In this document: positions 1-7,140 of the stretch, in pieces
How positions within the stretch are numbered: the first letter of the stretch is position 1
How the letters are laid out: every line of letters starts with the position of its first letter
From: a virus
Taxonomy: Duplodnaviria > Heunggongvirae > Uroviricota > Caudoviricetes
Length of the DNA stretch: 7,140 nucleotides
Direction: 5' to 3' (one strand)
Virus record (IMG/VR): IMGVR_UViG_2778261667_000001
Position numbers and translations under genes: made by a program
Notes under the pieces: model-generated
Seen by the model: the letters and a program-made list of their open reading frames with translations, nothing else
What the model was told of the DNA's origin: nothing
The model's database searches: none

Positions 1-133
1 GAGTAAAGGATCGATATGTGTTTTTTTATCATCAAATTTAGAAAAGTCTGCTTAAAAACCACCTTGTGTAACGTAAAGCCCCGTCAGCAATGCATTGCCC
101 ATCTGTGCACAAAGGAAAAATATTCCTAAATTT

Positions 134-167
134 CTAACTTTAGATAATTGGCATTATTTAAAGTTAG
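134..167. other. lox-like recombination site: 13-bp inverted arms flanking an 8-bp asymmetric spacer
   Basis: Seen in sequence: CTAACTTTAGATA (134-146), spacer ATTGGCAT (147-154), TATTTAAAGTTAG (155-167). The arms are inverted repeats matching at 12 of 13 positions. The 13+8+13 architecture is that of P1 loxP, and the arm matches the loxP arm ATAACTTCGTATA at 9 of 13 positions. It lies 152 bp upstream of the Cre-like gene, as loxP lies just upstream of cre in P1. Confidence 0.55.
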
Positions 168-175
168 GTTATAAT
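148..175 (+). promoter_or_regulatory. Candidate sigma70 promoter (-35 TTGGCA, 16-bp spacer, -10 TATAAT) overlapping the lox-like site
   Basis: Seen in sequence: TTGGCA at 148-153 (5/6 to TTGACA) and TATAAT at 170-175 (6/6), spaced 16 bp, oriented toward the recombinase gene at 319. The -35 sits inside the lox-like spacer and left edge of the right arm. Confidence 0.45.
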
Positions 176-318
176 CATGTGTAGATGAACAGTGTTGACA
201 TCACTAAAAATACGTGCATCGAATCAAAGGCTTGAATTTTGAAAATTAACTTATAGCTACCCTGTCATTTTTATATTTTTCGCGTAACGTCATCTGTATA
301 TAGAGGTTAAATAGTTTC

Positions 319-1347
319 ATGAGTGAATTAATTATCTCTGGCAGTTCCGGTGGTTTCCTGCGCAACATTGGCAAAGAGTACCAGGAGGCCGCAGAAAACT
401 TTATGCGGTTCATGAATGACCAGGGGGCTTATGCGCCGAATACTCTGCGCGACCTCCGGTTGGTGTTTCACTCCTGGGCGCGATGGTGTCACGCTCGCCA
501 GCTCGCCTGGTTCCCGATCTCACCAGAGATGGCCCGCGAGTATTTTCTTCAACTGCATGATGCCGATCTGGCTTCGACCACCATTGATAAGCACTACGCC
601 ATGCTGAATATGCTGCTTTCGCATTGTGGCCTTCCACCACTTTCGGATGATAAAAGTGTTTCTCTGGCTATGCGGCGCATCCGGCGAGAAGCAGCAACTG
701 AAAAAGGTGAACGAACAGGCCAGGCTATACCGCTGCGGTGGGACGACCTGAAACTGCTCGACGTCCTGTTGTCCAGGTCTGAACGGCTGGTAGATCTGCG
801 CAACCGGGCTTTTCTCTTTGTTGCATACAACACACTGATGCGTATGTCTGAAATCTCGCGAATTCGCGTAGGAGATCTGGATCAAACAGGTGACACTGTC
901 ACGCTACATATTTCACACACGAAGACAATAACGACCGCTGCCGGGCTTGATAAGGTGCTTTCTCGTCGCACTACCGCTGTACTGAATGACTGGCTGGAGG
1001 CTTCCGGGCTTCGTGAACATCCTGACGCGGTGCTGTTCCCGCCGATACACCGTAGCAATAAGGCCAGGATCACGATAACGCCCCTTACTGCACCTGCAAT
1101 GGAGAAAATATTCAGCGATGCCTGGGTGTTGCTGAATAAAAGAGATGCCACGCCGAACAAAGGAAGATACCGGACGTGGACAGGCCATAGTGCTCGTGTC
1201 GGGGCCGCTATCGATATGGCTGAAAAGCAGGTGTCTATGGTGGAGATCATGCAGGAAGGAACCTGGAAGAAACCGGAAACACTTATGCGGTATCTGCGCC
1301 GTGGCGGCGTGTCTGTGGGGGCTAATAGCCGCCTGATGGATTCGTAA
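319..1347 (+). CDS. Cre-family tyrosine site-specific recombinase
   Basis: The 342-aa ORF is nearly the same length as P1 Cre (343 aa) and aligns by eye along its whole length. Shared blocks include SWARWC, WFP..PE, LNML, VSLAMRRIRRE, RNRAFLFVAYNTLMRMSEISRIRVGDL, HTKT, WTGHSARVGAAIDMA, EIMQEGTW and LMRYLRR. Counterparts of Cre catalytic residues R173, K201, H289, R292, W315 and Y324 are all present. GAGG at 303-306 is a possible RBS. Confidence 0.9.
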   Translation: MSELIISGSSGGFLRNIGKEYQEAAENFMRFMNDQGAYAPNTLRDLRLVFHSWARWCHARQLAWFPISPEMAREYFLQLHDADLASTTIDKHYAMLNMLLSHCGLPPLSDDKSVSLAMRRIRREAATEKGERTGQAIPLRWDDLKLLDVLLSRSERLVDLRNRAFLFVAYNTLMRMSEISRIRVGDLDQTGDTVTLHISHTKTITTAAGLDKVLSRRTTAVLNDWLEASGLREHPDAVLFPPIHRSNKARITITPLTAPAMEKIFSDAWVLLNKRDATPNKGRYRTWTGHSARVGAAIDMAEKQVSMVEIMQEGTWKKPETLMRYLRRGGVSVGANSRLMDS

Positions 1348-1408
1348 ATTAAATTTCTAACATATCTTTTTAGATTGATATCTTTGCTGTAAAGTACCCT
1401 CGCCTATT

Positions 1409-1765
1409 TTGGAGGGTGCTTTGCAGAGTCAAATCACGGAATCAAGACGCTTCACGGTGGACGGTTACACCGTAACCTTCGCCGCTGGTGTTAAGAACAG
1501 TCATGCTGTCGTTGTATTCGGCATCATGACCGGGCTTGAGGCCGTCCCTGTATTTACCCTCGAAAAAAACTGGCGAAATCTGGAGGAAGCGGAAAGCTAT
1601 GTCCGGAAAGTAACCATCATTGCCGCCGAAAAACTCCTGGCCCACTATCAGGAAAATTATCGCACTATGGTCGAGAAAATTAATCTCGCTTTCACTCGCC
1701 CCACTACAGGCTTCATCGCCCCGGAGACTAATACAGGTCGCTATCCTGCAAGGGGTCGTCGGTGA
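1409..1765 (+). CDS. Hypothetical protein (about 114-118 aa, start codon uncertain)
   Basis: Intact ORF whose stop overlaps the next gene's GTG start (GTGA at 1762-1765). GGAGG at 1411-1415 sits 5 nt before an in-frame TTG at 1421, so the real start may be TTG 1421 or GTG 1457 rather than TTG 1409. No recognisable family. Confidence 0.5.
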   Translation: MEGALQSQITESRRFTVDGYTVTFAAGVKNSHAVVVFGIMTGLEAVPVFTLEKNWRNLEEAESYVRKVTIIAAEKLLAHYQENYRTMVEKINLAFTRPTTGFIAPETNTGRYPARGRR

Positions 1766-2238
1766 AAAATTATTACCCATCTCTGAATTGTTACCCGTCT
1801 TCGTATCCGGAATTGTCCGGGAAGCTGTTATCTCTTTTGGCTAAATCACCAACTGAATGGTTTAAGCCAGTCGTTATCAATCCACACTTCCTGGATTACG
1901 GATCTGTTCGCACTCGTAACGAACTCAAAAACCTGCTGGCGCATGGATTCATTCGACACCGTGCCGGGAAAGGCTATCAGTTAGCGATTTCGCCAGAAGA
2001 GGCCGTGCGGCTATTCGCATATCGTGACAGCCAGACAAAAGCACGGGTAATAGCTCAAATACTTCATAACGGCAGCACCTATGCCCGCCAGTTTGGCGGC
2101 GACACGTCGCAGTTCTTGCGGGCTGTGCGATCGCTGGAAGAACAAGGAGTTATTGAAAGTTCCTGTCTTCCTGTTCCTACCGTTCCACATATCAAACGTC
2201 GGGTTTACACCTTCACGCAGAGAGCTAAAAAACAATGA
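1762..2238 (+). CDS. Hypothetical protein, possible winged-helix DNA-binding protein
   Basis: 158-aa ORF with a GTG start overlapping the upstream stop and a stop overlapping the downstream ATG (ATGA at 2235-2238). Segments such as ELKNLLAHGFIRHRAGKGYQLAISPEEAVRLF and QFLRAVRSLEEQGVIES look like winged-helix recognition regions; this is inference from composition only. Confidence 0.55.
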   Translation: MKNYYPSLNCYPSSYPELSGKLLSLLAKSPTEWFKPVVINPHFLDYGSVRTRNELKNLLAHGFIRHRAGKGYQLAISPEEAVRLFAYRDSQTKARVIAQILHNGSTYARQFGGDTSQFLRAVRSLEEQGVIESSCLPVPTVPHIKRRVYTFTQRAKKQ

Positions 2239-2729
2239 TTTACGTAAAAGTGAAACGCCTACATCCGGAAGCAAAACTTCCAGCTTATGCCACTGCCGGA
2301 TCGGCGGCGATGGATTTTGAGGCTGTTGAAATAACACCGTGCGTCGATAGCAATGGTGCAATTTCCTCAAGCTGGTGGGTGCATACCGGGCTGGCTATGG
2401 AGATCCCGCCCGGCTGGTGTCTGAAACTCTATCCGCGTTCCGGATTGGGCTGCAAAAAACATACTCGCTTGGCTAACTGCGTAGGAATTATCGACTCCGA
2501 TTATCGCGGTGAAATCATGGCAAAACTGATTACTGATCCAGGCGGTGAAGGCGTTTGCCTCAAGCCGGGGATGGCGGTCATGCAAGGCATTTTTGAGCGT
2601 GTTGAACCGGTATCGCTGGTAGAAGTTGATGAACTCGATGAAACAGAACGAGGTGCTGGTGGCTTTGGTAGCACATCGGAAGGCCGCGTTGAAATCAAGC
2701 GTACACCGCTTCAGTACGCAAAGTTTTAA
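2235..2729 (+). CDS. dut: dUTP diphosphatase (trimeric dUTPase family)
   Basis: Matches conserved dUTPase motifs when compared by eye with E. coli Dut: PAYATAGSAAMDF (motif I), PRSGLG (motif II), GIIDSDYRGE (motif III) and RGAGGFGSTS (motif V). Motif V is followed by a short extra tail (EGRVEIKRTPLQYAKF). Start overlaps the upstream stop. Confidence 0.88.
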   Translation: MIYVKVKRLHPEAKLPAYATAGSAAMDFEAVEITPCVDSNGAISSSWWVHTGLAMEIPPGWCLKLYPRSGLGCKKHTRLANCVGIIDSDYRGEIMAKLITDPGGEGVCLKPGMAVMQGIFERVEPVSLVEVDELDETERGAGGFGSTSEGRVEIKRTPLQYAKF

Positions 2730-2743
2730 GTAGAGGAAGGATT

Positions 2744-3406
2744 ATGGCCAGCACTTTTCAGGTGTTCCCCAAATACAAATGCCACAGCATCATTCGGGCA
2801 TCGAAAATCAAAGATATTGTTATTGTCGGCAAAGCTTATGCGCCCATTTTTGGCAGCATCGAAGTCGTGGAGCCAAAAGGAATGACGCTTCGTGTTGATG
2901 GTGTGTTCTTGGAAAAGTTCCGACCGCAAATAGGAGGATATCTCGTCACTGCTGAAAATGGTTATCTGGTCTATGTGCCAGAGAAAGCATTTGAAAAATG
3001 CTATAGCCGGGTTAACGACGCCTCCGAAAATGGGGTATCGCTCAGCATTGAAGGTCACAATGGGGTGACATTCATTACAGCCAGGGACGTAACTATTTCT
3101 GCTGGCGGTATCGCTACTCTACAAGAAGAAATCGACCTTGAAGCAGCCGACTTTTCTGACGCGCTGATGTGGATGAAGGATGGCAAGAAAGTTGCTCGAC
3201 GCGGGTGGAACGGCGAAGACCAATTCTGCTGGCTGGTTCCTGAAGGACAGTACCCGGCACGAATGGAAGCCATTAAGGGATATTTCCCCGGCGACCTCGT
3301 TCCGTATGGTGCTTATTTCGCCTTAAAAAATGCACAAGGTGTAGTTGTTCCGTGGGTGCCTTCAGTTGGCGACCTGCTGGCCTGTGACTGGTTTGTTGTG
3401 GAGTGA
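2744..3406 (+). CDS. Two-domain hypothetical protein: unknown N-terminal domain fused to a C-terminal DUF2829-like (Tad2-type) domain
   Basis: 220-aa ORF with a good RBS (GGAAGGA at 2732-2738, ATG at 2744). The C-terminal ~80 aa (about 3161..3403) read ALMWMKDGKKVARRGWNG...PYGAYFALKNAQGVVVPWVPSVGDLLACDWFVVE. This matches the pattern I recall for small phage DUF2829 proteins (GKKV.R.GW near the start, D.LA.DW at the end). The N-terminal ~140 aa is unrecognised. Confidence 0.75.
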   Translation: MASTFQVFPKYKCHSIIRASKIKDIVIVGKAYAPIFGSIEVVEPKGMTLRVDGVFLEKFRPQIGGYLVTAENGYLVYVPEKAFEKCYSRVNDASENGVSLSIEGHNGVTFITARDVTISAGGIATLQEEIDLEAADFSDALMWMKDGKKVARRGWNGEDQFCWLVPEGQYPARMEAIKGYFPGDLVPYGAYFALKNAQGVVVPWVPSVGDLLACDWFVVE

Positions 3407-3412
3407 TTTAAC

Positions 3413-4219
3413 GTGGAAAATACCAAGAACATTCAATATCGCCTGCGTAACGGCCTGCTGGTGGATGTTAACGCTGACATGTCTCTGCCGCTCGACACGA
3501 TTGAACGCACTATCATGGCGTATCTTGGCTTTAATGAAGAGCTGAATGAAGAGCATGGCGTAGCCATATGGAGCGATGCAGACAACGGCGCTCGCCGTTA
3601 TATCACTGCCAGAGGCAAAGACTACTCTCTGGAAGAACTGTTTACCCTTGCGCAGTCTTTCGAATGTGTAGCATTGGATCTGTTTAATGATCCTGCTATA
3701 GCGCAACGACTTATCCGCGAGCTTGGGCTGTCCGTTACCCCAATCATCTTTAGAAATGGCAGCTTGACTGGCACATGGCGCGTAGAACGCATCTCAAACT
3801 ACCTTCCATATAACCGACAGTTAAATGGAGTAATCTCCGGCGTTAATCAGCCCGTAGCGTGTGAAAATGTAAACCTAGTTGTCGCTGTTTTGGCAACCGC
3901 ATGTCGCGTTATTGGTTTGACTAAACAGGCATTTATTCATTTCCCAAATGGTGCAGATGGTAGCGCAGAGATTATCGCGTGTGATTTCGAATTTACCTGG
4001 ATGCTACGAGAATATCTGGACAAAACAGTATTCCGTGCCGAAGAACTGGATATGTATATCACGTCAACGATTCCTGATGATGTGCGAGCTGAAGCAATCG
4101 CTACAGCCAGGGCTAAATGCCGTGCGGCGATTGCAGAACAGGCCAAAGAAGAACAGTCCGATGAAGTCGCGGCAGATGTGGAAGCAGAGGTAGCGGAGGA
4201 TGCTGATGCTGACGCCTAA
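3413..4219 (+). CDS. Hypothetical protein with a strongly acidic C-terminal tail
   Basis: 268-aa ORF. The first start codon in frame is GTG at 3413, two codons after the upstream TGA and in the same frame, with no obvious SD, so the start is uncertain. The last ~30 aa (EQAKEEQSDEVAADVEAEVAEDADADA) are very acidic. The 3' end overlaps the next gene by 20 nt. Confidence 0.65.
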   Translation: MENTKNIQYRLRNGLLVDVNADMSLPLDTIERTIMAYLGFNEELNEEHGVAIWSDADNGARRYITARGKDYSLEELFTLAQSFECVALDLFNDPAIAQRLIRELGLSVTPIIFRNGSLTGTWRVERISNYLPYNRQLNGVISGVNQPVACENVNLVVAVLATACRVIGLTKQAFIHFPNGADGSAEIIACDFEFTWMLREYLDKTVFRAEELDMYITSTIPDDVRAEAIATARAKCRAAIAEQAKEEQSDEVAADVEAEVAEDADADA

Positions 4220-5306
4220 AAACATCACCGAATTACCAGAGTGGAGAGAGCTGGTAAGCAAATATAGCCATGACTGGGCATTAGCAGCAGAAGAGTTGAT
4301 GGGTGTTAAGTTAACCCACCAGCAAAAGCTAATTGTTGAGGCGATTCAACAAAAAGGTTCAGCAGTCAGCGTCACCACTCCTGAAGGGATAGGCCAAAAG
4401 ACGGTTATGGCTATAATTAGTATTCTTTATACAATCCTGATGCCTGAGTCTAAAACGGTCATTGTTTCCCCAAAGTTCTATAATTGTCGCAGGCAAGTTA
4501 TCCAATACATAAGTACGTATTGGGATAGAGTCAGTAACAGAATCCCATTGCTGGGAGAATATTTTAAAGTCGACGGAAACGGCATCACTCATCGTTACCG
4601 GGAATATTGGGGCTGCGAAATTAAGCCATATCACCGAAATTATGAGGAAGGTTTCGGTGGATATTATGCTGAACATCTTTTAATCATTGTTACGGAGGCG
4701 GCTCTTGCTGGCGATCGGCTATTCAGCATGTTAAGAGCATCGTTAGTAAGTGACGATTCACGTATACTTTTAATGTCCGCTCCTTCAGAGGAGGAGCATG
4801 GACACTTTTACGATTCCCATCATGGTCGTGCAAAATCTGAAGAAAATCCATGTGGTATTTATACAGCCATCAAGTTGAACGCAGAAGATACCCCCATTAT
4901 TTCTCAAGGTTATCTTGATAACATTGCAGAAATATATGGTGGTAAAAATAGCGATTACTACCGTCGTATGGTTCTTGGTGAGTTCCCTGGTATTCGGGAG
5001 GCTGTTCTTGAATCAGATATGCCGAAAACAATGCGCTTTACGATGCATGATGGTAGTGAATGGACAATGCCATTACTAGTGATAGCCCGGCATCATGCAC
5101 AGCACCACGCCAAAAAACATGGCGTTACAACATTAGAGTGGTTGAAATCGCACACCATTCCACTCTTCACTGCAGATCACAATGCTATCGTTGAGTGGGC
5201 AAAAACAATTCCGTGGGAGAATGTCGCTGAATACGCCAACATGCTAAAACCGCCGAAAGACAGGCAAGAAATTAGCTGGCTGACAGCAGAAAAAATCATC
5301 GAGTGA
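4200..5306 (+). CDS. Terminase-large-subunit-like ASCE ATPase domain protein (no nuclease domain, divergent Walker motifs)
   Basis: 368-aa ORF; ATG 4206 is the more likely start because GGAGG at 4195-4199 sits 6 nt upstream of it. Motif order and spacing fit a terminase ATPase domain: Walker A-like PEGIGQKT (aa 61-68), Walker B-like LLIIVTE (aa 160-166), coupling motif-like LLMSAPS (aa 190-196), and YYRRMVLGEFPG near aa 253-264. The Gly before the Walker A Lys is Q and the Walker B Asp is T. The remaining ~100 aa are too short for an RNaseH-like nuclease domain and show no acidic triad. Confidence 0.7.
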   Translation: MLMLTPKNITELPEWRELVSKYSHDWALAAEELMGVKLTHQQKLIVEAIQQKGSAVSVTTPEGIGQKTVMAIISILYTILMPESKTVIVSPKFYNCRRQVIQYISTYWDRVSNRIPLLGEYFKVDGNGITHRYREYWGCEIKPYHRNYEEGFGGYYAEHLLIIVTEAALAGDRLFSMLRASLVSDDSRILLMSAPSEEEHGHFYDSHHGRAKSEENPCGIYTAIKLNAEDTPIISQGYLDNIAEIYGGKNSDYYRRMVLGEFPGIREAVLESDMPKTMRFTMHDGSEWTMPLLVIARHHAQHHAKKHGVTTLEWLKSHTIPLFTADHNAIVEWAKTIPWENVAEYANMLKPPKDRQEISWLTAEKIIE

Positions 5307-5310
5307 TAGT

Positions 5311-5342
5311 AAAAAGCCCGCCTGGTTGAGCGGGCTTTTTTA
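5311..5342. terminator. Bidirectional Rho-independent terminator
   Basis: Seen in sequence: AAAAA-GCCCGC-ctggttga-GCGGGC-TTTTTT. A 6-bp GC stem with an 8-nt loop is flanked by an A-tract and a T-tract, 5 nt after the stop of the 4200..5306 gene, between convergent blocks. Confidence 0.75.
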
Positions 5343-5498
5343 TGCGCCTTAAATCACAGGTCTATCATCAAACATCAACTGGAATGAGTGAGGAATCGAC
5401 CACAAGCAACGCCCCTTGCAATATGCCTTCGCGGTTTTCGAGTAAACAACTTAGCGCGGAATCAGTATTCGCCACAAGATGTAAAAAGTCCACCAGTG

Positions 5499-5765
5499 TT
5501 ATGGTTCGCATTTCCATATGGTGTTCTGAACGCCAGTACCGGGCGCGAGATGGGGGTTAGCGTTCGCGCTATGCTGATATACGGCTTTAGACTTTCCATA
5601 TTGCTGACAGGCTTTATCTGCGGTTTTTTGCAGGCTATCCAGCCCATACCAGCCATCTGACTGGATGCTTACCTTTTCACCGTCATTGTATTGCACCATC
5701 GCACACCCAGATATAGCCAGTATCGCGCCGACAATAACGCTATTCCATAAAACTCTATGCAACAT
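5499..5765 (-). CDS. Small putative lipoprotein (about 88 aa)
   Basis: Taking ATG at 5765 as start, the N-terminus MLHRVLWNSVIVGAILAISGCA has a basic n-region, a hydrophobic core and a lipobox-like ISGC. The mature part would be ~65 aa with two more Cys. The ORF track start at 5771 is a TTG two codons upstream. Confidence 0.5.
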   Translation of the reverse strand: MLHRVLWNSVIVGAILAISGCAMVQYNDGEKVSIQSDGWYGLDSLQKTADKACQQYGKSKAVYQHSANANPHLAPGTGVQNTIWKCEP

Positions 5766-5769
5766 ATAC

Positions 5770-5800
5770 AAAAATCCCCTCTGTGAATTGAGGGGATTTT
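5770..5800 (-). terminator. Hairpin with T-tract, candidate intrinsic terminator or attenuator for minus-strand transcription
   Basis: Seen in sequence, plus strand: AAAATCCCCTC-tgtgaatt-GAGGGGATTTT (11-bp perfect stem with a 7-bp GC-rich core). On the minus strand the stem is followed by TTTTTGTAT and then the ATG at 5765, so the 3' half (GAGGGGA) could also serve as that gene's SD. Confidence 0.5.
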
Positions 5801-5834
5801 AGCATGGTGATCAGATATCAGCTTTATCCGGAAT

Positions 5835-6587
5835 TTAATCAGCCTCCAGTGGCAATAACGCCTTAGCCATTTCATGAATCAGCATGGCATCAATGACGCC
5901 TAGCGTATGGCCCGGCTTAATCTTTAATGCGGCCTCAAGATAGCCTCTTTCCAGAGTGGTTTTTACGCTTTTCCTGGGCGCTTGTTGGGAACTATCCGGA
6001 AGATCCGGATGGTTGCCAGCCTCATAAGCTACCCGCAACCAGTGCATGAATGTTTCCGCAGACACACAACCGCAGTCCACATCAATTTCCCCGCGTTGCT
6101 GTTCCAGCCATTGCTCAAAATCTAACTTGTAAGCCTTACTTTCAAGTTCATCACCATTGGACTTGACTTTCTGAGACGCTATGCGAGCTGCTTCATACTG
6201 TTCACGAGTGACAACCGATGTAAACGCACTGCGATCAAGGTCACTGATATCGCAAATAATGCCATCCAAGGAATAATTCTTTGATGATTGGTAATTTTTA
6301 TGGCGCGTACCAAAAAGAACCATAGCGCGACTACTACCTGGCATCGTAATGGATAGATGGCAAAAATCTTTTCCATCAGGCCATCCACGCCCCTTAGATA
6401 ATTCCTTCACTAACAAGTCAATCAGTGTCATAGCGTTACCATCCTTGCAAGGCGCTAAAGCTATTTTGGCAAGCTCCAATACGTCATCTGCTGTGTATCC
6501 AGCACCGTGACCATACATTTCGATACGGGAAATAATATCTGAAATACGCTCTTTAGTGATTCTTGTCATAGTTTTATTTCCTTGCAT
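5835..6587 (-). CDS. Hypothetical protein (244-250 aa)
   Basis: Long intact minus-strand ORF. Both ATG 6587 (AAGG 5-6 nt upstream) and ATG 6569 (AAGGAAA upstream, overlapping the upstream stop as ATGA) are plausible starts. No recognisable family. Confidence 0.7.
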   Translation of the reverse strand: MQGNKTMTRITKERISDIISRIEMYGHGAGYTADDVLELAKIALAPCKDGNAMTLIDLLVKELSKGRGWPDGKDFCHLSITMPGSSRAMVLFGTRHKNYQSSKNYSLDGIICDISDLDRSAFTSVVTREQYEAARIASQKVKSNGDELESKAYKLDFEQWLEQQRGEIDVDCGCVSAETFMHWLRVAYEAGNHPDLPDSSQQAPRKSVKTTLERGYLEAALKIKPGHTLGVIDAMLIHEMAKALLPLEAD

Positions 6588-6775
6588 GGTTCGCCTTTAC
6601 GGCAAACAGCTACACGGTCATTTCTTACATTAACCACAGTCACCGTTCCGTCATCGCATTGAATAACGATGAAAGGGTGTTCATTCTCTTTTGTGCAATG
6701 TTGCTGTTCCCCTGCTGTAACAGTGAGGGGGATTAATAAAATCATAATTACTGCGAATTTACTAAATGTTGCCAT
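6566..6775 (-). CDS. Small secreted or periplasmic protein with signal peptide and four Cys
   Basis: 69-aa ORF. The N-terminus MATFSKFAVIMILLIPLTVTAG looks like a Sec signal peptide. The ~47-aa mature part has four Cys (HCTKE, IQCDD, AVCRK, EPCKE). Its stop is coupled to the next gene's possible start. Confidence 0.5.
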   Translation of the reverse strand: MATFSKFAVIMILLIPLTVTAGEQQHCTKENEHPFIVIQCDDGTVTVVNVRNDRVAVCRKGEPCKEIKL

Positions 6776-6799
6776 AGCAATCTTTCTTTCTGTTTTTCA

Positions 6800-7093
6800 T
6801 TATGGTTGAATCCAGTTATCTTCAATAGCAATGCTCAATCTTTGTAACCATTCTGCTAATTTCAGCATTGCTTCTCTTTCGCTTAAACCACACGGAAAAT
6901 CATCAAGCGATATTGTTGGCTTGAAGTTTCCCAAATTATCCATTTCAACGGTCAGATTTTGCTCCAGAACGGTATTTCTTACGCGGCTATTGTGCCGAAG
7001 CAAATATACTGAACGTGATTTATTGGTTTTGTGGTCGAACGTATATTCGGTAAGTATCATCTGGCTTCCGCCATGATTATTACCGCGCCACAT
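6800..7093 (-). CDS. Hypothetical protein (86-97 aa)
   Basis: Intact ORF at the head of the minus-strand cluster. Possible starts are ATG 7093 (GGGG 5 nt upstream) or ATG 7060 (GGAAG upstream). No recognisable family. Confidence 0.5.
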   Translation of the reverse strand: MWRGNNHGGSQMILTEYTFDHKTNKSRSVYLLRHNSRVRNTVLEQNLTVEMDNLGNFKPTISLDDFPCGLSEREAMLKLAEWLQRLSIAIEDNWIQP

Positions 7094-7140
7094 AATTACC
7101 CCGTGTTAATTGAAATTTATCTATTGATCTTCACCTTTAT

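Follow-up and report, generated by a model that had tools for sequence, protein, structure and literature searches.

The window analysed here, the whole stretch of 7,140 nucleotides, contains a gene for a Cre-type tyrosine recombinase and, directly upstream of it, a palindromic site. A first-pass annotation had read this arrangement as a candidate new Cre/lox-type pair, and the question raised by the locus is whether gene and site form a new recombination system or belong to one already described. According to our analysis, this is almost certainly the rox-dre segment of a D6-like phage-plasmid, in which the gene at 319..1347 is a natural allele of Dre and the site at 135..166 is its rox target. 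Dre/rox, which happened to be the comparator that the annotation named first, is what the candidate pair turned out to be: a system that is already known, common in E. coli and its relatives, and widely used. The Dre/rox system of Escherichia phage D6 reportedly goes back to work by Sauer and McDermott in 2004 (GenBank AY753669 and MF356679). Since that year it has been a standard orthogonal recombinase tool, with wide use in mice, zebrafish, yeast and bacteria.

The features on which the argument turns are the following.

1..134, no strand assigned: left (c1-proximal) flank of rox, of a different haplotype from D6
135..166, no strand assigned: rox, the 32-bp Dre target, TAACTTTAGATAAT-TGGC-ATTATTTAAAGTTA; the palindrome is one base longer on each side, to 134..167
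135..148, plus strand: left rox arm, with A-to-G at window position 143, which is arm position 9 and position 10 in loxP-style 13-bp numbering
149..152, plus strand: asymmetric 4-bp core TGGC, which gives rox its direction
153..166, plus strand: right rox arm, identical to canonical rox
148..175, plus strand: sigma-70 promoter-like site, a consensus match only, pointing at dre
319..1347, plus strand: dre, encoding the 342-aa Dre tyrosine recombinase; ATG start, 339/342 against AAV84949

The recombinase and its gene

When the window was compared with phage genomes by megablast, it matched Escherichia phage D6 at 94-95% nucleotide identity, and the D6 features beneath the match are annotated as 'dre: tyrosine recombinase' and 'region of crossover (rox) site for Dre recombinase'. 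In BLASTP, a check that the first-pass annotation had proposed, the window protein was compared with D6 Dre (AAV84949). The two share 339 of 342 residues without gaps (99.1%), and the changes from Dre to the window protein are D227E, V228A and T253I. The proposed novelty does not survive this comparison, as the protein is 99.1% identical to Dre and the site differs by a single base from rox as annotated and published. The annotation had itself envisaged a protein essentially identical to a characterised Cre-family recombinase with a known but different target; the near-identity is there, whereas the known target is the same site as in the window. Its broader description, that of a Cre-type recombinase directly preceded by a heterospecific palindromic site of its own, still applies to the gene at 319..1347 and the site at 134..167.

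The product scores 59.9 bits against the Pfam family Phage_integrase (PF00589, cut-off 27.1 bits) and aligns with the sequences of Cre crystal structures over residues 22-341 (E = 6.5e-68), yet it is diverged from P1 Cre, with 40% identity in a MAFFT alignment. Both the kinship and the divergence had been recognised in the first-pass annotation, as had the retention of the Cre catalytic residues. The active site is intact: R175, E178, K202, H290, R293, W316 and Y325 are aligned, unchanged, with Cre R173, E176, K201, H289, R292, W315 and Y324, which are all seven active-site positions, and this numbering agrees with that given for Dre by Chuang et al. (PMC4777119). A search of the PDB for a structure of Dre found none, the matches being Cre or Cre variants.

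Relative to D6, the coding sequence has 48 nucleotide differences, corresponding to 45 synonymous and 3 nonsynonymous codon changes, a proportion that points to a working gene under strong purifying selection. Among the retained residues are R44, P259 and K263. Cre positions 43, 259 and 263, which are R, P and K in Dre and Panto, face the three bases by which loxP can be told apart from rox and pox (Karimova et al. 2016). Judged from its sequence, this Dre allele is expected to recombine rox and not loxP. The protein is encoded at 95% identity or more by 100 PLSDB records, the best of which matches at 99.4%; the exact allele is therefore absent from PLSDB, and no record in the collections searched encodes exactly this protein with D227E, V228A and T253I.

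The upstream site

Window positions 134-146 (CTAACTTTAGATA), 147-154 (ATTGGCAT) and 155-167 (TATTTAAAGTTAG) carry the letters reported in the first-pass annotation, which had described them as a 13-8-13 inverted repeat 152 bp upstream of the gene. The 13-nt arms of 134..167 are complementary at 12 of 13 positions, and an inverted-repeat search returned 15-nt arms at 134-148 and 153-167 (93% complementary) with the 4-nt core TGGC between them. Letters, place and spacing were thus right, but the parse was not, since rox is defined by 14-bp arms and a 4-bp asymmetric spacer (PMC4777119). In the same work it was argued that the functional crossover region of rox may be near 8 bp.

Canonical rox is TAACTTTAAATAAT-TGGC-ATTATTTAAAGTTA, and the window site shares 31 of its 32 bases, with core and right arm exact and A9G in the left arm. 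In D6 the site (AY753669 4909-4940) reads TAACTTTAAATAATTGGCATTATTTAAAGTTA and in the window (135-166) it reads TAACTTTAGATAATTGGCATTATTTAAAGTTA, the sole difference being the A to G at 143. The D6 string is the rox sequence of the literature (PMC4777119), and PMC3082901 shows it together with the bases that flank it natively. The 7140-base window contains a single copy of the site. A chance palindrome was considered and rejected: 0 of 200 dinucleotide-preserving shuffles gave a match to the site with three or fewer mismatches, and the 14-nt half-site is present in the window at just the two rox arm positions.

For comparison, 36 Dre-encoding loci were taken from IMG/VR, and site and protein were tabulated for each; these loci carry L numbers below. 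One of them (L036) has no upstream sequence and was omitted, so that D6 and 35 IMG/VR loci provide 36 comparison sites, or 37 when the window is counted. The 32-bp site and the dre ATG are 152 bp apart in the window, and the same distance is found at 32 of the 36 comparison sites, with 151 or 153 bp at the remaining four. The first-pass annotation had suggested such a look at the site in related genomes.

Comparison with known recombination systems

D6 and the window have in common the protein (339/342), a 32-bp 14-4-14 site with TGGC core, the 152-bp spacing, the downstream genes orf2, orf3 and dut, and an element of the plasmid-prophage type. They differ by three conservative or polymorphic substitutions in the protein and one left-arm base in the site (A to G, 143). 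The left flank is only 63% identical, and its haplotype is accompanied in relatives by a c1 allele with about 89.5% identity to D6 C1. Gene content also differs past position ~4176.

P1 Cre/loxP shares with the window pair its fold family, its active site and an alignment along the full length. In both, the recombinase gene lies just 3' of a palindromic site, beside the c1 immunity region of a plasmid prophage, and the presumed roles are cyclisation and dimer resolution. The two systems are separated by a protein identity of 40% and by the build of the site, 13-8-13 with ATAACTTCGTATA arms in loxP and 14-4-14 in the window; moreover, P1 has 418 bp between site and gene, with cra in between, against 152 bp here. 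The match of the arms to loxP at 9 of 13 positions, given in the first-pass annotation, is borne out against the P1 lox arm TATACGAAGTTAT, with 4 of 13 positions different. No match to loxP with three or fewer mismatches was found in the window, and Cre and Dre have been reported not to cross-react (PMC3082901).

Panto, from Pantoea sp. aB, is a Dre-like recombinase 52% identical to Dre; the arms of its site, pox, are one base off those of rox, and either recombinase acts on rox as well as on pox (Karimova et al. 2016). Panto is a far more distant protein than the window recombinase and pox has a different spacer, whereas the window holds Dre proper.

Our account of the mechanism is modelled on Cre, following the summary in PMC4777119, and on published work on Dre. 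On this account, each 14-bp arm would be bound by one Dre monomer, and two rox sites would come together in a synapse with four monomers. Tyr325 would cut at the edges of the central region, strand exchange would proceed in order through a Holliday junction, and the asymmetric TGGC core would set the direction of the site. We infer that this allele recombines the rox variant of the window. By analogy with P1 Cre/loxP, its role in the element would be to cyclise the terminally redundant infecting DNA and to resolve plasmid-prophage dimers. The P1 record annotates Cre as 'cyclization recombinase'.

The host element and the neighbourhood of dre

The order c1-proximal flank, rox, dre, orf, orf, dut is the one annotated in D6 records. 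The c1 gene itself lies outside the window, which includes 134 nt of the c1 side. Positions 151-4176 are 94.4% identical to D6, the genes dre, orf2, orf3 and dut match at 94-95% nucleotide identity, and collinearity ends near 4176. Downstream (3') of dre are homologues of D6 orf2 and orf3, a dUTPase (PF00692) and a protein with a Tad2-like domain.

In PLSDB, 507 records match part of the window and 24 cover at least 80% of it at 92-95% identity; the latter are almost all plasmids of about 90 kb, non-mobilizable, from E. coli, Salmonella or Shigella. Among complete E. coli genomes, 518 of 5426 match part of the window, overwhelmingly on plasmids. The first-pass annotation had supposed a plasmid-like prophage as host element, and this fits the matching records, which are ~90 kb and mostly non-mobilizable D6-like plasmids.

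Other observations were made in this neighbourhood. The plus-strand gene at 2744-3406 encodes a 220-aa protein with a C-terminal Tad2-like domain (Thoeris anti-defence 2, PF11195/DUF2829; 79.5 bits). Its D6 counterpart, orf114, is shorter and is annotated as similar to the C-terminal half of an SJ46 protein. Lying beside the dUTPase gene, 2744-3406 is a possible anti-defence gene. Just past the end of D6 collinearity (~4176), a plus-strand ORF of 368 aa (4200-5306) has no Pfam match; it matches PHROG 5902 (unknown function) strongly and the terminase large subunit family phrog_2 weakly (E = 3e-10), and it shares 20 nt with the end of the preceding isaA-like ORF (3413-4219). The last ~330 bases of the window (6812-7140) are 97.9% identical to phage P1 records and not to D6 at that location, which shows that the window is itself a P1/D6 mosaic. 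A 15-nt inverted repeat at 1387-1426 (CTGTAAAGTACCCTC ... GAGGGTGCTTTGCAG, loop of 10 nt) lies between dre and the ORF that follows, whose TTG start at 1409 it overlaps. A terminator scan made no call at this repeat, which may be a terminator or a regulatory hairpin.

Natural variation in Dre and rox

The three substitutions of the window protein are recurrent natural polymorphisms at variable positions. T253I is found in L003-5 and L022, all with canonical rox, while E227 occurs in the L026 group and A228 in L031, L032 and L035. The G at arm position 9 is present in 11 of the 37 sites (window and L032 counted). In L008 and L012 it stands beside a Dre identical to that of D6, so the G is not paired with a changed protein.

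Two readings would make more of this variation. A new Cre-family recombinase/site pair, with a specificity unlike that of all characterised systems, could appeal to the mere 40% identity to Cre, to arms unlike loxP at 4 of 13 positions and to a window without a loxP-like site. However, a protein 99.1% identical to Dre with a site one base off published rox leaves little room for it, and the substitutions and the rox G allele are polymorphisms that assort independently of one another; we regard this reading as extremely improbable. A new specificity arising by co-variation of the three substitutions with the G was rejected, with G occurring beside D6-identical Dre and T253I beside canonical rox. 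As the G allele is found next to an unaltered Dre and the substitutions recur in nature, nothing points to a new specificity. The other reading takes G143 as a weakened half-site, comparable to engineered left-element/right-element lox mutants, with recombination reduced or biased. The change affects one arm only and falls within the three-base patch that distinguishes rox from loxP, at loxP-style position 10; because of this location, G may modestly reduce the affinity of the left half-site. A harmful base would not be expected in 11 of 37 sites and in three dre lineages (99%, 89% and ~80% at the nucleotide level) with the gene always intact, and Dre also recombines pox, whose arm is one base off that of rox (Karimova et al. 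2016). We therefore think that a weakened half-site is unlikely, and our preferred reading is that of a natural Dre allele with its rox target.

More distant relatives show further changes in the site. In L035 (1316-1347; IMG/VR 3300009011_000012), whose recombinase is a Dre relative at 70% identity, both rox arms are exact and the core is TAGC, not TGGC; this is a natural spacer variant, which may be incompatible with canonical rox. The central bases of rox are also altered in L021 (1317-1348; ...AATGGGGATT...), where Dre is ~99% identical to D6 Dre, and in L032 (1318-1349; ...TTGGAGTT...). The changes in these two loci hit positions found by Chuang et al. to govern rox compatibility (PMC4777119). 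L037 and L038 (both at 1318-1349; IMG/VR 3300013827_000026 and 3300025735_000294) encode Dre relatives of 55-56% identity and carry TAACTTTATATAAT-GTCA-GTTATATAAAGTTA at the upstream position where rox would lie. Arm position 9 is altered on both arms, so that the palindrome is preserved, and the core is different; the c1 homologue upstream is only 35% identical to D6 C1. From these sequences, L037 and L038 may represent a distinct Dre-like pair.

A promoter-like site and a homology break at rox

The promoter-like site overlaps rox. Its -35 hexamer, TTGGCA (148-153), sits on the core, the 16-nt spacer is made up of the right arm and 3 further nt, and TATAAT (170-175) follows as the -10 hexamer; TTGGCA-16-TATAAT matches 11 of 12 consensus positions. 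When 1..318 was shuffled 5000 times, 71 of the shuffles had an equally good match. Of the 37 sites, 35 have TATAAT unchanged, the two exceptions being the 55%-identity relatives L037 and L038. It is kept in the L026-29, L030-32 and L035 lineages, where the preceding 3 nt and the following ~20 nt are quite different. A literature search for earlier reports of promoter activity in rox returned nothing relevant. Control by the immunity repressor was also considered. The P1-type C1 operator consensus, ATTGCTCTAATAAATTT, had no match of three or fewer mismatches in the window, which thus offers no evidence for C1 control of dre.

The left flank of rox tells a different story from the gene. Identity to D6 is 63% over the 134 nt on the left side of rox and 93% over the 152 nt on its right. 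Window 1-330 is matched by 116 PLSDB records, of which only 25 cover at least 80% of it, and the partial matches, among the matches listed, begin at 130-135, or at 152 in records linearised at rox. Left-flank haplotypes track c1 alleles: the D6 type goes with alleles 97-100% identical to D6 C1, the window type with ~89.5%, and others with ~80% and ~70%. The G at 143 is found in 9 of 10 sites with a window-type left flank (window counted) and in 0 of 17 with a D6-type flank. In L030, a window-type flank with G is joined to a dre only ~80% identical at the nucleotide level. Across loci L001 and L003-L035, homology between relatives stops exactly at rox, with different c1 alleles joined to different dre alleles. 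The left half-site with its flank thus reassorts with the right half-site and dre, and the pattern is consistent with natural rox crossover between D6-like phage-plasmids.

It is tempting to give both patterns a function. The position of the hexamers suggests a possible second role for rox, within the dre promoter, where bound Dre could act as a repressor of the gene that encodes it. In this proposal, which is compatible with our main explanation, rox would also be the operator of the dre promoter, with the core as -35 and the right arm as spacer, and Dre bound to it would obstruct RNA polymerase and so curb its own production. The 11/12 match, rarely equalled in the shuffles, and a TATAAT that persists amid diverged neighbouring bases speak for such an operator. 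However, the promoter is predicted from a consensus match only, promoter-like sites in 1..1500 do not exceed the shuffle expectation (1 found, shuffle mean 1.9), and the most distant relatives, L037 and L038, are without the -10 hexamer; we hold the operator to be possible, with the balance somewhat against it. Combining it with the homology break yields a dual role, in which the core and right arm of rox would serve an autoregulated dre promoter and Dre crossover at rox between co-resident D6-like phage-plasmids would reassort c1 immunity modules relative to the remainder of the genome. If true, this would account for the break lying exactly at rox and for the G allele travelling with one c1 haplotype. 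The same break pattern could be produced by homologous recombination ending at the conserved rox site, and the dual role seems to us doubtful.

Implications

As a discovery, the pair matters little. Its practical worth lies in recording how a heavily used tool varies in nature, with three tolerated substitutions in Dre and a common natural variant of the left rox arm, inside the patch that separates rox from loxP. A rox-borne promoter, if active in bacteria, could matter to users of the tool through unintended transcription from rox sites. Finally, relatives at 94%, 89%, 70% and 55% identity, with sites either conserved or altered symmetrically on both arms, offer ready material for studies of specificity in this family of recombinases.

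Follow-up and report, generated by a model that had tools for sequence, protein, structure and literature searches.

The resolvase of Tn3 is the classical case of autoregulation through an overlap between recombination site and promoter, and in the cer site of ColE1 a sigma-70 promoter, Pcer, lies inside the site of a tyrosine recombinase (Xer), with an activity that depends on the state of this site. The product of Pcer is a small checkpoint RNA (Rcd) and not the recombinase; the promoter is active in plasmid multimers and needs accessory proteins. The Dre/rox pair of phage D6, which reportedly goes back to work by Sauer and McDermott in 2004, is a widely used genome-engineering tool, and the native control of dre is undescribed in the searchable literature. 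A documented example of control through the site is provided by the tyrosine recombinase TnpI of Tn5401, the expression of which is modulated by binding of TnpI to its site, where promoters are located (PMC7157771); TnpI and its irs site form the closest documented precedent for the control logic considered here. In phage P1, whose Cre is the best-studied relative and for which we used the annotation of the cre regulatory region in NC_005856 (Dam sites and the promoters pR1-pR3, equivalent to P3cre-P1cre), no promoter is annotated inside lox and the nearest promoter of cre starts 87 nt beyond the arm. These cre promoters are weak, non-consensus and well downstream of lox, and cra separates lox from cre; lox is traversed leftwards by transcription from P2coi, a promoter under LexA control. 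The D6 clade has neither cra nor the P2coi arrangement, and presents instead a predicted promoter that is embedded in rox.

The DNA analysed here (the window, a stretch of 7140 bp) is, judging from its sequence relationships, part of a D6-like E. coli phage-plasmid carrying a Dre/rox module. Most of its length is about 94% identical to non-mobilizable E. coli plasmids of about 90 kb, and phage D6 (GenBank AY753669, MF356679), which has the same system, also matches. The gene order is that of D6: a divergent c1 repressor gene, then rox, dre, two small ORFs and dut. A repeat search found an inverted repeat at 134-148 and 153-167, with 15-nt arms matching at 93% and 4 nt between them, which alignment to the D6 record, where the rox crossover site is annotated at 4909-4940, identified as rox (134..167, not assigned to either strand). 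The published 32-bp site, with two 14-bp inverted repeats around a 4-bp spacer, corresponds to 135-166, the inverted repeat being one base longer on each side, and 31 of these 32 bases are identical in D6; the sole change, from A to G at position 143 in the left arm, is found again in many relatives. As in D6, the site lies 152 nt before the ATG of dre, a plus-strand ORF (319..1347) for a Cre-family tyrosine recombinase of 342 aa that is 99% identical to D6 Dre and matches the Pfam family Phage_integrase (PF00589). Its residues R175, H290, R293, W316 and Y325 are invariant in the alignment with relatives and agree with the active-site residues given for Dre (PMC4777119), the gene adjacent to rox thus encoding a Dre orthologue with the catalytic R-H-R-W-Y set. 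A preliminary description of the same DNA had spoken of a lox-like site and a recombinase; both are indeed present, and what it missed is that they are a known pair, the rox of D6 with one base changed and Dre. Of 5426 complete E. coli genomes, 101 have the rox-dre control region (120-330 of the window), in every case as a single plasmid-borne copy.

The left flanks of rox in D6 and in the window are unrelated, so that the element is a mosaic joined at rox. Among the relatives (loci L086-L117), at least four unrelated types of left flank (corresponding to window positions 1-133) occur with different types of right flank (134 onward), and one locus (L093) combines a left flank of the window type with a right flank of the SJ46 type. 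Many plasmid matches to the window start exactly at position 131. The G143 variant of the left arm is mostly found with the left flank of the window, and pEF-4 and pFUJ80155 carry it with other flanks. Exchange by Dre between phage-plasmids residing in the same cell would yield such a mosaic of flanks.

Superimposed on this site, a consensus scan of both strands found the predicted -35 hexamer TTGGCA (148..153, five of six consensus positions) and the predicted -10 hexamer TATAAT (170..175, six of six), both on the plus strand and separated by 16 nt (154..169), the pair amounting to 11 of 12 consensus matches with its TATAAT 143 nt before the ATG of dre. Reading and scanning the sequence thus bear out the coordinates, the gap and the direction towards the recombinase gene that had been given in the preliminary description. 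Its placement of the -35 inside an 8-bp spacer holds in a lox-style reading of 13-8-13 (spacer ATTGGCAT, 147-154) and fails in the published 14-4-14 format of rox, where the hexamer takes one base from the end of the left arm, runs through the 4-bp spacer TGGC and finishes on the base that opens the right arm. The -10 does not abut the right arm directly, as had been claimed, since a gap of 2-3 nt (G168/T169, or G167-T169) comes between; the 16-nt promoter spacer consists of 13 nt of the right rox arm and a variable 3-nt linker. Standard sigma-70 geometry would place the start of transcription 6-9 nt after the -10, at 181..184 of the plus strand, and from there to the ATG at 319 the distance is about 135-138 nt, in agreement with the leader of some 135 nt proposed earlier.

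How exceptional is this motif? Counting both strands, only two promoter-like matches are present in the 7140 bp, the other one reaching 9/12, and the site overlapping rox is the only strong sigma-70-like site in the window, with a weight-matrix score of 13.4 bits that is the highest on either strand. In a near-identical plasmid containing the complete c1-dre intergenic region of 385 nt, the rox motif is again the sole consensus match, and the other candidates in this region reach at most 9.8 bits, no more than the 9.9 bits that shuffled sequences attain on average with their best site. A dinucleotide shuffle of the window contains on average 0.16 matches of at least 11/12, and one of the 318-nt intergenic region 0.027, counting both strands, while 13.4 bits are reached by 1.35% of the shuffles of the full 385-nt region. 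The sequence statistics are by themselves moderate, with 1-3% of shuffles equalling the motif. The hexamers nevertheless resemble TTGACA and TATAAT at a distance within the 16-18 nt of sigma-70 promoters, and they point, on the right strand and from the right position, at a gene without another evident source of transcription: dre needs a promoter of its own in the intergenic region because the upstream c1 is divergent and supplies no read-through. For a leftward promoter through rox of the P2coi type, the best minus-strand scores are 6-9 bits, which is the level of chance.

Conservation within the D6 clade adds a different kind of evidence. The comparison of the rox-dre interval covered D6, eight plasmids (selected to cover 74-85% identity in the region) and 32 viral contigs, with a collected set of 39 sequences, 34 of which are distinct. 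All 34 have an unchanged TATAAT, even the one with a Dre of only 70% identity, whereas 20 of the 22 neighbouring non-arm columns vary (from the arm to position 194, leaving out the hexamer). The 3-nt linker between arm and hexamer reads GGT, GGC, AGC, GTA or TCA among the relatives, and the 19 columns after TATAAT, up to 194, are mostly variable. The only indel seen in the linker is an insertion of 1 nt in one relative, which changes the spacing from 16 to a still optimal 17 nt. In the most distant member, that with the 70% identical Dre, the leader diverges straight after the hexamer and the sequence still reads AGGTTATAAT. In heterologous hosts, recombination requires no more than the minimal 32-bp rox, and many different spacers work with Dre (PMC4957104, PMC4777119); hence the flanking TATAAT is not needed for recombination, and the simplest reading is that the -10 is under a constraint independent of it.

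The -35 does not share this invariance. Most sequences of the D6 clade have TTGGCA, but the natural variants TTAGTA, TTAGCA, TGGGGA and TTGGAG also occur, and these four cut the promoter score to 7.4-11 bits. TTGGCA itself also forms the spacer in several sites from Pantoea in which no -10 follows at a fitting distance, and its likeness to a -35 element could therefore be incidental. This pattern suggests selection on the -10, whereas part of the -35 match may be accidental. The variants are at the same time variants of the rox spacer (TAGT, TAGC and GGGG, as well as TTGGAG in the six-base reading, at the equivalent of 148-153 in L080, L083, L092/L151, L104/L137 and L148), each of them altering the predicted -35, and relative to canonical rox they would probably behave as heterospecific sites. 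With a match of 11/12, an invariant -10, a spacing of 16-17 nt, a divergent c1 and no other candidate above chance, the near-consensus sigma-70 promoter of the preliminary description is supported, and it is likely, on these comparisons, that rox overlaps a genuine promoter of dre.

In regulatory terms, this arrangement raises a question: What would become of the promoter once Dre has bound its site? The best explanation of the locus, to which we assign a probability of about one half, is a Dre/rox module in which a sigma-70 promoter of dre is interleaved with rox and silenced by Dre occupancy. The crossover spacer would double as the -35 (TTGGCA), the right Dre-binding arm plus 3 nt would provide the 16-nt promoter spacer, and the -10 would stand just outside the arm. 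Transcription would start near 181-184, leaving a leader of about 137 nt before dre, and may run on across the co-directional gene block as far as about 5306. The footprint of RNA polymerase would fall at about 127-202, and two Dre monomers would sit on the arms at 134-167. With a start at about 182, these arms would span from about -49 to -16 with the -35 between them, so that the predicted promoter of the recombinase gene overlaps the sites of the recombinase itself. Since polymerase and Dre cannot occupy overlapping DNA together, the two would be mutually exclusive, an occupied rox would be a silent promoter, and the outcome would be negative autoregulation, which we infer from the geometry and consider reasonable. 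Naive incoming DNA, free of Dre, would then give a burst of expression that ends as Dre accumulates. Moreover, recombination partners share the spacer, and the crossover would rebuild the same -35 while the right arm and the -10 remain with dre; for this reason the promoter would survive exchanges of the left flank.

This proposed interleaving has recognisable counterparts. Tn5401 TnpI/irs and the serine TnpR/res systems of Tn3 and gamma-delta likewise have the gene just downstream of the site and promoter elements within the site, but accessory subsites carry much of the regulation in Tn5401 and Tn3/gamma-delta, whereas rox is a minimal two-arm site with a spacer serving as the predicted -35. 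Pcer of ColE1 is similar in being a sigma-70 promoter embedded in a tyrosine-recombinase site, and differs in its product, in its relation to multimers and in its accessory proteins. Neither of the two GenBank records of D6 (AY753669, MF356679) annotates a promoter in or next to rox. Within the searchable full text, outside of which the original D6 and P1 genome papers fall, we met with no paper that connects either rox or Dre with a bacterial promoter, native or cryptic, and the searchable literature yielded no transcript start or reporter data for the rox promoter. The control logic is therefore classical and the Dre/rox system known, but for Dre/rox itself the promoter overlap seems to be undescribed.

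An alternative that is doubtful, though not negligible, accepts the promoter as real and denies that its occupancy by Dre has any useful regulatory effect: the promoter would be constitutive or controlled otherwise, its overlap with rox would come from a compact intergenic region, and it would serve dre together with the downstream co-directional genes for dUTPase, the Tad2-like protein and others. The conservation of the -10 supports the function of a promoter and is silent on repression, while variation is tolerated in the -35, the element that Dre would cover. The organisation of the locus also fits, with co-directional ORFs extending from 319 to 5306 and the first terminator-like site outside an ORF, a hairpin at 5320-5335, ending the block. 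However, both arms lie within -49 to -16, where simultaneous binding of Dre and polymerase is sterically hard to picture, and related recombinases with overlapping sites do control their own genes (PMC7157771).

The block downstream of dre deserves some description. The dUTPase gene (2235-2729) is followed by a plus-strand ORF of 220 aa (2744-3406) with a C-terminal Tad2-like domain (Thoeris anti-defence 2, PF11195, E = 3e-22), in the same co-directional series as dre. Right after the dre stop, at 1348-1362, the sequence ATTAAATTTCTAACA is nearly invariant among relatives despite divergent surroundings; it shares the 12-mer TAAATTTCTAAC with 127-138, the left edge of rox in the window, and the exact 8-mer TTTCTAAC is present twice in the window versus 0.26 expected. 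This element at 1348-1362 may be a regulatory site. A hairpin at 1393-1420 (AGTACCCTC...GAGGGTGCT) coincides in part with the Shine-Dalgarno sequence of the ORF that follows dre, and relatives keep a stem at the equivalent position with another sequence (GTACGCC...GGGGGTAC).

The second alternative, about as doubtful, holds that the rox motif is not a working promoter and that transcription of dre comes from weak, non-consensus promoters located downstream of it, which would be homologous to those of the P1 cre region, with TATAAT kept for some other reason. The candidates are the hexamer pair TTGACA (195-200)-18-TCGAAT (219-224), on the plus strand at 195..224 and conserved in the close D6 clade, and the GAAAAT block at 241-246. 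In P1 and the D6 clade the recombinases are homologous, the homologous site is also located upstream of the gene, and the leaders are partly homologous (blocks TTTGATCAAGG and TTTCGCGTAGCG). In favour of the downstream promoters, TCGAATCAAAGG aligns with the -35 region TTTGATCAAGG of the P1 promoter pR1/P3cre, the experimentally mapped P1 promoters are also poor matches to the consensus, and the leader islands homologous to the P1 cre region are conserved in the D6 clade; within the close D6 clade, TTGACA and TCGAATCAA are nearly invariant around a variable spacer. Yet TCGAAT lacks the key A at the second position of a -10, the 9.8 bits of the pair equal the mean best score of shuffled sequence, and both hexamers are lost in the 70% relative that retains TATAAT. 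Nor is another role for TATAAT evident, since the 3-nt gap separating it from the arm varies and recombination has no need of it. Weak promoters of the P1 type might, all the same, transcribe dre alone or in addition to the one at rox.

The predicted 5' leader of dre itself (182..318, plus strand) has a Shine-Dalgarno GAGG at 303-306 and holds, by alignment, sequence islands in common with the cre regulatory region of P1. Several further ideas about the region were considered and rejected. An RNA structure behind the conserved islands of the 137-nt leader finds no backing in RNAalifold (-4.4 kcal/mol, with zero compensatory pairs), and the leader matches no Rfam family. A leader peptide, encoded by a 16-codon ORF at 186-236, is discounted by the missing start codon in relatives of the pMUB type. 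The loss of a pR1-type promoter in the D6 clade by a deletion of about 22 nt is contradicted by a collinear alignment, in which TCGAATCAAAGG and GAAAAT correspond to the -35 and -10 regions of pR1. A search for the consensus of the P1 C1 operator, ATTGCTCTAATAAATTT, gave no match at up to three mismatches.

Another feature of these upstream regions is a pair of inverted 8-mers, CGCTACGT and ACGTAGCG, with starts exactly 44 nt apart, which recurs ahead of Cre-family genes in 11 lineages with mutual protein identities of only 40-55% (L084 117-173, which is P1, L155 1050-1106, L002 2394-2450 and eight other lineages). The window has a degenerate form of it at about 255-288, and the 5' copy of P1 includes the pR1 -10. 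No covariation between the two 8-mers is seen across the 11 lineages, which favours two protein-binding sites over an RNA hairpin.

Finally, the notion that an AT-rich recombinase site and an AT-rich flank spell a functionless promoter by pure chance, which could appeal to the 32% G+C of the intergenic region, to the intrinsically promoter-like nature of AT-rich lox-type sites, whose arms hold TATAAT-like strings in both orientations, and to the 1-3% of shuffles that score as high, is unlikely and receives very little credence from us because of the conservation pattern, with six of six -10 columns invariant among variable neighbours and a motif that is kept at 70% protein identity in the correct strand, position and spacing.

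Does the interleaving of promoter and site that we favour for Dre/rox extend to other members of the Cre family? We examined for promoters 58 Panto-like loci (about 45% identity to Dre) that have a recognisable lox-like site upstream. In 24 of them, the best promoter between the site and the ATG starts with a -35 that is at most 2 nt from the edge of the gene-side arm, with typical forms such as ATGACA-17-TATGAT and AGGACA-17-TATCAT, often accompanied by several GATC sites. A lineage at 51-53% identity has TGCTATGAT, with an extended -10, located 3 nt after the 12-nt arm core that was used in the scan. Among 78 representatives, promoters overlapping the site score 8.9 bits towards the gene versus 6.8 bits in mirror image (Wilcoxon p ~1e-9), a p-value that overstates independence given that the sequences are related, and the comparisons across the family in general are not phylogenetically independent. 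These data suggest that site and promoter overlap repeatedly across the Cre family, the register differing from case to case and P1 being the exception. A metagenome scan for more diverged rox sites returned random AT-rich matches only, seven of them partly symmetric and none of them rox.

The Panto-like loci present additional features. Immediately beyond the gene-side arm, where a promoter adjoins the site, many of them (within L002-L075, from Pantoea, Rahnella, Mixta, Erwinia and their relatives) show a cluster of 2-4 GATC (Dam) sites around this promoter, in the form AGGATCC...GGATCCnGGTATGAT. These clusters recall the annotated Dam sites in the cre regulatory region of P1. Several Pantoea sites have arms of loxP type (ACTTCGTATAA) with different spacers.

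If the promoter of dre is indeed built into rox, this would give a simple account of how a potentially harmful recombinase is kept low and self-limited and is yet quickly produced on entry. Native rox with about 10 nt of its right flank should then act as a strong bacterial promoter, which matters for constructs carrying the native flanks. We would generalise further only at low probability, to the view that interleaving of promoter and site is a design principle of the Cre-family modules of phage-plasmids, giving a burst of recombinase on naive DNA and a shut-off by occupancy after circularisation. Were this true, the burst in the D6 clade might include the downstream dUTPase and the Tad2-like anti-defence gene, and the natural switching of spacers, which leads to heterospecific sites, would also reset the expression of the recombinase, because the -35 is the crossover spacer.

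Follow-up and report, generated by a model that had tools for sequence, protein, structure and literature searches.

orf2-orf3-dut of D6-like phage-plasmids: a probable early operon with an apparently ordinary, exchangeable dUTPase

The trimeric dUTPases (Duts) of the staphylococcal phages 80alpha and phi11 derepress SaPIs by binding Stl, and in P1 the gene ref, which lies downstream of cre, is regulated by C1. Closest to the locus analysed here is Escherichia phage D6 (NC_050154/MF356679), in which orf117-orf116-orf115(dut) follow in this order directly downstream of dre/rox. A record of the D6 immC region, AY753669, holds the same three genes under the names orf2-orf3-dut, which are used below. 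D6-like phage-plasmids occur widely among E. coli and Salmonella, and their Dre recombinase is the source of the Dre/rox tool; the narrow, uncharacterised orf2/orf3 pair stays beside its gene.

The window, a 7,140-nt stretch of DNA (IMG/VR record IMGVR_UViG_2778261667_000001), is by its sequence part of a D6-like (P1-family) phage-plasmid of E. coli. It shares 94–95% nucleotide identity with D6 and with many 87–95-kb E. coli plasmids that carry the same genes. The three + strand ORFs of the initial annotation are, on this comparison, the already-catalogued orf117-orf116-dut genes of D6-like phage-plasmids and are not new. Their products are 92–97% identical to the D6 proteins, and the 4-nt gene overlaps and the hairpin sequence are identical in D6. 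The two differ by a few percent and by mosaic segments downstream; D6 has phd/doc where the window has its 5.3–5.8 kb segment, and the Tad2-like gene of D6 is shorter (146 aa, compared with 220 aa in the window). The 2004 clone record AY753669 has a rearranged dut 3′ end, suggestive of a disrupted gene, which is ruled out for D6 by the intact 164-aa gene of its complete genome.

The best explanation, held with moderate confidence, is a D6-like early operon, probably repressed by C1, in which an ordinary dUTPase accompanies the orf2-orf3 pair. The grouping of the three genes into a module proves to be an arbitrary cut, since six tightly packed + strand genes span positions 1421–5306 and are followed by a terminator-like site (Table 1). 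The unit comprises orf2, orf3, dut, the Tad2-like gene, an isaA-like gene, and a pacB-like gene, so that orf2-orf3-dut would be the first three genes of a six-gene operon on one strand, directly downstream of dre. The order Dre-orf2-orf3-Dut-(Tad2-like)-IsaA-like is kept in 34 IMG/VR loci and in relatives with orf3 identities down to 25%. What this changes is mostly annotation: a TTG start for orf2 at 1421, a probable tandem winged-helix product for orf116, and a dut that looks like an ordinary, exchangeable accessory enzyme.

Table 1. Coordinates of the features discussed, in positions of the window
Feature	Position	Strand	Basis or remarks
rox-like recombination site (TAACTTTAGATAAT-TGGC-ATTATTTAAAGTTA)	135–166	+	placed by means of the rox annotation in AY753669
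dre, Cre-like tyrosine recombinase, 342 aa	319–1347	+	99% identical to D6 Dre; Pfam Phage_integrase E 3.5e-16
Candidate C1-type operator (TTTCTAACA), ~60 nt upstream of orf2	1354–1362	+	motif common to the c1 upstream region
RNA hairpin, 15 bp, 10-nt loop (1387–1401 paired with 1412–1426)	1387–1426	+	folding
orf2 (D6 orf117, PHROG 1968), 114 aa	1421–1765	+	
orf3 (D6 orf116, PHROG 6669), 158 aa, GTG start	1762–2238	+	SD AAGGGG at 1750–1755
dut (D6 orf115), trimeric dUTPase, 164 aa	2235–2729	+	profile matches, motifs
220-aa protein, N-terminal domain without assignment and DUF2829/Tad2-like C-terminal domain	2744–3406	+	
IsaA-like protein, 268 aa, acidic tail	3413–4219	+	PHROG 2326; D6 annotation "similar to P1 gene isaA"
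Protein of 368 aa, paralogous to the N-terminal portion of PacB (terminase large subunit); last gene of the unit	4200–5306	+	
Terminator-like hairpin followed by a T-run; closes the + strand unit	5320–5343	+	

The overlapping stop and start codons joining the three ORFs are present as first described (GTGA at 1762–1765 and ATGA at 2235–2238, 4 nt each). At both junctions the stop codon overlaps the downstream start, an arrangement conserved in relatives and expected of coupled genes. The overlap between orf2 and orf3 is kept in loci L003, L004, L005, and L041, with GTG, ATG, and TTG all occurring as starts. While orf3 has a good SD (6-nt spacer), that of dut is poor (GAGAG, 10-nt spacing), and both genes would be translated by coupling or re-initiation. 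As the mark of a special module the overlaps fail, being common in the replicon and no more frequent than expected, and the stoichiometric co-expression read from them does not follow, since a 4-nt overlap shows neither stoichiometry nor a complex. In the annotation table of the relative pAPEC201603, a manual count gives 21 pairs of neighbours on the same strand, of which about 12 overlap, five of these by exactly 4 nt. The closest outgroup dut, located in an unrelated RecT/SSB phage module, has 4-nt overlaps on its flanks too.

Downstream of dut, the 220-aa protein scores 79.5 bits (E 2.7e-22) with the Tad2/DUF2829 profile PF11195, whose gathering cutoff is 25, and also matches PHROG 872 and 11049. 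In every locus that extends far enough, the IsaA-like gene comes next after orf3, dut, or the Tad2-like gene. The 368-aa protein is 33–41% identical to the pacB product of the same replicons over approximately residues 7–263 and weakly matches PHROG 2 (terminase large subunit). Sub-threshold Rfam matches to attenuator leaders at 5271–5343 reflect the terminator-like hairpin that ends the unit.

The start of orf2 is most likely TTG 1421, giving 114 aa, and not position 1409. Against the longer 118-aa reading, the TTG at 1409 is TAG in relatives such as pAPEC201603. Homologues of 114 aa are called from the equivalent TTG, as is orf117 in the complete D6 genome, and both protein conservation and strand beta1 of the AF2 model reach back to TTG 1421. 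One 153-aa sequence, P0025, was left out of the comparisons as a frameshifted artefact. The product is modelled as a four-stranded beta-meander with three helices and has a conserved, basic, disordered tail (GFIAP...GRYPxRGRR); a fold search with this model gave no identifiable relatives and no toxin-like matches.

From this start, translation of orf2 is probably held down by a hairpin in which its SD and the weak TTG codon are buried. The fold at 1387–1426 has a dG of −25.6 kcal/mol (z −4.4), and none of 200 shuffles folds as well. A 6-bp hairpin that could occlude the SD had been noticed here; the ACCCTC/GAGGGT pairs exist and the SD lies in the stem, but the six pairs are the tip of a stronger, 15-bp stem whose 3′ arm contains both the SD (GGAGG, 1411–1415) and the TTG (1421–1423). 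Two G.U pairs make the hairpin specific to the + strand RNA. It occurs at the same place in eight of eight enterobacterial relatives with different stem sequences, and in all eight the SD is in the 3′ arm and the TTG in the arm or directly beside it. Covariation amounts to two or three pairs with double changes, drawn from few independent sequences, and the 3′ arm is under additional constraint from the SD and start codon. An Rfam search found no family matching positions 1387–1426. The placement of SD and start in all eight relatives makes it unlikely that the stem is mainly a transcription terminator or attenuator, or an element for RNA processing or stabilisation, rather than a translational occluder. 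It does sit in the dre-orf2 intergenic region, a promoter firing near 1383 would make it a 5′-terminal hairpin, and in L004 eight consecutive T come after the equivalent stem; however, the window and most relatives have no T-run there, and in L003 a canonical terminator, distinct from the stem, lies upstream.

Control of the operon at the level of transcription probably involves the C1 immunity repressor. The 9–10-nt motif TTTTCTAACA occurs once upstream of orf2 and twice upstream of c1. In L002, L003, L004, L005, and L041, the form (T)TTTCTAACA is found as two inverted copies just upstream of c1 and one copy upstream of orf2, with a few copies differing by one base; in L031, one of the c1-side copies is present. 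Each of these five diverged loci therefore has three conserved motif positions, while exact 10-mers are expected at ~0.02 per 10 kb. The copy upstream of orf2 suggests repression by C1, although orf3 or another protein may be the one that binds, and through this candidate site C1 would keep the operon repressed until infection or induction. Together with the conserved hairpin over the SD and start, the candidate D6-type C1 operator yields a model of regulation that can be tested, for an operon that has received little study. C1-controlled early operons of P1, such as that of ref, likewise lie downstream of the recombinase gene (cre there, dre here), and, as in such operons, an asymmetric, AT-rich, operator-like motif is common to the operon and the c1 upstream region. 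In contrast, the gene content is unrelated to that of P1 cra/ref, and the P1 C1 operator consensus ATTGCTCTAATAAATTT has no match with three or fewer mismatches in the window or the D6 immC record.

A sigma-70 promoter scan of the window found only one strong candidate, which overlaps the rox-like site (TTGGCA at 148–153, 16-nt spacer, TATAAT at 170–175; score 11/12). In the interval from dre to orf2 the scan returned no consensus promoter, so orf2 could be transcribed either by read-through from that of dre or from a promoter of its own. Two hand-picked candidates in this interval, TTAAAT-16-TAGATT and a −10 element TATCTT, are weak and are not claimed as promoters.

The description of the 158-aa orf3 product as a winged-helix protein is borne out by its AF2 model. 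Residues 11–86 are modelled as H-b-H-H-b-b with pLDDT of about 87 (H16–28, H36–43, H48–60, E64–67, and E71–74 at 86–89), a fold held in common with MarR/ArsR/GntR-type regulators. The best PDB matches from Foldseek are GntR, Rrf2, MarR, and BusR regulators at probabilities of 0.97–1.0, with E-values of only 4e-3. The C-terminal half is modelled with low confidence (pLDDT below 50), and for this half a profile comparison gives weak matches (E 0.01–0.05) to wHTH domains, namely those of CodY, of SlyA, and of a protein of the ArsR family. Residues ~82–156 carry a MarR/ArsR/GntR-like pattern, in which a recognition helix (QFLRAVRSLEEQGVIES) is followed by a wing. The protein is thus a probable tandem winged-helix DNA binder. 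Unlike the MarR/ArsR/GntR regulators, it would fit two winged-helix domains into 158 aa, and it has a conserved N-terminal YYPSLNCYPSSYP motif. Distant family members weakly match Pfam MarR and TrmB, while the window protein belongs to no named Pfam wHTH family and is without match in Pfam, NCBIfam, and PDB sequence searches. The family is tiny, with nine clusters among 5.8 billion proteins and five distant representatives; a scan of genome contigs with its profile yielded no confirmed locus. Its most likely role is that of a DNA-binding regulator with the orf2 product as partner.

Comparison of the loci shows orf2 and orf3 as a conserved unit whose members diverge together, always on the same side of recombination breakpoints. 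Such behaviour, along with the retained overlap and the constant position next to the recombinase gene, would also be expected of a self-contained pair (toxin-antitoxin, exclusion, or plasmid maintenance) or a Dre/rox accessory, in either case with no relation to the genes that follow. Of the pair, the first gene is small, and its TTG start and hairpin would restrain it tightly, so that little of its product is made; autoregulated TA modules typically include a wHTH partner, and one distant orf3 member weakly matches AbiEi_4 (E 0.015). This reading is nonetheless improbable: neither protein matches any TA or defence family, with nothing significant in PDB, Pfam, NCBIfam, or PADLOC searches, the orf2 fold gives no toxin-like matches, and, unlike mobile TA modules, the family is restricted to a handful of clusters in P1/D6-like elements.

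The third gene follows a different course, and its sequence history indicates that it recombines independently of orf2-orf3. Nucleotide identity jumps at the orf3|dut boundary, from 71% to 91% in L031 and from 67% to 92% in L036. In L005 and L042, dut is missing while orf2 and orf3 remain; in L004, P0029, and P0030 it is fused or truncated, as it is in some E. coli variants. Its closest outgroup counterpart, in the RecT/SSB module, likewise speaks for dut as a separate cassette. Two in-frame fusions of Dut with the Tad2-like protein are independent, one in L004 and the other in P0029 (15 member sequences), where part of catalytic motif V is lost. The Tad2-like gene is absent from L003, L036, L037, and L041. 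Across these loci, the place behind orf3 is an accessory slot with exchangeable content: a dUTPase, a Tad2-like gene, the two together, a fusion of them, or neither. On the other hand, orf3-dut adjacency persists in the very distant relatives L043–45 (orf3 ~25% identical), which is also compatible with a functional link.

HMM searches of all three proteins returned a dUTPase for the third and no significant Pfam or NCBIfam match for the orf2 and orf3 products. The initial assignment of dut is confirmed by three family profiles above their curated cutoffs: NCBIfam NF001862 (119.6 bits, cutoff 103), TIGR00576 (118.4 bits, cutoff 102.55), and Pfam PF00692 (E 2.3e-13, 50.5 bits, cutoff 22). Dut aligns over its full length with homotrimeric dUTPases (E. 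coli Dut; PDB 8y1q, 3mbq, 1dud), and its best PDB matches are bacterial enzymes at E 1e-24 to 1e-21. Motifs I (AGSAAMD), II (PRSG, in PRSGLG), III (GIIDSDYRGE), and V (RGAGGFGSTS) align with those of E. coli Dut and the PDB enzymes and include the catalytic Asp, the Tyr, the Arg finger, and GFGS(T/S). Motif IV departs from G-(D/E)-R-(I/V)-A-Q and reads GMAVMQ, with Gln kept and Arg replaced by Ala. The residue is Ala in all 15 D6-like sequences, Val in deeper relatives, and Arg in ~100 other (outgroup) homologues. Dut would most simply act as an ordinary homotrimeric dUTPase that keeps dUTP low during phage-plasmid replication and uracil out of the DNA.

A regulatory role modelled on the staphylococcal phages was put forward at the outset for Dut, in which it would bind orf3 (and orf2) and modulate its DNA binding at a stoichiometry fixed by the overlaps. 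Common to both systems is a phage-encoded trimeric Dut on a temperate element. In favour of such signalling are the winged-helix nature of orf3, the deep adjacency of the two genes at low orf3 identity, the clade-wide loss of the motif IV Arg, and an insert of hypervariable length that separates motif I from the WWVxTGLA strand and may serve as an interaction surface. The Dut of 80alpha has ~26 extra residues between motifs III and IV. The window Dut has 18 residues in this interval, as compared with 17 in E. coli Dut, and so lacks the motif VI insertion of the staphylococcal enzymes. The C-terminal tail noted earlier does exist, as 16 residues after GFGSTS; it is limited to the E. coli/D6 group, whereas the Klebsiella and Raoultella relatives have none and deep relatives carry a low-complexity tail of 65 aa instead. 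Unlike the staphylococcal system, Dut here is accompanied by no Stl-like repressor or island and does not co-evolve with the adjacent winged-helix gene, from which a recombination breakpoint separates it. Given also that orf2 and orf3 persist without dut, that Dut variants without motif V circulate, and that the overlaps are generic in the replicon, regulation by Dut is very unlikely, and its features fit an ordinary enzyme, open to exchange, better than they fit a partner of the winged-helix protein.

The shared slot bears on another reading, in which Dut and the Tad2-like protein form a nucleotide-directed counter-defence cassette within an early anti-defence operon: Dut would remove or sequester a deoxyuridine-type nucleotide of host defence, while a signalling nucleotide would be soaked up by the Tad2-like domain. 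The two genes are near-identical between lineages whose flanks differ by 25–30%, the fusions arose twice, the Pfam match to the Tad2-like domain is strong, and early, repressor-controlled expression is plausible. However, fusions of adjacent genes arise easily by deletion, P0029 has lost part of motif V, and each gene occurs without the other, dut in the four loci devoid of a Tad2-like gene and the Tad2-like gene in L005. PADLOC gave no matches, and a literature search found no paper linking a dUTPase with Tad2 or DUF2829 in defence. A cassette of this kind is accordingly improbable, and the ordinary dUTPase remains the preferred identity of Dut.

The clade as a whole could nevertheless be viewed as specialised, because it combines the motif IV Arg loss, the hypervariable insert, and variable tails with deep adjacency to a tandem winged-helix gene and recurrent fusion or adjacency to a Tad2-like gene. 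That the dUTPases of P1/D6-like phage-plasmids do more than pool sanitation is improbable; if they did, Dut may be a nucleotide-sensing partner of the orf2/orf3 regulator or half of the counter-defence cassette with the Tad2-like protein. The fixed Arg-to-Ala change in motif IV could lower or alter activity. The dUTPase of ASFV is active, and Arg185 of the swine enzyme is listed as a residue that is not conserved in the ASFV one (PMC7948977). Swine Arg185, equated by residue numbering, appears to be the motif IV Arg; an active ASFV enzyme apparently without this residue makes activity of the window Dut still likely. The clade-wide absence of the arginine and the recurrent Dut-Tad2-like fusions represent minor novelties at the level of sequence, and a dUTPase clade that lacks this near-universal residue and is sometimes fused to a Tad2-like domain poses a cheap biochemical question.

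Megablast assigns the window to the D6-like group of P1-family phage-plasmids: Escherichia phage D6 and many non-mobilisable plasmids of 87–95 kb from E. coli, Salmonella, and Shigella match it at 94–95% identity. The locus has been deposited and annotated before and is thus already catalogued: the same genes stand in the D6 immC record (AY753669, locus L001; order rox, dre, orf2, orf3, dut) and in the complete D6 genome (NC_050154, L046), where orf118 (cre-like), orf117, orf116, and orf115 (dUTP diphosphatase) are the counterparts of dre, orf2, orf3, and dut and are followed by orf114 (DUF2829) and orf113 (annotated "similar to P1 isaA"). Two products match PHROG 1968 and PHROG 6669, which are families without known function.

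The initial annotation described a coupled three-gene module and proposed a regulatory dUTPase with a DNA-binding-like partner. All three ORFs are present as described, as are both stop/start overlaps (GTGA and ATGA). The first gene, placed there at position 1409, most likely starts at TTG 1421 instead, yielding a 114-aa protein. The codon at 1409 (TTG in the window) is TAG in relatives, the starts of the 114-aa orf2 homologues and of D6 orf117 are called at the equivalent of TTG 1421, GGAGG forms a proper Shine-Dalgarno (SD) sequence for this codon, and both residue conservation and the predicted first β-strand extend back to it. The overlaps do not set the module apart: of the same-strand neighbors annotated in the relative pAPEC201603, over half overlap, five by exactly 4 nt (counted from its annotation), and 4-nt overlaps also flank the closest outgroup dut, which belongs to an unrelated phage module with RecT and SSB. 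The module itself cuts through a six-gene unit, in which + strand genes continue downstream of dut with small gaps or overlaps. The last of these encodes a protein paralogous to PacB, the terminase large subunit of the same replicons, in its N-terminal (ATPase) part (33–41% identity over about residues 7–263; weak PHROG 2 match). It would be a second, truncated terminase-like ATPase, here in an early operon. The sole strong sigma-70-like promoter in the window lies upstream of dre.

A single mismatch separates the two arms of the rox-like site (TAACTTTAGATAAT vs the complement TAACTTTAAATAAT), and the predicted dre promoter overlaps the site such that the −35 element spans the rox spacer. A 90-aa ORF, read from the ORF list, carries a signal peptide and a lipobox-like LAISGC and may encode a small lipoprotein; phd/doc of D6 and pAPEC201603 stand in its position.

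Coordinates of features in the window and in compared loci
Feature	Coordinates	Strand	Remark
Window
rox-like site	135-166
Promoter	148-175		sigma-70-like, overlaps rox
−35 element	148-153		TTGGCA
Operator-like motif	1354-1362		candidate, (T)TTTCTAACA
Hairpin stem	1387-1401 with 1412-1426	+	15 bp
orf2 SD	1411-1415	+	GGAGG
orf2 start	1421	+	TTG, most likely
orf2/orf3 overlap	1762-1765	+	GTGA
orf3/dut overlap	2235-2238	+	ATGA
Dut loop	2330-2375	+	residues about 33-47
Dut motif IV	2568-2585	+	residues 112-117
220-aa protein	downstream of dut	+	C-terminal domain Tad2-like/DUF2829 (PF11195, 79.5 bits)
268-aa protein	downstream of 220-aa gene	+	IsaA-like
368-aa protein	4200-5306	+	last operon gene
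Terminator-like hairpin	5320-5343		with T-run, after 368-aa gene
90-aa ORF	5499-5771	-	putative lipoprotein
Other loci
L002 c1-side motif copies	2814-2822, 2896-2904
L004 (K. michiganensis) fusion	5434-6348		Dut-Tad2-like
L043, L044, L045 extra gene	4436-4894		152 aa
AY753669 rearranged dut	7316-7644
NC_050154 dut	2085-2579		intact, 164 aa

Using tblastn, we located the window proteins in 34 IMG/VR loci and in relatives retrieved one by one. Every contig that shows the region keeps the order recombinase, orf2, orf3, IsaA-like gene, even where orf3 is only about 25% identical (L043–45). In these three loci an extra gene, without detectable similarity, lies between the orf2 and orf3 homologues and overlaps the orf2 stop. 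What lies between orf3 and the IsaA-like gene varies: most loci hold dut and the Tad2-like gene, and others hold dut alone (L003, L036, L037, L041, L043–45), the Tad2-like gene alone (L005), neither (L042), or an in-frame Dut-Tad2-like fusion (L004). Such fusions have arisen twice independently. The Dut part is complete in L004, while in the E. coli fusion P0029 (15 member sequences) the FGST residues of motif V and the N-domain of the Tad2-like protein have been lost; P0030 is a frameshifted Dut variant without motif V. That Dut and the Tad2-like protein constitute a counter-defence cassette is quite unlikely; the two are found fused, and each is also found without the other.

Nucleotide identity to the window jumps sharply between neighboring genes, marking recombination breakpoints, in L031 (dre 86.5%, orf2 82.5%, orf3 70.6%, dut 91.1%), L036 (79.4, 78.8, 66.7, and 92.1%, respectively), and L006 (79.2, 95.3, 98.1, and 95.1%). 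No breakpoint splits orf2 from orf3, and their 4-nt overlap is retained with GTG, ATG, or TTG starts. On these comparisons, dut behaves as a cassette separate from orf2-orf3, and this speaks more strongly than the other results against orf3 and Dut being obligate partners.

The proposed winged-helix nature of the 158-aa orf3 protein is supported by its AlphaFold model, Foldseek, and a family profile. Residues 11–86 are modelled as a winged helix (pLDDT about 87), and the best PDB matches are GntR, Rrf2, MarR, and BusR regulators, with high probability but an E-value of only 4e-3. An enlarged-family profile matches, over residues about 82–156, the wHTH domains of CodY, an ArsR-family regulator, and SlyA (E 0.01–0.05), and distant members match Pfam MarR and TrmB. 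We read orf3 as a putative tandem winged-helix protein, the second domain being less firmly based, as model confidence is low in that half. The family is very small: 5.8 billion proteins contained 9 clusters, and a set of 1.8 billion added 5 distant representatives. The orf2 model (pLDDT 74) is a four-stranded β-meander followed by three helices and a conserved basic disordered tail. The orf2-orf3 pair could be a toxin-antitoxin, maintenance, or recombinase-accessory system, which we regard as improbable.

About 60 nt ahead of orf2 is an operator-like motif, (T)TTTCTAACA. Five diverged D6-like loci (L002, L003, L004, L005, and L041) carry it once upstream of orf2 and as two inverted copies immediately upstream of c1, the immunity repressor gene, a few copies differing by one base; L031 shows one of the c1-side copies. 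Chance expectation is about 0.02 exact 10-mers per 10 kb. P1-type repressors autoregulate immediately upstream of c1. A search for the P1 operator consensus found none, and the motif is distinct from it. It is probably a D6-type C1 operator, through which the operon would be repressed while the element is a plasmid prophage, although orf3, rather than C1, may be the protein that binds it.

Occlusion of the orf2 SD by a hairpin, as initially suggested, holds up, while the 6 bp then described are the tip of a 15-bp stem (ΔG −25.6 kcal/mol, z −4.4; none of 200 shuffles folds as well). Two G·U pairs identify it as a + strand RNA structure. It could act as a terminator or attenuator, a doubtful though conceivable role; both the SD and the TTG start of orf2 lie inside its 3′ arm. 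All eight enterobacterial relatives examined have a hairpin with the SD in the 3′ arm and the TTG either within that arm or adjoining it, with differing stem sequences and individual MFEs of −12 to −26.5 kcal/mol. Alignment-based counts give 2–3 pairs changed on both sides, which is suggestive, although not statistically strong because independent sequences are few. Rfam returned no matching family for the hairpin. Further downstream, orf3 has a good SD (AAGGGG, 6-nt spacer) and dut only a poor one (GAGAG at 10 nt), so dut is more likely than orf3 to depend on coupling.

The dUTPase assignment is borne out (NCBIfam equivalog NF001862, 119.6 bits vs a cutoff of 103). Judged by sequence, Dut is a canonical homotrimeric dUTPase that aligns end to end with solved bacterial enzymes and has motifs I, II, III, and V and the motif IV glutamine intact. 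Staphylococcal signalling Duts are defined by an insertion between motifs III and IV. This insertion is absent from the window Dut, by comparison with the 80alpha sequence, and staphylococcal-style moonlighting is highly unlikely. The sole deviation from a canonical enzyme is in motif IV, which reads GMAVMQ rather than the GERIAQ of E. coli Dut. The arginine, near-universal in dUTPases and retained in about 100 other homologues, is alanine in 15 of 15 D6-like sequences and valine in deeper P1-like relatives. Swine dUTPase Arg185, equated with this residue by numbering only, contacts the substrate and is counted among the residues not conserved in the ASFV enzyme, which is catalytically competent (PMC7948977); its replacement therefore does not argue for inactivity. 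The 16-aa C-terminal tail is confined to the E. coli/D6 group. Duts of the Klebsiella and Raoultella relatives stop directly after GFGSTS, and those of L043, L044, and L045 bear an unrelated 65-aa low-complexity Pro/Thr/acidic tail. Within the clade, length is hypervariable in the loop that joins motif I to the WWVxTGLA strand: the window has 8 more residues there than E. coli Dut, and L003 and L041 have about 13–17 beyond that.

The analyses show directly which genes these are, how they overlap, how stable and conserved the hairpin is, where the motif occurs, and that the loci are mosaic. The mechanism we propose is inferred. The operator-like motif would let C1 repress the operon. Once repression is lifted, orf2 translation would be held low by the hairpin and the weak TTG start, and orf3 and dut would be translated next, by coupling or re-initiation. 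Dut trimers would hydrolyze dUTP during replication, while orf3, probably together with orf2, would bind DNA. A regulatory Dut complex finds no support in these analyses, and several results point against it; what was originally observed is real, if ordinary. What remains of interest is the model of hairpin and operator, the tiny orf2/orf3 family, the loss of the motif IV arginine throughout the clade, and the repeated fusion of Dut with a Tad2-like protein.

In AY753669, the 3′ part of dut is swapped for a foreign segment followed by a repeated dut piece, and the predicted product has a C1-repressor Pfam match. Unlike this 2004 immC record, the complete D6 genome has an intact dut, and the rearrangement is probably a cloning or assembly artefact.

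Follow-up and report, generated by a model that had tools for sequence, protein, structure and literature searches.

Bacteriophage P1 is among the best-studied phages and is the prototype phage-plasmid. Two of its genes, isaA and isaB, are labelled only as 'IS1-associated', because in the reference P1 genome an IS1 element splits isaB. Both were non-essential in a CRISPRi screen of P1 (PMC10695390), P1-like plasmids are known to vary in the isaA-IS1-isaB segment (PMC9603915, PMC6906374), and the annotation of phage D6 describes its orthologue, orf113, as 'similar to P1 gene isaA'. In the literature searched, we found no paper that assigns a function to isaA or isaB; nor did we find there a description of the predicted fold of IsaA, which is without a solved structural neighbour, or of its frequent partner as a putative pseudo-terminase.

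The packaging genes pacA and pacB of P1 resemble isaA and isaB in that an acidic-tailed upstream protein ends at a stop codon overlapping the start of a PacB-type ATPase gene, and the tails of PacA-type proteins are acidic in every P1-like element examined. The two pairs differ in that IsaA is unrelated to PacA, IsaB is without the Walker residues and the nuclease, and no pac site is present. PacA tails also carry a conserved [LIM]YG[DE][DY] motif (loci L004, 530-1723; L005, 1-644; L010, 1-353; L013, 2-904), which from its sequence is a candidate PacB-docking element. IsaA tails have neither this motif nor aromatic residues, and mimicry of the PacA tail by IsaA is not supported. Folded bodies that dock through a flexible, negatively charged C-terminal tail are known from E. 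coli SSB, T7 gp2.5 and T4 gp32. IsaA shares with these the combination of body and acidic tail, and P1 isaA adjoins ssb; it differs from them in that no OB fold or sequence similarity was detected and that its tails have no hydrophobic or aromatic tip (0 aromatics). Like Ocr and ArdA, IsaA is acidic overall (pI 4.45; 4.85 for the body), and its gene belongs to an early or accessory region of a phage. Unlike them, it has its charge concentrated in a short, variable tail rather than on a rigid DNA-shaped surface, and no structural or sequence match links it to either.

The window analysed here, a stretch of 7,140 nucleotides (IMG/VR record IMGVR_UViG_2778261667_000001), belongs to a D6-like (P1-family) phage-plasmid and lies next to its rox site. 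Between the rox site and position 4176 it is 94% identical to Escherichia phage D6, and many E. coli plasmids of about 90 kb match it over 80–90% of its length. The features to which we refer are as follows.

135-166: rox site, differing at one position from the canonical D6 rox
148-175, + strand: promoter-like site TTGGCA-16-TATAAT, near the sigma-70 consensus (11/12 consensus matches), upstream of dre
319-1347, + strand: dre recombinase (Cre-like)
1409-1765, + strand: open reading frame of 118 aa, phrog_1968 (annotated as of unknown function)
1762-2238, + strand: open reading frame
2235-2729, + strand: dUTPase
2744-3406, + strand: Tad2-like/DUF2829 protein, 220 aa, stop codon at 3404-3406
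3400-3403, + strand: GGAG Shine-Dalgarno of isaA, 9 nt before GTG 3413, read from the sequence
3413-4219, + strand: isaA, 268 aa, GTG start, orthologue of P1 IsaA and D6 orf113 (PHROG 2326)
4136-4216, + strand: acidic, aromatic-free low-complexity tail of IsaA, codons 242-268 (EQAKEEQSDEVAADVEAEVAEDADADA)
4195-4199, + strand: GGAGG Shine-Dalgarno of isaB, inside the isaA tail codons
4206-5306 (alternative start 4200), + strand: isaB, 366/368 aa, paralogue of the PacB ATPase domain
5311-5343, + strand: intrinsic terminator, GCCCGC stem followed by a T run, after the last gene (isaB)

The promoter-like site overlaps rox and points into dre, and the genes after dre are separated by gaps or overlaps of no more than 14 nt. 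Because the genes are packed and are framed by the promoter-like site and a strong terminator, the stretch from dre to isaB looks like one operon, with isaA as its second-to-last gene; site 148-175 is a candidate promoter of this seven-gene operon ending in isaA-isaB. The terminator is kept in relatives from which isaB has been deleted. Within the window, no P1 C1 operator was found at up to three mismatches, and an Rfam scan for structured RNA gave no match.

Several of the neighbouring genes have features of their own. The Tad2-like protein has about 90 extra N-terminal residues (phrog_11049) that are missing from the 146-aa D6 orf114, and a Tad2-like gene precedes isaA in D6-type elements and in several P1-type elements (SJ46, RCS47). 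In all the distant P1-like elements examined (L005, 5137-5406; L006, 2987-3262; L007, 4083-4355; L009, 4641-4952; L010, 4586-4861), a homologue of the 118-aa open reading frame follows the Cre-like recombinase and precedes the IsaA homologue; judged by gene order, it seems to be a companion gene conserved with the recombinase. Beyond the operon, on the opposite strand, lie two small genes (5499-5771 and 6566-6775), one of which encodes a lipoprotein signal (LAISGC lipobox, phrog_7757) and the second a signal-peptide-like N-terminus; a terminator-like hairpin occupies 5771-5800 on the same strand. A 250-aa protein, also on the minus strand (5835-6587), has matches to six or more different PHROGs, every one of them confined to a short segment of its own, which suggests a mosaic of small modules.

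The 268-aa open reading frame at 3413-4219 is present as the preliminary description had it. Its GTG start is supported by the shared start position of homologues, among them D6 orf113, for which GTG is likewise annotated. IsaA matches phrog_2326 with an E-value of 2.5e-134 (residues 1-257 on profile positions 1-263/264) and has full-length homology to D6 orf113 (94% identity) and P1 IsaA (48%; 47.8% by tblastn, E 8e-66), both of which come from the same type of host element; sequences in the databases are 93–94% identical to it. The position of the window gene, at the end of the dre operon, is that of D6-type elements and not that of P1-type elements, where isaA follows ssb; in P1 itself it does so under the C1-controlled Ossb promoter.

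The family is small. A profile search of 1.84 billion cluster representatives returned only 40 clusters (at 50% identity), PLSDB holds the family in 473 plasmids, all of them from Enterobacterales, and a scan of genome contigs yielded no relatives. By these searches the family is found only in P1-family phage-plasmids. Five distant homologues, with 19–27% identity, are all located in elements of about 90–100 kb that share a common gene order: pacA, pacB, c1 (on the opposite strand), the Cre-like recombinase, the homologue of the 118-aa open reading frame, zero to three small open reading frames, and the IsaA homologue. Given that the same order recurs in five distant elements, we regard isaA as a backbone gene of the P1/D6 supergroup.

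No match to IsaA was obtained in Pfam, NCBIfam or PADLOC. The core motifs of the family (NGxLxGxW[RK]VE, GxGK and ELDxY) are present in the window protein; among 25 representatives, L118, W122 and G168 are invariant, and G116, L212, D213 and Y215 are kept in at least 90%. Since the conserved residues are Gly, Trp, Leu, Tyr and a single Asp, IsaA is probably not an enzyme but a protein with a binding or structural role.

An AlphaFold2 model built from an alignment of 25 sequences (mean pLDDT 89.5, pTM 0.83) predicts a globular alpha/beta body of about 240 residues, composed of two alpha/beta units (beta-beta-alpha-beta-beta-beta-alpha) and followed by a long helix, residues 222-267, that runs into the acidic tail, over which pLDDT drops to about 72. 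We ran three Foldseek searches, comparing two models with the PDB and one with BFVD. The final model retrieved no PDB entry at E <= 1e-3, with best query TM-scores of at most 0.18, and the first, weaker model likewise gave nothing significant in the PDB; in BFVD, the sole match of the first model was a fragment of P1 IsaA. Weak matches to dsRBD-like, capping-protein and glyoxalase folds (TM <= 0.3) were set aside. As modelled, IsaA has a fold without a solved structural neighbour. We hold the identity and the architecture of the protein to be close to certain; each specific function proposed for IsaA or for the pair has, on our estimate, a low probability.

The acidic C-terminus reported earlier is real. 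The last 30 residues of IsaA (AIAEQAKEEQSDEVAADVEAEVAEDADADA) contain 12 Asp or Glu, 10 Ala and 1 Lys, for a net charge of -11. Set against the composition of the body, in which Asp and Glu make up 13.4% of residues, 12 or more acidic residues in 30 have a binomial probability of 2.8e-4; a C-terminal 30-mer as negative arose in 17 of 20,000 shuffles, and a 30-mer as negative anywhere in the protein in 788 of 20,000. The tail (28 aa, net charge -11) is longer and more acidic than that of P1 (TELRENTTEEVESD) or D6 (…NDTAAEEVE). Across the 25 representatives, the stretch beyond the last conserved helix is 3 to 83 residues long (median 28), low in complexity, rich in Asp, Glu, Ala, Pro and Gln and nearly without aromatics. 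Its length is 12 residues or fewer in 5/25, and its net charge is -4 or lower in 15/25 and zero or above in 3/25. Because both charge and length vary to this extent, the acidic tail is a recurrent and not a defining trait of the family. No tandem DNA repeat underlies it at a TRF score of at least 30, a GATGCT repeat being too short to register.

The downstream gene had been called terminase-like, and this description holds. IsaB aligns with residues 9-266 of P1 PacB at 36% identity (E 1e-55), that is, with the ATPase domain, and matches phrog_2 (E 3e-10); the strongest retained similarity lies in residues 181-260. Compared with the intact IsaB of P1-like phages without IS1, in which isaB lies directly behind isaA as it does in the window, it shows 49% identity. 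In an alignment with four PacB proteins, the Walker A sequence GTGKS of PacB is replaced by GIGQK, GIGHK, GIGRP or GIGET across IsaB alleles, and the Walker B sequence IIDEA by IVTEA, IVAEA, IVMDA, IIVDS or IVINS. The window protein reads GIGQKT and IVTEA, neither of which fits the pattern of an intact Walker A (GxxxxGK[ST]) or Walker B (hhhhDE). Thus, the Walker A lysine and the Walker B carboxylates are lost, and because the substitutions differ between alleles, catalysis appears to be no longer under selection. The C-terminal RNase-H-like nuclease domain is also gone, replaced by a domain of about 95 aa. From its sequence, IsaB is a paralogue of the large terminase PacB with a dead ATPase and no nuclease, and not a working terminase. 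In some GenBank records it is automatically annotated as 'terminase large subunit'.

The replacement domain (window positions 4992-5303) is common to JK004_35 and SAC gp35, and this distribution marks it as a mobile domain. In Cronobacter phage JK004 it is a free-standing open reading frame beside a DnaB helicase gene (L048, 4001-4297), and Xanthomonas phage SAC carries it as a fusion to DUF1351 adjoining genes for an Erf recombinase, an exonuclease and SSB (L049, 2938-3288). A search of a large protein database with the domain returned only fragments.

The two genes are physically interlocked. The preliminary description gave an overlap of 20 nt; the overlap stands, while that length applies only if isaB starts at ATG 4200, and the likelier start is ATG 4206, with an overlap of 14 nt, because the GGAGG abuts ATG 4200 and precedes ATG 4206 by 6 nt. 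Both the overlap and the placement of the isaB Shine-Dalgarno within the last acidic codons of isaA are kept in three isaB alleles with 49–64% mutual identity, the overlaps being 14, 11 and 8 nt. By this arrangement, isaA is translationally coupled to isaB. The overlap contains no slippery heptamer, and a programmed frameshift fusing IsaA to IsaB was rejected on that ground. In the window, isaB immediately follows isaA; it does so too in 16 of 36 D6-like loci from IMG/VR, in one P1-like phage and in all seven plasmids common to both PLSDB tables. Among the loci examined it was never seen away from isaA, in the P1 context after ssb or in the D6 context at the end of the dre operon.

The type of tail, moreover, follows the IsaB allele in 16/16 loci. 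Tails ending ...VAEDADADA accompany IsaB type 1 (82–99% identity to the window IsaB; four loci and the window), those ending ...KEVADG[DN] accompany type 2 (64% identity; 12 loci), and ...EEVESD accompanies the P1-type IsaB. The body of IsaA reassorts, all four combinations of two body types and two IsaB types having been seen. As the tail overlaps the start of isaB, this co-segregation could reflect physical linkage only. IsaB is also far from universal: it is present in 164 plasmids of PLSDB against 473 for IsaA, so that about two thirds of carriers are without it (it accompanies IsaA in 44/125 D6-type and 120/348 P1-type plasmids), and it is absent downstream of IsaA in all five distant homologues. 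It has been deleted independently at least twice, with junctions corresponding to window positions 4235/5270 and 4224/5264. Both deletions spare isaA, its long tail and the terminator and leave a residual open reading frame of 12–13 codons (L013, about 7801-7900; L037, about 7798-7900). The earlier proposal that the two genes act together thus gains from the overlap, the adjacency and the matching of tail to allele, and loses from the many IsaA carriers that have no IsaB.

The reading that we favour, to which we give a probability of roughly 0.4, is that IsaA, a non-essential product of the P1/D6 backbone, serves in binding or as an adaptor rather than as an enzyme. Where isaB is present, IsaA and IsaB would be made together and form a complex, of which the acidic tail would be the IsaB-matched part, and the pair would serve as a dispensable modulator or decoy tied to packaging or DNA-end metabolism. 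The complex itself, argued from gene overlap and allele matching, has in our view a little less than an even chance of existing. An adaptor role with IsaB can be only part of the picture, IsaA being found more often without IsaB than with it; that most lineages carry it alone suggests that IsaA also has a role independent of IsaB. Further points against the favoured reading are the possible linkage of tail and allele noted above, the tail-less members of the family, the missing PacA-tail motif, and the fact that the C-terminal domain of IsaB is found in replication and recombination neighbourhoods and not in packaging ones.

The main rival, which we consider possible if rather doubtful, treats the tail as a by-product of its place at a module boundary and IsaA as a protein that works without IsaB. 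On this view, a conserved backbone would meet a variable cargo slot at the 3' end of isaA, the adjacency of isaB would reflect a recombination hotspot, and the acidic GAR/GAY codons would also supply the purine-rich Shine-Dalgarno and the start region for the next gene while the low-complexity length drifts. Such a boundary fits the point at which D6 diverges from the window, precisely position 4176 within the tail, and the standing of the isaA-IS1-isaB segment as a known variable region of P1-like plasmids (PMC9603915, PMC6906374); it also fits the tail variants that arise by short in-frame indels (VAEDADA, EAEDADADA), the integrity of isaA after deletion of isaB and the existence of several tail-less family members. 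It accounts less well for a tail of about 27 codons, which is far beyond the needs of a Shine-Dalgarno sequence, or for the net-negative tails of 15/25 representatives, some of them distant and without an overlapping downstream gene. Nor would a mere hotspot lead one to expect that IsaB has never been seen apart from isaA despite two genomic contexts.

It is improbable, in our estimate, that IsaA is an early-expressed counter-defence or host-takeover protein whose acidic surface and tail mimic nucleic acid or block a DNA-binding host protein, with IsaB as add-on cargo. The position of isaA directly after a gene of the Tad2-like (anti-Thoeris) family in D6-type and several P1-type elements would suit such a role, as would an operon that adjoins the rox/lox entry-recombination site, the acidity of the protein throughout and its dispensability in a laboratory host. 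Against this, PADLOC and the other family libraries gave no match, Foldseek retrieved neither Ocr nor ArdA nor any other mimic, a tail so short and so variable could not imitate duplex DNA unaided, and IsaA is backbone-like in distant elements rather than hotspot cargo. The DNA-mimic inhibitor put forward in the preliminary description thus found no counterpart in structure or sequence, and the tail on which it was based is missing in some family members.

An equally improbable variant of the paired reading is that IsaA and IsaB form a 'pseudo-terminase' conflict module, in which a catalytically dead copy of the packaging ATPase, without its nuclease, would be delivered and held by IsaA through its acidic tail and act as decoy or poison. 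As a decoy, the module might soak up host sensors of the large-terminase ATPase fold (Avs1-3, Upx); as a poison, it might titrate PacA or jam the PacB motor of competing P1-like elements. Terminase-sensing immune proteins contact the ATPase domain and its bound ATP (PMC13601566), and the literature searched yielded no terminase-derived decoy of such a kind.

Slightly less probable again is that IsaA is an accessory factor of recombination or replication, in which a tail like that of SSB, T7 gp2.5 or T4 gp32, serving self-regulation and partner recruitment, would aid cyclisation by Cre/Dre or processes linked to Ref or SSB. The placement of P1 isaA behind ssb and its C1-controlled promoter points in this direction, and distant elements place IsaA between the Cre-like recombinase and the gene for the RecA-dependent nuclease (Ref); the company that the IsaB C-terminal domain keeps in other phages (DnaB, Erf, exonuclease, SSB) is of the same kind. 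The protein itself does not bear this out, as Pfam and Foldseek reveal neither an OB fold nor similarity to Rad52, Erf or RecT, and a conserved basic patch is not evident in the alignment.

The suggestion that IsaA is a divergent small terminase, an analogue of PacA directing a second packaging enzyme, draws on the way in which an acidic-tailed protein followed by an overlapping TerL-like gene mirrors pacA-pacB, and it is largely refuted: comparison with PacA gives a BLAST E-value of 8.2 and an hhalign probability of 0.3%, Pfam, PHROG and NCBIfam contain no terminase-small match, no TerS is found among the top 50 PDB matches of Foldseek, none of which reaches E <= 1e-3, the structure predicted for the 268-aa protein alone has no helix-turn-helix with oligomerisation core, IsaB has neither functional ATPase motifs nor a nuclease, and these elements carry their genuine pacA-pacB pair at another place. 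The idea that isaA contains a pseudo-pac site, corresponding to pac inside pacA, was rejected as well, there being zero TGATCR hexamers in 3413-5306.

Returning to the paired reading, IsaA-IsaB offers a concrete, testable unit, consisting of a backbone IsaA, an apparently dead IsaB and a tail matched to the IsaB allele. If IsaA and IsaB do not interact, the tail would be merely a low-complexity boundary and the finding ordinary. Should the pair modulate packaging, or serve as a decoy for terminase-sensing immunity, it would bear on the spread of phage-plasmids, including the antibiotic-resistance genes that travel with them, and on P1-based delivery tools.

Follow-up and report, generated by a model that had tools for sequence, protein, structure and literature searches.

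An accessory paralogue of the PacB terminase ATPase domain in D6-like and P1-like phage-plasmids

Among the proteins of tailed phages, large terminases are the best conserved, and they are a main target of bacterial pattern-recognition immunity. The locus described here raises the question of why a phage element would keep a gene resembling a large terminase in which the residues needed for catalysis have been replaced. The gene lies within the window, the whole stretch of 7,140 nucleotides that was analysed (Table 1). The initial annotation had read it as an orphan terminase-like ATPase with substituted Walker motifs and no nuclease domain, possibly an exapted or decoy packaging protein. Two in-frame start codons are available. 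ATG 4206 is probably the true one, giving a protein of 366 aa, because close alleles begin with MLTPK, which corresponds to this codon, and because the GGAGG ribosome-binding site is suitably spaced, 6 nt 5' of it. The GGAGG is located within the 3' end of the preceding isaA-like gene, which suggests that the two genes may be translationally coupled.

Table 1. Positions of the genes, protein segments and signals discussed in the text, numbered from the first letter of the window.
Feature	Position	Strand	Basis and remarks
Dre-like recombinase gene	319..1347	+	Pfam/PHROG matches, D6 annotation
Two genes of unknown function	1409..1765 and 1762..2238	+	Same tightly packed row
dUTPase gene	2235..2729	+	Pfam/PHROG matches, D6 annotation
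Tad2-like/DUF2829 protein gene	2744..3406	+	Pfam/PHROG matches; two genes 5' of the pseudo-terminase gene
isaA-like gene	3413..4219	+	268 aa, acidic C-tail; 14-20 nt overlap with the start of the pseudo-terminase gene
Ribosome-binding site GGAGG	4195..4199	+	Direct sequence reading
Pseudo-terminase gene	4200..5306	+	ORF list; ATG 4200 gives 368 aa, ATG 4206 gives 366 aa
N-terminal terminase-type ATPase-fold domain, predicted to be catalytically degenerate	4206..4991	+	Residues ~3-264; PacB identity, Foldseek
Walker A remnant G63-I-G-Q-K-T68	4386..4403	+	Alignments; Q66 in the PacB Walker Lys column
Walker B remnant I162-I-V-T-E166	4683..4697	+	Alignments; T165 in the PacB Walker B Asp column
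C-terminal domain	4992..5303	+	Residues ~265-368; unnamed phage domain family of ~100 aa, mostly free-standing
His-rich helix ARHHAQHHAKKHG (A296-RHHAQHHAKKH-G308)	5085..5123	+	First helix of the C-terminal domain; AF2 helix 292-307
Intrinsic terminator AAAAAGCCCGC-CTGGTTGA-GCGGGCTTTTTT	5311..5341	.	Closes the + strand operon

The ATPase-like half and its Walker motifs

The relationship to terminases proposed by the initial annotation was confirmed by sequence, profile and structure comparison. In BLASTP searches, residues 9-266 of P1 PacB aligned with residues 13-270 of the gene product at 36% identity (E 1e-55) and a D6-like PacB gave an E value of 1e-56, with 35-36% identity across the P1 and D6 proteins; the phrog_2 profile (terminase large subunit) also matched (E 3e-10). 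The AF2 model of the gene product (pLDDT 83) was compared with the PDB using Foldseek, and the top 31 matches were all TerL ATPase domains or full TerLs (E 6e-9 to 1e-5), the best being the ATPase domains of the P74-26, Sf6, T4, D6E and HK97 enzymes (TM 0.66-0.69 on the target). As modelled, the N-terminal half has the terminase-type ASCE P-loop ATPase fold, and the alignments identify the gene product as a paralogue of the ATPase half of PacB, the P1-type large terminase. Identity to PacB, 36% overall, rises to 54-60% in the SxP and GxFYDSHH..NPxG segments, the latter a lid region, which together make residues 183-227 the best conserved segment. Similarity to PacB stops at residue ~270 and the last ~100 aa come from a different, unrelated family of domains, in agreement with the reported lack of a nuclease domain. 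Along its whole length (residues 7-367 against positions 3-358 of 359, E 1.5e-132) the protein matches phrog_5902, a family of unknown function in PHROGs under which these proteins are already catalogued. The relatives P0001-P0008 are all 362-368 aa long and share 38-98% identity with the gene product, with 49% for a copy in a P1-like element.

The initial annotation had described the Walker A motif, GIGQKT, as carrying Gln in place of the glycine before a retained Lys. The motif is indeed altered, but a gap-free alignment to GHGTGKS of PacB puts Q66 at the position of the Lys itself and K67 at that of the Ser/Thr. The PacB alignment also bears out the reading of IIVTE as a Walker B motif with T165 replacing the Asp. 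In the AF2 model, the Walker A region consists of strand 55-59, a loop and helix 66-80, in that order, and the Walker B region falls on a strand (159-165). Neither substitution turned out to be conserved when homologues were surveyed: across eight paralogues, the Walker A Lys column reads Q/Q/H/R/T/S/Y/E and the Walker B Asp column T/A/M/V/L/I, with Asp absent from all, while the Glu column reads E/E/D/D/N/N/D/N. PacB and the distant terminases P0010 and P0011 have both motifs intact, with GTGKS, GTGKT and GVGKT, respectively, and a canonical DE. Proper alignment revealed no canonical GK[ST] or DE motif at other positions of the protein, a possibility that the initial annotation had allowed for. 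Because the Walker A Lys and the Walker B Asp are replaced and their columns vary freely across the eight paralogues, we class the family as a pseudo-ATPase on sequence grounds and infer that the protein can neither hydrolyse ATP nor cut DNA.

Could the protein still be a working ATPase with unusual motifs, with K67-T68 taking the part of a displaced Walker A and E166 remaining catalytic? The closest alleles do retain GIGQKT or GIGHKS together with [TA]E, and there is no variation in the two P-loop glycines or in the adenine-contact Gln of THQQ. However, other paralogues have P, T, S or I instead of K67, none has the Walker B Asp, the E166 position turns into D or N, and the Arg aligned with CRPG/YRLG of PacB is gone in three paralogues. 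Selection has thus kept no catalytic residue across the family, and a working ATPase is very improbable.

Set beside PacB of P1 and D6, with which it occurs in the same phage-plasmid, the protein shares the PxWxxL...Y..DW segment, THQQ, the P-loop glycines, SxP and GxFYDSHH..NPxG. In contrast to PacB, it is 366 rather than 494-502 aa long, is encoded outside the packaging region and is found in a minority of elements. Judged by the features expected of a TerL, its sequence lacks the Lys of GK[ST], the hhhhDE motif with its Walker B Asp and the RNase H-like nuclease domain, and its gene has no neighbouring pacA. The view that it is not a working terminase, taken by the initial annotation, is therefore upheld by the replacement of the catalytic Lys and Asp and their lack of conservation among paralogues.

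Host element, distribution and selection

The window belongs to a D6-like phage-plasmid, a complete element of the D6/P1 type and not a satellite, contrary to the satellite-style role that had been suggested. In near-identical plasmids, pacA, pacB and c1 are found directly 5' of the window's left end, which places a true pacA and pacB ~5 kb upstream of the pseudo-terminase gene; the gene is thus no orphan, and the lack of morphogenesis genes holds for the 7.1-kb window but not for the element. Missing portal and capsid neighbours, regarded before as an oddity, are not one, since P1-type pacAB does not lie beside such genes either.

Upstream of the isaA-like gene, a tightly packed row of + strand genes (319..3406) begins with the Dre-like recombinase gene, and the sole promoter-like + strand site upstream is at 148-175. 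The isaA-like protein matches phrog_2326 (E 2.5e-134), is 94% identical to D6 orf113 (annotated as 'similar to P1 isaA') and 48% identical to the product of the gene preceding the P1-like paralogue; no PDB relatives were found by sequence. It was also considered as a PacA/TerS paralogue that would form a second 'pacase' pair with the pseudo-terminase, which was rejected (BLASTP E 8.2, hhalign probability 0.1%). The terminator reported directly 3' of the gene is present, and the A-run and T-run flanking it would let it work bidirectionally. In D6, which does not carry the pseudo-terminase gene, the same type of terminator stands directly after the isaA stop codon; the gene is positioned between isaA and the operon terminator. 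In P1, the corresponding slot, isaA-IS1-isaB, has been described as variable in the literature (PMC6906374, PMC9603915). P1 IsaB was examined as a possible IS1-disrupted remnant of a pseudo-terminase and rejected, as there is no similarity. In the P1-like relative, the pseudo-terminase copy follows ssb and isaA and faces the hxr-ddrB-ddrA-darA operon; in P1, ssb-isaA stands behind the C1 operator Ossb. No match to the P1 C1 operator (ATTGCTCTAATAAATTT, up to 3 mismatches) was present in the window, the consensus being that of P1 and possibly not that of the D6 type. Searches of the window against Rfam returned no families, and NCBIfam gave no significant match.

A full-length copy was found in 164 of 744 matching plasmid records (~22%), and the carriers sampled also had a PacB match; P1, like D6, is without the gene. 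A tblastn search with the gene product (E<=1e-5) matched 60 phage records, and among the matches listed the family is confined to phage-plasmids with a PacB-type terminase. The gene is therefore an accessory one, carried optionally as a cassette by D6-like and P1-like phage-plasmids, which have a normal pacA and pacB as well. Its being a truncated fragment of a full terminase was rejected: the relatives share the ~365-aa architecture, except for a 262-aa ATPase-only form (P0009), and close relatives contained no full-length version, the nearest full-length terminase being PacB at 35% identity.

The initial annotation had also left room for a decaying remnant. A functionless remnant of a duplicated pacB would be in keeping with the loss of the catalytic residues and the nuclease domain, with the many relatives lacking the gene (D6 and P1 included) and with its G+C content of 0.42-0.43, below the ~0.50 of the genes upstream. 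However, dN/dS is 0.27-0.43 in the N-terminal half and 0.08-0.26 in the C-terminal half, well below 1 even at dS>1, and the frame is intact and the length constant across elements of E. coli, Salmonella, Klebsiella and Citrobacter, with 362-368 aa kept in clusters of 122, 392, 46 and 12 members. The gene is also preceded by a good ribosome-binding site and followed by a terminator of its own, and the fusion of its two domains is known in both orders. These sequence comparisons indicate that the gene is maintained by purifying selection, which already contradicts decay and makes it hardly credible.

Constraint is unevenly distributed over the protein. Between two D6-like plasmids, the ATPase half of PacB is 92% identical, the pseudo-ATPase half 53% and the C-terminal domain 95%; the pseudo-terminase diversifies much faster than the resident terminase. 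Because its ATPase-like half has diverged so much further than that of PacB, its partner is probably something other than the resident packaging machinery.

The C-terminal domain

The C-terminal domain belongs to a family with 1152 representatives, most of which stand alone. Residues 268-354 match the C-terminus of phrog_17928 (E 1.9e-13), a local HMM built from 71 family members recognises the protein encoded in the window (E 2e-26), and the family signature MPDGSxW..P...IA..[RH]A and DWA..(N)M.W.DV is present. The His-rich stretch pointed out by the initial annotation after the ATPase part exists, as the first helix of this domain, but a conserved metal site does not: the helix reads IAxxRAxYYA in the wider family, where only the Ala positions are nearly invariant, and the His-rich version is best read as a lineage-specific form of a conserved helix. 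The domain is mostly helical. Structure comparison gave no nuclease-like fold match for the C-terminal ~100 aa and no detectable fold relative, a PDB sequence search with the family profile returned no match, and DUF5076 (PF16826; PDB 3ic3) scored below the Pfam gathering threshold (25 bits). A Lockin sponge was also considered and is unlikely, since Lockin is described as mostly beta-sheet. As a side benefit, the analysis draws attention to a large family of ~100-aa domains that has neither a Pfam entry nor a fold relative.

The contexts of this domain bear on a second possible role, that of a replication or recombination accessory in which the C-terminal domain would work on replicating or recombining phage DNA or its proteins and the dead ATPase would be an optional DNA- or protein-binding extension. 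The domain is autonomous and widespread, and cluster 3 (at least 90% identity) mixes 362-365-aa fusions with 90-104-aa proteins that are apparently free domains. A DUF1351 coiled-coil protein of Xanthomonas phage CP2, encoded just 5' of Erf, an exonuclease, an endonuclease and an SSB, has the domain at its end; one free-standing copy is near RecT and YqaJ; in Cronobacter phage JK004, a free domain is encoded two genes 3' of a 452-aa gene matching a DnaB-like helicase, and in one lineage the fusion gene itself follows a DnaB-like helicase gene. The position of the P1-like copy after ssb points the same way. Adjacency is weak evidence, however, as early regions mix replication, host-takeover and anti-defence genes. 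Other free-standing copies are surrounded by anonymous small genes, one copy has a Lar-like restriction-alleviation domain as its fusion partner, and the domain offers no fold relative from which to argue. We regard the accessory role as distinctly unlikely. Free-standing copies of the domain had no pseudo-ATPase gene within 5 kb, and the ATPase-only form P0009 had no gene for the domain within 8 kb.

Decoy or modulator of packaging

The sequence features suggest that the protein probably works by binding something and not by packaging DNA. Without ATP hydrolysis or DNA cutting, it would act stoichiometrically, mimicking the structure of the terminase ATPase domain and occupying a partner that normally binds PacB. 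The gene is located outside the late-gene region, in the recombinase-led row here and after ssb-isaA in the P1-like relative. We favour a role in conflict over one in routine packaging, either deceiving immunity that senses terminases or interfering with packaging.

The nearest precedent comes from a 2026 study that described extra terminase-ATPase-like proteins in some phages: T4 vs.8, Ksap1 and Ksap2 are not terminases, activate EcAvs2 and are predicted to occupy its pocket, whose interface is sealed via terminase-bound ATP; their role was left open, with anti-defence suggested (PMC13601566). Like these, the pseudo-terminase is a second, nuclease-less terminase-ATPase-like protein beside the true terminase in one phage lineage. 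It differs from vs.8, here compared by description, in that vs.8 keeps the Walker A and B motifs while both are lost in the pseudo-terminase family, and in being derived from PacB instead of T4 gp17 and having an extra C-terminal domain. A T4 match is unlikely, as no T4-like genera were among those named for the 60 phage records matched, of which 40 were listed. The family would be a natural case of such a paralogue in which catalysis has been lost and selection retained.

Our tentative preference, which stays short of an even chance, is for a decoy directed at host immune sensors of the terminase ATPase fold (Avs1-3, Upx). The protein would be made ahead of PacB accumulation and would bind the sensor pocket without offering the ATP-loaded active site or the nuclease surface used for activation, while the conserved C-terminal domain would supply a second, constant function or contact. 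The narrower proposal, that a dead PacB-ATPase mimic made before the terminase occupies Avs1-3 or Upx without activating them and that its hypervariable half records an arms race, is in itself unlikely. Besides the homology and fold, the loss of motifs, the purifying selection, the accessory status and a partner that is probably not the resident packaging machinery, the evidence for a decoy includes the precedent of T4 vs.8, Ksap1 and Ksap2; the early or lysogenic placement of the gene, at the end of the dre-led row and, in the P1-like relative, after ssb-isaA, which in P1 stand behind Ossb; and the surrounding conflict genes, which include the Tad2-like gene two genes upstream, Sequestin and Tad2-like genes close to a Citrobacter-type homologue and the hxr-ddrB-ddrA-darA operon opposite the P1-like copy. 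Anti-defence genes accompany the pseudo-terminase in a recognised hot spot of P1-type phage-plasmids.

Several observations speak against a decoy. SxP and GxFYDSHH..NPxG are the best kept segments and may point to a partner specific to PacB, for instance PacA or the portal, and the confinement of the family to elements with a PacB-type terminase, among the matches listed, fits a packaging role too. A decoy that binds a sensor could equally trigger it, as vs.8 does, and K67 and E166 are kept in the closest alleles, so that residual nucleotide binding is possible in that sub-clade. The neighbourhood evidence is weak, as ssb, dnaB-like, dam and rdgC genes also adjoin family members, and PADLOC, a database of defence and not of anti-defence, gave no match at E<=0.1 for the protein, its C-terminal domain or its isaA-like partner. 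If the decoy reading is correct, the protein that the defence senses would for the first time be the source of an anti-defence protein, and a role would be found for non-terminase terminase-ATPase-like proteins such as T4 vs.8.

An alternative explanation, which we consider rather unlikely, is a modulator of packaging: a dead PacB paralogue whose retained PacB contact surfaces engage PacA, PacB or the portal in unproductive complexes. For the resident phage it could be a safeguard that keeps the plasmid prophage from premature pac cleavage, or a timer; alternatively, it could be a dominant-negative poison that excludes superinfecting phages of the P1 family. The peak of PacB conservation at residues 183-227, the shared N-terminal PxW..L...Y..DW segment and the restriction to PacB-type phage-plasmids among the matches listed all agree with such a modulator. 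According to the P1 annotation, pacA and pacB can be transcribed from Plpa, an early promoter under C1 control, ahead of the late one, which would make an early inhibitor sensible; the gene's place outside the late-gene region, and in the P1-like relative after ssb-isaA, genes that P1 expresses early under C1 control, is suited to this. However, a gene carried by ~22% of related plasmids is dispensable for packaging control, and an ATPase-like half that is 53% identical where the resident PacB half is 92% identical is hard to reconcile with binding to the resident machinery. The upstream partner gene is unrelated to PacA/TerS, and the window has no pac-like cluster of TGATCR hexamers (3 sites compared with 8.6 expected).

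Known packaging inhibitors such as SaPI Ppi, PICI Rpp and those of PLE are satellite-borne and target the small terminase or are not known to be related to TerL in sequence. Compared by concept, they resemble the modulator just described as small, non-catalytic accessory proteins binding the terminase system; they differ from the pseudo-terminase, a TerL paralogue in its own right that is encoded by a full phage-plasmid. Packaging interference, if true, would be a new route by which phage-plasmids control or exclude packaging, with a bearing on the transduction of resistance genes by P1. Genetics is feasible in the hosts (E. coli with P1 or D6), so the question can be tested directly. The analysis also corrects the public records of this family: phrog_5902 states no function, and its members are entered as 'hypothetical protein' or, wrongly, as 'terminase large subunit'.

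Terminase homology and catalytic motifs

The ORF, both Walker-type motif strings, the His-rich stretch and the terminator described in the initial annotation were all found where it had placed them; the ATG at 4206, with GGAGG 6 nt upstream, is the likely start because the closest alleles begin MLTPK. Residues 13-270 of the product, the pseudo-terminase, were 36% identical to the large terminase PacB of phage-plasmid P1 (E 1e-55) and the protein was 35% identical to PacB of a D6-like plasmid (E 1e-56), with a further match to a large-terminase PHROG (E 3e-10). Structure prediction (AlphaFold2, pLDDT 83) confirmed the proposed terminase-type ATPase fold, the best 31 PDB matches all being large terminases, either whole or as the ATPase domain alone, and the terminase relationship is solid.

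Eight paralogues were aligned with P1-type and D6-type PacB and two distant full terminases, both canonical (GTGKT/GVGKT and IIVDEA/YIVDEA). Walker A is altered as first described, but Q66 aligns on the Lys itself rather than on the preceding Gly, and K67 on Ser/Thr; in Walker B, T165 does occupy the aspartate position. Conservation of Q and T among homologues, raised as a point to survey, was not found, as the Lys and Asp columns vary freely (Q in 2/8, T in 1/8). The paralogues read Q, Q, H, R, T, S, Y and E in the Walker A lysine column, K, K, K, P, T, S, I and T in the next, T, A, M, V, L, I, L and I in the Walker B aspartate column and E, E, D, D, N, N, D and N in the glutamate column. This alignment is decisive in indicating that selection holds none of the catalytic residues across the eight paralogues. 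Kept in common with PacB are the N-terminal segment, the THQQ motif, two P-loop glycines and the SxP motif, and the best-kept segment, residues 183-227 (GxFYDSHH..NPxG), is 54-60% identical to PacB vs 36% overall. Variation at every catalytic position while fold segments stay PacB-like is the signature of a pseudoenzyme, and the protein is very probably one, retaining the fold and some surfaces; a working non-canonical ATPase is highly improbable. Four of the five defining features of large terminases are absent, which argues against classifying it among them.

An independent C-terminal module

PacB similarity ends at approximately residue 270. A profile of residues 265-368 retrieved 1152 representative proteins (50% clustering, E<=1e-3) among 1.84 billion searched, 448 of them at E<=1e-10. 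The commonest architecture is a free-standing protein of ~100 aa, found among small early genes, while other copies form the C-terminal end of some DUF1351 coiled-coil proteins (phrog_17928), such as Xanthomonas phage CP2 ORF36, which closely precedes the genes for Erf, an exonuclease, an endonuclease and SSB, or are fused to a Lar-like domain (one copy) or to other unknown modules. The order is reversed, C-terminal domain then pseudo-ATPase, in an E. coli-type element (NCBI assembly contig L019, 6001-8384), where the gene is cut short by a 548-aa transposase-like ORF running in the opposite direction. A 262-aa Citrobacter form consists of the ATPase-like half alone. Salmonella plasmids contribute proteins of 90-104 aa, apparently the C-terminal domain on its own, to the same 90%-identity cluster as the Citrobacter-type fusion. 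The two halves are therefore independent modules joined more than once, which argues that they work together. Genes for a Ref-like RecA-dependent nuclease and AbiH lie near the reversed-order fusion.

The domain was modelled confidently (pLDDT 90). Pfam held no family for it, DUF5076 and PDB 3ic3 being sub-threshold leads only, BFVD structure comparison returned only uncharacterised viral relatives, and a solved or recognisable fold was not found for the family. The His-rich stretch is its first helix, which reads IAxxRAxYYA across the wider family; the histidines are thus specific to this lineage. An accessory function in replication or recombination, with this domain as the working part, is unlikely for the protein.

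Gene row, distribution and diversity

Window 151-4176 is 94% identical to phage D6, and nearly the full window is matched by ~90-kb plasmids of E. coli, Salmonella and Shigella (best, NZ_CP159120.1, 99.7% over the pseudo-terminase gene). The initial description as an orphan lacking morphogenesis genes was an artefact of the 7-kb window: near-identical plasmids carry pacA, pacB and the c1 repressor gene directly upstream of the recombinase gene, which makes the element a complete D6-type phage-plasmid.

Features of the window and their coordinates
Feature	Coordinates	Strand	Remark
Palindromic 32-bp site	135-166		upstream of gene row
Promoter-like site TTGGCA-16-TATAAT	148-175	+	sole strong + strand site
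Dre-like tyrosine recombinase	319-1347	+	first in tight gene row
Unknown protein gene	1409-1765	+	gene row
Unknown protein gene	1762-2238	+	gene row
dUTPase	2235-2729	+	gene row
Tad2-like/DUF2829 protein	2744-3406	+	gene row
isaA-like protein	3413-4219	+	gene row
Pseudo-terminase	4200-5306	+	last in gene row
C-terminal domain	4992-5303	+	very large phage domain family (P0012-P0160)
Terminator	5311-5341		closes + strand gene row
90-aa ORF	5499-5771	-	lipoprotein-type signal (…LAISGC…)
Terminator-like hairpin	5800-5771	-	
250-aa ORF	5835-6587	-	seven PHROGs

The palindrome (TAACTTTAGATAATTGGCATTATTTAAAGTTA) matches the Dre rox site with one mismatch, and a rox half-site is annotated at the matching position in D6. 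It overlaps the promoter-like site, and the recombinase, when bound, could therefore alter transcription of the entire row. In the 220-aa Tad2-like product, residues 136-219 form the Tad2-like (Thoeris anti-defence 2, DUF2829) domain (E 2.7e-22), preceded by an N-terminal extension of ~130 aa (phrog_11049). This gene and the isaA start recur at ~87% nucleotide identity in the P1-like phages SJ46, RCS47 and Ro157c2YLVW; the pair therefore moves between D6-type and P1-type backbones. IsaA is conserved across both types, with neither a Pfam family nor a PDB relative found. The long acidic C-tail of the window's isaA-like protein (…EEQSDEVAADVEAEVAEDADADA) overlaps the pseudo-terminase gene start and is shorter in D6, where the pseudo-terminase gene is absent.

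In D6 a terminator of the same kind comes straight after the isaA stop codon, which places the pseudo-terminase gene precisely between isaA and the operon terminator. P1-like elements carry a 49%-identical copy after ssb and isaA, P1 itself has IS1 and an unrelated isaB there, and this isaA-adjacent region is the published variable region RD-2 / region 2 (PMC6906374, PMC9603915). The copy in a Citrobacter-type relative comes after a DnaB-like helicase gene and has Sequestin and Tad2-like genes nearby. A full-length paralogue occurs in 164 of the 744 plasmid records that have a PacB-like match, and those sampled from the 164 also have a PacB match. G+C is 0.42-0.43 in the gene vs ~0.50 upstream. 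Comparison of two D6-like plasmids gave 92% identity for the PacB ATPase half and 94% for Dre, vs 53% for the pseudo-ATPase half and 95% for the C-terminal domain of the same protein; dS also differs sevenfold between the two parts of the protein (1.46 vs 0.21), and the alleles are therefore mosaics. The gene is an optional, mobile, fast-diversifying cassette. The suggestion of a decaying remnant was contradicted by dN/dS between alleles (Nei-Gojobori; pairs with dS > 1 included) of 0.27-0.43 in the ATPase-like half and 0.08-0.26 in the C-terminal domain, which shows purifying selection. Protein length also speaks against it, staying at 362-368 aa throughout three clusters (122, 392 and 46 members; E. 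coli, Salmonella, Klebsiella and Citrobacter), and a dead remnant is barely conceivable.

Many E. coli plasmids match just the last 37-43 bp of the gene (window 5265-5306, 97-98% identity), which suggests repeated gene deletion, or recombination at its 3' end or the terminator. The Citrobacter-type element with the 38%-identical homologue (L004) has Sequestin-family (anti-Thoeris sponge family) and Tad2-like genes (3869-4261 and 16407-17098) within 8 kb, and a HigB toxin with HTH partner also nearby. The 90-aa ORF, lying between the terminator and the terminator-like hairpin, had no Pfam match and possibly encodes a surface-exclusion lipoprotein; humD, hot or phd-doc replace it in related plasmids, so its position is another variable slot. 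The 250-aa ORF matches its PHROGs each along a separate short stretch and resembles a patchwork of small phage modules.

Candidate functions

The host immune sensors Avs1-3 and Upx sense terminase, and EcAvs2 recognises its ATPase domain, terminase-bound ATP sealing the interface (PMC13601566). We infer that the pseudo-terminase would act through binding, imitating the ATPase domain of PacB, and tentatively favour its being a decoy for such sensors. Its placement would point away from the late morphogenetic programme: P1 ssb-isaA lies behind the C1 operator Ossb, and here the gene ends a dre-led row. The neighbouring genes and the diversity of its alleles would suggest a part in conflict, not in the conserved resident packaging machine. 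The main rival, a packaging modulator or dominant-negative excluder, is a lesser possibility, supported by the conserved PacB-like lid segment and the restriction of the family to PacB-type elements.

In functional terms the protein groups with the additional terminase-ATPase-like phage proteins that have lately come to notice. These include the non-terminases vs.8 (T4), Ksap1 and Ksap2, predicted to fit the EcAvs2 pocket, for which an anti-defence function has been suggested (PMC13601566). Unlike vs.8, it has no Walker motifs, derives from PacB and carries an extra C-terminal domain. Though not categorically new, it offers a clean, tractable case on the open question of such proteins. By sequence its family corresponds to phrog_5902, catalogued with no function assigned, and members are publicly annotated as 'hypothetical protein' or, wrongly, 'terminase large subunit'.

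Follow-up and report, generated by a model that had tools for sequence, protein, structure and literature searches.

The closest described counterpart of the locus studied here is the fold-back inhibition reported for IS10/Tn10 (Davis, Simons & Kleckner 1985, Cell 43:379). In IS10, transcripts that arrive from outside carry both arms of a structure and are not translated, while RNA initiated at the promoter of the element itself begins within the structure and is translated. Another point of comparison is provided by the phage 'morons' (Juhala et al. 2000; Hendrix and colleagues), single genes that lie inserted among phage genes, have their own promoter and terminator and are expressed from the prophage. 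With respect to the gene product, the known exclusion or receptor-blocking lipoproteins of phages include Llp of T5, Cor of phi80, N15 and T1, and Bor of lambda.

We analysed a 7,140-nt stretch of DNA from a virus of the Caudoviricetes (the window), in which a hairpin adjoins the start codon of a lipoprotein gene (Table 1). As in IS10, the ribosome-binding site, here a candidate, lies in the 3′ arm of the hairpin, and the 5′ arm would lie upstream of the gene's own predicted transcription start. The locus differs from IS10 in that the cargo is a prophage lipoprotein, and elsewhere the DNA polymerase III subunit theta, rather than a transposase; in that the hairpin has a U-run and resembles an intrinsic terminator; in that the base of the stem is formed by the −10 box itself; and in being known from sequence alone. 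Like a moron, this small accessory gene occurs in P1-like plasmids, lambdoid nin regions and an icd-adjacent island, with a predicted σ70 promoter upstream and a terminator downstream, and it keeps its own signals in unrelated neighbourhoods, including one with a different upstream gene (L115). Unlike in morons, a single 35-bp palindrome combines the predicted promoter with a ribosome-binding site and a terminator that faces upstream, and the next element after the gene is, in most relatives, hot (theta) and not a terminator. The hairpin also resembles the tR2-type terminators of lambdoid nin regions: in phage HK639 (NC_016158), a homologous hairpin follows the replication/ren-side genes, precedes the nin genes and is of the same sequence type, CCCCTC-loop-GAGGGG with a T-run. 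The principle of the cassette is already known; its form here is compact and widespread among temperate phages. Our literature searches on HK639, prophage theta expression and terminator/promoter/Shine–Dalgarno (SD) overlap found nothing on this cassette.

Table 1. Coordinates of features at the lipoprotein locus (positions in the window).
Feature	Position	Strand	Basis or remark
Upstream 250-aa gene	5835..6587	-	ORF list; stop TAA at 5837..5835
Predicted extended −10 element TGcTAAAAT	5796..5804	-	Overlaps foot of 5′ arm; sequence conservation
TG of predicted −10 element	5804-5803	-	
Hexamer of predicted −10 element	5801-5796	-	
Hairpin AAAATCCCCTC / AATTCACA / GAGGGGATTTT	5771..5800	-	Terminator scan, folding, pairing kept across lineages
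Hairpin 5′ arm AAAATCCCCTC	5800..5790	-	Sequence reading
Hairpin loop AATTCACA, 8 nt	5789..5782	-	Sequence reading
Predicted transcription start, A	5789	-	7th nt past −10 hexamer, first loop nt; σ70 geometry
Hairpin 3′ arm GAGGGGATTTT	5781..5771	-	Sequence reading
SD candidate GAGGGG, within 3′ arm	5776..5781	-	Sequence reading
T-rich tail TTTTTGTAT	5766..5774	-	Terminator U-tract 3′ of G/C-rich stem part
TGTAT between 11-bp stem and ATG	5770..5766	-	ATG = 5765..5763
Lipoprotein gene, 88 aa from ATG at 5765	5499..5765	-	ORF list; alternative TTG at 5771 gives 90 aa
Predicted signal peptide (residues 1-20) and lipobox Cys21	5703..5765	-	Alignments
Lipobox I-S-G-C	5714..5703	-	Residue +2 is Ala
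49-aa chimeric ORF, deletion scar	5368..5517	-	Local blastn against L025 and L025 ORF list
Bidirectional terminator AAAAAAGCCCGC-tcaaccag-GCGGGCTTTTT	5312..5338	.	Terminator scan

According to the terminator scan, the hairpin at 5800..5771 consists of 11 pairs, with a 7-bp G/C-rich core, and an 8-nt loop, which is at the upper end of the usual terminator loop sizes. The G/C-rich stem, the short loop, the tail TTTTTGTAT, whose TTTTT run occupies 5774..5770 of the minus strand, and the position downstream of a same-strand gene together make up the architecture of an intrinsic terminator. A repeat search returned this hairpin as the sole inverted repeat in 5400..6000 and widened its arms to 16 nt (5766-5781 / 5790-5805, 88% complementary), so that the palindrome, spanning 5766..5805, reaches the ATG. 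The hairpin RNA folded with −16.6 kcal/mol (z = −4.8), a value equalled by 0 of 200 shuffles; within a 111-nt context, the folding z was −3.7. The number of terminator-scan hits in the window was at chance level (2 found vs 1.7 expected), so the significance of the hairpin lies in its folding energy and conservation. It probably stops incoming transcription, with a termination efficiency that we infer.

An earlier note on this DNA had described a terminator-like hairpin holding the SD sequence in its 3′ half, and the sequence, the scan and the folding bear this out. Three details of that description needed correction. The order given for the stem, GAGGGGA-loop-TCCCCTC, is reversed, as either strand reads TCCCCTC-loop-GAGGGGA. 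The gap to the ATG, given as 4 nt, is 5 nt (TGTAT) past the 11-bp stem and 0 nt past the extended stem, and the tail, said to end 4 nt before the ATG, extends up to it as TTTTTGTAT. The same note had named GAGGGG as the only SD candidate, and we agree: no other purine-rich stretch lies between the loop and the ATG. The spacing from GAGGGG to ATG is 10 nt in the window; in related cassettes, the modal spacing from the G-rich arm to the ATG is 6 nt (61 of 120 cassettes). An in-frame TTG at 5771 lies 4 nt past GAGGGG and leaves the start codon of the lipoprotein somewhat ambiguous.

The element was compared across lineages at more than 160 homologous loci and in over 100 cassettes related to it. 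A whole-cassette MAFFT alignment was out of structural register; pairs were counted on a base-anchored alignment of the arms only. Five pairs had changed on both sides and 72% of cells were paired, and none of 500 shuffles reached the observed pairing or covariation. One-sided arm changes, seen in L025, L080 and L073, were all G·U on the sense strand. Loop length ranged from 4 to 11 nt among cassettes, and the hairpins of relatives were as stable as −21 kcal/mol. The pattern of change indicates that pairing of the hairpin is selected at the RNA level. Lambdoid relatives carry GAGGGG-ATTTTT-ATG. In the group B lipoprotein loci, the hairpin and SD sequence are kept and the T-run is missing (GGGGGAACAATG, GAGAGGGATTATATG), which argues that termination is lineage-specific and SD masking general.

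The cassette occurs in P1-like plasmids and lambdoid prophages, where the other genes behind it encode homologues of DNA polymerase III theta (hot), a basic protein of 60 aa and a protein of 108 aa. In L115, the DNA upstream is unrelated, the upstream stop codon is 86 nt away and homology starts at ATGCTAAAAT. At four loci (L056, L010, L067 and L086), only a methyltransferase pseudogene remnant separates the cassette from a strong terminator located about 130 nt upstream; a local promoter is therefore needed there. The L015 copy of the gene lies between icd and an alcohol dehydrogenase gene, in a small island that is likely to be a prophage remnant. The depositors of HK639 annotated the homologous hairpin as 'terminator'; their annotation omits the conserved TATAAT, the role of the 3′ arm as SD sequence of the next gene and the 60-aa ORF that follows. 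This unannotated 60-aa gene precedes theta in HK639.

We next consider the box at the foot of the hairpin. In an approximate position-weight-matrix scan, the best −10 sequence upstream of the start codon was TGcTAAAAT, which has the TGn, the A at position 2 and the T at position 6 of an extended −10 element. The −10 box is better conserved than any other part of the cassette: at every A/B-type lipoprotein locus, the sequence immediately preceding the C-rich arm is TATAAT or TAAAAT, while the flanks have diverged. Among 50 unique cassette contexts, collected with a scan pattern that left the −10 box unspecified, 39 contained exactly TATAAT. Information content was 1.2-1.5 bits at the six box positions and at most 0.7 bits further upstream, the TG excepted. 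AAAAAT, the plain A-tract complementary to the U-run, occurred in just 2 of the 50 contexts, so pairing does not explain the box. Variants with a weak hairpin or none (L005 type, L147, L069) retain TATAAT and the SD sequence. In 111 of 120 cassettes, the hexamer is followed 7 or 8 nt later by the first purine, usually as the A of a C|A step where the arm meets the loop. Promoter activity with a start at 5789 is predicted on these grounds. RNA beginning at that position folds weakly (−5 kcal/mol, z = −0.6) and forms no masking hairpin.

Group B loci have TCGAAA, CTGACG or CTGTCA, each a 4-of-6 match to a −35 element, 17 nt from the −10 box (-N17-TATAAT), and scored 10/12 in a promoter scan. We considered TCGAAA as a pure phylogenetic footprint; this reading was dropped in part, as the motif falls within the reading frame at the 3′ end of a methyltransferase gene and its conservation is perhaps partly coding. 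The window lineage has no recognisable −35 element (AAGCTG at that position), and none that is conserved is visible in the commonest lambdoid contexts. Extended −10 promoters do not require a −35 element. The hexamer in the window is TAAAAT and not TATAAT, and the predicted activity would depend on the TGn extension.

The −10 box immediately precedes the C-rich arm and an A opens the loop, which makes a fused terminator, promoter and ribosome-binding site the likeliest mechanism, and we give this reading of the 35-40 bp before the lipoprotein gene an even chance of being correct. RNA reading in from upstream same-strand genes would hold both arms, fold and mostly terminate at the U-run; in transcripts that read through, the GAGGGG SD would stay base-paired and be poorly translated. 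The foot of the 5′ arm would double as the extended −10 element TGcTAAAAT, and the C-rich arm CCCCTC would act as the discriminator that separates this element from the start site. RNA polymerase would then begin at the first loop nucleotide, and the resulting transcript would be free of the anti-SD arm and expose the SD within a 24-nt leader. This transcript would be about 480 nt long and end at the bidirectional terminator at about 5312-5338, which would complete a promoter-gene-terminator unit. By this mechanism, the gene would form an autonomous moron, insulated from its surroundings and expressed from the plasmid prophage. That a hairpin which would act solely on read-in RNA is worth conserving is an assumption of the model. 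Against the model stand the missing −35 element and the TAAAAT hexamer of the window lineage, and antiterminated polymerase in lambdoid phages would read through the hairpin. More tentatively, and with somewhat less than even confidence, we propose a portable device that is widespread in temperate phages of enterobacteria: the roughly 35-bp palindromic cassette, its U-run optional, would tie translation to the origin of the transcript, and the cargo would be expressed from the quiescent prophage while shielded from transcription of the phage operons.

One alternative builds on the suggestion of the earlier note that expression may depend on terminator readthrough or on opening of the hairpin: the gene would have no promoter of its own, and its expression would require readthrough, for example by antiterminated polymerase in lytic growth, together with an opened hairpin. 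The lipoprotein gene directly follows same-strand genes, the stable hairpin has been conserved as an RNA structure down to its G·U changes, the lambdoid cassette lies in the nin region, where polymerase is antiterminated, and neither the HK639 depositors, who annotated a terminator only, nor the missing −35 element of the window lineage point to a promoter. These observations all speak for readthrough, which we nevertheless consider unlikely. It leaves unexplained a near-invariant −10 box (TATAAT, or TGnTAAAAT in the lineage of the window) across the more than 160 loci and more than 100 cassettes, one that pairing does not account for and that persists in hairpin-less variants. It also fits poorly with a gene that is constrained although it lies behind an upstream terminator and a pseudogene remnant, or in an island that is not part of an intact prophage. 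The attenuator-like arrangement suggested in the same note is probably wrong, as the region showed neither an alternative antiterminator fold nor a leader peptide, and matched no Rfam family. Among relatives, the 5′ flank of the hairpin is either terminal coding sequence or free to vary. An Rfam search over 5766..5830 returned no family at E ≤ 1; its leader-like matches were sub-threshold and all lay at the other terminator (5310-5340).

Translational coupling, in which ribosomes finishing the upstream ORF would open the 5′ arm and release the SD, making output track upstream translation, appears improbable. It is in keeping with the many lambdoid contexts in which TATAAT follows the stop codon of the upstream gene at a distance of 2-5 nt, and with group B-i, where the stem takes in the AU of the AUG. 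The distance from the upstream stop to the stem, however, is 34 nt in the window, 10 nt in L001 and L002, and 86 nt in L115; the upstream 'gene' of L056 is a pseudogene remnant behind a terminator; and the U-run of the window would terminate most transcripts before coupling could occur.

We assign a similarly low probability to a DNA operator, whereby a dimeric repressor bound to the palindrome would control the promoter. A palindrome centred on −10/+1 and overlapping the −10 box and start site is in the classic operator position, and the arms are conserved beyond what a terminator requires. However, the half-sites are separated by anything from 4 to 11 nt of free loop sequence, and the one-sided changes that are G·U on the sense strand are A-C on the other. 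No regulator gene accompanies the cassette across the P1-like plasmid, the lambdoid nin region and the icd island, and the SD role accounts for the conservation of the G-rich arm. Further candidate elements were dismissed. The hairpin has no CTGT-N8-ACAG for LexA, considered because SOS genes lie nearby (a true LexA box lies upstream of dinI in L169), and its region resembles neither the P1 C1 operator nor the −22 box of P1 late promoters. An RNA thermometer, in which a weak stem with mismatches masks the SD and melts at 37-42 °C, is not supported either: the stem has −16.6 kcal/mol and 6-7 uninterrupted G-C / A-U pairs, and stems of relatives reach −21 kcal/mol. This stability, too high for a thermosensor, also counts against the readthrough alternative.

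The ORF that the earlier note called a putative lipoprotein proved to be a genuine gene of a conserved lipoprotein family of the Enterobacteriaceae (lipobox L/I-x-G-C, dN/dS about 0.03). Lipoprotein signal peptides have a basic n-region and a hydrophobic h-region and end in [LVI][ASTVI][GAS]-C. The N-terminus of the ORF, MLHRVLWNSVIVGAILAISGC, contains such a lipobox: its signal peptide, MLHRVLWNSVIVGAILA-ISGC, has Arg4, a 14-residue hydrophobic stretch and I-S-G-C with Cys21, in agreement with the PROSITE PS51257-type rule. We found 61 homologues. The lipobox cysteine is invariant in 41 aligned sequences, including members that are only 23-40% identical, and the N-termini of homologues, variable in sequence, always have a basic n-region, a hydrophobic stretch and [LIVM]-x-[GA]-C. 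The product is thus a predicted lipoprotein, probably directed to the outer membrane given the Ala at +2. The dN/dS was 0.03 against L001, with dS saturated against more distant members, which indicates that the gene is under strong purifying selection. An identical protein, WP_236942274.1, is listed as hypothetical under Escherichia marmotae / Escherichia sp. Database entries for the lipoprotein often start at an internal Met and lose the signal peptide.

In an AlphaFold model (pLDDT 90), residues 2-17 form a helix followed by a compact domain; the mature protein is modelled as a small beta-beta-alpha-beta-beta domain with two conserved Cys. Like Llp, Cor and Bor, it is small (65-70 aa when mature), belongs to a temperate phage element and has conserved Cys residues in its mature part. 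It matched nothing in Pfam, NCBIfam or PADLOC, none of which held a family for its neighbours either, and Foldseek of the model against the PDB gave no fold at E ≤ 0.001. Exclusion lipoproteins such as T5 Llp were not among the structure matches listed, and the sole significant fold match was an uncharacterised 'Lipoprotein' of an uncultured phage. The structure search gave no link to the superinfection-exclusion or receptor-blocking role that the earlier note mentioned for small phage lipoproteins. A sequence-profile search of the PDB yielded chance-level matches only (best, TraV, E = 0.098). In PHROGs, the lipoprotein matched a single family, phrog_7757 (E = 5.5e-53), which carries no function label. 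A homologous query matched about 4% of the complete genomes of E. coli, and 384 records of plasmids contain similar DNA. Within a collection of phage GenBank records, neither the protein (tblastn) nor the DNA (distant blastn) had a match, and the gene is absent from P1, P7-like phages and D6. The lipoprotein is common, strongly constrained and uncharacterised.

If the promoter is real, a single 35-bp element would end the upstream operon, start a transcript and provide that transcript with a ribosome-binding site specific to it. It would then offer a simple sequence signature for lysogeny-expressed cargo in P1-like phage-plasmids and lambdoid prophages, as well as a very compact insulator part for synthetic biology, and would correct the annotation of a hairpin that has been labelled, if ever, as a terminator only.

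The bidirectional terminator closes both the lipoprotein unit and a convergent gene on the plus strand (4200..5306). The upstream gene is eight codons longer in L001 and L002, with a TGA at the position of 5813..5811, and its short allele is common to the window and L025. In P1, upfM-upfO and the late promoter LPhot lie ahead of hot, and the sequence of LPhot is unrelated to the cassette. At the position of the 49-aa ORF, relatives have a 148-aa ORF, hot (theta) and humD, and residues 29-47 of the 49-aa ORF show a weak UmuD-like match.

On the minus strand, the segment before the lipoprotein gene reads ...ATGC-TAAAAT-CCCCTC-AATTCACA-GAGGGG-ATTTT-TGTAT-ATG. A terminator scan detected the hairpin in this segment, and an inverted-repeat search of positions 5400-6000 returned it as the sole repeat, with arms that extend to 16 nt and touch the ATG. 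As RNA, the hairpin folds with -16.6 kcal/mol (z = -4.8), and none of 200 shuffles folded as well. The sequence, the scan and the folding all bear out the earlier note's claim that the SD lies inside the 3' arm of a terminator-like hairpin before the ATG; the arm order and the distance to the ATG that it gave were both wrong. Compared with the lambdoid form, GAGGGGATTTTT-ATG, the form found in the window's lineage (group A) has four extra bases (GTAT), so that the palindrome is longer and the ATG is shifted to 10 nt from GAGGGG. An in-frame TTG at 5771 lies 4 nt from GAGGGG; the ATG is more likely than this TTG to be the start.

Coordinates of the hairpin cassette and neighbouring features
Feature	Position	Strand	Remark
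Hairpin stem	5800..5790 paired with 5781..5771	-	11 bp, 8-nt loop
T-run	5774..5770	-	after G/C-rich part of hairpin stem; ATG at 5765
SD candidate GAGGGG	5781..5776	-	no other SD candidate for the lipoprotein gene
250-aa gene upstream of lipoprotein gene	ends TAA 5837..5835	-	two alleles among relatives
Deletion scars relative to L025	5342-5498
Chimeric 49-aa ORF	5368-5517	-	fusion of two fragments left by deletions
Bidirectional terminator AAAAAAGCCCGC-tcaaccag-GCGGGCTTTTT	~5312-5338	both	between convergent 368-aa gene and lipoprotein unit
368-aa gene	4200-5306	+	phrog_5902, weakly terminase-large-like; convergent to lipoprotein unit
60-aa basic ORF MSNEEMTPAEKYK...RKKRGRTAD	L171 (HK639) 1320-1502; L168 2614-2796		between hairpin and theta gene

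We collected the sequence 5' of the lipobox codon at 165 homologous loci and obtained 85 unique versions. In group A, on P1-like plasmids, the hairpin is nearly unchanged. In L025, the window's closest relative, a C-to-T change in the 5' arm gives a G.U pair. L115, whose upstream DNA is unrelated and whose homology starts at ATGCTAAAAT, has the window's arms at 2970-3000 and a loop, TGTAAACT, that nearly matches the window's loop read as its reverse complement (TGTGAATT); this looks like an inversion within the quasi-palindrome. The upstream neighbour in L115 is a different gene, encoding a 142-aa putative lipoprotein. Group B consists of lambdoid prophages, together with a small icd-adjacent island that is a likely prophage remnant; its hosts include Klebsiella, Citrobacter and Raoultella. 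From 5' to 3', these loci have TATAAT with a C-rich run (CCCCCTC, CCCTCTC or CCCCGGC) immediately behind it, then the loop, a G-rich run that is complementary to the C-rich one and constitutes the SD, a spacer of 4-6 nt and the ATG. The T-run is missing from group B, so the hairpin would be no terminator in that lineage and SD masking remains; the stem of the CCCTCTC/GAGAGGG form, at -21 kcal/mol, takes in the AU of the AUG. Group C (L006, L007, L012, L013 and relatives) has a different hairpin, ATACCCTTGTAC-N6-GTACGGGTAT, placed ~50 nt before the ATG. The 5' foot of this hairpin again holds a -10-like box, TAAAAT or CATAAT, and the SD (AGGA) falls outside the stem.

Two-sided changes keep the arms paired (CCCTCTC/GAGAGGG versus CCCCCTC/GAGGGGG; TAAAAT/ATTTT versus TATAAT/ATTAT), and all three one-sided arm changes give G.U on the sense strand. 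In a base-anchored alignment of the arms, 72% of cells pair; slid registers do not exceed 57%. Five pairs have changes on both sides, and none of 500 shuffles matched the observed pairing or covariation score. The loop varies from 4 to 11 nt and is free in sequence, which favours an RNA hairpin over a protein operator.

We scanned with the pattern CCCCTC-N(4-12)-GAGGGGATTTTTATG alone, leaving the -10 box unspecified, and obtained 50 unique contexts. The six bases 5' of CCCCTC are exactly TATAAT in 39 of these; two others have CATAAT or TACAAT. The six box positions carry 1.2-1.5 bits of information, as against at most 0.7 bits further upstream, TG excepted. Since AAAAAT, the A-tract complementary to the U-run, occurs in only 2 of the 50 contexts, the TATAAT box is kept for itself, and pairing does not explain it. 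A purine lies 7 or 8 nt 3' of the box in 111 of 120 cassettes, usually at a C/A boundary at the arm-loop junction; 7-8 nt after the box is the canonical sigma-70 start distance. In group B, a 4/6 -35 hexamer stands exactly 17 nt upstream of the box (promoter scan score 10/12), and counts less because it falls within the 3' end of a methyltransferase frame.

At L056, L010, L067 and L086, a strong intrinsic terminator lies ~130 nt upstream, with a methyltransferase pseudogene remnant alone between; at L015, the gene lies on a small island flanked by icd and an alcohol dehydrogenase gene. As the gene is strongly constrained despite these contexts, a local promoter is required there, and the TATAAT box is the only good promoter candidate at these loci. 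Variants with degraded hairpins (L005 type, L147, L069) keep both TATAAT and the SD. The window's element is TGcTAAAAT, an extended -10 box; no usable -35 was found upstream of it. RNA from the predicted start at A5789, the first loop nucleotide, folds weakly (-5 kcal/mol, z = -0.6), and the masking hairpin cannot form.

The same cassette precedes other genes. Both phage HK639 (L171, NC_016158) and an E. coli lambdoid prophage (L168) have TATAAT-CCCCTC(C)-loop-(G)AGGGG-TTTT(TT)-ATG before a 60-aa basic protein, followed by the DNA polymerase III theta homologue (hot). The HK639 depositors marked the hairpin as a terminator but overlooked the 60-aa ORF, which is conserved, overlaps the theta start with its stop codon and is annotated as hypothetical in the E. 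coli prophage. In IMG/VR, at least 120 more copies of the cassette turned up in a pattern scan, most preceding theta, the 60-aa protein or a 108-aa protein. In L169 (2760-2790), a lambdoid prophage without the cassette, a terminator comes after the same methyltransferase remnant, and dinI, with an evident LexA box, CTGTATAAAAACACAG, comes next. The cargo genes dinI, theta and humD, which are SOS-related, are found repeatedly at this genomic position.

Together, the anatomy, folding, conservation, covariation and context of the cassette suggest that terminator, promoter and RBS are fused in a single element, a reading to which we give an even chance; promoter activity, start site, termination and lipidation are predicted properties. 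Read-in transcripts from upstream genes would fold the hairpin. In the window's lineage, this RNA would terminate at the U-run, and the SD would be masked on any readthrough. Transcripts from the embedded promoter would begin in the loop, without the anti-SD arm, and would be translated. The proposed logic is the same as that of IS10 fold-back inhibition, reportedly described by Davis, Simons and Kleckner in 1985, and the unit would share the promoter-gene-terminator layout of phage morons. Terminator-promoter overlap, SD masking dependent on transcript origin, and morons are known already; what appears new is a specific, conserved and widespread cassette with -10 box, discriminator/anti-SD arm and SD within one palindrome.

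The earlier note had proposed an attenuator-like dependence on terminator readthrough or hairpin opening. We consider this unlikely: it is in keeping with the stable hairpin seen at the RNA level and with the antiterminated state of the nin region, but leaves unexplained the invariant TATAAT, the loci behind terminators and the hairpin-less variants, and an antiterminator fold, leader peptide and Rfam family are all absent. The stem is also too stable for a thermosensor. The models are compatible, in that readthrough in lytic growth may operate alongside the promoter. Translational coupling to the upstream gene is plausible at loci with only 2-5 nt between the upstream stop and the box; that stop is 34 nt away in the window and 86 nt in L115, and the upstream gene of L056 is a pseudogene, making coupling improbable overall. 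A DNA operator at the palindrome is just as improbable, given the variable half-site spacing and the G.U type of the arm changes.

The lipoprotein gene claimed in the earlier note is real, and belongs to a conserved family with a predicted lipidation site. The product is identical to WP_236942274.1, listed as a 'hypothetical protein' of Escherichia marmotae / Escherichia sp., and is one more uncharacterised phage lipoprotein. We found 61 homologues in Enterobacteriaceae, carried by P1-like plasmids and chromosomes. Another ~25 members, more distant at 23-40% identity, came from a profile search against 1.8 billion representatives. In all members, the N-terminus is variable, basic and hydrophobic and ends in [LIVM]-x-[GA]-C; the lipobox Cys is invariant, as are two more Cys in the mature part. 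Purifying selection on the mature region is strong (dN/dS 0.03 versus the related locus L001; dN 0.11-0.17 with saturated dS versus other genera). The AlphaFold model, of high confidence (pLDDT 90.3), comprises a signal helix and a beta-beta-alpha-beta-beta domain. No solved structure matched it at E <= 0.001, and the sole significant viral structure match was an uncharacterised 'Lipoprotein'. Searches of Pfam, NCBIfam and PADLOC gave no family match; in PHROGs, the protein matched phrog_7757, a family without assigned function. An exclusion or receptor-blocking role, the idea raised in the earlier note, gains no support from the analysis, nor is it contradicted. By the established Lol rule, the protein, with Ala at +2, is predicted to be sorted to the outer membrane.

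Public annotations often give 66-aa or 71-aa forms that start within or past the signal peptide, one 66-aa form being on at least 1000 contigs; such truncated calls hide the lipoprotein nature of the family. In a P1-like plasmid sub-lineage (L043-L050, L120, L167), the mature lipoprotein is identical to the window's (dS 0.23). At these loci, the stretch ~60 nt before the lipobox codon is without the hairpin cassette and, from a TAG stop to the lipobox, without an in-frame ATG, GTG or TTG; the start may be ATT.

The window belongs to a D6/P1-like phage-plasmid. Over bases 151-4176, where the Dre recombinase, the rox site and a dUTPase are located, it shares 94% identity with phage D6. DNA similar to 5499-6650 occurs in 384 plasmid records, mostly of non-mobilizable plasmids of ~90-100 kb from Escherichia and Salmonella. 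The 250-aa gene has a short allele in the window and L025 (AAA to TAA, 5835-5837) and a long allele in the related loci L001 and L002, with eight more codons and a TGA at the position of 5811-5813, 10 nt before the hairpin. In P1-like relatives, hot starts 2 nt after the lipoprotein gene and is followed by humD and phd/doc. Relative to L025, the window has lost ~0.9 kb and ~0.2 kb downstream of the lipoprotein gene, comprising a 148-aa ORF, hot and most of humD. The lipoprotein gene is therefore the sole intact gene of its unit, which spans ~480 nt and is closed by the bidirectional terminator. The minus strand also has a 69-aa ORF at 6566-6775, which matches phrog_20764, a family without assigned function. 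Its product has an N-terminus resembling a signal peptide (MATFSKFAVIMILLIPLTVTAGEQQHC...), contains several Cys and may be a further small exported protein encoded in this string of genes.
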